From NCBI GenBank assembly GCA_040882355.1, contig JBBEBM010000077.1:1-58147 (forward strand): 58,147 bases of DNA, read 5' to 3'. Below the pieces are notes generated by a model, which was not told where the DNA came from, made no database searches, and was given only the letters and a program-made list of their open reading frames with translations. The translations under genes were made by a program, and so were the position numbers. Shown here one piece after another: positions 1 through 58,147 of this stretch; the first letter of the stretch is position 1; every line of letters starts with the position of its first letter. This DNA comes from Dehalococcoidia bacterium. Lineage in GTDB: Bacteria; Chloroflexota; Dehalococcoidia; DSTF01; RBG-16-68-14.

Positions 1-371
1 CAGAGGACGCGCTGCTGCGCGTTGCTCTGGGTGTCGACGTACGAGAACTGCTGCGCCAAGCGATCGTCGTCGAGCGTTTCAACGAAGCGCCGCAGGCCGT
101 CATGCGAGCCGCGAAACGACTCGCGCAGCGCTGCGATGGCGCGGCCTGATTCCGGCTTTGGCGGTTCGACGAGACGCTCCTCGGTCCAGCGGCTGAGCCA
201 GATAGACTGGGCGTGCGCGATATGCGAGAGGTTGCCCTGAACGCTGCCGAAGCTTGCGCCGAGCTCGCGCGCCAGCTCCTCCTCGTTCAGGCCCGCCGCA
301 GCGTCGATGACGTGGCCGGTCGCCCACTCGTTGTAATCGTAGAGGGCGCGGATCTGGTCGAGGGCGGTCAT
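1..371 (-). CDS. DinB family protein, 3' end runs off the window
   Basis: Manual translation (not in ORF track): MTALDQIRALYDYNEWATGHVIDAAAGLNEEELARELGASFGSVQGNLSHIAHAQSIWLSRW..., with the DinB pattern Y-N-x-W-A ... S-F-G-S ... L-x-H; SD-like AAGGA upstream. Confidence 0.8.
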   Translation of the reverse strand, partial: MTALDQIRALYDYNEWATGHVIDAAAGLNEEELARELGASFGSVQGNLSHIAHAQSIWLSRWTEERLVEPPKPESGRAIAALRESFRGSHDGLRRFVETLDDDRLAQQFSYVDTQSNAQQRVL

Positions 372-405
372 GGGGCCTGTCCTATCCTTTCCTTGCGGTG
401 GTTGG

Positions 406-544
406 GCAGACCTGAAGGTCTGCAGCTACGGCGCCTTCGGACACGCCGGGCTGAAGGCCCGGCCTACGGAACCGGCCTGTCACGCTGAAGTGAGCCCATC
501 GAGGCGAGGTGCGTATGGCGGGCGGGGGTGAGGGCCCGGCCTAC
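406..544. repeat. Cluster of three GTAG-type REP-like palindromes
   Basis: GCAGACC-TGAA-GGTCTGC-AGCTAC (406-429), GCCGGGCTGAAGGCCCGGC-CTAC (445-467) and a degenerate copy (521-544); each is a hairpin ending in CTAC (GTAG on the minus strand). Confidence 0.65.
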
Positions 545-566
545 GGTATGCGACGGTGCCGTCGCA

Positions 567-2165
<1,599 letters not shown>

Positions 2166-2211
2166 GGAGGTTACCTCCCGAGCGTGGCCGGCCGCGGATA
2201 GCGGCCGAAGG

Positions 2212-2331
2212 CTAGGCGATGGGCGCGGAGGCGGCGCCGATCACCCGCCCCCGACGGATACGCCGGGGGCTTGAAGCAACCTCCACTCGGTTCGCCGCGA
2301 AGGGCGAGACGTGTGCCATGGTGATACTCAT
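2212..2331 (-). promoter_or_regulatory. Putative cimA leader: short ORF with an anti-SD segment
   Basis: ORF MSITMAHVSPFAANRVEVASSPRRIRRGRVIGAASAPIA ends 46 nt before cimA; mRNA GGAGGUUGCUUC can pair (12 bp, two G-U) with GAGGUAACCUCC immediately before the cimA AUG; TATGCT -10-like hexamer at 2335-2340. Confidence 0.4.
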
Positions 2332-2587
2332 CTTAGCATATTCGGACGGGGCTCCGCGAGTACGCACTGGGGTCGGGGGGGGGGGGGGGGGGGGTGGGCT
2401 CGACCCACCAACCGCCCATTCCGAAGTTTGCCGGTCGTGGCCCAGGGCGACTCGTGATTGGGAGTTGCCGCCACGCTGAGGCGCTGAGCAGCAGGCCTGC
2501 CCGTCAGGCGGACGGGAAAAACGGGCGTGCCGTTTTCAAAGGGCGAACCTGGCTTCAATCGGATGAGGACGGTCTCCTCTAGGGGCC

Positions 2588-2614
2588 AGATTCTTCGCTT
2601 CGCTCAGAATGACA
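2588..2614. repeat. REP-like element, TGTCAT-CTGAGC-CGAAG-ATCT type
   Basis: AGATTCTTCGCTTCGCTCAGAATGACA; a related copy lies at 58102-58128. Confidence 0.6.
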
Positions 2615-2688
2615 AGAAGGGATCGCGTGCGGGGCTCTTAGCGGAGGGGTCGGTGCTATGATGCCGCAAGACGCACAGGAGGTAGGTC

Positions 2689-3675
2689 ATGGCCGCGAAC
2701 GATCTCCCCCACCTAGACAGCCTGAGGTTCGAGACCGCCGCCGAGCACGCTACGAAGAACGTGCCCGTAGCCAGCCCGGCGGACCTGGCGGGCGACCTGC
2801 GGCGATCGCTCGAAGGGAAGAGCTACGCCACTGCGGCGAGCGTAGCGGTGTGCGAGGACGGCCGCCTCGCCGGCATGCTCCGCCTGGAAGACCTGCTCGC
2901 GGCGCCGCCGGATGCAATCGTCGGCGAGCTGATGGACCGAGAGCCGCCGGTCGTAGGGCCCGGGGTCGACCAGGAGGTGGCGGCGTGGCGGGCGGTGCAG
3001 CACGGTGAGAGCGCCCTCGCTGTAGTCGACGCTGAGGGGCGGTTCGCGGGGGTGATCCCACCCCAACGGTTGCTCTCGGTGCTTCTGGCCGAGCATGAAG
3101 AGGACCTGGCGCGGCTGGGCGGTTTCCTGCGCGGTACCTCGTCGGCCCGAAGCGCGAGCGAAGAGCCGGTGACGCGTCGTCTGTGGCACCGGCTGCCCTG
3201 GCTGATGGTAGGTCTGCTCGGAGCAATCCTGGCGGCGAACATCGTTGGCTCGTTCGAGACGCAGTTGGAGGAGACCGTCATCCTGGCGTTCTTCATTCCC
3301 AGCATCGTCTACATGGCGGACGCCGTCGGCACGCAGACCGAGGCGCTGGTGATCCGCGGACTCTCAGTCGGAGTTGGCATCGGACAGATCGTCTGGCGCG
3401 AGATCCTGACGGGCCTGTTCGTGGGCCTCGCGCTCGCCGGGGCGTTCTTCCCCGTGGTGCTGCTGGGTTGGGAGGACTTCGATGTGGCGCTGGCCGTCTC
3501 CCTGGCGCTCTTCGCCGCATGTTCGGTGGCGACGCTGGTCGCGATGGCGCTGCCCTGGGCCTTCCAGCGTTTTGGCGCTGATCCCGCCTTCGGCAGCGGC
3601 CCGCTGGCCACGGTCGTCCAGGACCTGCTTTCGATCGTGATCTACTTCGCTGTGGCCGTGGCGATTGTGGGGTAG
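2689..3675 (+). CDS. mgtE: MgtE family magnesium transporter (CBS pair plus membrane domain)
   Basis: CBS domains, RLPWLMVGL, FFIPSIVYMADAVGTQT, DPAFGSGPLATVVQD; SD AGGAGG. Confidence 0.85.
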   Translation: MAANDLPHLDSLRFETAAEHATKNVPVASPADLAGDLRRSLEGKSYATAASVAVCEDGRLAGMLRLEDLLAAPPDAIVGELMDREPPVVGPGVDQEVAAWRAVQHGESALAVVDAEGRFAGVIPPQRLLSVLLAEHEEDLARLGGFLRGTSSARSASEEPVTRRLWHRLPWLMVGLLGAILAANIVGSFETQLEETVILAFFIPSIVYMADAVGTQTEALVIRGLSVGVGIGQIVWREILTGLFVGLALAGAFFPVVLLGWEDFDVALAVSLALFAACSVATLVAMALPWAFQRFGADPAFGSGPLATVVQDLLSIVIYFAVAVAIVG

Positions 3676-3708
3676 GGCGGCGCTTGGTGTCTTCGCGTCC
3701 GCCTGCGG

Positions 3709-3782
3709 GCAGGGCTGAAGCCCTGCAGCTACGGTTAGGGTGATCGCGGGGCGATGAGGGCGGGTCTGAGACCCGCCCCTAC
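3709..3782. repeat. Two GTAG-type REP-like palindromes
   Basis: GCAGGGC-TGAA-GCCCTGC-AGCTAC (3709-3732) and GGGCGGGTCTGAGACCCGCCC-CTAC (3758-3782) between convergent genes. Confidence 0.65.
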
Positions 3783-3829
3783 AGGTCGCGCTCGTTGGAG
3801 CCCGCACGGGGCTCCGGCAGGTCGCACAC

Positions 3830-3994
3830 TCAGCAGCCCGGCTGGCCGTGGTTGCCGCAACAGCTCTGTCGAGTGCGCAGCTTCGTCCAGTTGTTGCGCA
3901 GGGTGAGGCCGAGCTTGGTGACGAACGGTAGGGCTGACTCACGCCAGTTCGTCAATGAGTTGCGGAAGCTGGGACGGCTGCGGTCTTGTGGCAT
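3830..3994 (-). CDS. Small 54-aa protein with a Cys-rich C-terminus (CCGNHGQPGC)
   Basis: Manual translation MPQDRSRPSFRNSLTNWRESALPFVTKLGLTLRNNWTKLRTRQSCCGNHGQPGC*; SD GAAGGA; starts 11 nt after the upstream stop; below the ORF-track length cutoff. Confidence 0.65.
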   Translation of the reverse strand: MPQDRSRPSFRNSLTNWRESALPFVTKLGLTLRNNWTKLRTRQSCCGNHGQPGC

Positions 3995-4005
3995 TACTGT
4001 CCTTC

Positions 4006-4506
4006 CTACGCCGACGGCTTGCGCGTCGGATGTCCCGCTGGAGGCCGAATGGCGTAGATGCGCGTCGGCGTGACCTGGATGGTGACGACGCCGTTCGGTT
4101 CGTACGCCTGCTCAGTGGCTGTCGCTAACGTGCGCCCGGTGGGGTCACTGTCGACCTCGCTTGCGATGCCGTAGACGATGGTGGCGCGATAGGGTCCATC
4201 CCAGGAGGCTATGGCGCAGCGAGGGTTCGAGCGATGGTCGCGCAGTCGCTGCGAGTCCGGGAAGGTCGGCACGTAGAACCTGCCGTCGATGAGCCGAAGA
4301 TCGAGGGGCGCGACGTGCACGTCGCCGGACGCGGAGACGGTGGAGATCGACGCCATGCGCTCTGCACGCCAGAAGGTGACGAACTCCTCAGCGGACATGG
4401 ACCAGCCGCCGCCGATGAAGTTGCGCTTGATGGCGGAGCCCGCGGTCGCGGCGCTGCGGTCGATGATCGCCTGGAGCCAGCGCAGCGTCTCCGGCGTCTC
4501 GTTCAC
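4006..4506 (-). CDS. Pyridoxamine 5'-phosphate oxidase-like (PPOX) family protein
   Basis: ASISTVSASGDVHVAP ... SQRLRDHRSNPRCAI split-barrel pattern; GTG start with SD AAAGGA. Confidence 0.7.
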   Translation of the reverse strand: MNETPETLRWLQAIIDRSAATAGSAIKRNFIGGGWSMSAEEFVTFWRAERMASISTVSASGDVHVAPLDLRLIDGRFYVPTFPDSQRLRDHRSNPRCAIASWDGPYRATIVYGIASEVDSDPTGRTLATATEQAYEPNGVVTIQVTPTRIYAIRPPAGHPTRKPSA

Positions 4507-4523
4507 GAGCCATCCTTTGGAAA

Positions 4524-4883
4524 CTAGAGATAGAGGTGCTCCGACGGACGCAACTCGCCGCGAACAGGATCGACCGCAAGCCCCAGGATTTCGAGCGTCG
4601 TCACGCCGAGTACGGGTATGTCGCCATCGCTACCTTCCACCACGGGAACGGTACCCTCTGAGCCATTGATCTGGATGTAGGCGAGGCCCTGCTGCCGGTC
4701 GAGTACGCGGCCGTCCGCGGTTCGGAGGCTGCGCGTAAACTCCGCCTCGACCCCAATCCGCTGCCAGACTTCGGGCGGAAGGACGGTGAAGGTGGCGCCT
4801 GTGTCCACCATCAACAAGGTCTCCACCGTCCGGCTTCGATCGCCGGGCGAGGCTACTCTGACGATGACGTCGAGTCTGCCCAT
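4524..4883 (-). CDS. Retropepsin-like (clan AA) aspartic protease
   Basis: LMVDTGATFT catalytic motif, RTADGR flap, VLGVTTLEILGLAVDP C-terminal motif; 119 aa. Confidence 0.85.
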   Translation of the reverse strand: MGRLDVIVRVASPGDRSRTVETLLMVDTGATFTVLPPEVWQRIGVEAEFTRSLRTADGRVLDRQQGLAYIQINGSEGTVPVVEGSDGDIPVLGVTTLEILGLAVDPVRGELRPSEHLYL

Positions 4884-4887
4884 AATG

Positions 4888-5769
4888 TTAGCCCGCCTGG
4901 GCGGCCAGCTTTTGTTTCGTGTACTCGATCAGGCCGCCGGCGTTGACGATCTCCATCATGAACGGCTCGTAGGGCTTGGCGACGAAGACCTCTTCCGTCG
5001 TGAGGTCGACGATCTTGCCGCTGGTGAGGTCGATCTCCACCTCGTCGCCCGCCTCGATGGCGTCGACGGCCTCCGGGCACTCGAGCACGGGCAGGCCGAG
5101 GTTGATGGCGTTGCGAAAGAAGATGCGGGCGAAGCTCTTGGCGATCACGGCGCTGACGCCGCAGCCGCGCAGGCTGATCGGCGCGTGCTCGCGAGACGAG
5201 CCGCAGCCGAAGTTGATGTCGGCGACGAGGATGTCGCCGGACGCTACCTTCTGAACGAAGTCGGGTTGGTCGCTGTTCTCCATGCAGTGCGCGCCGAGCT
5301 CCTGCGGGTCGGTGGTGACCAGGTACTTCGCCGGGATGATCTGATCGGTGTCGATGTGGGCGCCGAACTTGTGGGCGTGTCCTCGCAGCGAACCAGAAGA
5401 CATGCCTAGCATCAGCAGGTCGGTGGGCTTCAGCTTGCCCGCCGATGGGTCGACCTCGAGTCCCATCGACTCGAGCGCGGTGACGCCGAGGACAGGGCTG
5501 TCCGTGTCCTCGCCGAAGATGACGGGGATCGGGCCGGGCGGCTGGCAGCCCTCCACCTCCACCAGGACAGAGCCAACTTCCCGCTCTATCGGCCGGCCTT
5601 CGATGGTGCGAAAGGTCCTCTTTCCACTGGGCTGTACCCCGAGACGGATGAGGACCGCACGAGGGATCAGCGTGAAGATGGCGCCCGTGTCGACGAGTGC
5701 TTCGACCTCGACCGGCTCGCGGCCGTTGGTCGCGAAGAAGAGCTTTACGGGTACATGCACGAAGCCCAT
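4888..5769 (-). CDS. leuD: Retropepsin-like protease fused in frame to 3-isopropylmalate dehydratase small subunit (LeuD part 4888-5403)
   Basis: N-terminal ~120 aa: LVDTGAIFT ... LGVTALESMGLEVDP. C-terminal: IDTDQIIPAKYL, NFGCGSSREHA, SFARIFFRNAINLGLP. The junction reads CTG ATG CTA GGC ATG with no stop. Confidence 0.9.
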   Translation of the reverse strand: MGFVHVPVKLFFATNGREPVEVEALVDTGAIFTLIPRAVLIRLGVQPSGKRTFRTIEGRPIEREVGSVLVEVEGCQPPGPIPVIFGEDTDSPVLGVTALESMGLEVDPSAGKLKPTDLLMLGMSSGSLRGHAHKFGAHIDTDQIIPAKYLVTTDPQELGAHCMENSDQPDFVQKVASGDILVADINFGCGSSREHAPISLRGCGVSAVIAKSFARIFFRNAINLGLPVLECPEAVDAIEAGDEVEIDLTSGKIVDLTTEEVFVAKPYEPFMMEIVNAGGLIEYTKQKLAAQAG

Positions 5770-7050
5770 CTAGACAGCTACCTTTCCAACGATCTCCTCA
5801 GGATGCACGATGCGACCAGCGATGGCGGCGGCAGCGGCGACGGCCGGGTTGACCAGGAACGCCTCACCCTTGGGGTGGCCCATCCGGCCCGGGAAGTTGC
5901 GGTTCGACGTGGAGACGCAACGTTCGCCCTCGCCGAGGACGCCGTAGTGGCCACCCAGACAGGGCCCGCACGTCGCGCCGCTCACCTGGCATCCGGACTC
6001 CGTGAACGTCTCGATCAGGCCCTCGCGGACCGCTTCGAGGAAGATGTCCTGCGTGGCGGGAATAACGATGCAGCGCACCCACTTCGCGACCTTCTTGCCG
6101 CGCATGATGTCGGCCGCCTCACGCAGGTCCTCCATGCGGGCGTTGGTGCAGGAGCCGATGAAGACCTGGTCTATCTGAATGTCCTGCTGCGCCACCTCAG
6201 CGATTGTCTTGGTGTTGCCCGGGCTGAAGGGCATCGCCACCGTCGGCTCGATCGTGGAGGCGTCGAACTCGTAGGTGGCGGCGTAGCGGGCGTCCGGGTC
6301 GGGGTCGTAGACCGTCCACGGTCGCTTGGCGCGCGGCCTCACGTACTCGAGCGTCACCTCATCGACGGGCACCATGCCGGTCTTGGCGCCGGCCTCGGCC
6401 GCCATGTTGGTCATCGTGAAGCGGGCGTCCATCGACATCTGCTTGAGCGCCTCGCCCTCGAACTGCATCGCCATGTAGGTGGCGCCGTCGGTGCCGATGT
6501 GGCCGATGGTGTGCAAGATGAGGTCCTTGCTGCGCGTCCACTTGCCCATCTTGCCGTGGTAGATGAAGCGCAGCGTCTCCGGCACCTTCATCCAGGTCTC
6601 GCCGGTGGCCATGGCGGCCGCGATGTCCGTGCTGCCCATGCCCGTCGCGAAGGCGCCGAGCGCGCCGACGGTCGGCGTGTGCGAGTCCGCCCCGCAGTAG
6701 ACGTCGCCCGGCACGACGTGACCCTTCCAGGGGAGCAAGATGTGCTCGATGCCGGCCTCGCCGACCTCGTAGTAGACGATGCCACTCTCCTTCGCGAAGT
6801 CGCGCATCACCTTGCACTGGGCGGCCGTGGCGATGTCGCGCGCCGGCGCGAAGTGCGACGGCACGAAGACGACGCGCTGCTTATCGAAGACCTCTTTCAC
6901 GCCGAGCTTGCGGAACTGCTCAATGGCGATGGGCGCGGTGATGTCGTTGGCCATCACCAGGTCGACCTTGACGTTGATCAGGTCGCCCGGCGAGACCTCC
7001 TTCTTACCGCTGTGCGCGGCGAGGATCTTTTCGGCGAGTGTCATGCCCAT
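5770..7050 (-). CDS. leuC: 3-isopropylmalate dehydratase large subunit
   Basis: MTLAEKIL, GADSHT, IGSCTNAR, CGPCLGGH and STSNRNFPGRMG aconitase-family motifs. Confidence 0.95.
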   Translation of the reverse strand: MGMTLAEKILAAHSGKKEVSPGDLINVKVDLVMANDITAPIAIEQFRKLGVKEVFDKQRVVFVPSHFAPARDIATAAQCKVMRDFAKESGIVYYEVGEAGIEHILLPWKGHVVPGDVYCGADSHTPTVGALGAFATGMGSTDIAAAMATGETWMKVPETLRFIYHGKMGKWTRSKDLILHTIGHIGTDGATYMAMQFEGEALKQMSMDARFTMTNMAAEAGAKTGMVPVDEVTLEYVRPRAKRPWTVYDPDPDARYAATYEFDASTIEPTVAMPFSPGNTKTIAEVAQQDIQIDQVFIGSCTNARMEDLREAADIMRGKKVAKWVRCIVIPATQDIFLEAVREGLIETFTESGCQVSGATCGPCLGGHYGVLGEGERCVSTSNRNFPGRMGHPKGEAFLVNPAVAAAAAIAGRIVHPEEIVGKVAV

Positions 7051-7116
7051 GGCAGGGGCCTTTCTACGGCATCGACAGTGGATACTGTCGTGTCGATCTC
7101 ATGATAGCGCACCCAG

Positions 7117-8367
7117 TCAGACCCTCTCCGGGCTGCGCCGTGCTACTGGCGAGCCCTCCACCTCGCGGCCGACGAGCTCCTTGCGGAAGTTGGGGTCGCG
7201 CAGGCGGTCGAAGGCGCGGCGCTGGATGATTAGCGCCATCATCTCGGTGCTGCCGGCGGTGAAGCGCGAGGCGCGCACGTCGCGAAGGATGCGCTCGATC
7301 GGGTACGTCTGCGTGTAGGCGATGCCACCCATGACCTGCATAGCGTCGTCCGCCGTCTGCCAGGCCGCTTCGACGCCGAACCACTTGTTCATCGCCACCT
7401 CCATCTTCGCCTCCTCCCAGAGGCCCGCGTCGAGCATGCGCCCGGCCCGCGTGTTGAGGAGGTAGGCGGCGTCGAGGCGCGTCGAGGCCTCGGCGATCTT
7501 GAAGGCGGCCCACTGGTGGTCGCGCAGCTTCTTGCCGAACGTCTCACGCTCCTCGGCGTAGGTGGCGGCGATCTGCAGCGCCCGCAGCGCCTGGCCGAGC
7601 TGCGCCCGCGTCGCCACGACCCGCTCGATGAGCAGCTCCTCGGAGAGGTACTGCCAGCCGTTGCCCTCGTCGCCGAGCAGGTTCTCGACGGGTACCTCAA
7701 CGTTCTCGAAGCGCACCCAGGCAGAGCCCAGGCCGCGGAAGCCGAGCCAGTTCGTGTGCTCTTCCAGCACCTGGTAGCCCTGGCTGGCGGTGTCGATGAG
7801 GAGCACGCTGAGGATCTGGCGCGGGTCATTGCCTTCGCTGGTGCGGACGGCGCAGGAGATGAAGTCGGCGGTCTGGGCGCCGTCCAGGAAGCGCTTCTCG
7901 CCGTTGACGACGTAGCGGTCGCCGACGCGACGCGCGGTCGTCTGGATGCCGGCGAGGTCAGAGCCGGCCGTAGGCTCGGTGAGGGCCTGGGCGGTAATCT
8001 TCTCGCCACGTAGCATCGGACGCACGTAGTGCTCCTTGATGTGGGGCGAGCCGTACTTGGAGAGGATCCAGCCCACGTGCGAGGTGAACGTTCGCGCGCA
8101 GGCGAGCGCGGCGCAGCCGTGGTAGCCGACGCGTTCGTTCAGCAGCGCGTCCTCCAGGAACGTGCGACCGCCGCCGCCTTCGTCGGCTGGCACGCAGGCG
8201 CCCAGGTAGTGGCGCTCGCCCATCATGCGGATGAACTCGGTGGGATAGAGCACCTCCCAGCGGTCCATGCGGCCGACCAGGTCTGGATCGAGATGGTCCG
8301 CGAGGAAGCGGTCGCACTCCTCCCAGTAGGCTCGCTCCTGCGGCGTCAGGGTGTCGTGGCCGATCAT
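7117..8367 (-). CDS. Acyl-CoA dehydrogenase family protein
   Basis: ALTEPTAGSD, VNGEKRF, RETFGKKL, QVMGGIAY, AGSTEM. Confidence 0.9.
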   Translation of the reverse strand: MIGHDTLTPQERAYWEECDRFLADHLDPDLVGRMDRWEVLYPTEFIRMMGERHYLGACVPADEGGGGRTFLEDALLNERVGYHGCAALACARTFTSHVGWILSKYGSPHIKEHYVRPMLRGEKITAQALTEPTAGSDLAGIQTTARRVGDRYVVNGEKRFLDGAQTADFISCAVRTSEGNDPRQILSVLLIDTASQGYQVLEEHTNWLGFRGLGSAWVRFENVEVPVENLLGDEGNGWQYLSEELLIERVVATRAQLGQALRALQIAATYAEERETFGKKLRDHQWAAFKIAEASTRLDAAYLLNTRAGRMLDAGLWEEAKMEVAMNKWFGVEAAWQTADDAMQVMGGIAYTQTYPIERILRDVRASRFTAGSTEMMALIIQRRAFDRLRDPNFRKELVGREVEGSPVARRSPERV

Positions 8368-8368
8368 G

Positions 8369-8815
8369 TCATGTCTCCTTCACCAGGTCGTCGAGCAAGA
8401 CGTACGGGATCTCCTTTACGCGGCGGGCGCAGCGCTCGTCATTGCCGACGATGGCGTCACACCCAGTGTGCAGCGCGGTCGCGACGATGGCCGCGTCGGC
8501 GAGCGAGAGCGAGAGTCTTGCGCGTATCTCGGCGGCCAGCCGCGCGATCTGTCTGTCCAGGCCAACGACCTGCACGCCCGGCCCGTCCAGCACGACTCGA
8601 ACCTGTCTCATCTCCCAGACATCGTCCTCGCGTATCGGGCGCACGAGCAGTTCCAGTTCTGTCACCACCGAGAAGATCGACTGCTTGAAACCATCCCTCA
8701 CCGCCCCGAACAGCCACTCGATCACGTCGAAGTAGGGTTCGGTGCGGTGAAGGTGGTAGATCAGCGCGTTGGTATCGAGGCAGATGCGACTGGCGGACGC
8801 TAACTGGTCTCTGAT
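8369..8815 (-). CDS. PIN-domain (VapC-like) toxin, start codon uncertain (possibly ATC)
   Basis: The frame extends upstream of the tracked ORF to RICLDTNALIYHL; also SVVTELELLV, LSLADAAIVATA and GNDE. No ATG/GTG/TTG lies between the upstream in-frame TAG and the first PIN Asp. Confidence 0.8.
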   Translation of the reverse strand: MRDQLASASRICLDTNALIYHLHRTEPYFDVIEWLFGAVRDGFKQSIFSVVTELELLVRPIREDDVWEMRQVRVVLDGPGVQVVGLDRQIARLAAEIRARLSLSLADAAIVATALHTGCDAIVGNDERCARRVKEIPYVLLDDLVKET

Positions 8816-9081
8816 CCGCTATCCTCCTCCTCGTCAAGATACGTGCCCCACGACCCGCGCACTTCACGCAGGTAGGCGTCGATCTCCTCCTTGGTCTTGC
8901 CGTAGTAGCCGGGCATCGAGCCCGCCGTGTACGAGACCCAGTCTTTGGGCCTTGGGTGCAGGATCAGGCGCAGGCTGTCCATCTCCACGGCTAGCTGGTC
9001 ACCCGGTTTCAGGCCCATCTCACGCACGAGGCGGGCTGGCAGCGTGATCTGGTACTTACTGCTGATCGTTGTTTTTGGCAT
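8800..9081 (-). CDS. AbrB/MazE family antitoxin
   Basis: TTISSKYQITLPARLVREMGLKPGD; SD GGAGG; overlaps the PIN gene; a longer start up to 9198 is possible. Confidence 0.85.
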   Translation of the reverse strand: MPKTTISSKYQITLPARLVREMGLKPGDQLAVEMDSLRLILHPRPKDWVSYTAGSMPGYYGKTKEEIDAYLREVRGSWGTYLDEEEDSGSETS

Positions 9082-9199
9082 CGGCTCAACCTCCGCAGAG
9101 ATGTAGGACAGGGCAGCTTCACCCACTCGGCGGCTGGGTTTGTTCCTGGCCGTTGAGTACGGTGCTTCTTCAGGGCGTTCCTGGTCTTTCACAGGCACG

Positions 9200-9229
9200 A
9201 CATTACCAGATGAAAGGGCGCCTTGTCAA
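9200..9229 (-). promoter_or_regulatory. Internal sigma70-like promoter for the AbrB-PIN cassette
   Basis: TTGACA-18 nt-TAATGT on the minus strand between the leuA stop and abrB. Confidence 0.5.
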
Positions 9230-9272
9230 GAGCCGACCTGCTTGGTAGATGGCCATTCTGCCTTACATCTCG

Positions 9273-10823
<1,551 letters not shown>

Positions 10824-10947
10824 GATCTGTTGCTCAACCTCCAATCGAAATGTGTGGTCGTGCCGCTCAGGCCCCCTCTTTCCCGCTAGCGCCGGGCAGG
10901 GGGCCGGCGCAGGTTGAGCGCCAGCTTGTGTCGATACAACTCCATCG

Positions 10948-11826
10948 CTACTTCTCCAGCACGGTCTCCCAATCGTCAGCGTGGCCTTCTTCGGTCCCGA
11001 GCGTCTCCTCGAACATTCGCCGGGTGACCGGGTCGCCTTCCTGCTCGGCGAGCTTGACGTAGCCCTTGTACATTTCGACTGCACGATACTCACCGTCCAG
11101 GTCGTCCTGGATCATCTTGCGCAGGTTGCCGCCGACGGCGATCGGATGCAGCTCGACGGTGAGGTCGCCACCGAGGAGATCGATCCGCTCGGCGAAGGAG
11201 TAGGCGTGGCGCATCTCGTCCATCGAGTGCGCTTCGAACAGGTCGATGATCGGCGGCGCGGCGATGCTCTGCGCCATCACGTGGTGCCACTGGTACTGGA
11301 TGATCGATGCGAGCTCGTCGGAGACGGCCAGGTTGAGCGCGTCGATCAGCTTCGAGCGTTTCTTCTTCGCGGCCTTCGGCGGCTTGGCGTCGCTCGTGTC
11401 AGCGAGGAGCTTGCTTAGGGCGTGGGAGTGCTCCTCGGTATCGGCCAGGATCTCCTCGAGCATGACGCGCGTGACAGGATCGTCCTGGTCCCGCGCGATC
11501 TGGACGAGCTGGCGATAGGCGGCGACGGCCTTCTCTTCCGCCTTGACGTTGTCGCGCAGCATGCGTGTAACGTCGCCGTGTGAGCCGGGGCTGATCGCGT
11601 CGAGCGCCGTTGTGGGAGTGCCACCGAGCAGGTCGATCCGCTCGGCGATTAGCTCGGCGTGCTTCATCTCCACCATCGCAGTCTCCTTGAAGACGCCGGC
11701 GATGGCAGCGCTGTGGATGCCGCGCGCCTGGATGTGGTGCCAGAGGTACTGAATGGTGGAGGCCAGCTCTTCCGAGAGCGCCTCGTTCATCGCGTCTAGC
11801 AGCTTCTTGCTACCCTTGGGCATCAT
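10948..11826 (-). CDS. Tandem two-domain bacterioferritin-like protein
   Basis: Two repeats: ELASTIQYLWHH..EMKHAELIAERIDLLGG..DPVTR..EEH and ELASIIQYQWHH..DEMRHAYSFAERIDLLGG..DPVTR..EEGH, joined by a Lys-rich linker. Confidence 0.85.
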   Translation of the reverse strand: MMPKGSKKLLDAMNEALSEELASTIQYLWHHIQARGIHSAAIAGVFKETAMVEMKHAELIAERIDLLGGTPTTALDAISPGSHGDVTRMLRDNVKAEEKAVAAYRQLVQIARDQDDPVTRVMLEEILADTEEHSHALSKLLADTSDAKPPKAAKKKRSKLIDALNLAVSDELASIIQYQWHHVMAQSIAAPPIIDLFEAHSMDEMRHAYSFAERIDLLGGDLTVELHPIAVGGNLRKMIQDDLDGEYRAVEMYKGYVKLAEQEGDPVTRRMFEETLGTEEGHADDWETVLEK

Positions 11827-11883
11827 TCCCTCCCAATTGGCGCCAGGCTGAAGCCTGGCCTTCGGGTGGCTGTTGCACCCGCA

Positions 11884-12885
11884 CTACTTCGCTCCCTCCT
11901 GCAGCCAGCTCATCATTCCGCGCAGCTCCGCGCCTACTTCCTCGATAGGGTGTTGGGCGTTCATGCGACGGAGCGCGAGAAAGCTGGGCCGCCCGGCCTG
12001 GTTCTCCAGCACCCATTCCTTGGCGAAGGTGCCGTCCTGGATCTCGCGCAGGACCTGGCGCATGCTCTGGCGGACGTGGTCGTCGATGATACGCGGCCCG
12101 CGCGTGTAGTCGCCGTATTCGGCCGTGTCGCTGATCGTGTAGCGCATCGACGCCATGCCGCCAGCGTGGATGAAGTCGACGAGCAGCTTCAGCTCGTGCA
12201 GGCACTCGAAGTAAGCGACCTCCGGTTGGTAGCCGGCCTCGACCAGCGTCTCGAACGCGGTCGTGATCAGCGCTGAGACTCCTCCACAGAGCACGGTCTG
12301 CTCGCCGAAGAGATCGGTCTCGGTCTCTTCCTTGAACGTCGTCGTGAGCACGCCGGCGCGCGCGCAGCCGATGCCCATCGCGTAGGCGAGGGCAAGCTGT
12401 TTGGCGTTCTCGGTGGCGTTTTGGTGGACGGCCATGAGGGCGGGCAAACCCATGCCGTCGGTGTAGAGACGGCGCAGCATGTGGCCGGGACCCTTCGGCG
12501 CGACCATGGTCACGTCGACGTCAGGCGGCGGCTCCACCTGGTTGTAGTGGATGTTGAATCCGTGGGCGAACATGAGCATGTTGCCCGCCGAAAGCCCCTG
12601 AGCGATGTGGTTCTCGTAGATGTCCCGCTGTAACTGGTCGGGCGCCAGCACCATGATGACGTCCGCATCACGGGCGGCGTCGGCGACGGAGCCGACTCGC
12701 AGGCCAGCGGCCTCGGCCTGCGGCCAGCTCTTCGACCCAGGGTAGAGGCCGACGATCACGTTCAACCCGCTGTCTCTCAGGTTGAGCGCGTGGGCGTGTC
12801 CCTGGCTACCGAAGCCGACGACGGCGATCGTCTTGTCCTTCAGCAGCGAGAGGTCCGCGTCCTTCTCGTAGTAGATCTCAGTCAT
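11884..12885 (-). CDS. ilvC: Ketol-acid reductoisomerase
   Basis: [55 protein letters not shown]. Confidence 0.97.
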
Positions 12886-12907
12886 GCAGCGGTGTTCCTC
12901 CGAGACA

Positions 12908-13693
12908 TCAGGCGGTGCTCACGCTCGCCTCGGACCATGTCCGGGCTCGCGTGAAGTCGGGAACCCCGAGCAGCAGCCATGCGAGTCGTTGCTCGATCTC
13001 CTTCGTGTGAAAGCGTTCGTGGCCGATGATGCGGCGGACCGCCTTGCGGGCCGTCCAGTCTTCGGGGCTATCGCGCCAGGGGCGAACAGGATGGAAGAGG
13101 CGGCCGCGTTCGCCGGCCGGAAGGGAGCGCAGGCGCTCGATCACGCACTGGCGCCGTGCCTCGAGGCCCTCCGGCTCCGGGTCAGCCGATGACGGCTCGC
13201 CGTCTTGCAGTCCTGTGCGGTAGTAGCCGTCGCTGTTGCCGATCTCAGCGACGATCTCGCGGATCGTGAGGACGTCCGGGTTCCACGGGTCGATCTTCGC
13301 CATCGCGGAACGGGGCGGGCGCCAGTCGAGCACGGCGTCCGGCAGCGGCTCGACGAGCGCGAGCAGATCGGCGCGCGCGTAGGCCATGTGGCGGACGGCG
13401 CGATCGATCTCGTCGTCCGCCACCGGTCGCAGGTCGTCGTCGAAGCAGAACTCACCGTCCGCGGCGGTCGTCTCCGCGCGGGTGATGGTCTCCACGATAT
13501 CGACATCGAGGGCCCCGTGGGGATCGAGCGGCTCGCCGTGGTCCGCGAGCCACGCGACGTGCTCGGCGATGGCGACAGGCAGCATTTCGCGCAACGTCGC
13601 CTCGTCCGGCGCCGACACAGCGCAGCCGGGCAGGTCGAAGGCGACGCCTTCGACACGTTCCGCGTGCAGCGAGACTCCGATGCGGTATCTCAT
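12908..13693 (-). CDS. HicB-like N-terminal domain plus DinB-like C-terminal domain protein
   Basis: [29 protein letters not shown] (HicB-like); [17 protein letters not shown] (DinB-like His motif). Confidence 0.65.
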
Positions 13694-13698
13694 GACGG

Positions 13699-14268
13699 TT
13701 ACATCAAGCTCCCTACCTTCGCCTTGCCCTCGCCGGCGGAGCGGTAACGGTGGTGTTCGCCCTTCTCACCGTCGAGGGCCATGGGCGTGCGGGCGCCGCG
13801 GGCCATAGCGATACGGCCTGTCCGCACCAGCTCCTTGATCCCGTACGGCCGGACCATCTCGATCAGGGCGTCGACCTTGTCCTCGGTGCCGGTCACCTCA
13901 ATGATCAGCGCTTCGGTCGAGACATCGACGATCTTCGCGCGGAAGATGTCGACGATCTCGATCACGTTGCTGCGCTGCTGGGGCGTGGCGGAGATCTTCA
14001 CCAACGCCAGCTCTCGGTGGACGATGTCGTGCTCGGTGAGGTCGGAGACCTTGACGACCTCGATGATCTTGTACATTTGCTTCGTGACCTGGTCGACGTC
14101 CGTCGTGGTGCCGTCGACGGTGAAGGTCATGCGCGACAGCCCCGGGACCTCGCTGTGGCCGACGGCGAGGCTCTCGATGTTGAAGCCGCGCTGTCGCCAC
14201 TTGCTGGCGATGCGGTTCAGGACGCCCGGCCGGTCTTCGACCAGAGCGACGATTGTGTGCTTTCTCAT
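13699..14268 (-). CDS. ilvN: Acetolactate synthase small subunit
   Basis: MRKHTIVALVEDRPGVLNRI..RGFNIESLAVG; RELALVKI; ATGA overlap with ilvB. Confidence 0.95.
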   Translation of the reverse strand: MRKHTIVALVEDRPGVLNRIASKWRQRGFNIESLAVGHSEVPGLSRMTFTVDGTTTDVDQVTKQMYKIIEVVKVSDLTEHDIVHRELALVKISATPQQRSNVIEIVDIFRAKIVDVSTEALIIEVTGTEDKVDALIEMVRPYGIKELVRTGRIAMARGARTPMALDGEKGEHHRYRSAGEGKAKVGSLM

Positions 14269-15971
14269 GACGTGGCCACCTTCTGAGGAGCGTCTTCGAA
14301 CACCGGCTGGTCGATCGTTTCGGCGAGCGAGGAGGCCGGCGGCATCATCGGGTAGGTGTCCTCCTGCTGCTCGACTTCGAAGTCCAGCAGGACGGGCCCA
14401 GGGTGGTCGAGCGCGCTCTGGATCGCTCCCTCCACCGCAGCTTTGTCGCTGACCCGCACGCCGGGCATGCCGAACGCTTCGGCCAGCTTGATGAAGTCGG
14501 GCTGGAAGAGCCGCACCGACGAGAAGTTGTCGTTGTAGAAGAAGTGCTGCCACTGGCGCACCATGCCCAGGTAGCCGTTGTTGATGATGGCGAACTTGAC
14601 GGGCAGCTCGTACTCGACGATGGTCGCCAGCTCCTGCATCGTCATCTGGAAACCGCCGTCGCCCGCGATCGACCAGACGGTGCTCTTCGGTTTGGCGAAC
14701 TGGACGCCCATGGCGGCCGGCACCTCGAAGCCCATCGTGCCGAGTCCGCCGGAGGTGATGAAGCTCGCCGGGTTGTCGCCCCAGAAGTACTGGGCCGCCC
14801 ACATCTGGTGCTGACCGACGCCCGTGACGTAGTACGTGTCGCGGGGCGAGAGGTCGTAGATCTTCTTGATCACGTACTGCGGCAGCACCTTGTCGACGTC
14901 CGGGATGACGATCGAGGGGTGGTCGCGGCGGATCTGCTGGATGTGGTTGTACCAGTCGTCGTGGCGCGCGGGCTGCACCTGCGGGTTCAGCTCGCGCAGC
15001 ACCTCTTTCACGTCGCCGACGATGGGCACCGCTGTGCGCACATTCTTGCCGATCTCCGCCGGATCGATGTCGATGTGGATGATCTTCGCGCTCGGCGCGA
15101 AGTCCTTCAGCCGGCCCGTGACGCGGTCGTCGAAGCGCATGCCGATTCCGATCACGAGGTCGGCCTCGCTGATCGCGATGTTGTTCCAGTACATGCCGTG
15201 CATCCCGGGCATGCCCATGAACAGCTCGTGCGAGCCGGGAAAGCCGCCGAGGCCCAGCAGCGTGCAGATCACGGGGATGTGCGCCTTCTCGGCGAGGTCG
15301 CGGAGCTCGTCGTATGCCTGCGAGATGACGACGCCGTGGCCCGCGAGGATGACCGGCCGCTCGGCTTCGGCGATGAACTGCGCGGCCTTCTTGATCTGGG
15401 CGGGGTGGCCCTTGGTCACCGGCTTGTAGCCGCGGATGTCGACCTGCTCCGGGTAGTGGAAGTCGGTCTTCTCCTGCTGAATGTCGCGCGGGATGTCGAC
15501 CAGGACCGGGCCGGGCCGGCCGGTGGTCGCGATGTAGAACGCCTCGCGCATGGTCTGGGCGATGTCGTTCACGTCGAGCACCAGGTAGTTCTGCTTCGTA
15601 ACGGGCACCGTGATGCCGGTCGCGTCCGCTTCCTGGAAGCCGTCGCGACCGATCAGCCACGTGGCGACCGCGCCGGTCACGCAGACGAGCGGCACGGAGT
15701 CCATCCAGGCGTTCGCGATGCCTGTGACGATGTTGGTCACGCCAGGGCCGGAGGTGGCCCAGCAGACGCCGGGCTTGCCGGAGACGCGCGCGTAGGCGTC
15801 GGCGGCGTGAGCGGCGCCCTGTTCGTGGCGAACGAGGACGTGGCGGATCTGGGGGTACTGAACGAGCGTGTCGTAGAGGGGGAGGTTGGCGCCGCCCGGG
15901 TAGCCGAAGATGTACTCGACTCCCTCGCGGGCCAGACACTCCATGACGATTTGTGCGCCTGTCAATTTCAT
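14265..15971 (-). CDS. ilvB: Acetolactate synthase large subunit (biosynthetic)
   Basis: FGYPGGA, RHEQGAAHAAD, TSGPG, RFDDRVTG, GDGGFQMT..NNGYLGMVRQWQ. Confidence 0.97.
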   Translation of the reverse strand: MKLTGAQIVMECLAREGVEYIFGYPGGANLPLYDTLVQYPQIRHVLVRHEQGAAHAADAYARVSGKPGVCWATSGPGVTNIVTGIANAWMDSVPLVCVTGAVATWLIGRDGFQEADATGITVPVTKQNYLVLDVNDIAQTMREAFYIATTGRPGPVLVDIPRDIQQEKTDFHYPEQVDIRGYKPVTKGHPAQIKKAAQFIAEAERPVILAGHGVVISQAYDELRDLAEKAHIPVICTLLGLGGFPGSHELFMGMPGMHGMYWNNIAISEADLVIGIGMRFDDRVTGRLKDFAPSAKIIHIDIDPAEIGKNVRTAVPIVGDVKEVLRELNPQVQPARHDDWYNHIQQIRRDHPSIVIPDVDKVLPQYVIKKIYDLSPRDTYYVTGVGQHQMWAAQYFWGDNPASFITSGGLGTMGFEVPAAMGVQFAKPKSTVWSIAGDGGFQMTMQELATIVEYELPVKFAIINNGYLGMVRQWQHFFYNDNFSSVRLFQPDFIKLAEAFGMPGVRVSDKAAVEGAIQSALDHPGPVLLDFEVEQQEDTYPMMPPASSLAETIDQPVFEDAPQKVATS

Positions 15972-16068
15972 GGTCGATAGACCTCCAATGTGCGTAGTAA
16001 CGGCTCGGCCCCGATTGTCTCGGGGCCGGTCTTCGGTGCGCGCGCTAGGTGGCGTGTCGCCGAAGACC

Positions 16069-16191
16069 TCATGGGGTAAGCAGGAGCAGGCTCAATGCGA
16101 GCGGCTCCGGCAGGCGCGCAGCTACGACACGGTTTCCCCGAGCCATCGGGGAAACCGTCTGCGCCTCCTGCCTGAACGGGCTGATGCTCAT
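16069..16191 (-). CDS. Putative Leu-rich leader peptide (40 aa) of the ilv-leu operon
   Basis: SD GGAG, then MSISPFRQEAQTVSPMARGNRVVAARLPEPLALSLLLLTP*; 6 Leu in the last 10 codons, four consecutive; lies between the T-box and ilvB. Confidence 0.6.
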   Translation of the reverse strand: MSISPFRQEAQTVSPMARGNRVVAARLPEPLALSLLLLTP

Positions 16192-16209
16192 CAACACTCC
16201 CAAGATCAC

Positions 16210-16450
16210 AACATCCCACCCCCAAAGGGACCCCGCGGGGGCGGGATGGTACCACCCTTCTTGCCCGCCAATCACGGCGAGCCACTCTCGGCGCTTTAAC
16301 GGGCGCTCCCGTTCGGGCCTGTCCCCCTTCAGGTTCGGCTCGAAGGCTCAGGGGCGAGTTCGGTGCCTGACTGCCGCCGGATTCTCAGCTTCCTCCGGCT
16401 CTCTTGGGGCAGTGATGGGCGCCTACTGCTCCCCTTCGTCGCCTTTCGAC
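16210..16450 (-). ncRNA. T-box riboswitch with Leu (CUC) specifier
   Basis: Minus strand: AGCAGTAG, AGAGAG, GCTGAGA, specifier GAA-CTC-G (CUC at 16356-16358), CCGTTA, T-box AAGGGTGGTACCA with closing arm CCCTT, and an alternative hairpin CATCCCGCCCCC/GGGGGTGGGATG. Confidence 0.9.
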
Positions 16451-16462
16451 GTATCGGACGTT

Positions 16463-16491
16463 AGTGTAACGCCCGCCATAAGGGTTGTCAA
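16463..16491 (-). promoter_or_regulatory. Sigma70 promoter of the ilv-leu operon
   Basis: TTGACA-17 nt-TACACT directly upstream of T-box stem I. Confidence 0.8.
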
Positions 16492-16558
16492 TAAGGGAAA
16501 CGGAGGGTCAGGGGTCGAGGGTCGAGGGTCAAACGGCGCAGGCGGAGTCGCGCTTTGA

Positions 16559-17725
16559 TTAGGGGCGCTGCTGCTTTGGCGTGGCCAGCCGCGCCAGGCC
16601 GTCGAACGCGATGCTGAGCGGGCCGAGCTTGCGGCGCAGCGAGACGTAGTTGGTCTCGCCGCGCACCATGCTGCAGAGGATGCGCCAGAAGCGGTCGCTC
16701 CGGCGCATCACCGCGACGCACGGTCGCGGCAGGCGATGGAAGATCGACTGCAGCTTCGTCGAGACCTCGATCTCGGTCATCAGCTCGCGGTCAACGGCCG
16801 ATTCGTAGGCAGCGAGGTCCTGCGTCTCGCCCGCCAGGTAGCGGGCGATGGCGTCCGCGGCGAGGCGCCCGCTGGTGAAGGCGGCGTGGATGCCCTCGCC
16901 CGAGAGGGGGTCGACGAGGCCGGCGGCGTCGCCTGCGAGCAGTGCCGGGCCGTGGGTGATCGGCGCGCCGGGCGCGCGCATCGGCAGGTGGTGGCCGCGC
17001 AGGGCGAATAGCTTCGTTTCGTCCAGGTCGAGGTAGCGGCAGAGGGCGGCGAGCCGGTCGCGCAAGGTCGGGCCGACGAAGCGCCAGCCGCCGACACCGA
17101 CGTTCAGGTGATCGCCTTTGGGAAACAGCCAGCCGTATCCGCCCGGGATGCCTCCGAAATCGAGCGCGATAGTCCGCTCCCAACGGGCCGCGAGATCGCC
17201 GTCCATCGATACGTTGCCTTCGAGCGCGACAGCGGACTCGCCGATCGGCGTCAGGCCGAGCGGGCGGGCGACGACGCCGTTCGCGCCGTCCGCGCCGACG
17301 AGCGTTCGCGCGCGGTAGGCGTCGCCGTTGGCGCGGACGAGCGCCTCGCCGTCAGACATCTCGATCTCGCGCACGGCGCGGCCGTCGCGGAAGTCGACGC
17401 CCGCGGCGGCTGCTTGCTGCGCGAGGTACTCGTCGAGGCGGCAGCGCTGGGTCATGTAGGTGAGCGGCTCGACCGACGAGCGCTCGAACGGGCGCCCGAG
17501 GCGGAAGCTGACGCGCACGCCGTGGATCGAGCGCTCTACGACGGGCGAGAGGTCGAGGCCGGCAGCGCGGGCGGCCTGCACCGTGACGCCGCCGCCGCAG
17601 GGCTTGTCGCGGGGGAAGCGCGCGCGATCGAGCAAGAGCACGCGTGCGCCCTGCTCGGCGAGCAGCCGCGCGGCGGTGGACCCGGCGGGGCCGGCGCCGA
17701 CGATGATGCTGTCGTAGGTGGCCAC
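16559..17725 (-). CDS. Geranylgeranyl reductase family FAD-dependent oxidoreductase
   Basis: VGAGPAGS, FPRDKPCGGG, GADGANG, GYGWLFPK, GDAAGLVDPLSGEGI. Confidence 0.9.
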   Translation of the reverse strand: MATYDSIIVGAGPAGSTAARLLAEQGARVLLLDRARFPRDKPCGGGVTVQAARAAGLDLSPVVERSIHGVRVSFRLGRPFERSSVEPLTYMTQRCRLDEYLAQQAAAAGVDFRDGRAVREIEMSDGEALVRANGDAYRARTLVGADGANGVVARPLGLTPIGESAVALEGNVSMDGDLAARWERTIALDFGGIPGGYGWLFPKGDHLNVGVGGWRFVGPTLRDRLAALCRYLDLDETKLFALRGHHLPMRAPGAPITHGPALLAGDAAGLVDPLSGEGIHAAFTSGRLAADAIARYLAGETQDLAAYESAVDRELMTEIEVSTKLQSIFHRLPRPCVAVMRRSDRFWRILCSMVRGETNYVSLRRKLGPLSIAFDGLARLATPKQQRP

Positions 17726-17788
17726 GGTCGCAGTCTAGCAAGCGGGCGGTTGTTGGCCGACCTGGTTCGCTATCATGGGCAGGCAGGA

Positions 17789-18076
17789 ATGAAGAGCAAG
17801 CCTAATTCTCGAGCCTCACGGACTAACTGGCGGCGCCTCGACAAGATGGCGGACGAGGAGATCGACCTCGCCGAGCTGCCTGAGGTCACGCCCGAGATGT
17901 TTGCGCGCGCCATCGTGCGCAAGGGCCTCAAACCGGTTCCGCGCAAACAGCAACTTACGCTCCGCGTGGACAGCGACGTGCTCGCGTGGTTCAGAGAGCA
18001 AGGCAAGGGGTACCAGACGCAGACGAACGCGGTGCTCAAGGCCTACAAGGAGGCCCATGAGCGACGGCGCGCGTAG
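17789..18076 (+). CDS. BrnA family antitoxin (no adjacent BrnT)
   Basis: SRTNWRRLDKMADEEID...KQQLTLRVDSDVLAWFREQGKGYQTQTNAVLKAY. Confidence 0.8.
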   Translation: MKSKPNSRASRTNWRRLDKMADEEIDLAELPEVTPEMFARAIVRKGLKPVPRKQQLTLRVDSDVLAWFREQGKGYQTQTNAVLKAYKEAHERRRA

Positions 18077-18131
18077 CTGCACGCTTGCTGTACAGTGACG
18101 GGGCGCTCCTGCGCGAAATGGAGGTCGTTCT

Positions 18132-19100
18132 ATGAAGGCAGCAGTGTACTACGAGACCGGAGCGCCGGAGGTGTTCCGCTACGAGGAGGCGCCCGACCCG
18201 CCGTGCCCGCCGGGCGGCGTGGTCATCGACGTCAAGGCGGTGAGCATCGAAGGTGGCGACGTGCTCAACCGCGCCGGCGGCGACATGCCCGCGAAGCCGC
18301 ACATCGTGGGCTACCAGTGCGCGGGCGTGATCAACGAGGTCGGCGCGGAGGTCAAGGACCGCACTGTGGGCCAGCGCGTGGTCGCGGTGATGGCGCACGG
18401 ATCGCACGCAGAGCGGGTCGCGGTGCCCGCGGGTTCGACGTGGGTCGCTCCGGACGACCTCGACCTACAACTCGCGGCCTGCGTGCCGGTGCCGTGGGGC
18501 ACCGCCGACGACTGCCTTTTCGAGTTCGGCCGGCTCCAGCCCGGCGAGACGGCGCTGATCCAGGCAGGCGCCGGCGGCGTCGGTCTTGCCGCGATCCAGC
18601 TCGCCAAGCGAGGCGGCGCCACCGTGCTCGCGACGGCGTCGAGCGATGACAAGCTCGATCGGCTCAAGGAGTTCGGGCTCGACCACGGCATCAACTACCG
18701 CACGCAGGACTTCGTCGCGGAGGCGCGACGCCTGACCGGCGGGAAGGGCGTGGACGTCGTCGTCGACTCGGTTGGGACCACGATCGCGGGCAGCATCGAG
18801 TGCACCGGCTACAAAGGCCGCGTCGTGCAAGTGGGCAACGCCGGCCGGGCCGAGGACCGCCGCGTCGACGTGAGCCCGCTCAGCGGGCTGAATCGATCGC
18901 TCACCGGCGTGTTCTTTGGCGGGTCGCTGCTGATCGAGACGGCGCGCGCCTATCCGATGGTCGGGCGACACTTGAGCGACATCGCCGCCGGCCAACTCCG
19001 GGTGGTGATCGACCGCACGTTCGCGCTCTCGGAGGCCGGCGCCGCGCACACGTACATCGAGAGCCGCGCGGCATTCGGCCGGGTGCTGCTCATCCCCTAA
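18132..19100 (+). CDS. MDR family NADPH:quinone oxidoreductase-like protein
   Basis: LIQAGAGGVGLAAIQLAK, GKGVDVVVDSVG; SD GGAGG. Confidence 0.85.
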   Translation: MKAAVYYETGAPEVFRYEEAPDPPCPPGGVVIDVKAVSIEGGDVLNRAGGDMPAKPHIVGYQCAGVINEVGAEVKDRTVGQRVVAVMAHGSHAERVAVPAGSTWVAPDDLDLQLAACVPVPWGTADDCLFEFGRLQPGETALIQAGAGGVGLAAIQLAKRGGATVLATASSDDKLDRLKEFGLDHGINYRTQDFVAEARRLTGGKGVDVVVDSVGTTIAGSIECTGYKGRVVQVGNAGRAEDRRVDVSPLSGLNRSLTGVFFGGSLLIETARAYPMVGRHLSDIAAGQLRVVIDRTFALSEAGAAHTYIESRAAFGRVLLIP

Positions 19101-19125
19101 GCAGAAAATTCGCGGTCACAGGCGG

Positions 19126-20487
19126 CTAGTCGCGCCAGCGAAGCTCGAACAGCGACGTTGGTTCGCTGAAGCCCTTGAGTTGTACCGGGCCGCGTTCGGC
19201 GAACGCGAAGCCTTTGCCTGCCGCGAGCTGTCGGACGACGTCCGAGATCAGCACCTCGCCGGCCTGTGCCTGGTCGCAGATGCGACGAGCAAGCTGCACG
19301 CTCGTGCCGAAGAGGTCCTCTTCCTCCGCGACCGGTTCGCCGGCGTTCAGCCCGACGTGAATGGCCAGGTCCTGATCGTCACCCCGAGCATGTCGAAGGG
19401 CGACGGCCCGCTGGATGGCGACGGCGCACTCGAGAGCGCTGGAAGCGGTCGGGAAGGATGCCATGATGCCGTCGCCCGTGTGTTTGATCTCGCTGCCGCC
19501 GCGCGGGCTGAGCGCCTTGCGAACGATGGTGTCATGGGCGCGCACGAGCTCCTGCGCGCCTGCGTCGCCGAGGCGCTGAGTTAGCGAGGTGGAGTCCGCT
19601 ATGTCGGTGAACAGCACGACCACCATGCCTTCCTGCCGTTCGCCAGGCCCAGGGACCGGCGTGTCCTCATCGCCTTCCGTCAGGAACTCGATCGTGGGCT
19701 GCAGCACGGAATCCACGTCATCCACCCATGGGTAGTGAGCGTCACCCTCGAGCGGGATGAACCTCACGTTTGGGAGGTGCCTGGCCAGGTACTCACCCCA
19801 GGCGAACGGCGCCGCCTGATCGCCTCGGCGGTGCAGCACGAGGGTGGGCGTCGAGATCTGAGCCAAGATCGACTGCGTATCGAAGTGGACATCCTCCAAG
19901 CGTTCTGCTAACTCGGCTGTCGTCGAGTCCCGGAGCATGCGGACCAGGCTTTGGAACTGCTCCTGCCCGGTCCCGCTTGGAAAGAAAATACTCGCCCGGG
20001 TCTTCGCGTAGAGCTCCCAGTCGGCCCGACGGAGAGCGTTGAGCGCAGCGCTGCGCTCCCGCTCCGCTTCGGTGGGTCCGCGCGGTCCCTGAGCACCTGT
20101 CCCATAAAGCACCATTCGCCGGACGCGGTCGGGGTGGGCGGCGGCATAAGCCTGAGCTGGCAGGCCGCCCCAGGAGGTGCCGAGGAGGTCGAATCGATCT
20201 GCCCCAATCGCGTCGATTACGGCTGCGAGGTCGCGCATATCGTCCTCGGGCGTGAAGTCTGTTCGCCTGCGATCGGAGAGGCCACAGCCGTGACGGTCGT
20301 AGAGGACGAGCGTGCGCCGCTCGGCGAGCCGCTCGCAGAAGAGCTCCTGCGCCTTCGTGTCGCCGGAGTACCACTCGATGTGCGTGTTGCCGCCAGGAGG
20401 CATGATTAGGAACGGGCCGGCGCCCATGGTGGCGTAGGCGGTTCTCGCTCCGTCGGGCCGCTTGGTGTACTGAATTCGTGGGCCCAT
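19126..20487 (-). CDS. Alpha/beta hydrolase fused to class III adenylate/guanylate cyclase (LipJ-like architecture)
   Basis: YDRHGCGLSD, GTSWGG, LEGDAHYP; cyclase FTDIADST, KHTGDG, DLFGTSVQLARRI, LKGF. Confidence 0.9.
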   Translation of the reverse strand: MGPRIQYTKRPDGARTAYATMGAGPFLIMPPGGNTHIEWYSGDTKAQELFCERLAERRTLVLYDRHGCGLSDRRRTDFTPEDDMRDLAAVIDAIGADRFDLLGTSWGGLPAQAYAAAHPDRVRRMVLYGTGAQGPRGPTEAERERSAALNALRRADWELYAKTRASIFFPSGTGQEQFQSLVRMLRDSTTAELAERLEDVHFDTQSILAQISTPTLVLHRRGDQAAPFAWGEYLARHLPNVRFIPLEGDAHYPWVDDVDSVLQPTIEFLTEGDEDTPVPGPGERQEGMVVVLFTDIADSTSLTQRLGDAGAQELVRAHDTIVRKALSPRGGSEIKHTGDGIMASFPTASSALECAVAIQRAVALRHARGDDQDLAIHVGLNAGEPVAEEEDLFGTSVQLARRICDQAQAGEVLISDVVRQLAAGKGFAFAERGPVQLKGFSEPTSLFELRWRD

Positions 20488-20551
20488 GGCAAACCCATAG
20501 TACATCGCGGGTGACGAGCACGCACCAGCGACGTTAGGGGAGCGAACGCTC

Positions 20552-21451
20552 TTACTGCTGGAGCGTGATGATCGCGGCGGCGAGGAGCATCGCCTGGGCG
20601 CCGATGGCGGCGAGGAAGAGCAGGTAGCCGACGGTGCGCTCCCAGGCGTGGAGCACGAAGCCCAGGATGAGGTTCACCGCCAGCAGGCCCAGGCCAGTGA
20701 TCGGGATGGTGAGCAGCTCTTCCTTGTTGTCGACGCGGGTCACGCCGCTGAGCGACGGGAAGGAGAGCGGGATGCTCTCCGGCAAGTCAGGGTAGTGGTA
20801 GTAGACGTAGCCCATCGTCACCGCGCAGGCGAGCATGGCGGCCAGCGCGAGCGCCTGCGCCAGCGGGTCGTGCCAGAAGGGTAGCGCTGCGAGTGACGCG
20901 CGCTCGGTCACCTGCGGGAGCGAGACGAGCTGGCCCATTCGCTGGTGGCCCTGCAGCTCTTCGGCGAACTGCACTTCGTTGGGCACTGAGATCGCGTACG
21001 CCTGGGCGGGCGTGACGACGTAGAGCAACTCCTCGTGGCTGCGATGCGTCGAGTAGAAGATCACCTCGCCCAGATCGCCGACATTCGCCCGGCCGACGTG
21101 ATGGCCGAGCCATGAGACGCCGCTCACCTTGGGGGGCGGCAGCTCGCGCCCGGGCACCAGCCGCTCGATACGGTCCATCGGGATGAGCTGGCGGATGTCG
21201 CCCCAGCGGATGGTGAGGCCGTTGCGGTCCAGGTGGTACTGGAGCGTCAGGCAGCCGTACGTCCAGTAGGTGAAGAGACAGCCCAGGCCGAAAAAGAACG
21301 TGGCGGCGACGTAGAGGGCGACGGCGGCGACGTCGATAGGCTCCGTCAGGCCGCGCCAGAGCAGCGCGCCGGTGAAGACGAAGCACCAGAGGGACATGGT
21401 CGCCCCGATCAGGGCGCCGATGGTGCGGGAAGGGCGCAGCTCGGAAAACAT
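20552..21451 (-). CDS. Membrane protein with bacterial PH domain and DUF1648-like C-terminus
   Basis: TM helices, YHLDRNGLTIRWG..IPMDRI, YAISVP, YPDLPESIPLSF followed by two TM helices. Confidence 0.6.
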   Translation of the reverse strand: MFSELRPSRTIGALIGATMSLWCFVFTGALLWRGLTEPIDVAAVALYVAATFFFGLGCLFTYWTYGCLTLQYHLDRNGLTIRWGDIRQLIPMDRIERLVPGRELPPPKVSGVSWLGHHVGRANVGDLGEVIFYSTHRSHEELLYVVTPAQAYAISVPNEVQFAEELQGHQRMGQLVSLPQVTERASLAALPFWHDPLAQALALAAMLACAVTMGYVYYHYPDLPESIPLSFPSLSGVTRVDNKEELLTIPITGLGLLAVNLILGFVLHAWERTVGYLLFLAAIGAQAMLLAAAIITLQQ

Positions 21452-21464
21452 GGGTTGCGGGCGG

Positions 21465-22388
21465 CTACTCCCAGCGCGCCGGTGTCACCCAGTGGGCGTA
21501 CTTGCCGTTCTTGCCGCGCATGGCGTCGAAGTAGAGCTGCTGGAGGCGCTTCGTAACATCGCCGGGCTCGCCCGTACCAACGGGGCGTCGGTCGACCTCG
21601 ATGACGGATGTCACGTGCGCGGCGGTGCCCGTCATGAAGCACTCGTCGGCGACGTAGAGCTCGCTGCGGTCGATGCTGCGCTCGACGGTCTCGATGCCGA
21701 GCTCATCGCGGGCGAGGGTGCTGACCGAGTCGCGGGTGATGCCTTCGAGGATGTTGTCCGACGGCGCGGGCGTGATCAGCTTGCCGTCGCGCACGATGAA
21801 GATGTTCTCGCCGCTGCCCTCGGAGACGTGGCCGCGCTCGTCGAGCATGATCGCCTCGTCGAAGCCGTTCTCGAGCGCCTCGGTCTTGGCGAGGGCGGAG
21901 TTGACATAAAGGCCGTTCACCTTCGCGCGGGCCGGGATGCCCAGGTCGTCGACACGGCGCCAGGTGGAGGTGGCGCAGCGGATACCCGCGTTCACGTCGA
22001 GGTAGTTGCCGAAGGGCATGACGAAGACGAGGAAGTCGTCGTCGATGTCGTGCATGCGCGGGCCGATCGCCTCCTCGCTCTTGTAGGCGATGGGGCGCAC
22101 GTAGACGTCCTCGTGGTAGCCGCTGCGCGCGACGAGCTCCGTCGTCAGGTCGCAGAGCTCGTCGTCGGAGTGCGAGAGGTTGATGCGGAGGATGCGGCAG
22201 CTCCTGCGTAGGCGTTGGTAGTGCTCGCGAAGGCGGAAGATGTAGACGCTGCCGTCGTCCTCGTTCCAGTTGCCGCGGATGCCCTCGAAGCACGCCGTCC
22301 CGTAGAGGAACGCGTGCGTCATGATGCCGATCTTCGCCTCCTCAAGAGGAACGAAACGCCGCTGGAAGTAAGCAGTGGGCGTCGACAT
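21465..22388 (-). CDS. ilvE: Branched-chain amino acid aminotransferase
   Basis: HAFLYGTACFEGIRG, AKVNGLYVNS (PLP Lys), SEGSGENIF, LEGITRDS, TGTAA; SD AAAGGAG. Confidence 0.95.
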   Translation of the reverse strand: MSTPTAYFQRRFVPLEEAKIGIMTHAFLYGTACFEGIRGNWNEDDGSVYIFRLREHYQRLRRSCRILRINLSHSDDELCDLTTELVARSGYHEDVYVRPIAYKSEEAIGPRMHDIDDDFLVFVMPFGNYLDVNAGIRCATSTWRRVDDLGIPARAKVNGLYVNSALAKTEALENGFDEAIMLDERGHVSEGSGENIFIVRDGKLITPAPSDNILEGITRDSVSTLARDELGIETVERSIDRSELYVADECFMTGTAAHVTSVIEVDRRPVGTGEPGDVTKRLQQLYFDAMRGKNGKYAHWVTPARWE

Positions 22389-22454
22389 CCGCGTGGCTCC
22401 TTTCGCCGGTGGCTGCCAGTATAGCAGGTGGCGGAAGGGTCGCCAATGAAGCAA

Positions 22455-22490
22455 GGAAGGGAGGCCCTCACGAGGAAGGGCCTCCCTTCC
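22455..22490. terminator. Strong hairpin after the S8 protease gene
   Basis: GGAAGGGAGGCCCT / AGGGCCTCCCTTCC, a perfect 14-bp stem. Confidence 0.6.
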
Positions 22491-22508
22491 ACGAGCGAGT
22501 GGCAGCGG

Positions 22509-24343
22509 TCAAGCGCAGCTATGCCCGAACTGAGCGATCACGGCTCCCAGGTCACCGATTGCGATCGTTCCGTCCGGCGGCTGGAGATCCCATGAGTTCG
22601 CGCCCGGATAGGCGCCGTTGCGATCCGCGCTTGTGTGGTAACCACCCGAGCTTAGGGGAGGTACCAAGGGGTCACCGTTGGGATTGCCCACCGTGCCGAA
22701 GCGGGTCACGACAGCTCCGATGTCGCTGACGGCAACGATCCGGTCTCTGGCGAGCGGCAATCCTGTGTACTGGTCCATGAAGTCCCAGAAGTCGAGCGGG
22801 TTCCTGATCCCGCCGCCCGTCTGACTGCCGTCGGCGTCCCGGAACTCGCGAAAATTGGTGCAGCCGTCCTGGTCGAAGTCGGCGCTGCCTTGGGTCAGCA
22901 GAGCAACCCGCGCGTCAACGCGCGGTCTCGTGCGATAGCTATTGGCGTTCGTGTCGTTGAACTGATCGGTCACCAGCTTCCCGCTGAACTCAAGCCGCTT
23001 CTCAATCTCATTCACCCTGCGATCTACCTCGGCTGCGTTTAGACCCGGCGCTCTTGGGTTGAGGTCCGGGTCGGCGTCCAGCATGAGCGCGGCAACCCCG
23101 GCGGCTTGCGGGCTTGCGAACGAGGTACCCGAAACAGAGCGGATACAGGCGGCGTCCACATAGCAGGGAAAGGTTGAGGCGACCACCGATCCGGGGGCGA
23201 GCAGATCGAGGTCATCCGAGGACTGGGAAAAGCAAGTGGTCAGGTCAGGCGCCGTCGCCTGGATCTCGGTGCAATACCCGGGATGTGCCCCCGGGACGCC
23301 CGACGCGTCGTAGACTGCGCCGACGGCCATGACCTTATCAATGCAGGCCGGAAAGGTCAGGCGGTCCTTGAACAATTTGTTGCCTGCCGCCGGCGAAGCT
23401 GAGCGTCCCCTCCTCCCGCAGAGCCTGCACAGTAAACCAGACTGCCGGGGCGTCCGCGCCCTCGGCGGGGAACGTAGGTGACTCGCACTCGCCCGGTAGA
23501 TAGTCTTCGACGCCGGCAATGCTCATGTTGATGAACTCGATGTCCGCCCGTTGCAGGACGTCGCCGAGCGCGGCGAGGACCGCCGCCCAGGTGCCGTTGC
23601 CTGAGTCGTTATAGATCTTGTAGGCGTGAAATGCGCGCGCCGGGCGCGACGCCTGCAGAGGCCAAACCGTTGTCACCGTTCGATGTGATGGCTCCGCTCA
23701 CGAGCGTGCCATGGCCGAAGCCGTCCCGCGCCGGATGGCTGGGCAGTCCAGGACAGCCGGCGGGACTGGGATCTCCCTCAGGGGTGAAGAGCGTACAGTG
23801 CTCGCTCGCGAGGCTATCCGCCAGGTCTGGATGGTCCGGGTCGATCCCACTATCGAGCACGGCGACATCGACGTCGGCCCCCGTGACGCCACCAGTGTGG
23901 ACCTGGTCGGCCTTCATGAGGGGCACGCTCTCAAGCAGCGTTGGGAAGACGTCGCTGTTCAGGTGAACGGCCCACACGTCCGGGAGGCCAGCCAGCGTCT
24001 GGATGCCGCTCGGTGTCACTCGCCCGACCAGCGCCGGGACGGACTCGTACTGCCAGGTGAGCTCAAAGTCGCTGCTGCTGAGGCTGCCGAGGACGTTCGC
24101 TTGCCGGGCGGCGACATCTTGCTGGAGGTCCGGCAGCGTTAACTGGTCCAGCGGTGTTACCGGAGGCTGCAACGAAACGATTACGCCCACCTGCGGCTCC
24201 TGTTCCAGCGCCGTCAGCACGGCGGCGTGGATCTTGCCGGGCTGTTGGAGTGACGCCTGGCGTGCGAACGGCCCGGACTGAGCAAGGGCGCTGACGAGGA
24301 TCACCAGCACCAGGACCGTGATCTTGGCGAAACCGCCGTTCAT
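22509..24343 (-). pseudogene. Secreted S8 subtilase with flexitail-like C-terminal domain, split by two +1 frameshifts (pseudogene or sequence error)
   Basis: Signal peptide, VAVLDSGID, HGTLVSG in frame 1; INMSIAG in frame 2; AAGN and GTSFASP in frame 3; extra bases at ~23630 and ~23391; C-terminus DFDQDGC..RNPLDFWDF..PDGTIAIGDLGAVIAQFGHSC. Confidence 0.8.
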
Positions 24344-24407
24344 GGTTCGTCTCCTTTCGAACTCCTGTCCGCGAACATGGTTTTTCAGACGGATCGGATT
24401 CGTCAAG

Positions 24408-26009
24408 TCATGGGCTGCGCTCCTTCCGGCGGGCGCAGCGGAATGCCGCCGCCGCAAGGCAGACAGATATCCCTGCAAGAAGCACAAGGATGAGACCACC
24501 GCTCGCGGGCGGATCACGCCTCCCGCTTTGGGGTAGGGCACTCACGTCTGGAAATGTGGGAGTGGTTCTCGCGGTCGCCGCCGCGGACGGGACTGGAGTG
24601 TCCGTCGGCGGCAACTGCGTTGGGGTCGAGGTTGGTGTCATCGTAGGCGTTGGCTTGGCACCGAACCCGACCACGTTGAGGAGAACCTGCGAGTCATTGC
24701 AGCAGATGCCGGCGCCTAACTCGCCGTAGAAATTGGCCCCCCAGCACATCAGCCCTCCGGTCGTTGGGACGGCGCAGGTGTGATTGCTGCCCGCTTCCAC
24801 CACGATGCCTGTTAGCCGAGGCTCGGGTGTGTAGCAGCCCGACCCGCCGCAACCCCCCCCATTGAATGATTCCCCCCAGCACATCACCCTGCTCCCACCG
24901 GCAATTGCGCAAGTGTAGTCAAGTCCTGCGGTCAGAGCCGTCGCGCCAGAGAATCTCTCCAGGCAGAGTTGCTCTACCTCATCAAAGAGCTGGCAGACGA
25001 CCACAGGCGTCGGGCAGAAGTACGTGGGCGATGGCCGCGAACGGTCGGTGCACGCGAAGACATCCCCTAGTAAGGCGCCGCCGTTCCAGCCCCAGCATCG
25101 CACCTCGCCCGCGGCAACGATCGCGCACGTGTGCTGCGTCCCCGCCGTGATGCCACTGCCTCCTGAGAATGTCTCTGTGCAGACCTCCGCAGCTTCGTCA
25201 TAGGTTTGACACACATCGTCGGGCGTCGTCCGAAAGCGAAGGTCAGGAAGCGGGCCGTCAAAGATGAAGCCCCCCGTGCCGTCCCCCAGCTCGCCCACGG
25301 TGTTGTCACCCCAGCACTTCACGCCCCCGTCCAGCATGAGGGCACAGGAGAAGAGCCAACCGGCAGCTAGCCCGGCCACTCCGCGGAGCGGCTCTCCGCA
25401 GGCAGCATCAGCGCACACGGCGGTGGGTGTTGGACATTCGGCGCCGCAGCGCTGTCCATCCCCTAGCTGACCTGTAGTGTTGCTACCCCAGCACTTCACA
25501 GCGCGATCGGACGTCAGCGCGCAGGTATGGTAGTTGCCAGCGACGACCGAGATGACGCCGCTCAATGGCGTCGCGCAGGCCTCGTCCGCGCAGACGTCGA
25601 CGGGATAGGGGACTGCGTGGGCCGTGTCTTCACCGAGTTCGCCATTCCCCAGCTGCCCCTGGTTGCTGCTGCCCCAGCACTTCACGCCACCACCTTCCAT
25701 GAGCGCGCACGTGTGCGTGTTGCCGGCTGTGATCCTGGCGACGCCGCTCAGCGGCGTGATGCACGCGGCGTCCGCGCAGACGTCCACCGGTTCGTAGCGC
25801 CGCAAATCTGTCGTCCCGTCCCCGCGCTGGCCTGAGGGTCCGCCGCCCCAACACTTGACGGTGCCCTCTCCTGTGAGGGCGCAAGTGTGGACGGCGCCGG
25901 CAGCGACGGCGACAACGCCCGCTGCCGCTGCGGGTCGCGGCGCCGTCCAGGTGACGCCCAGGCTGAGGGCCAGAAGGACGAGAGCACCGAGTGAGAGACG
26001 TGTCCGCAT
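24408..26009 (-). CDS. Secreted RCC1-repeat beta-propeller protein with LPxSG-type sorting tail
   Basis: Signal peptide; repeated AGxxHTCAL..GGVKCWGxNxxGQLG; P/T linker; LPQSG followed by a hydrophobic helix and basic tail. Confidence 0.85.
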   Translation of the reverse strand: MRTRLSLGALVLLALSLGVTWTAPRPAAAAGVVAVAAGAVHTCALTGEGTVKCWGGGPSGQRGDGTTDLRRYEPVDVCADAACITPLSGVARITAGNTHTCALMEGGGVKCWGSSNQGQLGNGELGEDTAHAVPYPVDVCADEACATPLSGVISVVAGNYHTCALTSDRAVKCWGSNTTGQLGDGQRCGAECPTPTAVCADAACGEPLRGVAGLAAGWLFSCALMLDGGVKCWGDNTVGELGDGTGGFIFDGPLPDLRFRTTPDDVCQTYDEAAEVCTETFSGGSGITAGTQHTCAIVAAGEVRCWGWNGGALLGDVFACTDRSRPSPTYFCPTPVVVCQLFDEVEQLCLERFSGATALTAGLDYTCAIAGGSRVMCWGESFNGGGCGGSGCYTPEPRLTGIVVEAGSNHTCAVPTTGGLMCWGANFYGELGAGICCNDSQVLLNVVGFGAKPTPTMTPTSTPTQLPPTDTPVPSAAATARTTPTFPDVSALPQSGRRDPPASGGLILVLLAGISVCLAAAAFRCARRKERSP

Positions 26010-26150
26010 CAGCTCCGCCTTTCGCGGGTGAATCTGCTGTAGCGTAGGGCCGAATGCGAGCATTGTCAAGAGCTCGTTGGGGATGGAGGGCGCCGTTCTG
26101 TCTCCCACGTCGCCTCCGTGTTAGAATGCGCTAGCCTCGGGGCCATTGTT

Positions 26151-27833
26151 ATGTCTGAGACGATCTTCATCGGGGTCGCGTGGCCCTATGCGAACGGGCC
26201 GCTTCACCAGGGCCACATCGTCGGCACGTTCCTGCCCGCCGACTGCTTCGCCCGCTACCACCGGCTGCGCGGCGACAAGGTGCTGATGGTCTCGGGCAGC
26301 GACCAGCACGGCACGCCGATTACCGTGCGCGCCGAGAAGGAGGGTCGCACACCGCAGGAGGTCGTCGACGAGTTCCACGCCAGCTTCGTCCGATCGATCG
26401 ACTGGCTTGGGATCAGCATGGACCTCTTCACCACGACGGGCACCGCGAACCATCGCGAGACGGTGCAGCGCATCTTCCTGAAGCTGTTCGAACAGGGCGA
26501 CATCTACAGGGCGTCGATGGTGCTGCTGTTCTGCCCGAACGACCAGCGCTTCCTCCCTGACCGCTACGTCGAGGGCACCTGCCCGAACTGCGGCTACGAG
26601 CAGGCGCGCGGCGACGAGTGCGAGAACTGTGGCCGCACCTTCGACGCGGCGGACCTGATCGACCCGCGCTGCAAGCTCTGCGGCGCGACGCCGGAGCCGC
26701 GCGAGACGGAGCACTACTTCTTGCGTCTGAGCGCGTACTCGGACCGGCTGCGCGATTGGGTGTCATCGCAACAGCACTGGCGGCGCTACGTCGTCAACTT
26801 CACGCTGGGGATCATCAACGAAGGGCTGCGCGATCGCGCGATCACCCGCGACCTCGACTGGGGGATCCCGATCCCGACCGAAGAGCTGGGCGCCGGCAAG
26901 CGGCTCTACGTGTGGTTCGAGAACGTCATCGGCTACCTCTCCGCATCGAAGGAGTGGTCGCAGCAGCAGGGCACACCGGAGGTCTGGCGTGAGTACTGGC
27001 AGGACCCCGAGTGTCGCAGCTACTACTTCATCGGCAAGGACAACATCTTCTTCCACTCGATAAGCTGGCCGATGGAGATCATGGCTTACGGAGACACCGA
27101 TGGGCGGCCGCTCAACCTGCCCTACGACGTGCCCGCGAACCAGTTCATGAACCTCGGCGGCGCCAAGACATCCACGAGCCGCGGCATAGGCGTCACTATC
27201 CCCAGCCTGATCGATCGCTACGACCCGGACGCGGTGCGCTACTATCTCTGCGCGACGATGCCCGAAACGGCGGACTCGGATTTCATGTGGGCCGACTTCT
27301 ATGCCCGCAACAACAACGAGCTGGTCGCGACGTGGGGCAACCTGGCGCACCGGGCGCTCACGCTCACGTATCGCAACTTCGACGGTTGCGTGCCTGACCC
27401 GGGCGAGCTGGACGAGCGCTGCGAAGCGCTCATCGCGCGCGCGGAACAGACGCTGGTCGACGTGGGCGAGGCGCTGGCAGCCTGTCACTTCCGCGCGGGC
27501 CTCTCGGCGGCGATGGCGCTCGCGCAGGAGACGAACCGCTTCCTGGACGAGACGGCGCCCTGGAAGGCGCTGCCGGACGACCGGCCAAGCGCCGCCCGCA
27601 GCCTCTACACTGTGATCACGTCGATCAGCGCGCTCAAGGTGGCGCTGGCGCCGTACCTGCCGTTCAGCAGCGAGCGGCTCCACGGCTATCTCGGCTACGA
27701 TACGCCGCTGGCGCAGGACGGCTGGACGCTCGTGCGGCCAACACCCGGCCAGGCGCTGCGCGAGCCGGCGCCCCTCTTTACAAAGCTCGACCCCACGCTG
27801 GTGGAGGAGGAAGAGGAGCGCCTGGCGTCGTGA
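26151..27833 (+). CDS. metG: Methionine--tRNA ligase
   Basis: AWPYANGPLHQGH (HIGH), SGSDQHGTPI, Zn knuckle, YVWFE, IGKDNIFFH, KTSTS. Confidence 0.97.
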   Translation: MSETIFIGVAWPYANGPLHQGHIVGTFLPADCFARYHRLRGDKVLMVSGSDQHGTPITVRAEKEGRTPQEVVDEFHASFVRSIDWLGISMDLFTTTGTANHRETVQRIFLKLFEQGDIYRASMVLLFCPNDQRFLPDRYVEGTCPNCGYEQARGDECENCGRTFDAADLIDPRCKLCGATPEPRETEHYFLRLSAYSDRLRDWVSSQQHWRRYVVNFTLGIINEGLRDRAITRDLDWGIPIPTEELGAGKRLYVWFENVIGYLSASKEWSQQQGTPEVWREYWQDPECRSYYFIGKDNIFFHSISWPMEIMAYGDTDGRPLNLPYDVPANQFMNLGGAKTSTSRGIGVTIPSLIDRYDPDAVRYYLCATMPETADSDFMWADFYARNNNELVATWGNLAHRALTLTYRNFDGCVPDPGELDERCEALIARAEQTLVDVGEALAACHFRAGLSAAMALAQETNRFLDETAPWKALPDDRPSAARSLYTVITSISALKVALAPYLPFSSERLHGYLGYDTPLAQDGWTLVRPTPGQALREPAPLFTKLDPTLVEEEEERLAS

Positions 27834-28705
27834 GCATGCGCCTCTTCGATAGCCACGCCCATCTGCAGGACCGCGCGTTCGAACGCGACTGCGCCGAGGT
27901 GATCGAGCGCGCGCGCGACGCCGGCGTCGGGGGCGTGGTGGTGCTCGGCACGGACGTGGTGACATCCGAGGAGGCGATCGCGATGGCGGAAGCGAACGCC
28001 GTCGTTCACGCCGCCGCCGGCTGCCACCCGCACGACGCGCGTTCGATGAACGAGCCATCGCTTGAACGGCTCGCGGAGCTTGCGCAGTACCCGCGCGTGG
28101 TCGCCGTGGGCGAGATCGGCCTCGACTTCTATCGCAACCTTTCGCAGCACGACCAGCAGATCGAAGTCTTCCGGCGGCAGCTCGATACGGCAGCGGAGGT
28201 CGGGAAACCGGTCGCGGTGCACTGCCGCGACGCGGACGATACGATGCTGCCGCTGCTCGAATCGTGGTCGCGCCGGATGGGCGGGCGCCTGCCCGACGGC
28301 CGGCCGCTGGGGGTGATGCACTACTTCGCCGGCGACGTTGCGCTGGCGGAGCGCTGCATCGACCTCGGCTTCCTGATTTCGATCCATACGTCGGTGACCT
28401 ATCCGAGCGCGCACGTTCGCCAGGATGTCGCGCGGAGCATCTCGCTCGACTCGATGCTTGTGGAGACGGACAGTCCTTACGGCGCACCACAGTCGCGTCG
28501 TGAGGGCGCGAAGGGGCAGCGCCCGCGCGGCGAGCCGGCCGACGTGGCGGAGGCGGTGGCGAAGATCGCCGAGCTGCGCGGAGAAACGCCCGAGACGGTC
28601 GCCGAAGCGACGACAACGAACGCGCTGCGTCTGTTTGGCATCGAGGAGGCGTCCGTTGTGGCAGGGGGCGGCGCGTCGCGCCGGGCCGCGGAGAGGAGCG
28701 CCTGA
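27830..28705 (+). CDS. tatD: TatD family hydrolase/DNase
   Basis: DSHAHL, GCHPH, VGEIGLDFY, VHCRDA, LVETDSPY; directly after metG. Confidence 0.9.
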   Translation: MSMRLFDSHAHLQDRAFERDCAEVIERARDAGVGGVVVLGTDVVTSEEAIAMAEANAVVHAAAGCHPHDARSMNEPSLERLAELAQYPRVVAVGEIGLDFYRNLSQHDQQIEVFRRQLDTAAEVGKPVAVHCRDADDTMLPLLESWSRRMGGRLPDGRPLGVMHYFAGDVALAERCIDLGFLISIHTSVTYPSAHVRQDVARSISLDSMLVETDSPYGAPQSRREGAKGQRPRGEPADVAEAVAKIAELRGETPETVAEATTTNALRLFGIEEASVVAGGGASRRAAERSA

Positions 28706-29670
28706 TGCGGGTGGTTTCGATCTACGAACCGGTCCAGGAGGAGCTGGCCCAGGTCGAGGCTGCGCTCGACGTGCTCAAGAAGGTGGAGTACCCCTGGCTG
28801 CAGGAGATGCTCGACCACATCCTCTCGGCCGGCGGCAAGCGGCTCCGGCCCACGATCGCCCTGCTGGCGGGGCAGTTCGGCGACTACCAGCCCGAGCGGC
28901 TGGTGCCGCTAGCGGCCTCGATCGAGCTGCTCCACACGGCGACGCTCGTCCACGACGATGTGATCGACGCGTCCGACACGCGCCGCGGCCGGGCGACCGC
29001 GAACGCGCGCTTCCGAAACTCCGTATCAGTGATGCTGGGCGACTACATGTTCGCTCATGCCGCTAACCTGATCTGTCGCACAGAGAGCCTGGAGGTCGTG
29101 AAGCTGTTCTCTCGCACGCTGATGGCGATGGCTTCGGGGGAGCTGACCCAGGACATGAGCGCGTACGAGTACGGCCAGGACACGATGCACTACTTCCACC
29201 GCATCGGCGGGAAGACGGCGTCGCTCTTCGCGACGTCGGCACAGGGCGGCGCCCTTGTCGCCGGCGCGAGCGAGAGCTGGGTCGGGGCCCTGCGCGACTA
29301 CGGCGAGAACGTGGGCATGGCGTTCCAGATCGTAGACGACATCCTCGATTTCACCGGCGACGAGGCCGAGCTGGGCAAGCCAGTGGGAAGCGATCTGCTG
29401 CAAGGGACGCTCACGCTGCCATCGCTGCTGCTGATGGAGCGCTACCCAGACGACAACCCCGTGAAGAAGCTCTTCCGCAACAAGCGCCGTCAGGAGCACC
29501 TGGCCGAGGCGCTGGACTTGATCCAGAACTCCGACATTCTCGACCAGGCAGGCGCCGTTGCCCGCGACTTCCGCGACCGGGCCGTCGCTGCGCTGGATGC
29601 GCTGCCGGAGACGCCCGCCCGCGCGGCCCTGGTCGACATCGCCGACTTCCTGCTCGAGCGTCGCACGTAA
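28705..29670 (+). CDS. Polyprenyl diphosphate synthase (IspB/HepT-like)
   Basis: GGKRLRP, LVHDDVID..RRG, KTASLF, FQIVDDILD, GKPVGSDL. Confidence 0.92.
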   Translation: MRVVSIYEPVQEELAQVEAALDVLKKVEYPWLQEMLDHILSAGGKRLRPTIALLAGQFGDYQPERLVPLAASIELLHTATLVHDDVIDASDTRRGRATANARFRNSVSVMLGDYMFAHAANLICRTESLEVVKLFSRTLMAMASGELTQDMSAYEYGQDTMHYFHRIGGKTASLFATSAQGGALVAGASESWVGALRDYGENVGMAFQIVDDILDFTGDEAELGKPVGSDLLQGTLTLPSLLLMERYPDDNPVKKLFRNKRRQEHLAEALDLIQNSDILDQAGAVARDFRDRAVAALDALPETPARAALVDIADFLLERRT

Positions 29671-29707
29671 CAGCCCGTTGCTATACTGAGCCAGAGGTGC
29701 GCTAACG

Positions 29708-29992
29708 ATGCCGGTCTACGAGTACGCGTGCATGAAATGCCGGAAGGTGGTCAGCGTCCTCGTCCGTCGGATCGAAGGCGGCGATCAGGCCGTGAAGTGC
29801 CCGGACTGCGGAGGTAGGAAGCTGCAGCGGCTGGTCAGCGGCTTCGCGTTCCACCGATCGCTGCTAAGCAAGGTCGAACAGCTCGATCCCAAGTACGACA
29901 AGATGATCGACGCATCCAACCCGGACCTGTCGTTCGACAACCTGGTGAAGCAGTACAAACTCGATCAGCCGATCACAAAGCGCGAAGACTAG
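29708..29992 (+). CDS. FmdB family zinc-ribbon protein
   Basis: MPVYEYACMKC...CPDCGG..LQRLVS. Confidence 0.8.
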   Translation: MPVYEYACMKCRKVVSVLVRRIEGGDQAVKCPDCGGRKLQRLVSGFAFHRSLLSKVEQLDPKYDKMIDASNPDLSFDNLVKQYKLDQPITKRED

Positions 29993-30016
29993 TCTCGCTA
30001 GCAGACCATGAGAAGA

Positions 30017-30061
30017 GGGGGGGGGGGNNNNNNNNNNCCCCCCCCCCCCCCCCCCCCCCCC
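30017..30061. other. Scaffold gap (10 N) flanked by poly-G and poly-C
   Basis: G11-N10-C24 read directly from the sequence. Confidence 0.95.
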
Positions 30062-30091
30062 GCCTCTTGTTGTTTTACGTCGCCAGCGGGC

Positions 30092-30499
30092 CTAGCGCAG
30101 GTTGCGAGGTAGCAGGTTGGCGGAGGGACGGACGCCGGACTGGCGCATCTTGCGACCCTCCTTCGCCTGGAGCTGGCGCTTCTCGCGCTCCACTTCGACT
30201 TCGCCCTTCAGCTTCCTGGGCGGCGGCTTGGGCTTGTTCAGCTCAGGGTGCTCGTTTGGGCGCACCCGGCCGCTGATCTTCTTCTTCACTTCCTTGCCCA
30301 AGTGCCAGTAGGTGCCCTTGTCCGGCAGGCGACGAGCGTAGCCTTCGCGGAAGGTGAACGCGTTGAAGCTGGTGGGCATGATGCGCCCGCCGTCTCGATC
30401 GCAGACCGGGCATGGGGCGGGATCGGCGGCTTCGCGCATGGGGCGGAGCGTTTCGAAGATGCCGTCGCAGTGCTTGCAGAAGTACTCGTAGACAGGCAT
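30092..30499 (-). CDS. FmdB family zinc-ribbon protein
   Basis: MPVYEYFCKHC...CPVC..GRIMP; basic C-terminus. Confidence 0.8.
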   Translation of the reverse strand: MPVYEYFCKHCDGIFETLRPMREAADPAPCPVCDRDGGRIMPTSFNAFTFREGYARRLPDKGTYWHLGKEVKKKISGRVRPNEHPELNKPKPPPRKLKGEVEVEREKRQLQAKEGRKMRQSGVRPSANLLPRNLR

Positions 30500-30526
30500 A
30501 GCGCGACGCCAGTATAGCCGCGACAG

Positions 30527-31318
30527 CTAGGGGGCGCCAGAGCCGGTCGCGCGCCTCTGCACTCGCCGGACGGTCTCGATGAACGCCGCGGAGCGCACAT
30601 CGCGGTCCAGCGCGAAGTGGATGGCGTCCCGCAGGTGGCGCTCCAGCTCCGCGCCCAGGTCCGGCGCGACGCGCACGCGGGTCACATCGCCGAAGTTTCC
30701 GCCCTGGAGCAGCCGGAGCAGCTTGAGCGCGTTCACGGACAGCGGGCGAAGCGCGGTCCCTTCCGGCTCACAGCGCGGGCAGACGACGCCGCCCGCGCCC
30801 GGCGCCCAGGAGTTGTCCTCCGGCTCCAGGCGCTGAGTGCAGACGACGCATTGCCCGAGCTCCGGCTTGTAGCCGAGCAGCGAGAGCACCGACATCTCGA
30901 AAAAGCGCAACGCCAGGTCGAGGTCGTCCTGGTCGGCGAGGCGGCGGAGCGTGTCGAGCAGCAGCCGGTAGAGCGCAAAGTTCTCGGCGCGGTCCTCAGT
31001 GAAGCGATCGACCAGCTCGGCGGCATAGAGGGCCTTGCTCAGTCGAGTGAGGTCGTCTCGCAGCGGCTTGAACGTCTCGATGGTCTGCGCCTGCGTCACG
31101 ATATCGAGGTTGCGCCCCTGGGCGAGCATGAACGAGCCGTGGTTGAGCGGCTCGACCTGCCCGGCCAGGCGGCTCGTCACGCGTCGCACGCCCTTCGCGA
31201 CGGCGTCCAGCTTGCCGTAGTTGGCGCTGTAGAGCGTGACGATCTTGTCCGCGTCGCCCAGCCTGCGCTGGCGGAGCACGATGGCTGGGGTCTTGTAGAC
31301 GCGCGGTGGTTGGGGCAC
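30527..31318 (-). CDS. recO: DNA repair protein RecO
   Basis: AIVLRQRRLGDADKIVTLYS..GKLDAVAKGVRR; GYKPELGQCVVC..GGVVCPRC. Confidence 0.93.
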   Translation of the reverse strand: MPQPPRVYKTPAIVLRQRRLGDADKIVTLYSANYGKLDAVAKGVRRVTSRLAGQVEPLNHGSFMLAQGRNLDIVTQAQTIETFKPLRDDLTRLSKALYAAELVDRFTEDRAENFALYRLLLDTLRRLADQDDLDLALRFFEMSVLSLLGYKPELGQCVVCTQRLEPEDNSWAPGAGGVVCPRCEPEGTALRPLSVNALKLLRLLQGGNFGDVTRVRVAPDLGAELERHLRDAIHFALDRDVRSAAFIETVRRVQRRATGSGAP

Positions 31319-31324
31319 GCTCGT

Positions 31325-31744
31325 CTATGCTCGGCCTAAGTAGAAGCGACGGCGCGTCCGAGAAGTGTCATGGTGCAAAGCGAAGTCGAAATACAGGAAG
31401 AAGTCACGACCCAACAGGCTACCGGCAGTCTTCGACAGTCCAGGAACGATTCCCATGGTGAGTTCAACGGCTCCCTCATCGTCGCGAAGGCCCTGAACTC
31501 GGATGTCCACCGATGACCAGGCCACGGGACCTGTGGACCCGCTTACACCGCCGAGCGTGCCGAAACGCTCCGGTGCCAGGAGCAGCGGTCTCGCCAGATC
31601 AGCATCAAGGAGGCTCACGTCGGCGCCTGTGTCGAGGAGGGCCTCTGTCAAGATGGAAGGCGCAAGCGGAGAAGGGTTAGCGACGCGGATCGGAATGATG
31701 GGTCGCTCAGCATGTGAGAACTCGTGCTCAAGATTCAAAGCCAT
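31325..31744 (-). CDS. Retropepsin-like aspartic protease
   Basis: RPIIPIRV..ALLDTGADVSLL..LGGVSG..LLGRDFF; overlaps the upstream ORF by 10 nt. Confidence 0.8.
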   Translation of the reverse strand: MALNLEHEFSHAERPIIPIRVANPSPLAPSILTEALLDTGADVSLLDADLARPLLLAPERFGTLGGVSGSTGPVAWSSVDIRVQGLRDDEGAVELTMGIVPGLSKTAGSLLGRDFFLYFDFALHHDTSRTRRRFYLGRA

Positions 31745-32064
31745 TGCGGCACCACAGGCATCTTGCGCAGTCTTCGGGGCCGAAACGCCGTGACGAACGG
31801 GTCTGTCGCTCCCGACGCCTGAGCCTGCCTCAGCGCGGTAGAAAGCCGAACTCCCGAACCGACGACGGCCTTCTTCGATACCGCGATCCACCGCCCGGCG
31901 TATTTGTCCTCTAGCTCGTCGCGGTGCGCTTGCACCCATAACCAGTCGGTCGGGAGCAAGGGGGATCTCGTTGCTGCAGAAGGGGGGCGCTTGGCACTTG
32001 TCCCCGGTTCGTATTGAGTTCGCACGTCTCGTACCCGTTTCGCGCGGCGCTTGTCTGGACTCAT
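31735..32064 (-). CDS. DUF5678-like small protein
   Basis: WVQAHRDELEDKYAGRWIAVSKKAVVGSG matches my recollection of the DUF5678 pattern; SD GAGG. Confidence 0.65.
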   Translation of the reverse strand: MSPDKRRAKRVRDVRTQYEPGTSAKRPPSAATRSPLLPTDWLWVQAHRDELEDKYAGRWIAVSKKAVVGSGVRLSTALRQAQASGATDPFVTAFRPRRLRKMPVVPQWL

Positions 32065-32067
32065 TCC

Positions 32068-32697
32068 TCACACCTCCTGGCGGTTCTCGAGCGCCCGGGC
32101 GAGCGTCACATCGTCGGCGTACTCGAGGTCCGCGCCGACGGGCAGGCCGCGGGCGAGGCGGGTCACACGCAACCCCATCGGCGTGACGAGGCGGCTCACG
32201 TACATCGCGGTTGCTTCGCCCTCCAGGTTGGGGTTCGTCGCCATGATCACTTCCCGCACCGAGCCGTTCTTCAGCCGCGCGACGAGCTCAGCCAGCTTCA
32301 GGTCCTCCGGCCCGATGCCGTCCATGGGCGAGATGGCGCCGTGCAGTACGTGATAGAGCCCGCGATAGCCGCCGGCGCGTTCGAGCGCCAGGATGTCGAG
32401 CGGCTCCTCGACGACGCAGATGATGGAGGGATCACGCTGCGAATCGGTGCAGAGCAGGCAGGGGTCCGTCTCCGTGACGTTCTGACAGGTGGAGCAGAGC
32501 GTGATCTTCTCTTTGAGCTCGAGGACGGCCTCGGCGAGGGCGCGAGCCTCGCTTTCGGGGGCGCGCAGCAGGTGGTACGTGAGCCGCTGGGCGCTCTTCG
32601 GACCGATACCGGGCAACCGGTGAAAGGCCTCGATCAGCCGCGCAACCGGGCCCGCGATGGCGGATGGTCGGCCCGCCAGGGGAGCGCCTTCGTTCAA
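32068..32697 (-). CDS. recR: Recombination mediator RecR
   Basis: LPGIGPKSAQRL, CSTC..CLLC, YHVLHGAISPMDGIGP, ATNPNLEGEATA, GADLEYAD. Confidence 0.96.
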   Translation of the reverse strand: MNEGAPLAGRPSAIAGPVARLIEAFHRLPGIGPKSAQRLTYHLLRAPESEARALAEAVLELKEKITLCSTCQNVTETDPCLLCTDSQRDPSIICVVEEPLDILALERAGGYRGLYHVLHGAISPMDGIGPEDLKLAELVARLKNGSVREVIMATNPNLEGEATAMYVSRLVTPMGLRVTRLARGLPVGADLEYADDVTLARALENRQEV

Positions 32698-32709
32698 CGC
32701 TCGACAGTC

Positions 32710-33021
32710 CTAGCGGCCGAGGTTGATGCCGAACTGCCCGGCCAGGCCGGCGACCTGCTGCATCTGGAGTCCCTGTACCTTCTGGAGCGCCTCGTTCAGC
32801 GCCGCCGTCACCAGGTCTTCGAGCATTTCGACGTCCTCCGGGTCGACTACTTCCTGCGCAATCTTAAGCGACTGCACCTGAAGTCCGCCCGTGATGCTGA
32901 CGCTCACCGCGCCACCGCCGGACGTGCCGTCGACGATCTGCTCGGTCAGCTCCTGCTGCGCTTTCATTGCGCGCTCCTGCATCTGCTGCAGGCGGGCCAT
33001 CATGTCGCGGTTCATTCCCAT
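32710..33021 (-). CDS. ybaB: YbaB/EbfC nucleoid-associated protein
   Basis: [30 protein letters not shown]; dnaX-ybaB-recR synteny. Confidence 0.93.
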
Positions 33022-33032
33022 AGGTGGCCTCC

Positions 33033-34718
<1,686 letters not shown>

Positions 34719-34784
34719 GTCTCATGGATAAGTTGGCGAGTCGGGTCACGGAATCGGCCCAGTATAGCACGGAGCCTTCGCGGC

Positions 34785-35249
34785 TCAATGGGTCGCACGG
34801 CCCAGCAGCGCCTCCTCCCGGGCGCGCATGAGACGCGCCTCTTTCGGCGACTCGTGGTCGTGGCCCAGGAGGTGGAGCAGGCCGTGCACGAGCAAGTGCG
34901 CCAGCTCCTCGTCGATGCCGTGGCTGGCCTCGTCGGCCTGGCGGGCGGCGGTCGGGTACGAGATAACGATCTCGCCGAGGGAGCGGACGCTGCCCGGCGG
35001 CGAGACGAAGTTCGCATCGTCATCGAGACTGAAGGAGAGCACGTCCGTCGGCACGTCGATTCCCCGGTATCGCTGGTTCAGCGCTTGCACGTGGGCGTCG
35101 TCGGTGATGGCGACGCTGACTTCCGCCGGCGGCACGACGCCCTCCGAGTCGAGCGTTCGTTGCGTCAGCGCCATCAGCGGGCGTCGCCTGACACGTCTCG
35201 AGAAGGCAGGTTCGACGTTCATGACGGTGCGATACTGGGGCGGTGTCAT
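34785..35249 (-). CDS. ybeY: rRNA maturation RNase YbeY
   Basis: LNQRYRGIDVPTDVLSF, LGEIVIS, HGLLHLLGHDH. Confidence 0.93.
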   Translation of the reverse strand: MTPPQYRTVMNVEPAFSRRVRRRPLMALTQRTLDSEGVVPPAEVSVAITDDAHVQALNQRYRGIDVPTDVLSFSLDDDANFVSPPGSVRSLGEIVISYPTAARQADEASHGIDEELAHLLVHGLLHLLGHDHESPKEARLMRAREEALLGRATH

Positions 35250-35349
35250 CGGGCCAGGATAGCACGCGTGCTTCCGTAGCTTGACGCTCGCAACGAGTCT
35301 GCTACGCTGCATGTGGTCTGAGCAGATGGCAGGAGAAGGAGGTCTTCGC

Positions 35350-36015
35350 ATGCTCCCTACGCTTCGACTCGCACTCTTCGCACTCGCTTCGGCGCTGTTC
35401 GTAACGCTCCTCCTGGGAGCAGGCGCGGTTTCGGCGCAGACGACGGTCAACGTCACCATGACCGATCCGATCACCAGCACCGAGTTCGACCTGACGGTCG
35501 ACACCACAAGCGCTCCTGAGGGAGAAGTGACGTTCGCGGTCAGCAACGCCGGCGGCATCGGTCACGACTTCCTGGTGATCGATACCGACTTGCCGGCGAA
35601 TCAGCTCCCGATCGTGGCGGCCACGAACTCGGTGGACCTGAGCCAGGTGGATGTTGCGGGGAGCACTCCAGTGATTCCAGGGGGCGGGAGCGACACGCTG
35701 ACGCTGAACCTCACCGCCGGCAGTTACATTCTCCTCTGCAACGTCCCCGGCCACTGGTCCAACATGAACGCCGCGTTCCAGGTGACCGGCAGCACGACGC
35801 CGACGACGCCCGCAGCTCAGCCGACTGACGACGGGAGCACGCCGGCGCCCGGCACCACGCCCAGCGCGACGACGCAGGTGACGGGGCTCGGCGACACGGG
35901 GCGCGGGCCGGATGGCGGCTCCGATGGCGGCGCCTGGTGGGCGCTCGTGTCGCTCGCGGCAGCGGGCGCTGCGTTCGTGGCCCTGGGCGCTCTCACGCTC
36001 CGAAGGGCCCGCTAG
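35350..36015 (+). CDS. Exported cupredoxin (type-1 copper) with C-terminal anchor
   Basis: Signal peptide; GHDF ... LCNVPGHWSNM ligands; P/T linker; LGDTG followed by a TM helix and RRAR. Confidence 0.8.
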   Translation: MLPTLRLALFALASALFVTLLLGAGAVSAQTTVNVTMTDPITSTEFDLTVDTTSAPEGEVTFAVSNAGGIGHDFLVIDTDLPANQLPIVAATNSVDLSQVDVAGSTPVIPGGGSDTLTLNLTAGSYILLCNVPGHWSNMNAAFQVTGSTTPTTPAAQPTDDGSTPAPGTTPSATTQVTGLGDTGRGPDGGSDGGAWWALVSLAAAGAAFVALGALTLRRAR

Positions 36016-36081
36016 CCGGCAGATCGTCCTGCGATCCGGACCCCTCCCTTCGCGCGTACCAAGACGAAGGGAGGGTCTCGC

Positions 36082-36705
36082 ATGATCACACGACCGCGCA
36101 TCGGCTTTCTATTGCTCCTGCCGGCCATCGTGGCGCTGTTCGCGCTGACGACGATTTCGGTCTCGGCGCAGGAAACGGTGACTGTCGACGTCGGCGACAC
36201 CTACTTCTGCGATTCGTCATTCCAGGGCGGCGTCTGCACGACGACCATCAACGCGGGTGATACGGTGGCCTGGGACTTTGGCGGCGCCAGTCTGGCGCAT
36301 TCCGCCACCGATTGCGGAGGAGGCTGCTCGAGCCCCAGCGGATCGCCGGCCTTCAACTCCGGCATCGTCTCGAACGGGAGCGCTTACCAGCACACCTTCG
36401 ATTCGCCCGGTACGTACGCCTACTACTGCCAGGTGCACGGCGCGAGCGTCATGCAGGGCGAGATCGTCGTTCAGGGCGCGTCGCAGCAGCCGACGACGAG
36501 CCCGACAACCCCGCCTGCTACGACACCCGGCGGCGCGGCAGGTGGTGCGACCGCAACGCCCGGGACGATCACCGCGCCGACGACGGGTGGTGCCACGCCG
36601 AGCGACTCGACCGATGGCTGGTGGCTGCTGGCCTTGCTTGCTGGGTCCGGCGCCTCCCTGACCGGCCTGGGCGCCCTGGCCTACCGGATGCGTCGTCACA
36701 CATAG
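36082..36705 (+). CDS. Exported plastocyanin/azurin-like cupredoxin with C-terminal anchor
   Basis: Signal peptide; AHSAT ... PGTYAYYCQVHGASVMQG; APTTG followed by a TM helix and RMRRH. Confidence 0.82.
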   Translation: MITRPRIGFLLLLPAIVALFALTTISVSAQETVTVDVGDTYFCDSSFQGGVCTTTINAGDTVAWDFGGASLAHSATDCGGGCSSPSGSPAFNSGIVSNGSAYQHTFDSPGTYAYYCQVHGASVMQGEIVVQGASQQPTTSPTTPPATTPGGAAGGATATPGTITAPTTGGATPSDSTDGWWLLALLAGSGASLTGLGALAYRMRRHT

Positions 36706-36743
36706 CCCTGCCTCCGCCGCTGCCAGGCCGTAGCGGTTCGTCG

Positions 36744-36777
36744 CGATGAGGGCCCCGACATCGCGGGGCCCTCATCG
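36744..36777. terminator. Hairpin between convergent genes
   Basis: CGATGAGGGCCCCG / CGGGGCCCTCATCG, a perfect 14-bp stem. Confidence 0.6.
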
Positions 36778-36797
36778 ATCGCTGTTGGAAAGCTGAG

Positions 36798-37496
36798 CTA
36801 ACGTGTCTTGGCGGCGACGGGCGCGCCGCGGGCGCGGACGCGTTCGGCTGCGGACAGGCCGAGCACGACGCGCCGGCCGTCGTCGAACTCCAGCGTCATT
36901 GTCGAGTTGTACGATGCGACCTCGGCGACGCGGAAGCGGGTGCCCGGTGTGATGCCGTTGTGCTGGAGGAAGCGCATCAGGTCGGCGTCCTCCTCCGCGT
37001 CCTCCTGGACGCCGTCCACCTCACGCTCCTCGCCCTCCGCGAGCGCTGCGATGAGCACCGTCGGCGCCTTGGGCAGGCCGGGGAAGGGGTTGCCGTGCGG
37101 GCAGGTCGTCGGGTTGCCGAGGATCGCCATGATGCGCTCCTCGACGAGCGGCGAAACGGCGTGCTCGATGCGGTGCGCTTCCTCGTGCGACTCCGCCCAA
37201 TCGAGGCCGAGGATGTCGACGAGCAGACGCTCTGCGAGGAAGTGGCGCCGCTTGATCGATTCGGCGGCTTCGGTGCCGTGTTCGGTGAGGAGCACCTCGT
37301 GATGCTCGTCGAGCGTCACGAGGCCGTCGCGCTGCATGCGTTGGAGCGTCGCCCAGGCGGTCGGCGCCGAGACGCCGATGCGCTCCGCCAGCCGCGCGGC
37401 GATGACGCTCTTGCTCTGTTCCTGCAGGTCGTAGATCTCCTGCAGGTAGTCCTCGACGGTGGCGGTGGGACGGTCGATGGCGTGCTTCATTACCAT
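36798..37496 (-). CDS. DtxR/MntR family metal-dependent repressor with FeoA-like domain
   Basis: EDYLQEIY, RRHFLAERLL, HEEAHRIEH, PTTCPHGNPFP. Confidence 0.92.
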   Translation of the reverse strand: MVMKHAIDRPTATVEDYLQEIYDLQEQSKSVIAARLAERIGVSAPTAWATLQRMQRDGLVTLDEHHEVLLTEHGTEAAESIKRRHFLAERLLVDILGLDWAESHEEAHRIEHAVSPLVEERIMAILGNPTTCPHGNPFPGLPKAPTVLIAALAEGEEREVDGVQEDAEEDADLMRFLQHNGITPGTRFRVAEVASYNSTMTLEFDDGRRVVLGLSAAERVRARGAPVAAKTR

Positions 37497-37552
37497 GTTC
37501 TTCGGGCCTCCGCGAAGTCGCGTGCCTATTGTAGCAGACCCAGCGGGCGGAC

Positions 37553-37601
37553 GTAGGGCGGCCTTTGGGTTGCCCTGGGCGGGTTTGAAACCCGCCCCTA
37601 C
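37553..37601. repeat. Inverted REP doublet (REPIN-like)
   Basis: GTAGGGCGGCCTTTGGGTTGCCCT followed by GGGCGGGTTTGAAACCCGCCC-CTAC; the second unit is nearly identical to 3758-3782. Confidence 0.65.
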
Positions 37602-37611
37602 GGCGCTGCGA

Positions 37612-38277
37612 TCACAGTTCGACCGGCTCCCGCGATGCGAAGCGGTAGATCTGCGCCGGGCGGCCCGCTCGTTCCGCGCGACGTTCGCCGGTGGCGACGA
37701 TGATGCCCAGCGAGAGCATCCGCTTGCGGAAGTTTCGCTTGTCCAGCGGGCGTCCCAGGATGCTCTCGTAGACGCGCTGGAGCTGGCTCAGGGTGAAGCG
37801 CTCCGGCAGCAGGCTGTAGGCGACGTTCGTGTACTCGAGCTTGTTCTGGAGGCGGCCGAGCGCGTAGTTCAGCACGTGCTCGTTGCGGAAGGCGAGCGGC
37901 GGCAGGTCGCGGATGCTGAACCACGCCGGCTGCCACTCGATGCGCTCCGCCAGCCGCACCCGCTGGTCGTCGACGAGGGCGAAGTAGGCGACGGCGACCG
38001 CGCCGCCCGGCGTCACGTCGTCGAGGTCGCTGAAGGTGTAAAGCTGCTCCAGGAAGACGTCGCGGACGCCGGTCTCGTCCTCCAGCTTGCGGACGGCGGC
38101 GTCGAGGAGCGCTTCGCCGGGCTGGAGGAGGCCGCCCGGTATCGCCCAGCGCTCCTTGTACGGCTCGCCGCTGCGATGGATGAGCAGCGCCCGGAGCTCG
38201 CCGTCCACGACGGTGAAGATGACGACGAGGACGGAGATGAGGGGGGAGGGAGTTTGGCTACTGGGTGCTGCTGCCAT
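37612..38277 (-). CDS. NrtR family Nudix-wHTH transcriptional regulator
   Basis: WAIPGG, LEDETG, LEQLYTF, LPERFTLSQLQRVYE, DKRNFRKR, GRPAQIYRF. Confidence 0.88.
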   Translation of the reverse strand: MAAAPSSQTPSPLISVLVVIFTVVDGELRALLIHRSGEPYKERWAIPGGLLQPGEALLDAAVRKLEDETGVRDVFLEQLYTFSDLDDVTPGGAVAVAYFALVDDQRVRLAERIEWQPAWFSIRDLPPLAFRNEHVLNYALGRLQNKLEYTNVAYSLLPERFTLSQLQRVYESILGRPLDKRNFRKRMLSLGIIVATGERRAERAGRPAQIYRFASREPVEL

Positions 38278-38313
38278 GGGACTGCGCTTCACCTCAATCA
38301 CTGGGACGCGCGT

Positions 38314-38658
38314 CTACGTATCGAGGAGCGCCACTTCCAGCGCGGCTATCACCGGCGGCAGATCGCGGTTGACAATCTCCCAGACGATGTCCAGGTGCAC
38401 GCTGAAGTATCCGTGAATTAGGCGGTCCCGGGTAGCTGCCATTTGTGTCCACGGGATCTGAGGATACGTCGCCTTCGTCTCCGTCGACACGCCTTTGGCG
38501 GCCTCGCCTAGAATCTCGAGGAGATGGGTCGGTGCCAGCGCGCGCATCTCATCGGCCTTCAGATCGGCTAGGGCCAAGCCCTCAATGAGCGAGCTGGCCT
38601 TCTGCGCCGCCTCTAGCATGTGCCTGAGCCGGTCGCTATCGGTCCGGGCCAAACACAA
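38314..38658 (-). CDS. HEPN/DUF86 (HepT-like) ribonuclease toxin
   Basis: RLRHMLEAA, LEILGEAA, IPWTQMAATRDRLIHGYF (RX4H). Confidence 0.88.
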   Translation of the reverse strand: MCLARTDSDRLRHMLEAAQKASSLIEGLALADLKADEMRALAPTHLLEILGEAAKGVSTETKATYPQIPWTQMAATRDRLIHGYFSVHLDIVWEIVNRDLPPVIAALEVALLDT

Positions 38659-38941
38659 CCTCCGCCTCGGCCTCCACCTTGCTTAGGATGTGCGGACTCA
38701 GAAACCGGGGGGTATTGAGATCGACCTTCCGTCCCAGGACCTGAGATAGCTTCACCTCGATATCGAAGAAGGCGAAACCGGGGGTGTGCCCTTCCTCGAA
38801 CTCGACGAGCACGTCGAGGTCGCTGTCGCGCCGAAGCTCTCCGCGCACAGCGGAGCCGAAGAGCGCCAGCCGCCGGATGTGGTGGCGGCGGCAAAGGTCG
38901 GCGACTGCCCTGTCTGGCAAGTGGAGGTCGTTCACGTGCAT
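38636..38941 (-). CDS. Minimal nucleotidyltransferase (MntA-like) antitoxin
   Basis: LALFGSAVRGE..DSDLDVLVEF, LGRKVDL; overlaps the HEPN gene. Confidence 0.88.
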   Translation of the reverse strand: MHVNDLHLPDRAVADLCRRHHIRRLALFGSAVRGELRRDSDLDVLVEFEEGHTPGFAFFDIEVKLSQVLGRKVDLNTPRFLSPHILSKVEAEAEVVFGPDR

Positions 38942-39030
38942 CGTACAGGCATCATAGCGCCCGTCGCGCGCTGCTGGGTAGCTCGCGGAACGCCTCTGGC
39001 TAGCTGCCGACCCCACCCCCTCCCGCCGGT

Positions 39031-40368
39031 CTAGGGCAGCGTTTCGGCAATCCCGTCCACTGCCGTACCCACCAGCGACCAGGGGCTCGTGCGGTCGATG
39101 CGGACGGTGGTGAGGGCGCCGGGCCGGGCGGCGCCCGGAGCGAGGCCGTCGGCTGCGAAGTGGACGAGCTTGTTGCCGCGCGTGCGGCCGTAGAGCGCGG
39201 GCTCGCCGTCGTGACCGGGCTTTCGGCCTTCGACGAGCACTTCGACCTGCTGGCCGAGGAGGCGGCTGTTGATACGCGCGCTGATCTCGGCCTCGAGCTG
39301 CTCGACGGCGTGGAGGCGCGCCATCTTCGTCGCCTGGGGCACGTCGTCCTCCAGCTTGCGGTAGGCGATCGTGCCGGGGCGCGGCGAGTAGGCGGCGACG
39401 TGCACCTTGTCGTACTGCAGCTCGGCGAGCAGGTCGTAGCTGTGCTGGAACTCGGCGTCCGTCTCGCCGCAGAAGCCGACGATGACGTCGGTCGTGATCG
39501 CGGCGTCCGGCATGTAGCGCCGGATCAGGTCGACCTTCTCCCGGTACTCCTCGATGGTGTAGCCGCGGCGCATGCGGTCGAGGACGGCGTTGTCGCCCGA
39601 CTGCACGGGGATGTTGAAGTACTCGCAGACCTTGGGCAGCCCGGCGACGGCATCGATGATGCGCTCCGTCATGTCCTTCGGGTAGGACGTGAGGAAGCGC
39701 AGCCGCGCGATGCCCTCGATGTCGTGCAGCGCCCGCAGCAGGTCGCCGAGGTCTGGCGGTCGGGCGGCGTCCGCCTCAGGCGGAAGGTCGTGGCCGTAGG
39801 CCTCGACGGTTTGGCCGAGCAGCGTCACCTCGCGCACGCCGCGCGCCGCCAGGTGCTCGACTTCGGCTCGAACGTCATCGACCGTGCGGCTGCGCTCGCG
39901 ACCGCGGCGGTAGGGGACGATGCAATAGGTGCAGAACTTGTCGCAGCCGTGGACGACGGGCACGTAAGCGGTGGGGCTGTCGGGCGCGGCGAAGGTGTCG
40001 GGCCAGAACTCGCCGCCCAGGTCGTCGTAGCCGACGGCCTCGAGGATCGGTTCGAACTGCTGCGGACGGGCGAAGACGTCGACGTGCGGGAAACGGCGCT
40101 GGAGGTCGTCGGTCTTCAGGCCGACCATGCAGCCCATGACTGCGATCGTGAACTCGTTACCCTGACCGCGCAGCTTCTTGAGGGCGCCGAGCTTGCTGAT
40201 CGCGCGCTGCTCGGCGTGGTCGCGAATCGAGCAGGTGTTGAGCACGACGAGCTCCGCCTCGTCGGGGCCCGCCACCTCGCTCCAGCCGAGGCGGTCGAGG
40301 CCGGCGGCGAGCTTCTGCGAGTCCGCCTTGTTCATCTGACAGCCGACGGTCCAGATGTGGTAACGCAT
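39031..40368 (-). CDS. miaB: tRNA-2-methylthio-N6-dimethylallyladenosine synthase
   Basis: TVGCQMNKADS, NTCSIRDHAE, GCDKFCTYCIVP radical SAM motif, YSPRPGT, TRAM domain. Confidence 0.95.
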   Translation of the reverse strand: MRYHIWTVGCQMNKADSQKLAAGLDRLGWSEVAGPDEAELVVLNTCSIRDHAEQRAISKLGALKKLRGQGNEFTIAVMGCMVGLKTDDLQRRFPHVDVFARPQQFEPILEAVGYDDLGGEFWPDTFAAPDSPTAYVPVVHGCDKFCTYCIVPYRRGRERSRTVDDVRAEVEHLAARGVREVTLLGQTVEAYGHDLPPEADAARPPDLGDLLRALHDIEGIARLRFLTSYPKDMTERIIDAVAGLPKVCEYFNIPVQSGDNAVLDRMRRGYTIEEYREKVDLIRRYMPDAAITTDVIVGFCGETDAEFQHSYDLLAELQYDKVHVAAYSPRPGTIAYRKLEDDVPQATKMARLHAVEQLEAEISARINSRLLGQQVEVLVEGRKPGHDGEPALYGRTRGNKLVHFAADGLAPGAARPGALTTVRIDRTSPWSLVGTAVDGIAETLP

Positions 40369-40375
40369 AACCCCC

Positions 40376-40457
40376 TCTGGAAGCTAGAAGCTGGAGGCTA
40401 GAGGCTGGAACGGCGCTCGCCGCGCGGTTCCGGCTTCCAGCGTCCAGCGTCCAGCAT
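40376..40457. repeat. Short 7-nt tandem repeats in inverted arrangement
   Basis: (GCTAGAA/GCTGGAG/GCTAGAG/GCTGGAA) units facing (TCCAGCG)n units. Confidence 0.5.
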
Positions 40458-40470
40458 CGAGGTCAGGAAC

Positions 40471-40528
40471 TGGCGGAGGGAGTGGGATTCGCCCAGACGG
40501 GCGGCTGTCCGGCCGAACCCATGACCCA
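40471..40528 (-). repeat. Interrupted duplicate of the tRNA-Ser 3' end (att-like remnant)
   Basis: TGGCGGAGGGAGTGGGATTCG[24-nt insert]AACCCATGACCCA versus tRNA TGGCGGAGGGAATGGGATTCGAACCCATGACCCA. Confidence 0.75.
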
Positions 40529-40547
40529 CTCCGGGAATACGAACTGC

Positions 40548-40639
40548 TGGCGGAGGGAATGGGATTCGAACCCATGACCCAGGTTTCCCCAGGTAACCGC
40601 TTAGCAGGCGGCCGCACTAGACCTCTATGCGATCCCTCC
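40548..40639 (-). tRNA. tRNA-Ser (GCT)
   Basis: GGAGGGA acceptor stem, anticodon arm CCGC-CT-GCT-AA-GCGG, long variable arm, GGTTCGAATCC, discriminator G, encoded CCA. Confidence 0.97.
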
Positions 40640-40647
40640 AATAGGGC

Positions 40648-40676
40648 ATGGTAGCACGGGCCACCCGGCCTTTCAA
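40648..40676 (-). promoter_or_regulatory. Sigma70 promoter of tRNA-Ser
   Basis: TTGAAA-17 nt-TACCAT. Confidence 0.6.
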
Positions 40677-40723
40677 CGGGACGCGGGGCGCCGAAAAGGT
40701 TCGAGAATTCACACTCAGGGGTC

Positions 40724-40777
40724 TTGACAAGTCGCCTGCGCAATGGCATTATAGTGCCAGCAGAATGATGGCATCAG
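40724..40777 (+). promoter_or_regulatory. Promoter with candidate operator for the GNAT-RHH-DUF4097 operon
   Basis: TTGACA; near-palindrome TGGCAT-TAT-AGTGCCA over the -10 region, plus a further TGGCAT in TGATGGCATCA. Confidence 0.5.
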
Positions 40778-40806
40778 GCAGGCAACCGCGGAGAGGAGGG
40801 CCAGCG

Positions 40807-41418
40807 ATGGAAGGGCTGACCATCCGCAAGGCTCTGGCCGACGATACGGAGCACATCGCCGCGATCATCCACGGCGAGGCCGGCCAGGAGGCGACGGCCA
40901 TCGCTGGCTGCGAGGAGGCGGCGATCGCCTTCGGCATGGCGATGGTTCGCATGAAGAACGGTCCGCAGGGCTGGCAGCACAGTATCGTCGCTGATCTGGA
41001 CGGCGGGGTGGCCGGGGTGCTGCAGAGCAACGCGGGCGGCGACTTCACGATCACGTCGTCGCTGGCGCTCCTGGCCGTGCGTATCCTGGGCGTGAGCGTC
41101 ATCACCGCGCTGCCGCGGCTGCGGGCGCGCAGACGGGTGGACATCCCGCATCCGGACGGCGCGTACCACGTCGCTGAGCTGCACACGCACCCCGCGCTCC
41201 GGAACCGCGGCATCGGCGGGGCATTACTCGACCACGCAGAGCGGGAGGCCCGCTGGGCGGGCATGCGGCTCATGTCGCTGAACACGACGACGATCAACCC
41301 CGCGCGCCACCTTTACGAGCGCCACGGGTTTCGCGTCGTCGAGACGCGCACTGACCCGGCGTACGAACGGATCACAGGCATCGCCGGCAGGCACCTGATG
41401 GTGAAGGAGCTGACGTGA
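40807..41418 (+). CDS. GNAT family N-acetyltransferase
   Basis: LHTHPALRNRGIGGALL, NPARHLYERHGF; SD GGAGG. Confidence 0.88.
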   Translation: MEGLTIRKALADDTEHIAAIIHGEAGQEATAIAGCEEAAIAFGMAMVRMKNGPQGWQHSIVADLDGGVAGVLQSNAGGDFTITSSLALLAVRILGVSVITALPRLRARRRVDIPHPDGAYHVAELHTHPALRNRGIGGALLDHAEREARWAGMRLMSLNTTTINPARHLYERHGFRVVETRTDPAYERITGIAGRHLMVKELT

Positions 41419-41942
41419 TGGAGTTCAGGACCGACAGCATCTTCGAGGCGCTCAAGACTCCGCTTGGCGTCATCGACAACCCACAGCGGCGGGAGCAGAT
41501 TGAGGCGTACATCGACACGGCGCGCGTGCAACTGGAGCGCTCGGTCTTCGACCTCCTCTCACGCTTCGGCGAGGAGGTCAACGGGCAGGTCTCGGCGCAC
41601 TACCAGGTCGGGCTGAACTATCGACCGGGCGCGCTCGATCTCGAAGTGAAGCAGACCGAGGCGGGCGAGGCGCCGGAGCAGTCGTGGTCGATGGCCGAGG
41701 GCGACGTCGAAAAGATCACGCTCCGCATCCCGGCCGAGCTGAAGGACCTGGCGACGGAGGCGGCGTCGAAGGCGGGCCTCTCGGTCAATAGCTGGTTCGT
41801 GCGCGTGCTCGCCCGCGCGGTAAGGAGCGCCGAAGAGCCGCCGCCGTCAGACACGCCCGATGGAGAAGGCGGACTGCGGCGCCGGCGCCGCCACGAAGGC
41901 GGAATGGGACGCAGGCTGAGCGGCTGGGTGGGACCCGAGTAG
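41418..41942 (+). CDS. Ribbon-helix-helix (HicB-like C-terminal) DNA-binding protein
   Basis: KITLRIPAELKDLATEAASKAGLSVNSWFVRVL; C-terminal RRLSGWV; precedes a DUF4097 gene. Confidence 0.75.
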   Translation: MEFRTDSIFEALKTPLGVIDNPQRREQIEAYIDTARVQLERSVFDLLSRFGEEVNGQVSAHYQVGLNYRPGALDLEVKQTEAGEAPEQSWSMAEGDVEKITLRIPAELKDLATEAASKAGLSVNSWFVRVLARAVRSAEEPPPSDTPDGEGGLRRRRRHEGGMGRRLSGWVGPE

Positions 41943-41964
41943 GATTCGCAAGGAGGAGTTGCAC

Positions 41965-42189
41965 ATGGAGATGATGAACTGGTCGTTGCTCGACGTGATC
42001 GTTGCGCAGAAGACGCTCGAGATGAACGAGGAGCGTAAACGCGTGCTGCTCCTGGAGGAGGCAAGTGACGAGGGACGCGGCAGCGCTCGAGCCGCGCTCG
42101 GCCGGACGTTCGTGCGCCTGGGACTGCAGCTCGACCCGTCCGCGGGCGAGGGGCTGCGGCCGACGCGGCTCGCGTCGGCCGGGAAGTGA
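41965..42189 (+). CDS. Small hypothetical protein
   Basis: SD AGGAGG; co-oriented in the operon; RAALGRTFVRLGLQL. Confidence 0.55.
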   Translation: MEMMNWSLLDVIVAQKTLEMNEERKRVLLLEEASDEGRGSARAALGRTFVRLGLQLDPSAGEGLRPTRLASAGK

Positions 42190-42201
42190 GGAGGTCGCGT
42201 C

Positions 42202-42558
42202 ATGTGCCGTGTCACGCTCTTCATCATCGCGCTGCTGCTGGTCGTCGACGCGATCCAACCGAGCCCGCCCTGGCTGGTGACGCTGGCCGTCCTCTCGGGC
42301 ATCGAGGCGTTCCGCTTCCGCCACTGGTTCGCCGGATTCCCTGCCGTGCTGCCGCTTACGGTCTTCGTGATTAGCCTGCTGCTCGCCGTCGAGGCGGTCG
42401 ACGTGACGGACGGCTGGCTTGTGGCGCTTGCAGTCCTCACCGGTCTGGACATGGTCCGCCCACGTCACTTCCGGCGGAAGTGGTGGTCGCGCGAACGCTG
42501 GCGCAGCCATCGAATGCGGCGGGCGTGGGCCGGCACAGACTGGGACGACGACTGGTAA
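42202..42558 (+). CDS. Small membrane protein
   Basis: SD GAGGAGG; internally repeated hydrophobic units (WLVTLAVLSG / WLVALAVLTG). Confidence 0.6.
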   Translation: MCRVTLFIIALLLVVDAIQPSPPWLVTLAVLSGIEAFRFRHWFAGFPAVLPLTVFVISLLLAVEAVDVTDGWLVALAVLTGLDMVRPRHFRRKWWSRERWRSHRMRRAWAGTDWDDDW

Positions 42559-42567
42559 GCGAGGCAC

Positions 42568-43473
42568 ATGGAATACGTTCGCACCTTCACGCGTGAGTTC
42601 GACGTTGGTGAGCGGGCGGAGTTGCGCGTCGATAACCGCTCGGGCGCCGTCACCGTGCGCGGTGGCGAGACGCGCACGGCGCGCATCGAGGTCGTTGCAC
42701 GCCTCTGGGGCGAGACCGAGGATGACGCTGATGACCAGGTTGCGACGATCGAGCGCGGCATCGAGCATGATGGCGCGCGGCGGGTGAGCGTGCGGGCGCC
42801 TCACCTGGTGCGGCCATCGGGCTGGCTCTTTCTGTTCGGACGCGGCCCGCGCATCGATTACGAGATCACCGTGCCCCGCGCGACGGAGGCGGAGCTGATC
42901 AGTCGCAGCGGGCGGGTCGAAGTGGAGGGCCTGGGCGAGCCACTGACCGTCGACGCGCGCAGCGGGCGCGTGACGGTGGCCGAGATCGGCGCGGACGTTG
43001 GCATCATCTCGCGGAGCGGGCACGTGCAGGCGACCGACGTTGGCGGTTCGCTGTCGATCGAGTCGCGGAGCGGCAAGGTTCAGGTCGCACGGTGCACGGG
43101 CAACGTGACTGTGCACTCGAGGAGCGGGGCGCTGCAGATCGAGGGGGTGGGCGGCAGCCTGCGCGTCGAAAACCGCAGCGGGTACGTCGGGCTGGCGGAC
43201 GTTGGCGCTTCGCTCTACGTTCGATCTCGGAGCGGCGCCCTGCGTTACGAAGGACCAGTGAAGGACTCGTTCGACATCGAGCTGATGAGTGGCGCGGTGA
43301 CGCTCGCCATCGATAGGGAGAGCGTCTTCATGCTGGACGCCGAGACGTACAGCGGCATGGTGCGGTCCGATCTGCCGGTACGGCGCGATCCTGGCGACGG
43401 GGTATCCCGCGACCAGGCGCCGACGCTTCGCGTTCGCACGCACTCCGGTATGATCCGCCTGACGCCTCGCTAG
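42568..43473 (+). CDS. DUF4097 family beta-strand repeat protein
   Basis: Repeated xSRSGxVxV units; LRVRTHSGMIRL C-terminus. Confidence 0.85.
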   Translation: MEYVRTFTREFDVGERAELRVDNRSGAVTVRGGETRTARIEVVARLWGETEDDADDQVATIERGIEHDGARRVSVRAPHLVRPSGWLFLFGRGPRIDYEITVPRATEAELISRSGRVEVEGLGEPLTVDARSGRVTVAEIGADVGIISRSGHVQATDVGGSLSIESRSGKVQVARCTGNVTVHSRSGALQIEGVGGSLRVENRSGYVGLADVGASLYVRSRSGALRYEGPVKDSFDIELMSGAVTLAIDRESVFMLDAETYSGMVRSDLPVRRDPGDGVSRDQAPTLRVRTHSGMIRLTPR

Positions 43474-43519
43474 GCGATCTCCTATTTCCAGCCCAGACCA
43501 ACGCTGATAGACTTGGCGC

Positions 43520-44314
43520 ATGGTGAGGCGTTCGCTACTGCTCCCATGCGCGCTGCTCGTGCTGGCGATCGCCGCCTTCGCCTGCGACGACGGGTCGTCG
43601 AACGTCACGACATCGGGCCTGTTGCCGGAGGGCGAAGAGGGCGGCGTCTATCTCGCCTTAGGCGACTCGATCGCGGCTGGCGAGGGTGCATCCGATCCCG
43701 ATACGACGGACTACGTCGCCCAGGTGGCTGAAGCGCTACGGGCGCGCTACGGCGAGTCGCTAGCGGTGCAGTCGCTCGCCGTTGGCGGTCACACCACGGA
43801 AGACCTGATCGATACTCAGCTCGCGCCGGCAGTCGAGGCGGTCCAGCAGGGCGATGTGAGGGTCGTGACGGTCACGATCGGCGGGAACGACCTCTTCCAG
43901 TACTCAGCCGATCCGGACTGCATCGTCGACCCCGCTGATCCGGCCTGCCCGCTGGAGGCCGGTCTAGCCGATGTGGAGCAGCGCCTCGACCAGATCCTGG
44001 GCGACCTGCGCGTGGCGGGGCCGGACACGGTGATCGCCATCGAGGTCTACCCGAACCTGTTCTCCAGCACAGGGCACGAGTTCTCACGGCCGGCGGACAC
44101 CGCCTTCCGGCTGCTCAACGGCGTGATCGAGGGTGTCGCGCGGCGCCACGAGGTGCTCGTCGCGGACCCGGTCCTGGCGTTCGAGGGCAGGGGACCGGAG
44201 TACACGCACATCCTCGACCCGACAGCCGACTTCCACCCGAACGACGCCGGCTACGACGTTATCGCCGAGGCGTTCCTGGAGGCGCTCGGCCTAGAGGCGC
44301 AATCTGATGAGTGA
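43520..44314 (+). CDS. SGNH/GDSL hydrolase lipoprotein
   Basis: Lipobox-like AFAC; YLALGDSIAAG, TIGGND, DFHPNDAGY. Confidence 0.88.
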   Translation: MVRRSLLLPCALLVLAIAAFACDDGSSNVTTSGLLPEGEEGGVYLALGDSIAAGEGASDPDTTDYVAQVAEALRARYGESLAVQSLAVGGHTTEDLIDTQLAPAVEAVQQGDVRVVTVTIGGNDLFQYSADPDCIVDPADPACPLEAGLADVEQRLDQILGDLRVAGPDTVIAIEVYPNLFSSTGHEFSRPADTAFRLLNGVIEGVARRHEVLVADPVLAFEGRGPEYTHILDPTADFHPNDAGYDVIAEAFLEALGLEAQSDE

Positions 44315-44780
44315 GACCATCGACGCGGTGATCGAGATCCCGCGAGGGAGCCGGAACAAGTACGAGATCGACGAGAAGGGCGTCCTCCGCCTCGACCGGG
44401 TGCTCTACTCCTCGGTGCACTATCCCACCGACTACGGGTACATCCCTGACACGCACTCGCCGGACGGCGACCACCTGGACGTCCTGGTCATCGTCGAGGA
44501 GCCGACGGTGCCGGGCTGCGTGGTGCGGGCGCGTCCGGTTGGCGTGCTGAAGATGCGCGATGAGAAGGGTGAGGACTACAAGGTGATCGCGGTGCCCGTC
44601 GCCGACCCGCGCTTCGACGGCGTCGACGACCTGTCCGAGCTGCACCCGCACTGGCTACGCGAGATCGAGAACTTCTTCGACGTCTACAAGACACTGGAGC
44701 CCAACAAGACCGTGACCATCGATGGCTGGGGCAATCGCGACGAGGCCTGGGCGGCGATTAACGCCTGCCGGACGGCGTAA
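44307..44780 (+). CDS. ppa: Inorganic pyrophosphatase (family I)
   Basis: IEIPRGSRNKYE, YPTDYGYIP, DGDHLDVLV, DEKGEDYKVI. Confidence 0.95.
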   Translation: MSETIDAVIEIPRGSRNKYEIDEKGVLRLDRVLYSSVHYPTDYGYIPDTHSPDGDHLDVLVIVEEPTVPGCVVRARPVGVLKMRDEKGEDYKVIAVPVADPRFDGVDDLSELHPHWLREIENFFDVYKTLEPNKTVTIDGWGNRDEAWAAINACRTA

Positions 44781-44789
44781 CCCCCGGTA

Positions 44790-45713
44790 TCACGTCAGCG
44801 TGACCGACGTCTCGTCACCCGAGCCCTTAGTGCGGACGCGGCCGTCGCGCTCCAGCTTCGCGAGGTGGGAGATTACCTGACCGGTGGCCATGCCGAGCAA
44901 CTGCTTGTCCAGCTCCGGGTAGATCGCCCGCACCAGGCGCTGCACGGTGTCGCGGCCCTCGCGCACCAACGCCACGATCTGCTCCTCGCGCTCGTGGCGG
45001 TGGTCGATCAGCTCCTGCAGCTTGCGGTTCGGCTCCTTGACCACGGGGCCGTGTCCGCAGCACATCAGATCGGCGTTGAGCGCCTGCATCTTGCGCAGCG
45101 ACTCGACGTACTGGGCCATGTCGCCGTGCGGCGGCGGCGGGACCGCTGTCGTGCCCACGCCGAGCACGTTGTCGCCGGCGAAGAGGACGCGTCCCTCCTC
45201 GAGGAAAGGCGAGAGGTGACCGGCGGTGTGGCCGGGCGAGTGCACCATGCGCAGCGTCAGCCCGCCGACGCGCAGCGTGTCGCCGTCGTCGACCAGCTCC
45301 TCGGGCGCGGCCTTCGCAGCCTCCTTGCGCCACTCGGCGACGCGCTCAGCGAACTCGCGTCGCTCCGGCGGCACCTCAACGTCAGACGGCAGCTCCTCGG
45401 TCGTGGCCCGCTCGAGCAAGGGCGCTTCGTCGCGGTGCATGACGATGCGCGCGCCGGTCGCCTCGCGGAGCTTCGGTGCGCCCGAGGCGTGGTCGAAGTG
45501 GTGGTGCGTGATCACGATGTAGCGCACGTTCAGGTTCGGGAACGTCTGCAGCGCTTCCAGCCGGGACGTGATCGACTGCTCGTCCGGGAAGCCGGCGTCG
45601 ATCAGAGCGGCCTCGTCGCCGTCGACGATCAGGTGGACGTTGGGCGGGTACGGTTGCGGAAACCAGTCGAGTTTGACGTAGAGGCTGCGAACGTGCGGCG
45701 TGACTTCTTCCAT
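44790..45713 (-). CDS. MBL-fold metallo-hydrolase with C-terminal winged helix (LACTB2-like)
   Basis: THHHFDH, SPGHTAGH, AGDNVLG, GHGP, AIYPE..HLAKLE. Confidence 0.85.
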   Translation of the reverse strand: MEEVTPHVRSLYVKLDWFPQPYPPNVHLIVDGDEAALIDAGFPDEQSITSRLEALQTFPNLNVRYIVITHHHFDHASGAPKLREATGARIVMHRDEAPLLERATTEELPSDVEVPPERREFAERVAEWRKEAAKAAPEELVDDGDTLRVGGLTLRMVHSPGHTAGHLSPFLEEGRVLFAGDNVLGVGTTAVPPPPHGDMAQYVESLRKMQALNADLMCCGHGPVVKEPNRKLQELIDHRHEREEQIVALVREGRDTVQRLVRAIYPELDKQLLGMATGQVISHLAKLERDGRVRTKGSGDETSVTLT

Positions 45714-45787
45714 AGCGCGGCGATGGTAGCAGGCGCAACGAGTGATGTCCAACGTCGGGCTTGCGGCTCGAAAGGGCGTGGCGCATC

Positions 45788-46756
45788 ATGCGGGCGAACA
45801 TGCCCGTCGATGCCACCATCGCCCTGCCGGAAACCGACGAACTCCGGAGCCTTCGACGCGCGCTGCTGGCCTGGCACCGAAGGCACGGGCTGGAGGCGCC
45901 CTGGCGCGTCTCGCGCGACCCCTATCAGGCGCTGGTCGCGGCGGTGATGGCGCAGCAGACGCAGATGTCGCGCGTGCTGCCGAAGTTCGACGAGTTCATC
46001 GAAGCGTTTCCGACGGTCGAGGCGCTTGCGGCCGCGTCCGCAGGCGAGGTGCTGCGCATCTGGGCGCCGCTCGGCTACAACCTGCGAGCGGTGCGACTGC
46101 ATCGAGCTGCGCAGCAGATCGCGACGACGGGCGGCTTCCCGCGGACGGCCGCGGAGCTAGAGCGCATCGACGGCATCGGGCCGTTCACCGCCGCCATCGT
46201 CACGTCCTTCTCCTTCGGCGAGCGCGTCGCAGCGATCGACACGAACGTCTCGCGTGTGATTGCGCGGGCCTTTGCCGGCGACATCGAGGGCGGCGTGCCG
46301 GAGCGCGCGCTTCGCTCTGCCGCCGATGCGCTTGTTTCGCGGCGCGCGGCTGGTCGCTGGAACCAGGGGATAATGGACCTGGGCGCGCTCGTCTGTACGG
46401 CGCGGGCGCCCAGGTGCGACGCGTGCCCGCTGGCGCGCTGGTGCCGGGCGCGACCGCGCTTCGCGGTGAACGGGAATCGTCGCATCGCGGAGCGGAGGGC
46501 GGCGTATCGCGCCGAGCCGCCGTTCAAGGGTTCGCGCCGCTACTATCGCGGGCGCATCGTGCAGGCGCTGCGGGAGCTGCCGCCGGGCGCGACGGTGTCG
46601 CTGGCAAATGTCCTGGCGCGACTGCGACAGGCTGAAGCGTGTCGTTCGGGGGTGTCAGGCGGCCTCGATGTGAGCGGCCTGCGAGTGCTGGTGGGCGCGC
46701 TGGAACGCGACGGGCTGGTGCGGGTCGACGGACGCGGGAGGATCGGGCTGCCGTGA
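45788..46756 (+). CDS. mutY: A/G-specific adenine glycosylase (HhH-GPD, FeS)
   Basis: PWR..DPY, MAQQTQ, WAPLGY, GIGPFTA, IDTNVSRV, MDLGALVCTARAPRCDACPLARWC; start codon uncertain. Confidence 0.9.
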   Translation: MRANMPVDATIALPETDELRSLRRALLAWHRRHGLEAPWRVSRDPYQALVAAVMAQQTQMSRVLPKFDEFIEAFPTVEALAAASAGEVLRIWAPLGYNLRAVRLHRAAQQIATTGGFPRTAAELERIDGIGPFTAAIVTSFSFGERVAAIDTNVSRVIARAFAGDIEGGVPERALRSAADALVSRRAAGRWNQGIMDLGALVCTARAPRCDACPLARWCRARPRFAVNGNRRIAERRAAYRAEPPFKGSRRYYRGRIVQALRELPPGATVSLANVLARLRQAEACRSGVSGGLDVSGLRVLVGALERDGLVRVDGRGRIGLP

Positions 46757-46762
46757 GGAGCG

Positions 46763-47512
46763 CTACGCCGCCAGGCGCTCTTCGCTGGGGTCGTGCGCCA
46801 TCGTCAGCTCACTGGGTAGGGCAGCCCGGCGCGCCTGCCTCATGGGCGATACGACGGGCTGGGTGATCAGTTCGAAGCCCATGCGGTTGTTCCAGCCGCG
46901 CACGTTCGCGAGCAGATCGCGGAGGGCGTAGTAGACCTGGGCGCTGCGCCAGTAGAGCGTGCCGTTTGCCTCTCGGTAGGCCTGCTCGATCTCGGCAAGC
47001 GCGACCGAGCAGTCGACGGCGGACTGCTTGACGCCGATGGCGAAGACGGTGTGCGGCTTCTCAGGGTTGCCCTGGTAGCCGACGAGTGTCTGCTCGAAAC
47101 ACCGGAACAGGTGCTTGAACGCCTCCGGCGTGAAGCGCCAGTAGTCGGACGGATGGTGGTGGATCGCGAAGTCCATGACCGATGTGGCGATGATTACGCC
47201 TTCGGGCCGGAGCACGCGGTAGGCCTCGGCGAGCGAGTCGTGGCAGTTCTGGATGTGCTCCAGCGTATCGATCATGATCAGGGAGCCGACGGAGGCGTGA
47301 GGGAAGGTGAGCGACTCAACGTTCTCGATCCGGTCGACGCCAGGCCCGGGCCGGATGTCGCAGCCAGTGAAGTCGCGGCCGGCGAAGATGGAGCGCAAGT
47401 CGGCCAGCTCCGCCTGACCCTGGACCTGGTAGGAACCGATTTCTACGATCGGCTCGGGCAGCGGCAGGTGTCGGTCAGCGATCTCGACGAGCGTGCGGAC
47501 GTTCTTGCGCAT
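46763..47512 (-). CDS. Class I SAM-dependent methyltransferase
   Basis: VEIGS, GCDIRPGPGVD, DTLEHI, RVLRPEG, HHPSDYWRFTP. Confidence 0.8.
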   Translation of the reverse strand: MRKNVRTLVEIADRHLPLPEPIVEIGSYQVQGQAELADLRSIFAGRDFTGCDIRPGPGVDRIENVESLTFPHASVGSLIMIDTLEHIQNCHDSLAEAYRVLRPEGVIIATSVMDFAIHHHPSDYWRFTPEAFKHLFRCFEQTLVGYQGNPEKPHTVFAIGVKQSAVDCSVALAEIEQAYREANGTLYWRSAQVYYALRDLLANVRGWNNRMGFELITQPVVSPMRQARRAALPSELTMAHDPSEERLAA

Positions 47513-47720
47513 CAGGCTGCTCCTTGCCTTTGGGGCGGTCCTTCTGCATAGCATGTCGCCACCTGGATACCCGCGAAAACATGGGAGTTCCCTTATCCCT
47601 AAGGGGGCGCTCCCTTATACCCGGGTAGCTTGCAGTAGGCGGGCGCCCCAACGCTCAATGGGCCGATAGCGATCGTACCGGCGTTCTGGTATGCTGCGCT
47701 GCTGGAAATGGAGGCCTGAC

Positions 47721-48359
47721 ATGGAAGTGCACGAAGAGGGACGTCTGCGGCTGATTAAGATCGGCCCGCTGGGCCCGTTCGACAACAACGCGTACGTGAT
47801 CCAGGATGTCGAGTCGGGCGCGGCGATGATCGTGGACGCGCCCCAGGACGGCGAGCGCGTCCTCGAAGCGCTGGGCGACGGTCGGGTCGAGGCGATCGTC
47901 GTCACGCACCGACACGGCGACCACTGGATGAGCATCGATGCGCTGAAGACGGCGACCGGCGCGCCGGTGCTCTGCCACCAGGCCGACCGCGAGCCGTACG
48001 CATCGAAGGTGGACGCGACGCTCGCGGATGACGACGAGCTTTCGGTGGGAGAGCTGAGCGTTCGCGTGCTCCACACGCCAGGCCACACGCCGGGCAGCGT
48101 TTGCTTCGTGGTGGGCGGGCACCTGATCAGCGGCGACACGCTCTTTCCGGGCGGGCCGGGCCGGACCGGCAAGCCGGACGACCTGCGCCAGGAGATCGAG
48201 TCGATCACGACCCGGCTCTTCGAGCTGCCGGACGAGACGCTCGTTCACCCAGGCCACGGCGCGGACGGCAGCATCGGCGCGTCGAAGCGCGAGCACGCCG
48301 CCTTCGCGTCACGCGAGCATCCCAACGATCTCTGCGGCGACGTGACGTGGGAGGGATGA
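47721..48359 (+). CDS. MBL-fold hydrolase (glyoxalase II-like)
   Basis: THRHGDH, TPGHTPGS, GDTLFPGG, PGHG. Confidence 0.88.
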   Translation: MEVHEEGRLRLIKIGPLGPFDNNAYVIQDVESGAAMIVDAPQDGERVLEALGDGRVEAIVVTHRHGDHWMSIDALKTATGAPVLCHQADREPYASKVDATLADDDELSVGELSVRVLHTPGHTPGSVCFVVGGHLISGDTLFPGGPGRTGKPDDLRQEIESITTRLFELPDETLVHPGHGADGSIGASKREHAAFASREHPNDLCGDVTWEG

Positions 48360-48388
48360 GGGGAGAATTCAGCCAGAGGTGAACGAAC

Positions 48389-48910
48389 ATGAACGTCCAA
48401 ACTGCCGTCCAGCAACAGCTCGCGGGCACACGGGGAACGCTCGGGTTCATGCTGGGAGACTGCGACCCGGAGCTGCTCAACATGACGTTACCGGGCGCGA
48501 CACTCGGCTCCATCGCCTCGATCTACGCGCACATGGTGTTCGCAGAGGACGCGTTCGTGCAGGCTCGCTTTCAGGGCGAGCTTACGGTCTTCGAGTCGGG
48601 CGGTTGGGAGGAGAAGACCGGCGTGGCCTCGCCCGGCATGCCGCCGGCGATCACGCCGGAGTGGGCCGCCGCGCTCAAGATGGACCTGCCGAGGTTCCAG
48701 GAGTACGCGGATGCCGTCTTCGCAGCGACCGACGCCTACCTGGCAAGCCTGCCCGACGCCGAGTTGGATCGCAAGATCCAGGGCGCGACAGGCGGCGAGT
48801 ACACGCTGGGCTGGGGTGTCGCCATCTTGCTCGGCCAGCACGCGGCGCAGCACAGCGGGGAGATCGCCGCGCTCAAGGGTGTCCAGGGGCTGAAGGGCCT
48901 GCCCTATTAG
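48389..48910 (+). CDS. DinB family protein
   Basis: SIASIYAHMVFAED ... HAAQHSGEI. Confidence 0.75.
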   Translation: MNVQTAVQQQLAGTRGTLGFMLGDCDPELLNMTLPGATLGSIASIYAHMVFAEDAFVQARFQGELTVFESGGWEEKTGVASPGMPPAITPEWAAALKMDLPRFQEYADAVFAATDAYLASLPDAELDRKIQGATGGEYTLGWGVAILLGQHAAQHSGEIAALKGVQGLKGLPY

Positions 48911-48931
48911 TCGGGGCCACGGCGAGCTGGG

Positions 48932-49204
48932 ATGCTCTTCATGGTGATCGAGCGGTTCAAGGACCGCGATGCCGTCGCGGTCTATCGTCGCGCGCAGAAC
49001 CAGGGCCGGATGGCGCCGGAAGGCCTGCTGTACGTGGGAAGCTGGGTCGAGGCGAACTTCGATCGCTGCTTCCAGCTCATGGAGTGCGACGACGCTTCTT
49101 TGCTTCAGCAGTGGGCTCTCGCCTGGCGCGACCTAGTCGAATTCGAGATCGTACCGGTCGTGCCGTCCGACGAAACGCTGGCGAACGTCACGCCCGCGCT
49201 ATGA
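48932..49204 (+). CDS. DUF3303-like protein
   Basis: MLFMVIERF..GRMAPEGL..SWV..RCFQLME..WRDLVEFEIVPV. Confidence 0.7.
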   Translation: MLFMVIERFKDRDAVAVYRRAQNQGRMAPEGLLYVGSWVEANFDRCFQLMECDDASLLQQWALAWRDLVEFEIVPVVPSDETLANVTPAL

Positions 49205-49668
49205 CGGCGATGGGCTCCGGCTGCGAGATCTGCCGCCGCATCGAGCAGACGACGCTCGCGAATCCGTATCTGGTCGCTCAGCTCGATACGGGCTTCGCGG
49301 TGCTCGCCGACAACCAGCACATTCCCGGCTACACGCTCTTCGTGTCGAAGACCTGCGCACCGGAGCTGCACGATCTGTCGCCGGTTGTTCGCTCACTGTT
49401 TCTCGAAGAGATGGCGCTCGTTGCCGAGGCGGTGTTTCGCGCGTCCGCGCCACGCAAGCTGAACTACGAGCTGCTCGGCAACTCCGTTGCGCACCTCCAC
49501 TGGCACATCTTCCCGCGCTACGAGGACGATCCGAATCCGCGGTGGCCTGTGTGGAGCAACGGTGAGTTCTTGCGGGCGCCACGCGTGACGCCCATCGATC
49601 CTGCGCAGCTCGCCGAGCGCCGGAAGCGGCTCCAGGGCGCGCTGAACGCGCTGCGCGGCGCGACCTAG
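49201..49668 (+). CDS. HIT family protein
   Basis: CEIC, KLNYELLGNSVAHLHWHIFPRY; ATGA overlap with the upstream gene. Confidence 0.88.
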   Translation: MTAMGSGCEICRRIEQTTLANPYLVAQLDTGFAVLADNQHIPGYTLFVSKTCAPELHDLSPVVRSLFLEEMALVAEAVFRASAPRKLNYELLGNSVAHLHWHIFPRYEDDPNPRWPVWSNGEFLRAPRVTPIDPAQLAERRKRLQGALNALRGAT

Positions 49669-50291
49669 TCCGGGTCGGCTTCGGTCCGGCGGGCGACGAG
49701 CTCGCGATCGCGGGCCGAGAGCAGCTCCGGCGCGTGCTCCGCGACTGACTGCTTCCAGTCGGGCACGGGAGTCTCGCAACCGTCGCGCGGGACGAAGGCC
49801 GACGGGTCGACCTTCTGGTAGTGGTGGATGTAGCGCGGGCAGTTCGGGAAGACCTCGCGCGCCCGCACGCGCACCACGAACTGCGCCTCCGGGTACTTCG
49901 CCATCAGCGGGTCCCGCTCGTCGATGCTGGCGACGCCGTTGAGCCGCATCCGACGCTGGCCCTCGAAGTCGACGAAGAGGATGCCGACGTTCGGGTTCTT
50001 GAGCAGGTTGCCCATCGAGAGGTACATGCCGTTGCCGTCGTAGTTTGGGAAGGCGACGGTGTGCTCATCGACGACGCGAACGAAGCCCGGGTCGCCGCCT
50101 TTGTACGAGCAGTTCGGCTGGCCGTCCTCGTCCGCTGTGGCGACAAAGAACATGTCGCGCGCTTCGATGAACGCCTTGTCGCCTTCGCCAATGGTGTCAT
50201 GGACGGCGCCCTGCTCGAGCCGGTCGGCGAGGCGCCTGGTGTCGAAGCGGTCCTGGAGTTGTCGGTTGCCGTCGTGGTATATCGAGGACAT
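49665..50291 (-). CDS. Pyridoxamine 5'-phosphate oxidase family protein
   Basis: CSYKGGDPGFVRV, FPNYDGNGMYLSMGN, FPNCPRYIH. Confidence 0.85.
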   Translation of the reverse strand: MSSIYHDGNRQLQDRFDTRRLADRLEQGAVHDTIGEGDKAFIEARDMFFVATADEDGQPNCSYKGGDPGFVRVVDEHTVAFPNYDGNGMYLSMGNLLKNPNVGILFVDFEGQRRMRLNGVASIDERDPLMAKYPEAQFVVRVRAREVFPNCPRYIHHYQKVDPSAFVPRDGCETPVPDWKQSVAEHAPELLSARDRELVARRTEADPD

Positions 50292-50398
50292 GTGGGCCTC
50301 CTCAGCCTGATGTTGTCTCAGCGTAGTGCGAGGTCTCGGACGCTGTCAACAGCCGCACCCGTGGCCGTGTGCTACCCTGCGCACTCTGGAGGTGCGTG

Positions 50399-50623
50399 AT
50401 GGGACGGGAACAGCTACTGGCGCTCAGCCGGATCATCGAGCAGCAGTTGACGCTCGGCCCCGACGGCGTCGTTGTGGGCACGTGGGAGATTCGCTGGAAC
50501 AAGGAGAGGCAGGCGTTCGAGTTCGACAAGTGCGAGTTCGCCGGCTACTGCGAAGAGCGCCCTTCGGTCGTCGCTCTCGATGGCGCCGTGCTCGATCCGG
50601 GCGGGCCACTGCTGCAACCGTAG
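50399..50623 (+). CDS. Small hypothetical protein
   Basis: SD GGAGG; MGREQLLALSRII...FEFDKCEFAGYCEERP. Confidence 0.55.
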   Translation: MGREQLLALSRIIEQQLTLGPDGVVVGTWEIRWNKERQAFEFDKCEFAGYCEERPSVVALDGAVLDPGGPLLQP

Positions 50624-50632
50624 GGATGGCGC

Positions 50633-50760
50633 TTGACTGGTGGGGCGAACTGTGAGATGATCCTTATCGCTTCGGTCACAAGCCGGAGGTAACGCTATGG
50701 TAAGGCAATGCCACCGCCGCTAACTCGACGGCTCTCCCGGCCGATCGGCCGGGGAGCTTG
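50633..50760 (+). promoter_or_regulatory. Promoter with 8-aa uORF and hairpin (candidate attenuator or sRNA)
   Basis: TTGACT-17 nt-GATGAT; SD GGAGG at 50685; uORF MVRQCHRR at 50697-50723; hairpin 50731-50757. Confidence 0.5.
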
Positions 50761-50763
50761 TAC

Positions 50764-50800
50764 AACCCGCCACGACGTTGGTCGCGGCGGGTTTTTTCTT
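50764..50800 (+). terminator. Intrinsic terminator upstream of the Hsp70-like gene
   Basis: AACCCGCCACGAC-GTTG-GTCGCGGCGGGTT followed by TTTTCTT. Confidence 0.75.
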
Positions 50801-50883
50801 GCCCAGAAATCGGCCCGATCTCCTCCCCGGACCTCGAACGACCCCGCTGACCGATTACCAGAACCCGATATTGAGGTGAGACC

Positions 50884-52251
50884 ATGCTCAGCATTGGCAT
50901 CGATTTCGGAACGTCCAACTCCAGCGTGGCTGTCTACGACCCTTCGTCCCCTCTCCGGGCGGGCGGCTCCGCGGTCAGGCTGCTGCCGCTCGATCCGCTG
51001 GGGCGCAACCCGCAGGTCATGCGCTCGCTGCTCTACATCACGCGCGAGGGCGAGGTCGTCGCGGGGCAGCGCGCCCTCGACCTCTACACCGAGCAGAACA
51101 CCGGTCGTGAGGTGAAGCTGGAGCGGCGCTACATCGGCGAGGTGAAGATGACCTACTCCGATATGGAGCTGGTGACAGACGCCTTCGCCCTCGTCGATGT
51201 GAACGAACCGGGCCGGCTCTTTCAGTCGCTCAAGCGCTTCCTGTCGGTGACATCGTTCAAGAAGACGAACGTGTTCGGGAGCGAGTACCGGCTGGAGGAG
51301 CTGGTCGCGACGCTCGCCGAGCAGATGGTGCGCGCCGCCGAGGCCGCGCTCGGCGAGCCGGTGCGCGAGCTGGTGGTCGGGCGCCCGGTGCGTTTCTCCG
51401 ACGACGAGCGCAAGGACGCGGCGGCGCGGGAGCGGCTGACCGAGGCGTGGTCGCTCGTCGGGGTGGACCGCGTGCGTTTCGTCGAGGAGCCGGTGGGCGC
51501 CGCCCATCACTACGCGGCCGAAGCGCAGCTCGAGCCGGGAACGCGGCTGCTCGTCTTCGACTTCGGCGGGGGAACCCTCGACATAACGGTCGCGCGCGCC
51601 GGTCGCGAGGGGATCGAGGTGCTGGCGACGGGCGGCGTGCCGATCGGCGGCGACCTGCTGGACAGCCGGATTATGGAGACGCGCATCGCGCCGCTTTTCG
51701 GCAGGGGCGCCCACTATACAGGCTCGGGCCAGAAGCTCCCGGTCCCGGGCCACCTCTTCTCGCGACTGCGGAGCTGGCAGAGCATCGTCGAGCTGAACCG
51801 GCCCGACCTACTATCGTTGATCCGCGAAGCGAAGCGCGGCTCGGACCGCCCGCGTGAGCTGGCTCGCCTCGAAGCGCTGGTGACCCGCAACTTCGGCCTG
51901 GCGGTCTTCCGGGCAATCGAGGAAGCGAAGATCGACCTGTCTACGGATGACGAGGCTGTCGTGCGTCTCCCTCACTGGGAGATCGACCTCGAGCAGCCGC
52001 TGACCCGGCCGGAGTTCGAAGCGGCGATCTCCGCCCAGGTGCGGGCAGGCCGTCAGTGCGTCTGCGACACCGTCGAGCGCGCGGCCTGCGAGCCGGAGGA
52101 GATCGCGGTCGTCATCACGACGGGCGGCTCGTCGCTCATCCCCGCGTTCCGCCGCGTGCTGAGCGAGGCTCTGCCCCGCGCCTCGCTCGCCGAAGCGGAC
52201 ACGTTCACCAGCGTTGCGGCGGGCCTGGCGCTGGCGGGAGCGAGTGAGTAG
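50884..52251 (+). CDS. Hsp70 family ATPase (YegD-like, lacks substrate-binding domain)
   Basis: IGIDFGTSNS, VVGRPVRF, EEPVGAA, FDFGGGTLD, TGGSSLIP, FTSVAAGL. Confidence 0.88.
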   Translation: MLSIGIDFGTSNSSVAVYDPSSPLRAGGSAVRLLPLDPLGRNPQVMRSLLYITREGEVVAGQRALDLYTEQNTGREVKLERRYIGEVKMTYSDMELVTDAFALVDVNEPGRLFQSLKRFLSVTSFKKTNVFGSEYRLEELVATLAEQMVRAAEAALGEPVRELVVGRPVRFSDDERKDAAARERLTEAWSLVGVDRVRFVEEPVGAAHHYAAEAQLEPGTRLLVFDFGGGTLDITVARAGREGIEVLATGGVPIGGDLLDSRIMETRIAPLFGRGAHYTGSGQKLPVPGHLFSRLRSWQSIVELNRPDLLSLIREAKRGSDRPRELARLEALVTRNFGLAVFRAIEEAKIDLSTDDEAVVRLPHWEIDLEQPLTRPEFEAAISAQVRAGRQCVCDTVERAACEPEEIAVVITTGGSSLIPAFRRVLSEALPRASLAEADTFTSVAAGLALAGASE

Positions 52252-52264
52252 TGGAACCGTACAC

Positions 52265-52300
52265 TTGCGTACGGAACAGGATGTACGTATACTGCTGTAC
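52265..52300 (+). promoter_or_regulatory. Promoter/operator of the second vapBC
   Basis: TTGCGT-17 nt-TATACT overlapped by repeated GTACG sites. Confidence 0.6.
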
Positions 52301-52312
52301 GGAGATATTGAG

Positions 52313-52564
52313 ATGGGCTCGGACAGGTATGAGATCCGGCTCGACAGCGAGCATCGCCGAAAGCTCTCTGAACTTGCTGCCGTGAGAGACGCGCCGGCGT
52401 CAGAGGTCGTCCGCGAGATCATCGACGAGGCGTACGAGGACATCATCCGCGTGGAACGGGTCAAGGCCGCCGGCGAACTCGCCGCTATGGCGGTGGAGGA
52501 TGTCCCAGATCCCGAGACCGTGAGCCGACAGCTGGAGAGCGCCCATGACCCAGGCGTTCCTTGA
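52313..52564 (+). CDS. CopG/RHH antitoxin (VapB-like)
   Basis: RYEIRLDSEHRRKLSELA..SEVVREIIDEAY; overlaps the PIN gene. Confidence 0.8.
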   Translation: MGSDRYEIRLDSEHRRKLSELAAVRDAPASEVVREIIDEAYEDIIRVERVKAAGELAAMAVEDVPDPETVSRQLESAHDPGVP

Positions 52565-52991
52565 CGCGAATGTTGCGATCTACGTGGCCGGCAGAGCGCA
52601 CCCACTGAAGGAGCCCTGTGGCAAAGTGGTGGCCCTTGTCGCAGATCAGGCCGATGCCTTCGTGACAGATGCTAAAGTTCTCCAGGAGCTGCTTCATAGG
52701 TATGTGGGCCTGCGAATGTGGCCCGATCCTGGACTAGCCGTTTTTGAACGCTTCTCCAAGTTGATGCGGCGCAGAGTGGAGCCCATTCAGGCGGTCGATG
52801 TTGAGCGGGCGGCCGCGCTTGCAACACAACATCCTCGCCTCAGCGCCCGGGATCTCGTCCACGTCGCTGTGATGCAGCGCCTCGGCGTGACACGAGTCGT
52901 GTCCGCCGACCGTGGGTTCGACCAGGTCGCCGACATCCAGCGACTCGACCCCGCAGATGTCGCCTCGTGGCGAGAGTCAGTCGTCGCCTGA
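52545..52991 (+). CDS. VapC PIN-domain toxin
   Basis: FLDANVAIY, VLQELLHRY, LSARDLVHVAVM, SADRGFD. Confidence 0.88.
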   Translation: MTQAFLDANVAIYVAGRAHPLKEPCGKVVALVADQADAFVTDAKVLQELLHRYVGLRMWPDPGLAVFERFSKLMRRRVEPIQAVDVERAAALATQHPRLSARDLVHVAVMQRLGVTRVVSADRGFDQVADIQRLDPADVASWRESVVA

Positions 52992-53597
52992 CGGTGGCTT
53001 CGGGCGCCGTCCCCACCACTTCTCGCCGGTGAGCGCCTGCCACTCGTCCCGCGCTGCGCGGGAGCCGGGCGTGCTCAGGTCCGTGTAGGCGATCTCGTCG
53101 AGGAACGCGATCAGCTCGCTGGCGGTGCCTTCGATCAGGTTGACGGCCGCAGGGCGCGCGATACCGGCGGAGCGAGCACTGGCGTGACACGCGTGGACCA
53201 GGGCATCGATGAGGACGAGCTTGTCGCGATGGGTGCGCAGCCTTGCCCAGCGCTCCAGGAAGTCGAGGAAGGCGGGATAGGCGTTGCCTCCCACCAACTG
53301 CTTGTGCTGGTAGGACTTGAAGTACTCGCCCCAGGTCGTCTCCCAACCGCATTCGCAGGACACCGGCTGCTCCTTCTCCCAGCGGTGTCTGATGATCGCG
53401 CCGCAGCTCCGGCACGCGGCGCGGCCCATGTGCGCCTCGGTGGCGACGCGGATGCTCTCGCAGCGGGCGTACATCGCGTAGCCGACGTCATCGACCAGCC
53501 CCTCGTCCACGATGCCCTTTGCGTCGAGCGCGTAGAGCCTGCGGATCTTGTCGCGCGAGACGCGGCGGGCCCAGCGGAAGTCGTCTGGCGATGACAC
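52977..53597 (-). CDS. Hypothetical protein with Cys cluster (CRSC..CECGW)
   Basis: Uninterrupted ORF with SD GAGGAG, co-oriented with the phosphotransferase gene. Confidence 0.65.
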   Translation of the reverse strand: MSSPDDFRWARRVSRDKIRRLYALDAKGIVDEGLVDDVGYAMYARCESIRVATEAHMGRAACRSCGAIIRHRWEKEQPVSCECGWETTWGEYFKSYQHKQLVGGNAYPAFLDFLERWARLRTHRDKLVLIDALVHACHASARSAGIARPAAVNLIEGTASELIAFLDEIAYTDLSTPGSRAARDEWQALTGEKWWGRRPKPPSGDD

Positions 53598-53608
53598 GAT
53601 GTTTCTCC

Positions 53609-54610
53609 TCAGTCCAGCCTAAACAACGTATACGGCTCCGCCCATTCGCGGAGCGTCGTTCCCGGCTCGAACCAGACACGGTTACGCTGGCCGTACTCCC
53701 AGATGATCAGCCGGTCGACGAGCATGTAGAGCGAGAAGCGTTGCTCGAAGCCCGGCCGCAGCGGCCGTGACGCCCGGTACGCCTGGATGAACCCGCGCGC
53801 GAGGGCGTCGTCGTCGCGCATGTAGGTCGCGATCGACCGCGGCAGGTCCTCCTCGGGATCGCCGCAGAACGCGCCGCCGACGTCGAACAGGCCGGTGATG
53901 CGCCAGCCGTTCGCGGTTTGCTCGGCGACCGCGTTGTTCTCTTTGTAGTCGTGATGGACGATCGTCGGGGCGAACGGCACGTCTAGCGCGTCCCGAGCGC
54001 CGTTGATCACGTCCTGCACCCATGCGACATCGGCTTCCGTCGTCGCGTCGGAGGCTGCGAGGCACAGATCGAGCCAACGCAGCGCCCGCGCGACGGCCCA
54101 CTCGCCGAAGGTCGTCGTGATCGGCGCGATCGTGCCAGTGTCAGGGTCGTACTCGCCGCAGTGCGGCCAGGTGAGGCCATGGAGCCGCGCGAGGTTCTCG
54201 CCCATCGCACGGGCGAGCGCGAGCCGGTCGGGCTCGCTCAGCGTCGCCCGGACGTCGGGGTCGCCGATCTGCAGGCCCGGCATCGTCGGCATGAGGGCGT
54301 AGGCCCAGCCGAAGATGTCGGGCGACTCGTCGATGAGAAACGGCCAGGGCACGGGCACTTCGGTTCGCTCGTGGATCAGGCGCGTGAAGAAGCGCTCCTT
54401 GCGGAATTGCCACTCAGGGTGCGGCGCACCGCGGAGCACGTACGCGCTCCTGTCGGTGGTGAGGAAGACGTTCTGGCCGAAAAGCCCGACGGGCGCCGGC
54501 TCGGCGTCGAGCAAGGCGCCCAGGTCGAAGCGGTCGAGCGCGGCCTGGAGCTGATCGCCGGTCAGCACCCCGAGGCGTTCCGAGTACTTGCGTGTCATCG
54601 CTGGCTGCAT
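53609..54610 (-). CDS. Aminoglycoside phosphotransferase (APH/choline kinase-like) family protein
   Basis: VPVPWP, LARLH, VHHDYKENN, GLFDVG..GDPEEDL; SD GAGGAGG. Confidence 0.85.
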   Translation of the reverse strand: MQPAMTRKYSERLGVLTGDQLQAALDRFDLGALLDAEPAPVGLFGQNVFLTTDRSAYVLRGAPHPEWQFRKERFFTRLIHERTEVPVPWPFLIDESPDIFGWAYALMPTMPGLQIGDPDVRATLSEPDRLALARAMGENLARLHGLTWPHCGEYDPDTGTIAPITTTFGEWAVARALRWLDLCLAASDATTEADVAWVQDVINGARDALDVPFAPTIVHHDYKENNAVAEQTANGWRITGLFDVGGAFCGDPEEDLPRSIATYMRDDDALARGFIQAYRASRPLRPGFEQRFSLYMLVDRLIIWEYGQRNRVWFEPGTTLREWAEPYTLFRLD

Positions 54611-54627
54611 GTGCTTCCTCCTCATGC

Positions 54628-54763
54628 AAAACACCCCGCTTGCCTGAATCTCGGGAAGCAAGAGCCTCCCGGGCGTCAGGCAGGCGGGGTGTCCCCGTCC
54701 ACCTTCTTCGCTCGACGAAGAGTTAGGTCAGGGACATGATAGCGGCTGGACCGGACTTGTCAA
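54628..54763 (-). promoter_or_regulatory. Promoter and 5' leader with intrinsic terminator before the phosphotransferase gene
   Basis: TTGACA-16 nt-TATCAT; long hairpin ACACCCCGCCTGCCTGA / TCAGGCAAGCGGGGTGT followed by TTT just before the SD. Confidence 0.6.
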
Positions 54764-54832
54764 GAGGCGTCCGTTTCGCGGTACGATGAACGTGACAACG
54801 ACGAGCTGCGAGGACGAAAGGGGAGCTAACGC

Positions 54833-54952
54833 ATGAGTGCAGGAGAAACGGTAGCGCTGGCATGCGGGATGATCATCATCTTCGGGTTGCTGTTCGCCGG
54901 CGTCGCCTACGCCTATGCACTATCGCGGGCCGAGGAGGAGGAGTTCGAGTAG
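54833..54952 (+). CDS. Small single-TM membrane protein (39 aa)
   Basis: SD AAGGGGAG; MSAGETVALACGMIIIFGLLFAGVAYAYALSRAEEEEFE*; not in the ORF track. Confidence 0.6.
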   Translation: MSAGETVALACGMIIIFGLLFAGVAYAYALSRAEEEEFE

Positions 54953-54961
54953 GGCGGCTGC

Positions 54962-55606
54962 CTAGCTCGCGATGAGCTCTTTCGCCAGTCTAACCGCTTC
55001 TTCCTCCGATGGCGCCGCTATGACGAAGACTGCGATGCCGGGCGTTGATCCTTCCGGGTAGCGCTCAATCACTACGACATTTGAGTCGGCGTATGGGAAG
55101 CCCTCAACGCGCTCCTCCAGGATCGCCGGGTGACCCTCCACCTCAATCAGTTCTAAGCGATCCGCTGGCGCGTCGCGCACGATAGGCACGGGCGCGCTTG
55201 ATATGTAGCCCCTTGCTAACAGCGTGGTGCCAGGCCGGCCCTCGAGCCCCTCGTTGTTGACCAGGATGAGCTCACCCTCGCACGACCAGCCTATGCCCGT
55301 CGGTCCGAGCGCCTCGGACCACAGTTCGTGCCCTCTGAGCACATCTCTATCGGTGACGGGAGGGGTTCCTCCGGGACAACTGAAGATCTCCGCCTCAGGA
55401 GGTGTCACGCCGTTGACGGCCCGGTAGATCATGAAGTCGCCCACTCGTCCGCTGAACCGGCCGAGCGCCGCGTCCGCATCGAGTGCAGCTTGCACGGAAG
55501 CAAAGGTCGGTTCTGCTGGCGAGTCGCCTTGTTCGGCCAGCAGCAGACCACCAAGCGCAGCGCCAATCAGCGCGGCGAGGAGCATCGGAAGGGCGAGCCG
55601 GCTCAT
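54962..55606 (-). CDS. Hypothetical exported or membrane-anchored protein
   Basis: N-terminal hydrophobic segment; SD AAGG; TTGACA-18 nt-CATCAT upstream. Confidence 0.6.
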   Translation of the reverse strand: MSRLALPMLLAALIGAALGGLLLAEQGDSPAEPTFASVQAALDADAALGRFSGRVGDFMIYRAVNGVTPPEAEIFSCPGGTPPVTDRDVLRGHELWSEALGPTGIGWSCEGELILVNNEGLEGRPGTTLLARGYISSAPVPIVRDAPADRLELIEVEGHPAILEERVEGFPYADSNVVVIERYPEGSTPGIAVFVIAAPSEEEAVRLAKELIAS

Positions 55607-55700
55607 GATCGTTCACCGCCTTTTAGCAGCCACACCTACGGTTGTGCGTAAATGATGCGCTTCTGTAGAGCGGCTTGTCAATGGCGAACTGCCGGCGTGT

Positions 55701-56684
55701 CTATGGCCTCACTTCCGCCAGCTCCTTCGCCCGCGCCATGATCTGCTCCGCGCCGTAGCTGCCGGGCTGCGCGCCCTCCCGCACCGCCTCCGCTGCCGCT
55801 TGCTGGACGGCTCGATTGTAGGGCGTTGGCACGCCGTGCAGCGCCCCCAGCAACGCGATCTCGCCGTTGAGGAAGTCGGTCTCCAGCGCGCCAGCGCCGC
55901 GCGCCAGGCTCTGCCAGGTCGAGCCGCCGCTGCGAGGTGCGCCCTCGATCTGGCCGGGCGTCAGGGCGGCGCTGCGTCGCCCCATCAGGTCCTCCGGCGG
56001 CGCGAAGTCGATGCCCGCCGCCTCGTAGCAGGCGACCGCCTCCGCTCGCAGCAGCCGCATGAGCTCGCCGGCGGCATCGTCGCGTTCGCAGAGCGCCTGC
56101 ACGGCGTTGCCGAGGTTGCCCAGCAGCTTGCTGTACTTGAGTCGCATGACGTTCGGGTCAGGGCGGGCGCTGAAGCCGCTCGCGGTGATCTCGGCCGTGA
56201 CCTGCTCGATCAGCGGCTCGACGCCGGTCGGGTAGCAGCCGGCGTCGAGGACGCCGCCGACGGCCGTCGCGTGCATGAGGACGACGCCCGGCTCCAGGTG
56301 CGTGGCAGGCAGCACGACGAGCATGCCGTACACCATCGAGAAGCGTCGCAACGCCATCCGCTCGTTCGCGACGCCGTTCTGCGCGCAGACGACGGGGACG
56401 TCGCCGGCGGCGGCGCGTAGCTCGTCGAGGGCAGCGGCGGTGTCCTGCGATTTCATTGTGAGCAGCACAACCTCGTCGCCGCGAAACTGAACCTCCGACG
56501 GGTGGCCGACGGCCGTGATGGGCAGCGTGACGGTCTCGGCCGGCGTTCGGAACGTCAGGCCGTCGCGTCGCACCGCCTCGAGGTGGGCGCCTCGACAGAT
56601 CAGCACGACCTCGCGCTCGTGCTGGAACAGCCGCGCTCCGATGCTCCCGCCGATCGCGCCCGCGCCGTAGATGACGTATCTCAT
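55701..56684 (-). CDS. panE: 2-dehydropantoate 2-reductase (ApbA/PanE family)
   Basis: MRYVIYGAGAIGG, LTMKSQDT, AQNGV, KYSKLLGN, STWQSL..ETDFLNGEI. Confidence 0.8.
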   Translation of the reverse strand: MRYVIYGAGAIGGSIGARLFQHEREVVLICRGAHLEAVRRDGLTFRTPAETVTLPITAVGHPSEVQFRGDEVVLLTMKSQDTAAALDELRAAAGDVPVVCAQNGVANERMALRRFSMVYGMLVVLPATHLEPGVVLMHATAVGGVLDAGCYPTGVEPLIEQVTAEITASGFSARPDPNVMRLKYSKLLGNLGNAVQALCERDDAAGELMRLLRAEAVACYEAAGIDFAPPEDLMGRRSAALTPGQIEGAPRSGGSTWQSLARGAGALETDFLNGEIALLGALHGVPTPYNRAVQQAAAEAVREGAQPGSYGAEQIMARAKELAEVRP

Positions 56685-56704
56685 TGGTAGAGGCTCCTCC
56701 TGTC

Positions 56705-58060
56705 CTACAGGCTCCCCAGGCCCTCGATGATAGCGGCGACGTGCTTGGTGCCGGCGATGAAGTCGCCGAGGCGGATGTTCTCGTCCGGGGCGTGGGCGCG
56801 GCCGTCCGGGTAGCCGATGCCCGCCGAGCACATCGGCACGCCGAGCACCTGCATGATCGGGTAGAGCGGCTGCGTGCCCGCGCCGTTCGGCATCGTGACC
56901 GGCTCCTGGCCGTAGACCTCGCGCGCCGTCGAGCGGGCGATCTCGACGAAGGGGTGGGTGGCGTCGGAGCGGGCGGGGAACTCACCCTCGCTCGCGACGA
57001 CCTCGATGTCGTCGAAGCCCTCAGCGACGAGATGCTTGCGCAGCTTCTCCGTGATGTCGCCGGGGTCCTGGTCGGGCACCAGGCGGAAGTCGATCTTTGT
57101 CATCGCCTCGGCCGGGAGGACGGTCTTGTTGCCGGGGCCCTGGTAGCCGGAGCCGATGCCGTTGATGTTGCAGACCGGCTCGAAGACGACGCGGCGGTGG
57201 TAGTCGTAGCCGCGCACGCCGCAGACGAAGTCGCGCAGGCCCAGGTTCTGGAGCAGCTTCTCCTCTTCGTTGGGCAGCTCGCGCAGGAAGGCGTCCTCCT
57301 GCTCGGTGGGCGGGCGGACGCCTTCGTAGAAGCCGGCGATGCGCACCCGCTCGTTCGCATCCTTGAGGCTTGCCAGCGCCCAGACGAGGCGCCAGGCCGC
57401 GTTGGGCACGGTCGCGCCGTACGACGAGTGCGAGTCGCGCACGGCCGTTTTGGCGCGCAGTTCGACGACGAGGATGCCCTTCACGCCGAGCGAGACGAGC
57501 GGGCGGCCCGTGGCGTTCACGCCGCCGCCCTCGTGCAGGCAGACGTCCGCGGCGAGCCGCTCGCGATGCTTCTCGACGAACTCGTGCAGCTTGGCGCTGC
57601 CGATCTCCTCGTCCCCTTCGATGAGGAACTTGATCGTTACGGGCAGCTTGCCGCCGCTCGACTCTTGCAGCGCCCGGATGGCGAGCAGGCGCGAGATGAG
57701 GTGGCCCTTGTTGTCGCTGATGCCGCGCCCGTAGAAGAAGTCGCCGTCGCGGCGCACCTCGAAGGGCGGCGACGTCCACAGCTCGAACGGCTCCGGCGGC
57801 TGGACGTCGTAGTGGTTGTAGAGCAGCAGCGTCGTCGGAGACTCACCGGGCAGCTCGCCGACGACGACAGGGTGGCCTGGCTCCTCTTTGTCGAGCATAT
57901 CGACCGTCGCGCCGACGGCTTCGAGCATGTCGACGACGAAGCGGGCCGTCTCGGGGATCGACTGCTTCTGCGCGCTGACGCTCGGCATCGCGACGTAGTC
58001 GCCTAGCTGCGCCAGCGCCTCGTCCAGGTGGTCGTCGATGTAGCGGCTGATGTTGGTCAT
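56705..58060 (-). CDS. M20 family metallopeptidase (DapE/ArgE/dipeptidase-like)
   Basis: YNHYDVQP, YGRGISDNKG, EGDEEIGS, AHAPDENI. Confidence 0.9.
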   Translation of the reverse strand: MTNISRYIDDHLDEALAQLGDYVAMPSVSAQKQSIPETARFVVDMLEAVGATVDMLDKEEPGHPVVVGELPGESPTTLLLYNHYDVQPPEPFELWTSPPFEVRRDGDFFYGRGISDNKGHLISRLLAIRALQESSGGKLPVTIKFLIEGDEEIGSAKLHEFVEKHRERLAADVCLHEGGGVNATGRPLVSLGVKGILVVELRAKTAVRDSHSSYGATVPNAAWRLVWALASLKDANERVRIAGFYEGVRPPTEQEDAFLRELPNEEEKLLQNLGLRDFVCGVRGYDYHRRVVFEPVCNINGIGSGYQGPGNKTVLPAEAMTKIDFRLVPDQDPGDITEKLRKHLVAEGFDDIEVVASEGEFPARSDATHPFVEIARSTAREVYGQEPVTMPNGAGTQPLYPIMQVLGVPMCSAGIGYPDGRAHAPDENIRLGDFIAGTKHVAAIIEGLGSL

Positions 58061-58101
58061 GTTGGCTCTCCCTCTCGAGTTGTTGTCTTGCGTGGAAGGA
58101 A

Positions 58102-58147
58102 AGATGCTTCGCGATGCTCAGCATGACAACGCTACCCTCTGTCATCC
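58102..58147. repeat. REP-like element plus the start of an inverted partner
   Basis: AGATGCTTCGCGATGCTCAGCATGACA resembles 2588-2614; TGTCATCC begins an inverted copy at the window end. Confidence 0.55.

Follow-up and report, generated by a model that had tools for sequence, protein, structure and literature searches.

Why should LeuD be encoded behind a retropepsin-like protease, in one uninterrupted reading frame? In the textbooks, retropepsins belong to viruses, where they release themselves and their neighbors from polyproteins, and to our knowledge the few characterized bacterial relatives do other jobs. The locus lies in a 58,147-nt stretch of Dehalococcoidia DNA, referred to here as the window, which belongs to a metagenome-assembled draft genome of 82 contigs (93.9% complete) and holds every feature listed in Table 1. 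A first-pass annotation had described leuC, a fused protease-LeuD frame and a free protease paralog; ORF coordinates and domain searches recovered all of these features in that order and placed them on the minus strand. The leuC stop codon TAG (5772-5770) abuts the ATG at 5769, and the paralog starts 4 nt past the leuD stop codon TAA (4890-4888), both as first described. A cimA/leuA-type synthase is also encoded in the window, at 567-2165.

Table 1. Features of the leuC-leuD locus in the window.
Feature	Position	Strand	Basis
leuC, 3-isopropylmalate dehydratase large subunit, 426 aa	5770..7050	-	TIGR02083 623.1 bits (cut-off 610.65); PF00330 E 1.1e-104
Protease-LeuD fused ORF, 293 codons (positions include the stop)	4888..5769	-	Domain matches in both halves
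Clan AA (retropepsin-like) protease domain, aa 1-121, ends ..KPTDLLML	5407..5769	-	PF13975, PF13650
Catalytic Asp27-Thr28-Gly29	5683..5691	-	Asp invariant in 21/21 domains
Junction/linker, aa 122-128 (G-M-S-S-G-S-L), candidate cleavage region	5386..5406	-	pLDDT, junction sequence
LeuD domain, aa 129-293 (start at about aa 129), archaeal type	4891..5385	-	TIGR02087
Free retropepsin-like paralog, 119 aa, VDTGA	4524..4883	-	PF13975 37.4 bits, PF13650 32.9 bits

The single ORF indeed reads as a protease followed by a complete LeuD, and both halves match curated families. The N-terminal half passes the cut-offs of PF13975 (residues 21-100, 30.7 bits against 28.2) and PF13650 (residues 15-96, 28.1 bits against 24.3), and its motifs and predicted fold are likewise those of clan AA retropepsin-like peptidases. 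The VDTGA and LGVTALE segments pointed out earlier sit at residues 26-30 and 94-100; LVDTGA (25-30) supplies the catalytic motif and VLG (93-95) the later hydrophobic-hydrophobic-Gly motif, with D27 and G95 invariant across the 21 aligned domains. The nearest NCBIfam model is TIGR03698 (clan_AA_DTGF, AF_0612 type; E 7.9e-11), whose cut-off of 57.35 bits is missed by the fused domain (42.2 bits) as well as by the free paralog (42.5 bits), and the domain is thus not filed as a member. In the AlphaFold model the 10-residue block means of the N-terminal domain are about 79-93, and Foldseek matched it to HIV-1 protease chains (E 2.6e-5 and up, TM 0.65-0.69 on the target) and to SFV protease (TM 0.73). 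Solved structures included no member of the family, the best matches being plasmepsin V (E 3.7e-4), HTLV protease (2e-3) and Ddi1 (0.014). Matches in the protein atlas were generic "aspartyl protease family protein" clusters only.

The C-terminal half matches TIGR02087 (LeuD/DmdB small subunit) over residues 130-286 with 201.9 bits against a cut-off of 108.95, covering profile positions 1-156 of 157; against the equivalog TIGR02084 it scores 217.4 bits, below the cut-off of 245.85. Its AlphaFold model has the fold of an aconitase swivel domain and matches the LeuD of M. jannaschii (3vba; 54% identity, E 5.7e-18), with further matches to structures 2pkp and 1v7l. The stretch G188-A196 (GCGSSREHA), invariant in all eight aligned sequences, contains the conserved GSSREHA segment of LeuD, and the gene lies directly downstream of leuC, which encodes its large subunit. 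The curated-family matches in both halves and the structure matches (3vba, HIV-1 protease) put the fused ORF far beyond chance.

Such a frame could also stem from a mistake in assembly or sequencing, or from a lesion that has recently inactivated leuD. The draft state of the genome is in keeping with this reading, as are the LeuDs of P0122 and P0126, which have the ordinary 168-aa form and are 98% identical over 161 columns. We nevertheless regard it as very improbable. An identical 293-aa protein is present in a separate Logan assembly (P0121), and across positions 5395-5415, the span singled out for checking, one contig each from two further samples (run X2, 1697 nt; run X4, 225 nt) shows 0 differences and 0 gaps. 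The junction was unchanged in the contigs of three runs, all of one study and one of them possibly the source of the window DNA, and assembly error is rejected on this ground. Other fused protease-LeuD forms are 92% (P0001), 95% (P0125) and 77% (P0002) identical; the four distinct fused sequences carry substitutions and no frame change. The LeuD half is under purifying selection (dN/dS 0.19-0.33 versus relatives), and the fused copy is the only leuD found. The fusion is inherited and is not an error private to one assembly. A degenerate DNA pattern for the junction had 0 matches in the genome contigs searched, from which records of the window's own genome were possibly left out. A match in G010 (residues 108-291) was considered as a protease remnant and rejected, as an unrelated ORF of about 100 aa occupies the space between leuC and leuD in that genome.

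The annotation had held that the fusion should be given up if relatives all kept separate genes. They proved to be of both kinds, four separate (G009, G012, L016 and L017) beside the three other fused forms. The four have leuC, protease and leuD in that order, and in each of them the protease continues for a tail of 5-11 aa past ..L(L/K)(M/L)(L/W), in which GGAG or AGGA lies 5-12 nt before the leuD ATG; protease and leuD overlap as ATGA in three of the four. The window fusion has neither the tail nor the Shine-Dalgarno (SD) site. Given these relatives with a separate protease gene, a stop codon and an SD-bearing tail were lost in the fused lineage, and the comparison shows LeuD to be now part of a 293-aa precursor coupled to leuC. 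The suggestion of a lost stop codon was thus right in substance, although the loss is not an error and did not occur by the deletion of TA that had been proposed.

A single origin of the LeuD fusions was not supported: an AU test on a quick tree rejected the grouping of the four fused forms (p about 1e-63), and in a LeuD tree from which the junction columns had been removed, P0002 falls into a clade (SH-aLRT 99) with the separate-gene G009, G012 and L016. The junction x-x-[SA]-S-G-[STA]-L-R-G is nevertheless common to the two fused groups, and the LeuD fusions may go back either to one origin followed by recombination or to parallel origins.

How, then, is LeuD supplied? Free LeuD could be initiated internally at Met123 (or Met120), the full-length fusion being a minor by-product of the lost stop that is tolerated. 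The junction reads ..TDLLML-G-MSSGSLRGHAHKFG, with the Met123 codon at 5403-5401, and the source annotation indeed called a 171-aa LeuD from this Met (P0123). An SD site is not obligatory, as 19 of the 43 high-GC3 frames of the window lack an SD-like tetramer by a crude test (24/43 have one, versus a background of 0.15). However, Met123 lacks an SD site, as first noted, with no GGAG, GAGG, AGGA or AAGG in the 14 bases at -18 to -5, whereas all four separate-gene relatives have such a tetramer before leuD. Residue 123 is M, V, M and A in the four fused forms, being V in P0001 and, from the protein sequence only, A in P0002; and since the fused frame has no stop codon, no ribosome terminates ahead of Met123 to which its initiation could be coupled. 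We consider internal initiation of LeuD improbable, and family evidence on both sides of it is given below. No second leuD-type gene was found in the 93.9%-complete genome, where the LeuD half is the sole Aconitase_C match besides a 950-aa aconitase frame. Taken with the unconserved residue 123 and the missing SD site, this suggests that the supply of LeuD depends on the fused ORF.

The protease in front of LeuD looks active as far as motifs and models can predict. In this half all catalytic and structural motifs are kept, under purifying selection (dN/dS 0.12-0.27 versus four orthologs). A homodimer model of residues 1-132 reached an ipSAE of 0.45, versus 0.00 for the best of three controls, on a scale where the dimer mark is reached by 20 of 30 homodimers of known structure and by 1 of 23 single chains; three runs agreed in at least 87% of contacts, with a partner pLDDT of at least 82. 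Residues 27-32 of each copy contribute to the interface; the junction (residues 117-125) is placed next to the flap strand of the partner, in contact with its residues 53-54. The domain is thus predicted to be a homodimer, with a model confidence possibly aided by memory of solved retropepsin dimers.

Putative self-cleavage of protease-LeuD is the best-supported reading of these sequence and model data. The sequences show that a small retropepsin-like gene settled precisely where leuC and leuD are translationally coupled and that its short 3' tail, with the stop codon and the leuD SD site, was lost in the lineage of the window; LeuD now forms the C-terminal portion of a precursor of 293 aa, whose translation is coupled to leuC. 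The dimerized protease domain would cut at or near its own C-terminal boundary (..DLLML/GMSSGSL..) in the fashion of retroviral proteases, and the cut would free LeuD with a near-native N-terminus to pair with LeuC. The fusion would be one case of a habit in which the protease sits immediately 5' of housekeeping genes, either coupled or fused N-terminally. We put the probability of the whole account, from the lodged protease, tail loss, dimer and self-cut that releases LeuD to a general habit of Dehalococcoidia and Chloroflexota, at roughly 0.5.

The main result is the wider family context, which reaches beyond the LeuD fusion of the window. Paralogs of the protease occur inside housekeeping operons across the class, and among 93 longer homologs the domain stands at the extreme N-terminus in 88, ahead of unrelated proteins. 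The fusion partners include CoxS (26 clusters) and ribosomal L1 (19 clusters), and further UvrB, DnaK, NuoD, a class-III aminotransferase, aldehyde dehydrogenase, HflX, GatB, TrpD, an HslV-type protein and LeuD. At all five partner sites compared (LeuD, CoxS, aminotransferase, DnaK and UvrB), fused and separate states both occur in related genomes. Identity among fused forms goes down to 60% for CoxS and 57% for L1, so this architecture is a lasting one. A recently mobile element found no support as an explanation: paralogs are 27-43% identical to the fused domain, and orthologs occupy the same sites across genera and families. This shared placement suggests an undescribed bacterial polyprotein habit; a literature search, with subscription journals outside its coverage, brought up no account of housekeeping proteins of Chloroflexota with a fused retropepsin-like domain.

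The same domain standing N-terminally on many housekeeping proteins, some without a start codon at the junction, lends indirect support to self-processing. No Met occurs at -1 to +3 of the junction in 29 of the 88 N-terminal fusions, and the main DnaK of G060 is joined as ..RLAL/KVIGIDLG with no start codon there, which argues against internal initiation as a general explanation. On the other hand, a junction Met is kept in 59/88, an SD-like tetramer precedes it in 4 of the 10 fused junctions for which DNA was read, and in several paralogs the codons of ..VEG.. spell GAGG 6-9 nt ahead of it. Given the 59 junction Mets and the four SD sites, internal initiation could supply some of the partners.

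A stable two-domain protein that is never cut, with LeuD working in LeuCD under a permanent N-terminal dimerizing retropepsin-like domain, has to be weighed against the same data. The domain may be a passive passenger, may create a new quaternary structure or may hold a second activity. The linker is short and disordered in the model (pLDDT <50 at residues 117-124), and the architecture persists across 23% LeuD divergence, as it does down to 57-60% identity in L1 and CoxS. The LeuD-like (aconitase swivel) domain of aconitases and fungal Leu1 naturally follows another domain in the same chain, to which its N-terminus is tethered, so an uncleaved appendage on LeuD may be tolerated. However, at least 12 unrelated proteins or complexes, among them L1, NuoD, the linkerless DnaK and UvrB, would have to work unharmed with a permanent dimerizing appendage of 120 aa. 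The D-[TS]-G-[AS] motif is intact in all 93 longer homologs, for which a passive or purely structural domain has no need, and the N-terminal bias (88/93) is unexpected for a general-purpose module. We therefore consider a stable fusion unlikely, if well worth keeping in mind. Retention of the gene does not always depend on catalysis, given that G009 has DTEA in place of DTGA in its separate ortholog and that G015 has a copy without the Asp motif.

Beyond self-cleavage at leuD, we tentatively propose, at somewhat less than even odds, that retropepsin-like autoproteases are lodgers at the 5' ends of housekeeping genes in Dehalococcoidia and other Chloroflexota, expressed from the host operon as coupled genes or as self-excising fusions. 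Essential proteins stand behind an intact retropepsin-like domain, LeuD in the window and L1, DnaK, UvrB, NuoD and CoxS in related or other Chloroflexota-type sequences, and sister genomes have the same protease at the same spot as a separate, translationally coupled gene. Self-cutting, if true, would be the first bacterial use of the retroviral polyprotein principle in a cellular, housekeeping role; it would bear on the origin of retroviral proteases and would provide a natural self-removing N-terminal tag. The lodgers, if they are such, would be protein-level hitch-hikers with a logic like that of inteins, and might be cellular counterparts or relatives of the retroviral proteases in polyproteins. 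If the fusions stay uncut, a dozen core machines carry an unexplained appendage that is predicted to dimerize.

A close parallel is retroviral Gag-Pro-Pol, such as that of HIV-1, which shares the retropepsin fold, the D-T-G-A motif and the placement of protease and cargo in one polypeptide. The retroviral protease needs to dimerize for activity, and the cuts at its own boundaries follow hydrophobic residues. A frame that runs through protease and cargo without interruption and is kept across relatives, the mark of a polyprotein, was found in the four fused LeuD sequences. Unlike Gag-Pro-Pol, the window gene is a cellular bacterial one, its cargo is a subunit of a housekeeping enzyme, cleavage is putative, and the protease is the first domain, so that only a C-terminal cut would be needed. 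In eukaryotic ubiquitin-ribosomal protein fusions, pestivirus Npro and alphavirus capsid, a small N-terminal domain is co-translated with an unrelated protein and then cleaved off where the domain ends. Ribosomal proteins recur as partners of ubiquitin as L1 does here, by analogy only; these systems differ from the window protease in fold and catalytic class, and other enzymes take ubiquitin off in trans.

Among prokaryotes, the single-domain clan AA peptidases (COG5550/TIGR03698, AF_0612 type) are free-standing, DTG-bearing ORFs some 120 residues long, much like the window domain, which differs from them in its score below the cut-off (42.2 vs 57.35) and in its fusion to LeuD and, in relatives, to many proteins. 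Little is known about these peptidases according to Llorens et al. (2009; PMC2642776), and our literature search found no paper on such a role or fused architecture for them. RimB and RloA of Pseudomonas are, according to PMC11957791 and PMC12239564, cytoplasmic or secreted retropepsin-like enzymes that are encoded in operons with functional partners, as the window protease is, and a RimB-RimK hybrid is described there. They differ in trimming polyglutamate tails and in serving one dedicated partner system instead of many unrelated partners; Pfam and NCBIfam searches gave no match tying the window protein to the RimB/RloA family. For APRc of Rickettsia, PMC4140852 reports autolytic processing that needs the catalytic Asp and accumulation as a dimer; this bacterial retropepsin-like enzyme is embedded in the outer membrane, processes surface autotransporters and is not fused to a metabolic enzyme.

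The free paralog behind leuD is 41% identical to the fused domain. Its orthologs are likewise placed after leuD in G012 and G014, with a dN/dS of about 0.09-0.10.

The gene arrangement of the first-pass annotation, a retropepsin-like protease running in frame into LeuD with a second protease behind it, was borne out by the open reading frames and by Pfam and TIGR matches, all of the genes lying on the minus strand. The TAG stop of leuC abuts the ATG at 5769 of the fused ORF, in which residues 15-100 score above the cut-offs of two clan AA families, PF13975 and PF13650, and residues 130-286 match TIGR02087 (LeuD/DmdB small subunit) over the whole model length with 201.9 bits (cut-off 108.95). 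The AlphaFold model has two confident domains and a low-confidence connector at residues 117-124. With Foldseek, the N-terminal domain matched HIV-1 and foamy-virus proteases, and the C-terminal domain the LeuD structure of M. jannaschii (3vba, 54% identity). Pfam, motifs and fold all place the N-terminal domain among the clan AA retropepsin-like peptidases, and the free paralog is 41% identical to it. We found no second leuD in the genome (93.9% complete), where the sole other Aconitase_C match lies within a 950-aa aconitase frame. Here LeuD is encoded solely as the C-terminal part of an ORF that starts with the protease and is translationally coupled to leuC. A likely VapBC-type toxin-antitoxin pair lies 1.3 kb upstream of the leu genes (8369-8725 and 8800-9198, both minus strand), comprising a PIN-domain protein (PF01850, E 1.2e-12) and an adjoining AbrB/MazE-type antitoxin (PF04014, E 1.9e-9).

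Coordinates and states of the features discussed (window positions for the first three rows; L, loci in genomes or metagenomes; G, related genomes)
Feature	Location	Strand	Description
leuC	7050..5770	minus	426 aa; TIGR02083, 623.1 bits (cut-off 610.65)
Protease-LeuD fused ORF	5769..4888	minus	293 codons, two parts
Free protease paralog	4883..4524	minus	119 aa; starts four bases past the fused-ORF stop
Paralog, contig C4 of the window's genome	L034:3220-3603	minus	coxM/coxS (4-nt overlap)
Paralog, contig C26	L035:3160-3540	plus	aroC/aroK-aroB
Paralog, contig C60	L036:3009-3398	minus	after FAD-dependent oxidoreductase
Paralog, contig C5	L033:3015-3377	plus	after ruvA
Protease-CoxS fusion	G001; G010 (L054:3037-3870); G015		in frame
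Protease-pterin-4a-carbinolamine dehydratase fusion	G009 (L037:3018-3725); G015
Protease-class-III aminotransferase fusion	G009 (L038:2992-4698)
Protease-DnaK fusion	G060 (L067:650-2887)
Protease-UvrB fusion	G100 (L069:989-3403)
Protease-aldehyde dehydrogenase fusion	G067 (L068:1292-2935)
leuC-leuD junction	G009, G012		protease gene between leuC and leuD
leuC-leuD junction	G008 (L011:1190-1500); G010 (L012:2007-2282)		unrelated ~100-aa ORF
leuC-leuD junction	G004 (L009:1447-1500)		17-codon remnant of the ~100-aa ORF
leuC-leuD junction	G001, G002, G006, G007, G015		leuC and leuD directly overlapping
leuC-leuD junction	G014		cut by contig end

We consider it very improbable that the in-frame join is an assembly or sequencing error or a decaying gene. 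Contigs from four sequencing runs, all of one study, were aligned to 4800-5900, and those of three runs agreed at the junction, with no stop codon or indel. The contig of run X1, possibly the window's own source, covered the whole interval with 0 differences, and those of X2 (4800-5760) and X4 (5253-5477) had 0 differences and 0 gaps. An identical 293-aa protein came from a Logan assembly (P0121), and further protease-LeuD fusions were found in ENA (P0001, 92%), JGI (P0125, 95%) and NCBI (P0002, 77%); among the best 120 matches of the protein search, 2 were full-length fusions and 118 ordinary LeuD proteins of 163-169 aa. The protease half itself looks functional from its sequence: its dN/dS against four orthologs is 0.12-0.27, with about 0.09-0.10 for the free paralog and 0.13-0.33 for leuD, and all 21 aligned domains retain the putative catalytic Asp27. 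Protease GC3 (0.83 and 0.77) is below the 0.92 of the flanking genes.

How the fusion arose can be read from the relatives. The fused protease domain has orthologs in 3 of 16 genomes of the window's GTDB family (the window's own, G009 and G012), and we compared the leuC-leuD junction in 11 relatives; small genes seem to have landed there repeatedly. The ~100-aa ORF found there (MYVRIRGWE..) belongs to genomes from other genera in this family. The order leuC-protease-leuD also occurs in two metagenome loci (L016 and L017; 2 of the 17 loci returned). The comparison with relatives that the first-pass annotation had suggested turned up both architectures, fused in P0001, P0125 and P0002 and separate in all four relatives with a protease gene at the junction (G009, G012, L016 and L017). 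The separate proteases carry a variable tail of 5-11 residues after ..LLML (LKLW in G012), the DNA of which has GGAG or AGGA 5-12 nt before the leuD ATG in all four, and protease and leuD overlap as ATGA in three of them. The window's junction (..LLML-G-M-S-S-G-S-LRGH..) has no such tail, and no Shine-Dalgarno (SD)-like tetramer (GGAG, GAGG, AGGA or AAGG) lies at -18 to -5 before its internal Met123. The SD-bearing tail of the relatives, absent in the window, indicates that the stop-codon loss raised as a mundane alternative is right as history, the relatives keeping the separate gene; what the window carries is an inherited allele, not an error.

A LeuD tree computed after removal of the junction columns did not recover the fused forms as a single group, P0002 falling with the separate-gene forms of G009, G012 and L016; monophyly of the fused forms was rejected by an AU test (p about 1e-63). 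P0122 and P0126 are 98% identical to the window's LeuD over 161 columns, yet are ordinary 168-aa forms. The junction x-x-[SA]-S-G-[STA]-L-R-G is common to both fused groups, which may reflect recombination or parallel origin. The separate ortholog of G009 (L005:1928-2326), otherwise intact and 75% identical, has DTEA for DTGA and may be catalytically dead or a sequencing error. The free paralog that follows leuD in G012 (L004:1242-1778) is extended to 178 aa, into a small Cys-rich ORF in frame (..NWRESxLP..CCGxxGxPGC), which in G001 is a separate 54-aa ORF directly after leuD (L002:2015-2179); no Pfam family was found for it.

The domain occurs at E <= 1e-10 in 49 of 151 sampled genomes of the class, and a single genome can have as many as 20 matches. 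The four further paralogs of the window's genome all belong to housekeeping operons, co-directional with the adjoining genes and tightly joined to them (GC3 0.72-0.74 vs 0.82-0.93 in those genes), and free copies in relatives lie between rplK/rplA, purM/purH, a PAC2-family gene/hemB and grpE/dnaK, and before uvrB; the ORFs of these flanking loci were called by a simple script, with a Pfam check for the genes named only. At the class-III aminotransferase site of G001, the protease is separate with a 4-nt overlap, and fused and separate states are both present at all five partner sites comparable between genomes. In 88 of 93 longer homologs (92 from the search plus P0125), the domain stands at the very N-terminus and is followed by 80 residues or more. 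The partners belong to more than 12 unrelated families, including CoxS (26 clusters), ribosomal L1 (19), UvrB, DnaK, NuoD, aminotransferases, aldehyde dehydrogenase, HflX, GatB, TrpD, an HslV-type protease and LeuD. The end of the domain is conserved (..DPxxxxLVPVEGLL(M)), and the partner begins 0-10 residues later. Identity falls to 60% among fused CoxS forms and to 57% among fused L1 forms, which indicates a long-lived architecture. A full-length protease-L1 fusion was present in 3 of the best 80 rplA loci from species genomes. All carriers found are uncultured genomes or metagenome contigs. The source names of the longer homologs are Dehalococcoidia, SAR202 and Chloroflexota, with Bipolaricaulaceae once.

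We propose, at a probability of about 0.5, that the fused ORF encodes a self-processing precursor: the protease domain would dimerise, the dimer would cut at its own C-terminal boundary, and the cut would free LeuD. Self-cleavage is suggested by comparative features, namely that the domain is nearly always first among the fusions, that partners have nothing in common but position, that one and the same site can have either the fused or the separate state, that certain partners lack their own start codon, and that the catalytic motif is never lost (D-[TS]-G-[AS] intact in 93 of 93 longer homologs). If the protease does remove itself, loss of the stop codon would be neutral, so that fusions would recur and persist. 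A stable two-domain protein that is never cut is a possible but weaker reading. In aconitases and fungal Leu1, the LeuD-like domain has its N-terminus attached by nature to an upstream domain, which speaks against self-processing, as do the DTEA motif of G009 and the occurrence of dead copies.

Internal initiation, by which free LeuD would start inside the ORF, is unlikely. Met lies at -1 to +3 of the junction in 59 of 88 N-terminal fusions, and the codons of ..VEG.. spell GAGG before the Met in 4 of 10 junctions read as DNA, both of which count against self-processing; the source record of the window itself annotates a 171-aa LeuD from Met123 (P0123). The organism does use SD sites, with an SD-like tetramer before the first start in 24 of 43 high-GC3 frames of the window vs a background of 0.15; with unverified starts, this test is crude. 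There is no conserved internal start, residue 123 being M, V, M and A across the four fused protease-LeuD forms, and 29 of the 88 fusions have no junction Met. The DnaK fusion of G060 joins as ..RLAL|KVIGIDLG without a start codon, and this is the genome's main DnaK (76% identity to that of G007; the sole other match is partial, at 54%).

The dimer on which self-processing would depend is supported by modelling. Residues 1-132 gave a predicted homodimer that exceeded the mark of the method, with ipSAE 0.45 (0.00 for the best of three controls), at least 87% of contacts shared by three runs and partner pLDDT of at least 82; in calibration, the homodimer mark was reached by 20 of 30 solved homodimers and 1 of 23 single chains. 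The predicted interface includes residues 27-32 of both copies and places junction residues 117-125 against residues 53-54 of the other copy, a strand that we take as the flap by comparison with HIV protease.

Closest in logic to the protease-first fusions is the retroviral polyprotein, cleavage being a proposal here. Further analogies are offered by the fusions of ubiquitin to ribosomal proteins and by viral N-terminal autoproteases, in both of which a small N-terminal domain is removed from the protein behind it. The nearest curated model, TIGR03698 (COG5550 type), scored below its cut-off, so the domain is not filed there; little is known of the ~120-residue COG5550-type ORFs, according to Llorens et al. 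2009 (PMC2642776). The characterised bacterial relatives APRc, an outer-membrane enzyme with Asp-dependent autolysis (PMC4140852), and RimB, which trims polyglutamate (PMC11957791), have other functions; the Rlo enzymes are further bacterial relatives (PMC12239564). Our literature search found no account of a retropepsin-like domain fused ahead of housekeeping proteins.

Some variants of the architecture deserve mention. Two of the five exceptions to N-terminal placement, P0214 and P0215 (555-565 aa), carry the protease C-terminally, behind IS605-type OrfB/TnpB domains (PF01385, PF07282). Directly upstream of the protease-CoxS fusion of G015 lies a protease-like copy without the Asp motif (L044:1246-1605; ..PATAGTKAAF..), which matched no Pfam family at E <= 1e-4 and appears to be the dead member of a tandem pair whose other member is intact. 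In P0168 and P0235, the protease precedes an HslV-type protease with the junction ..GLLM-KMNRFHA-TTIIAV..; enzymes of the HslV-type family require a free N-terminal Thr, so this partner would have to be N-terminally processed by some route.
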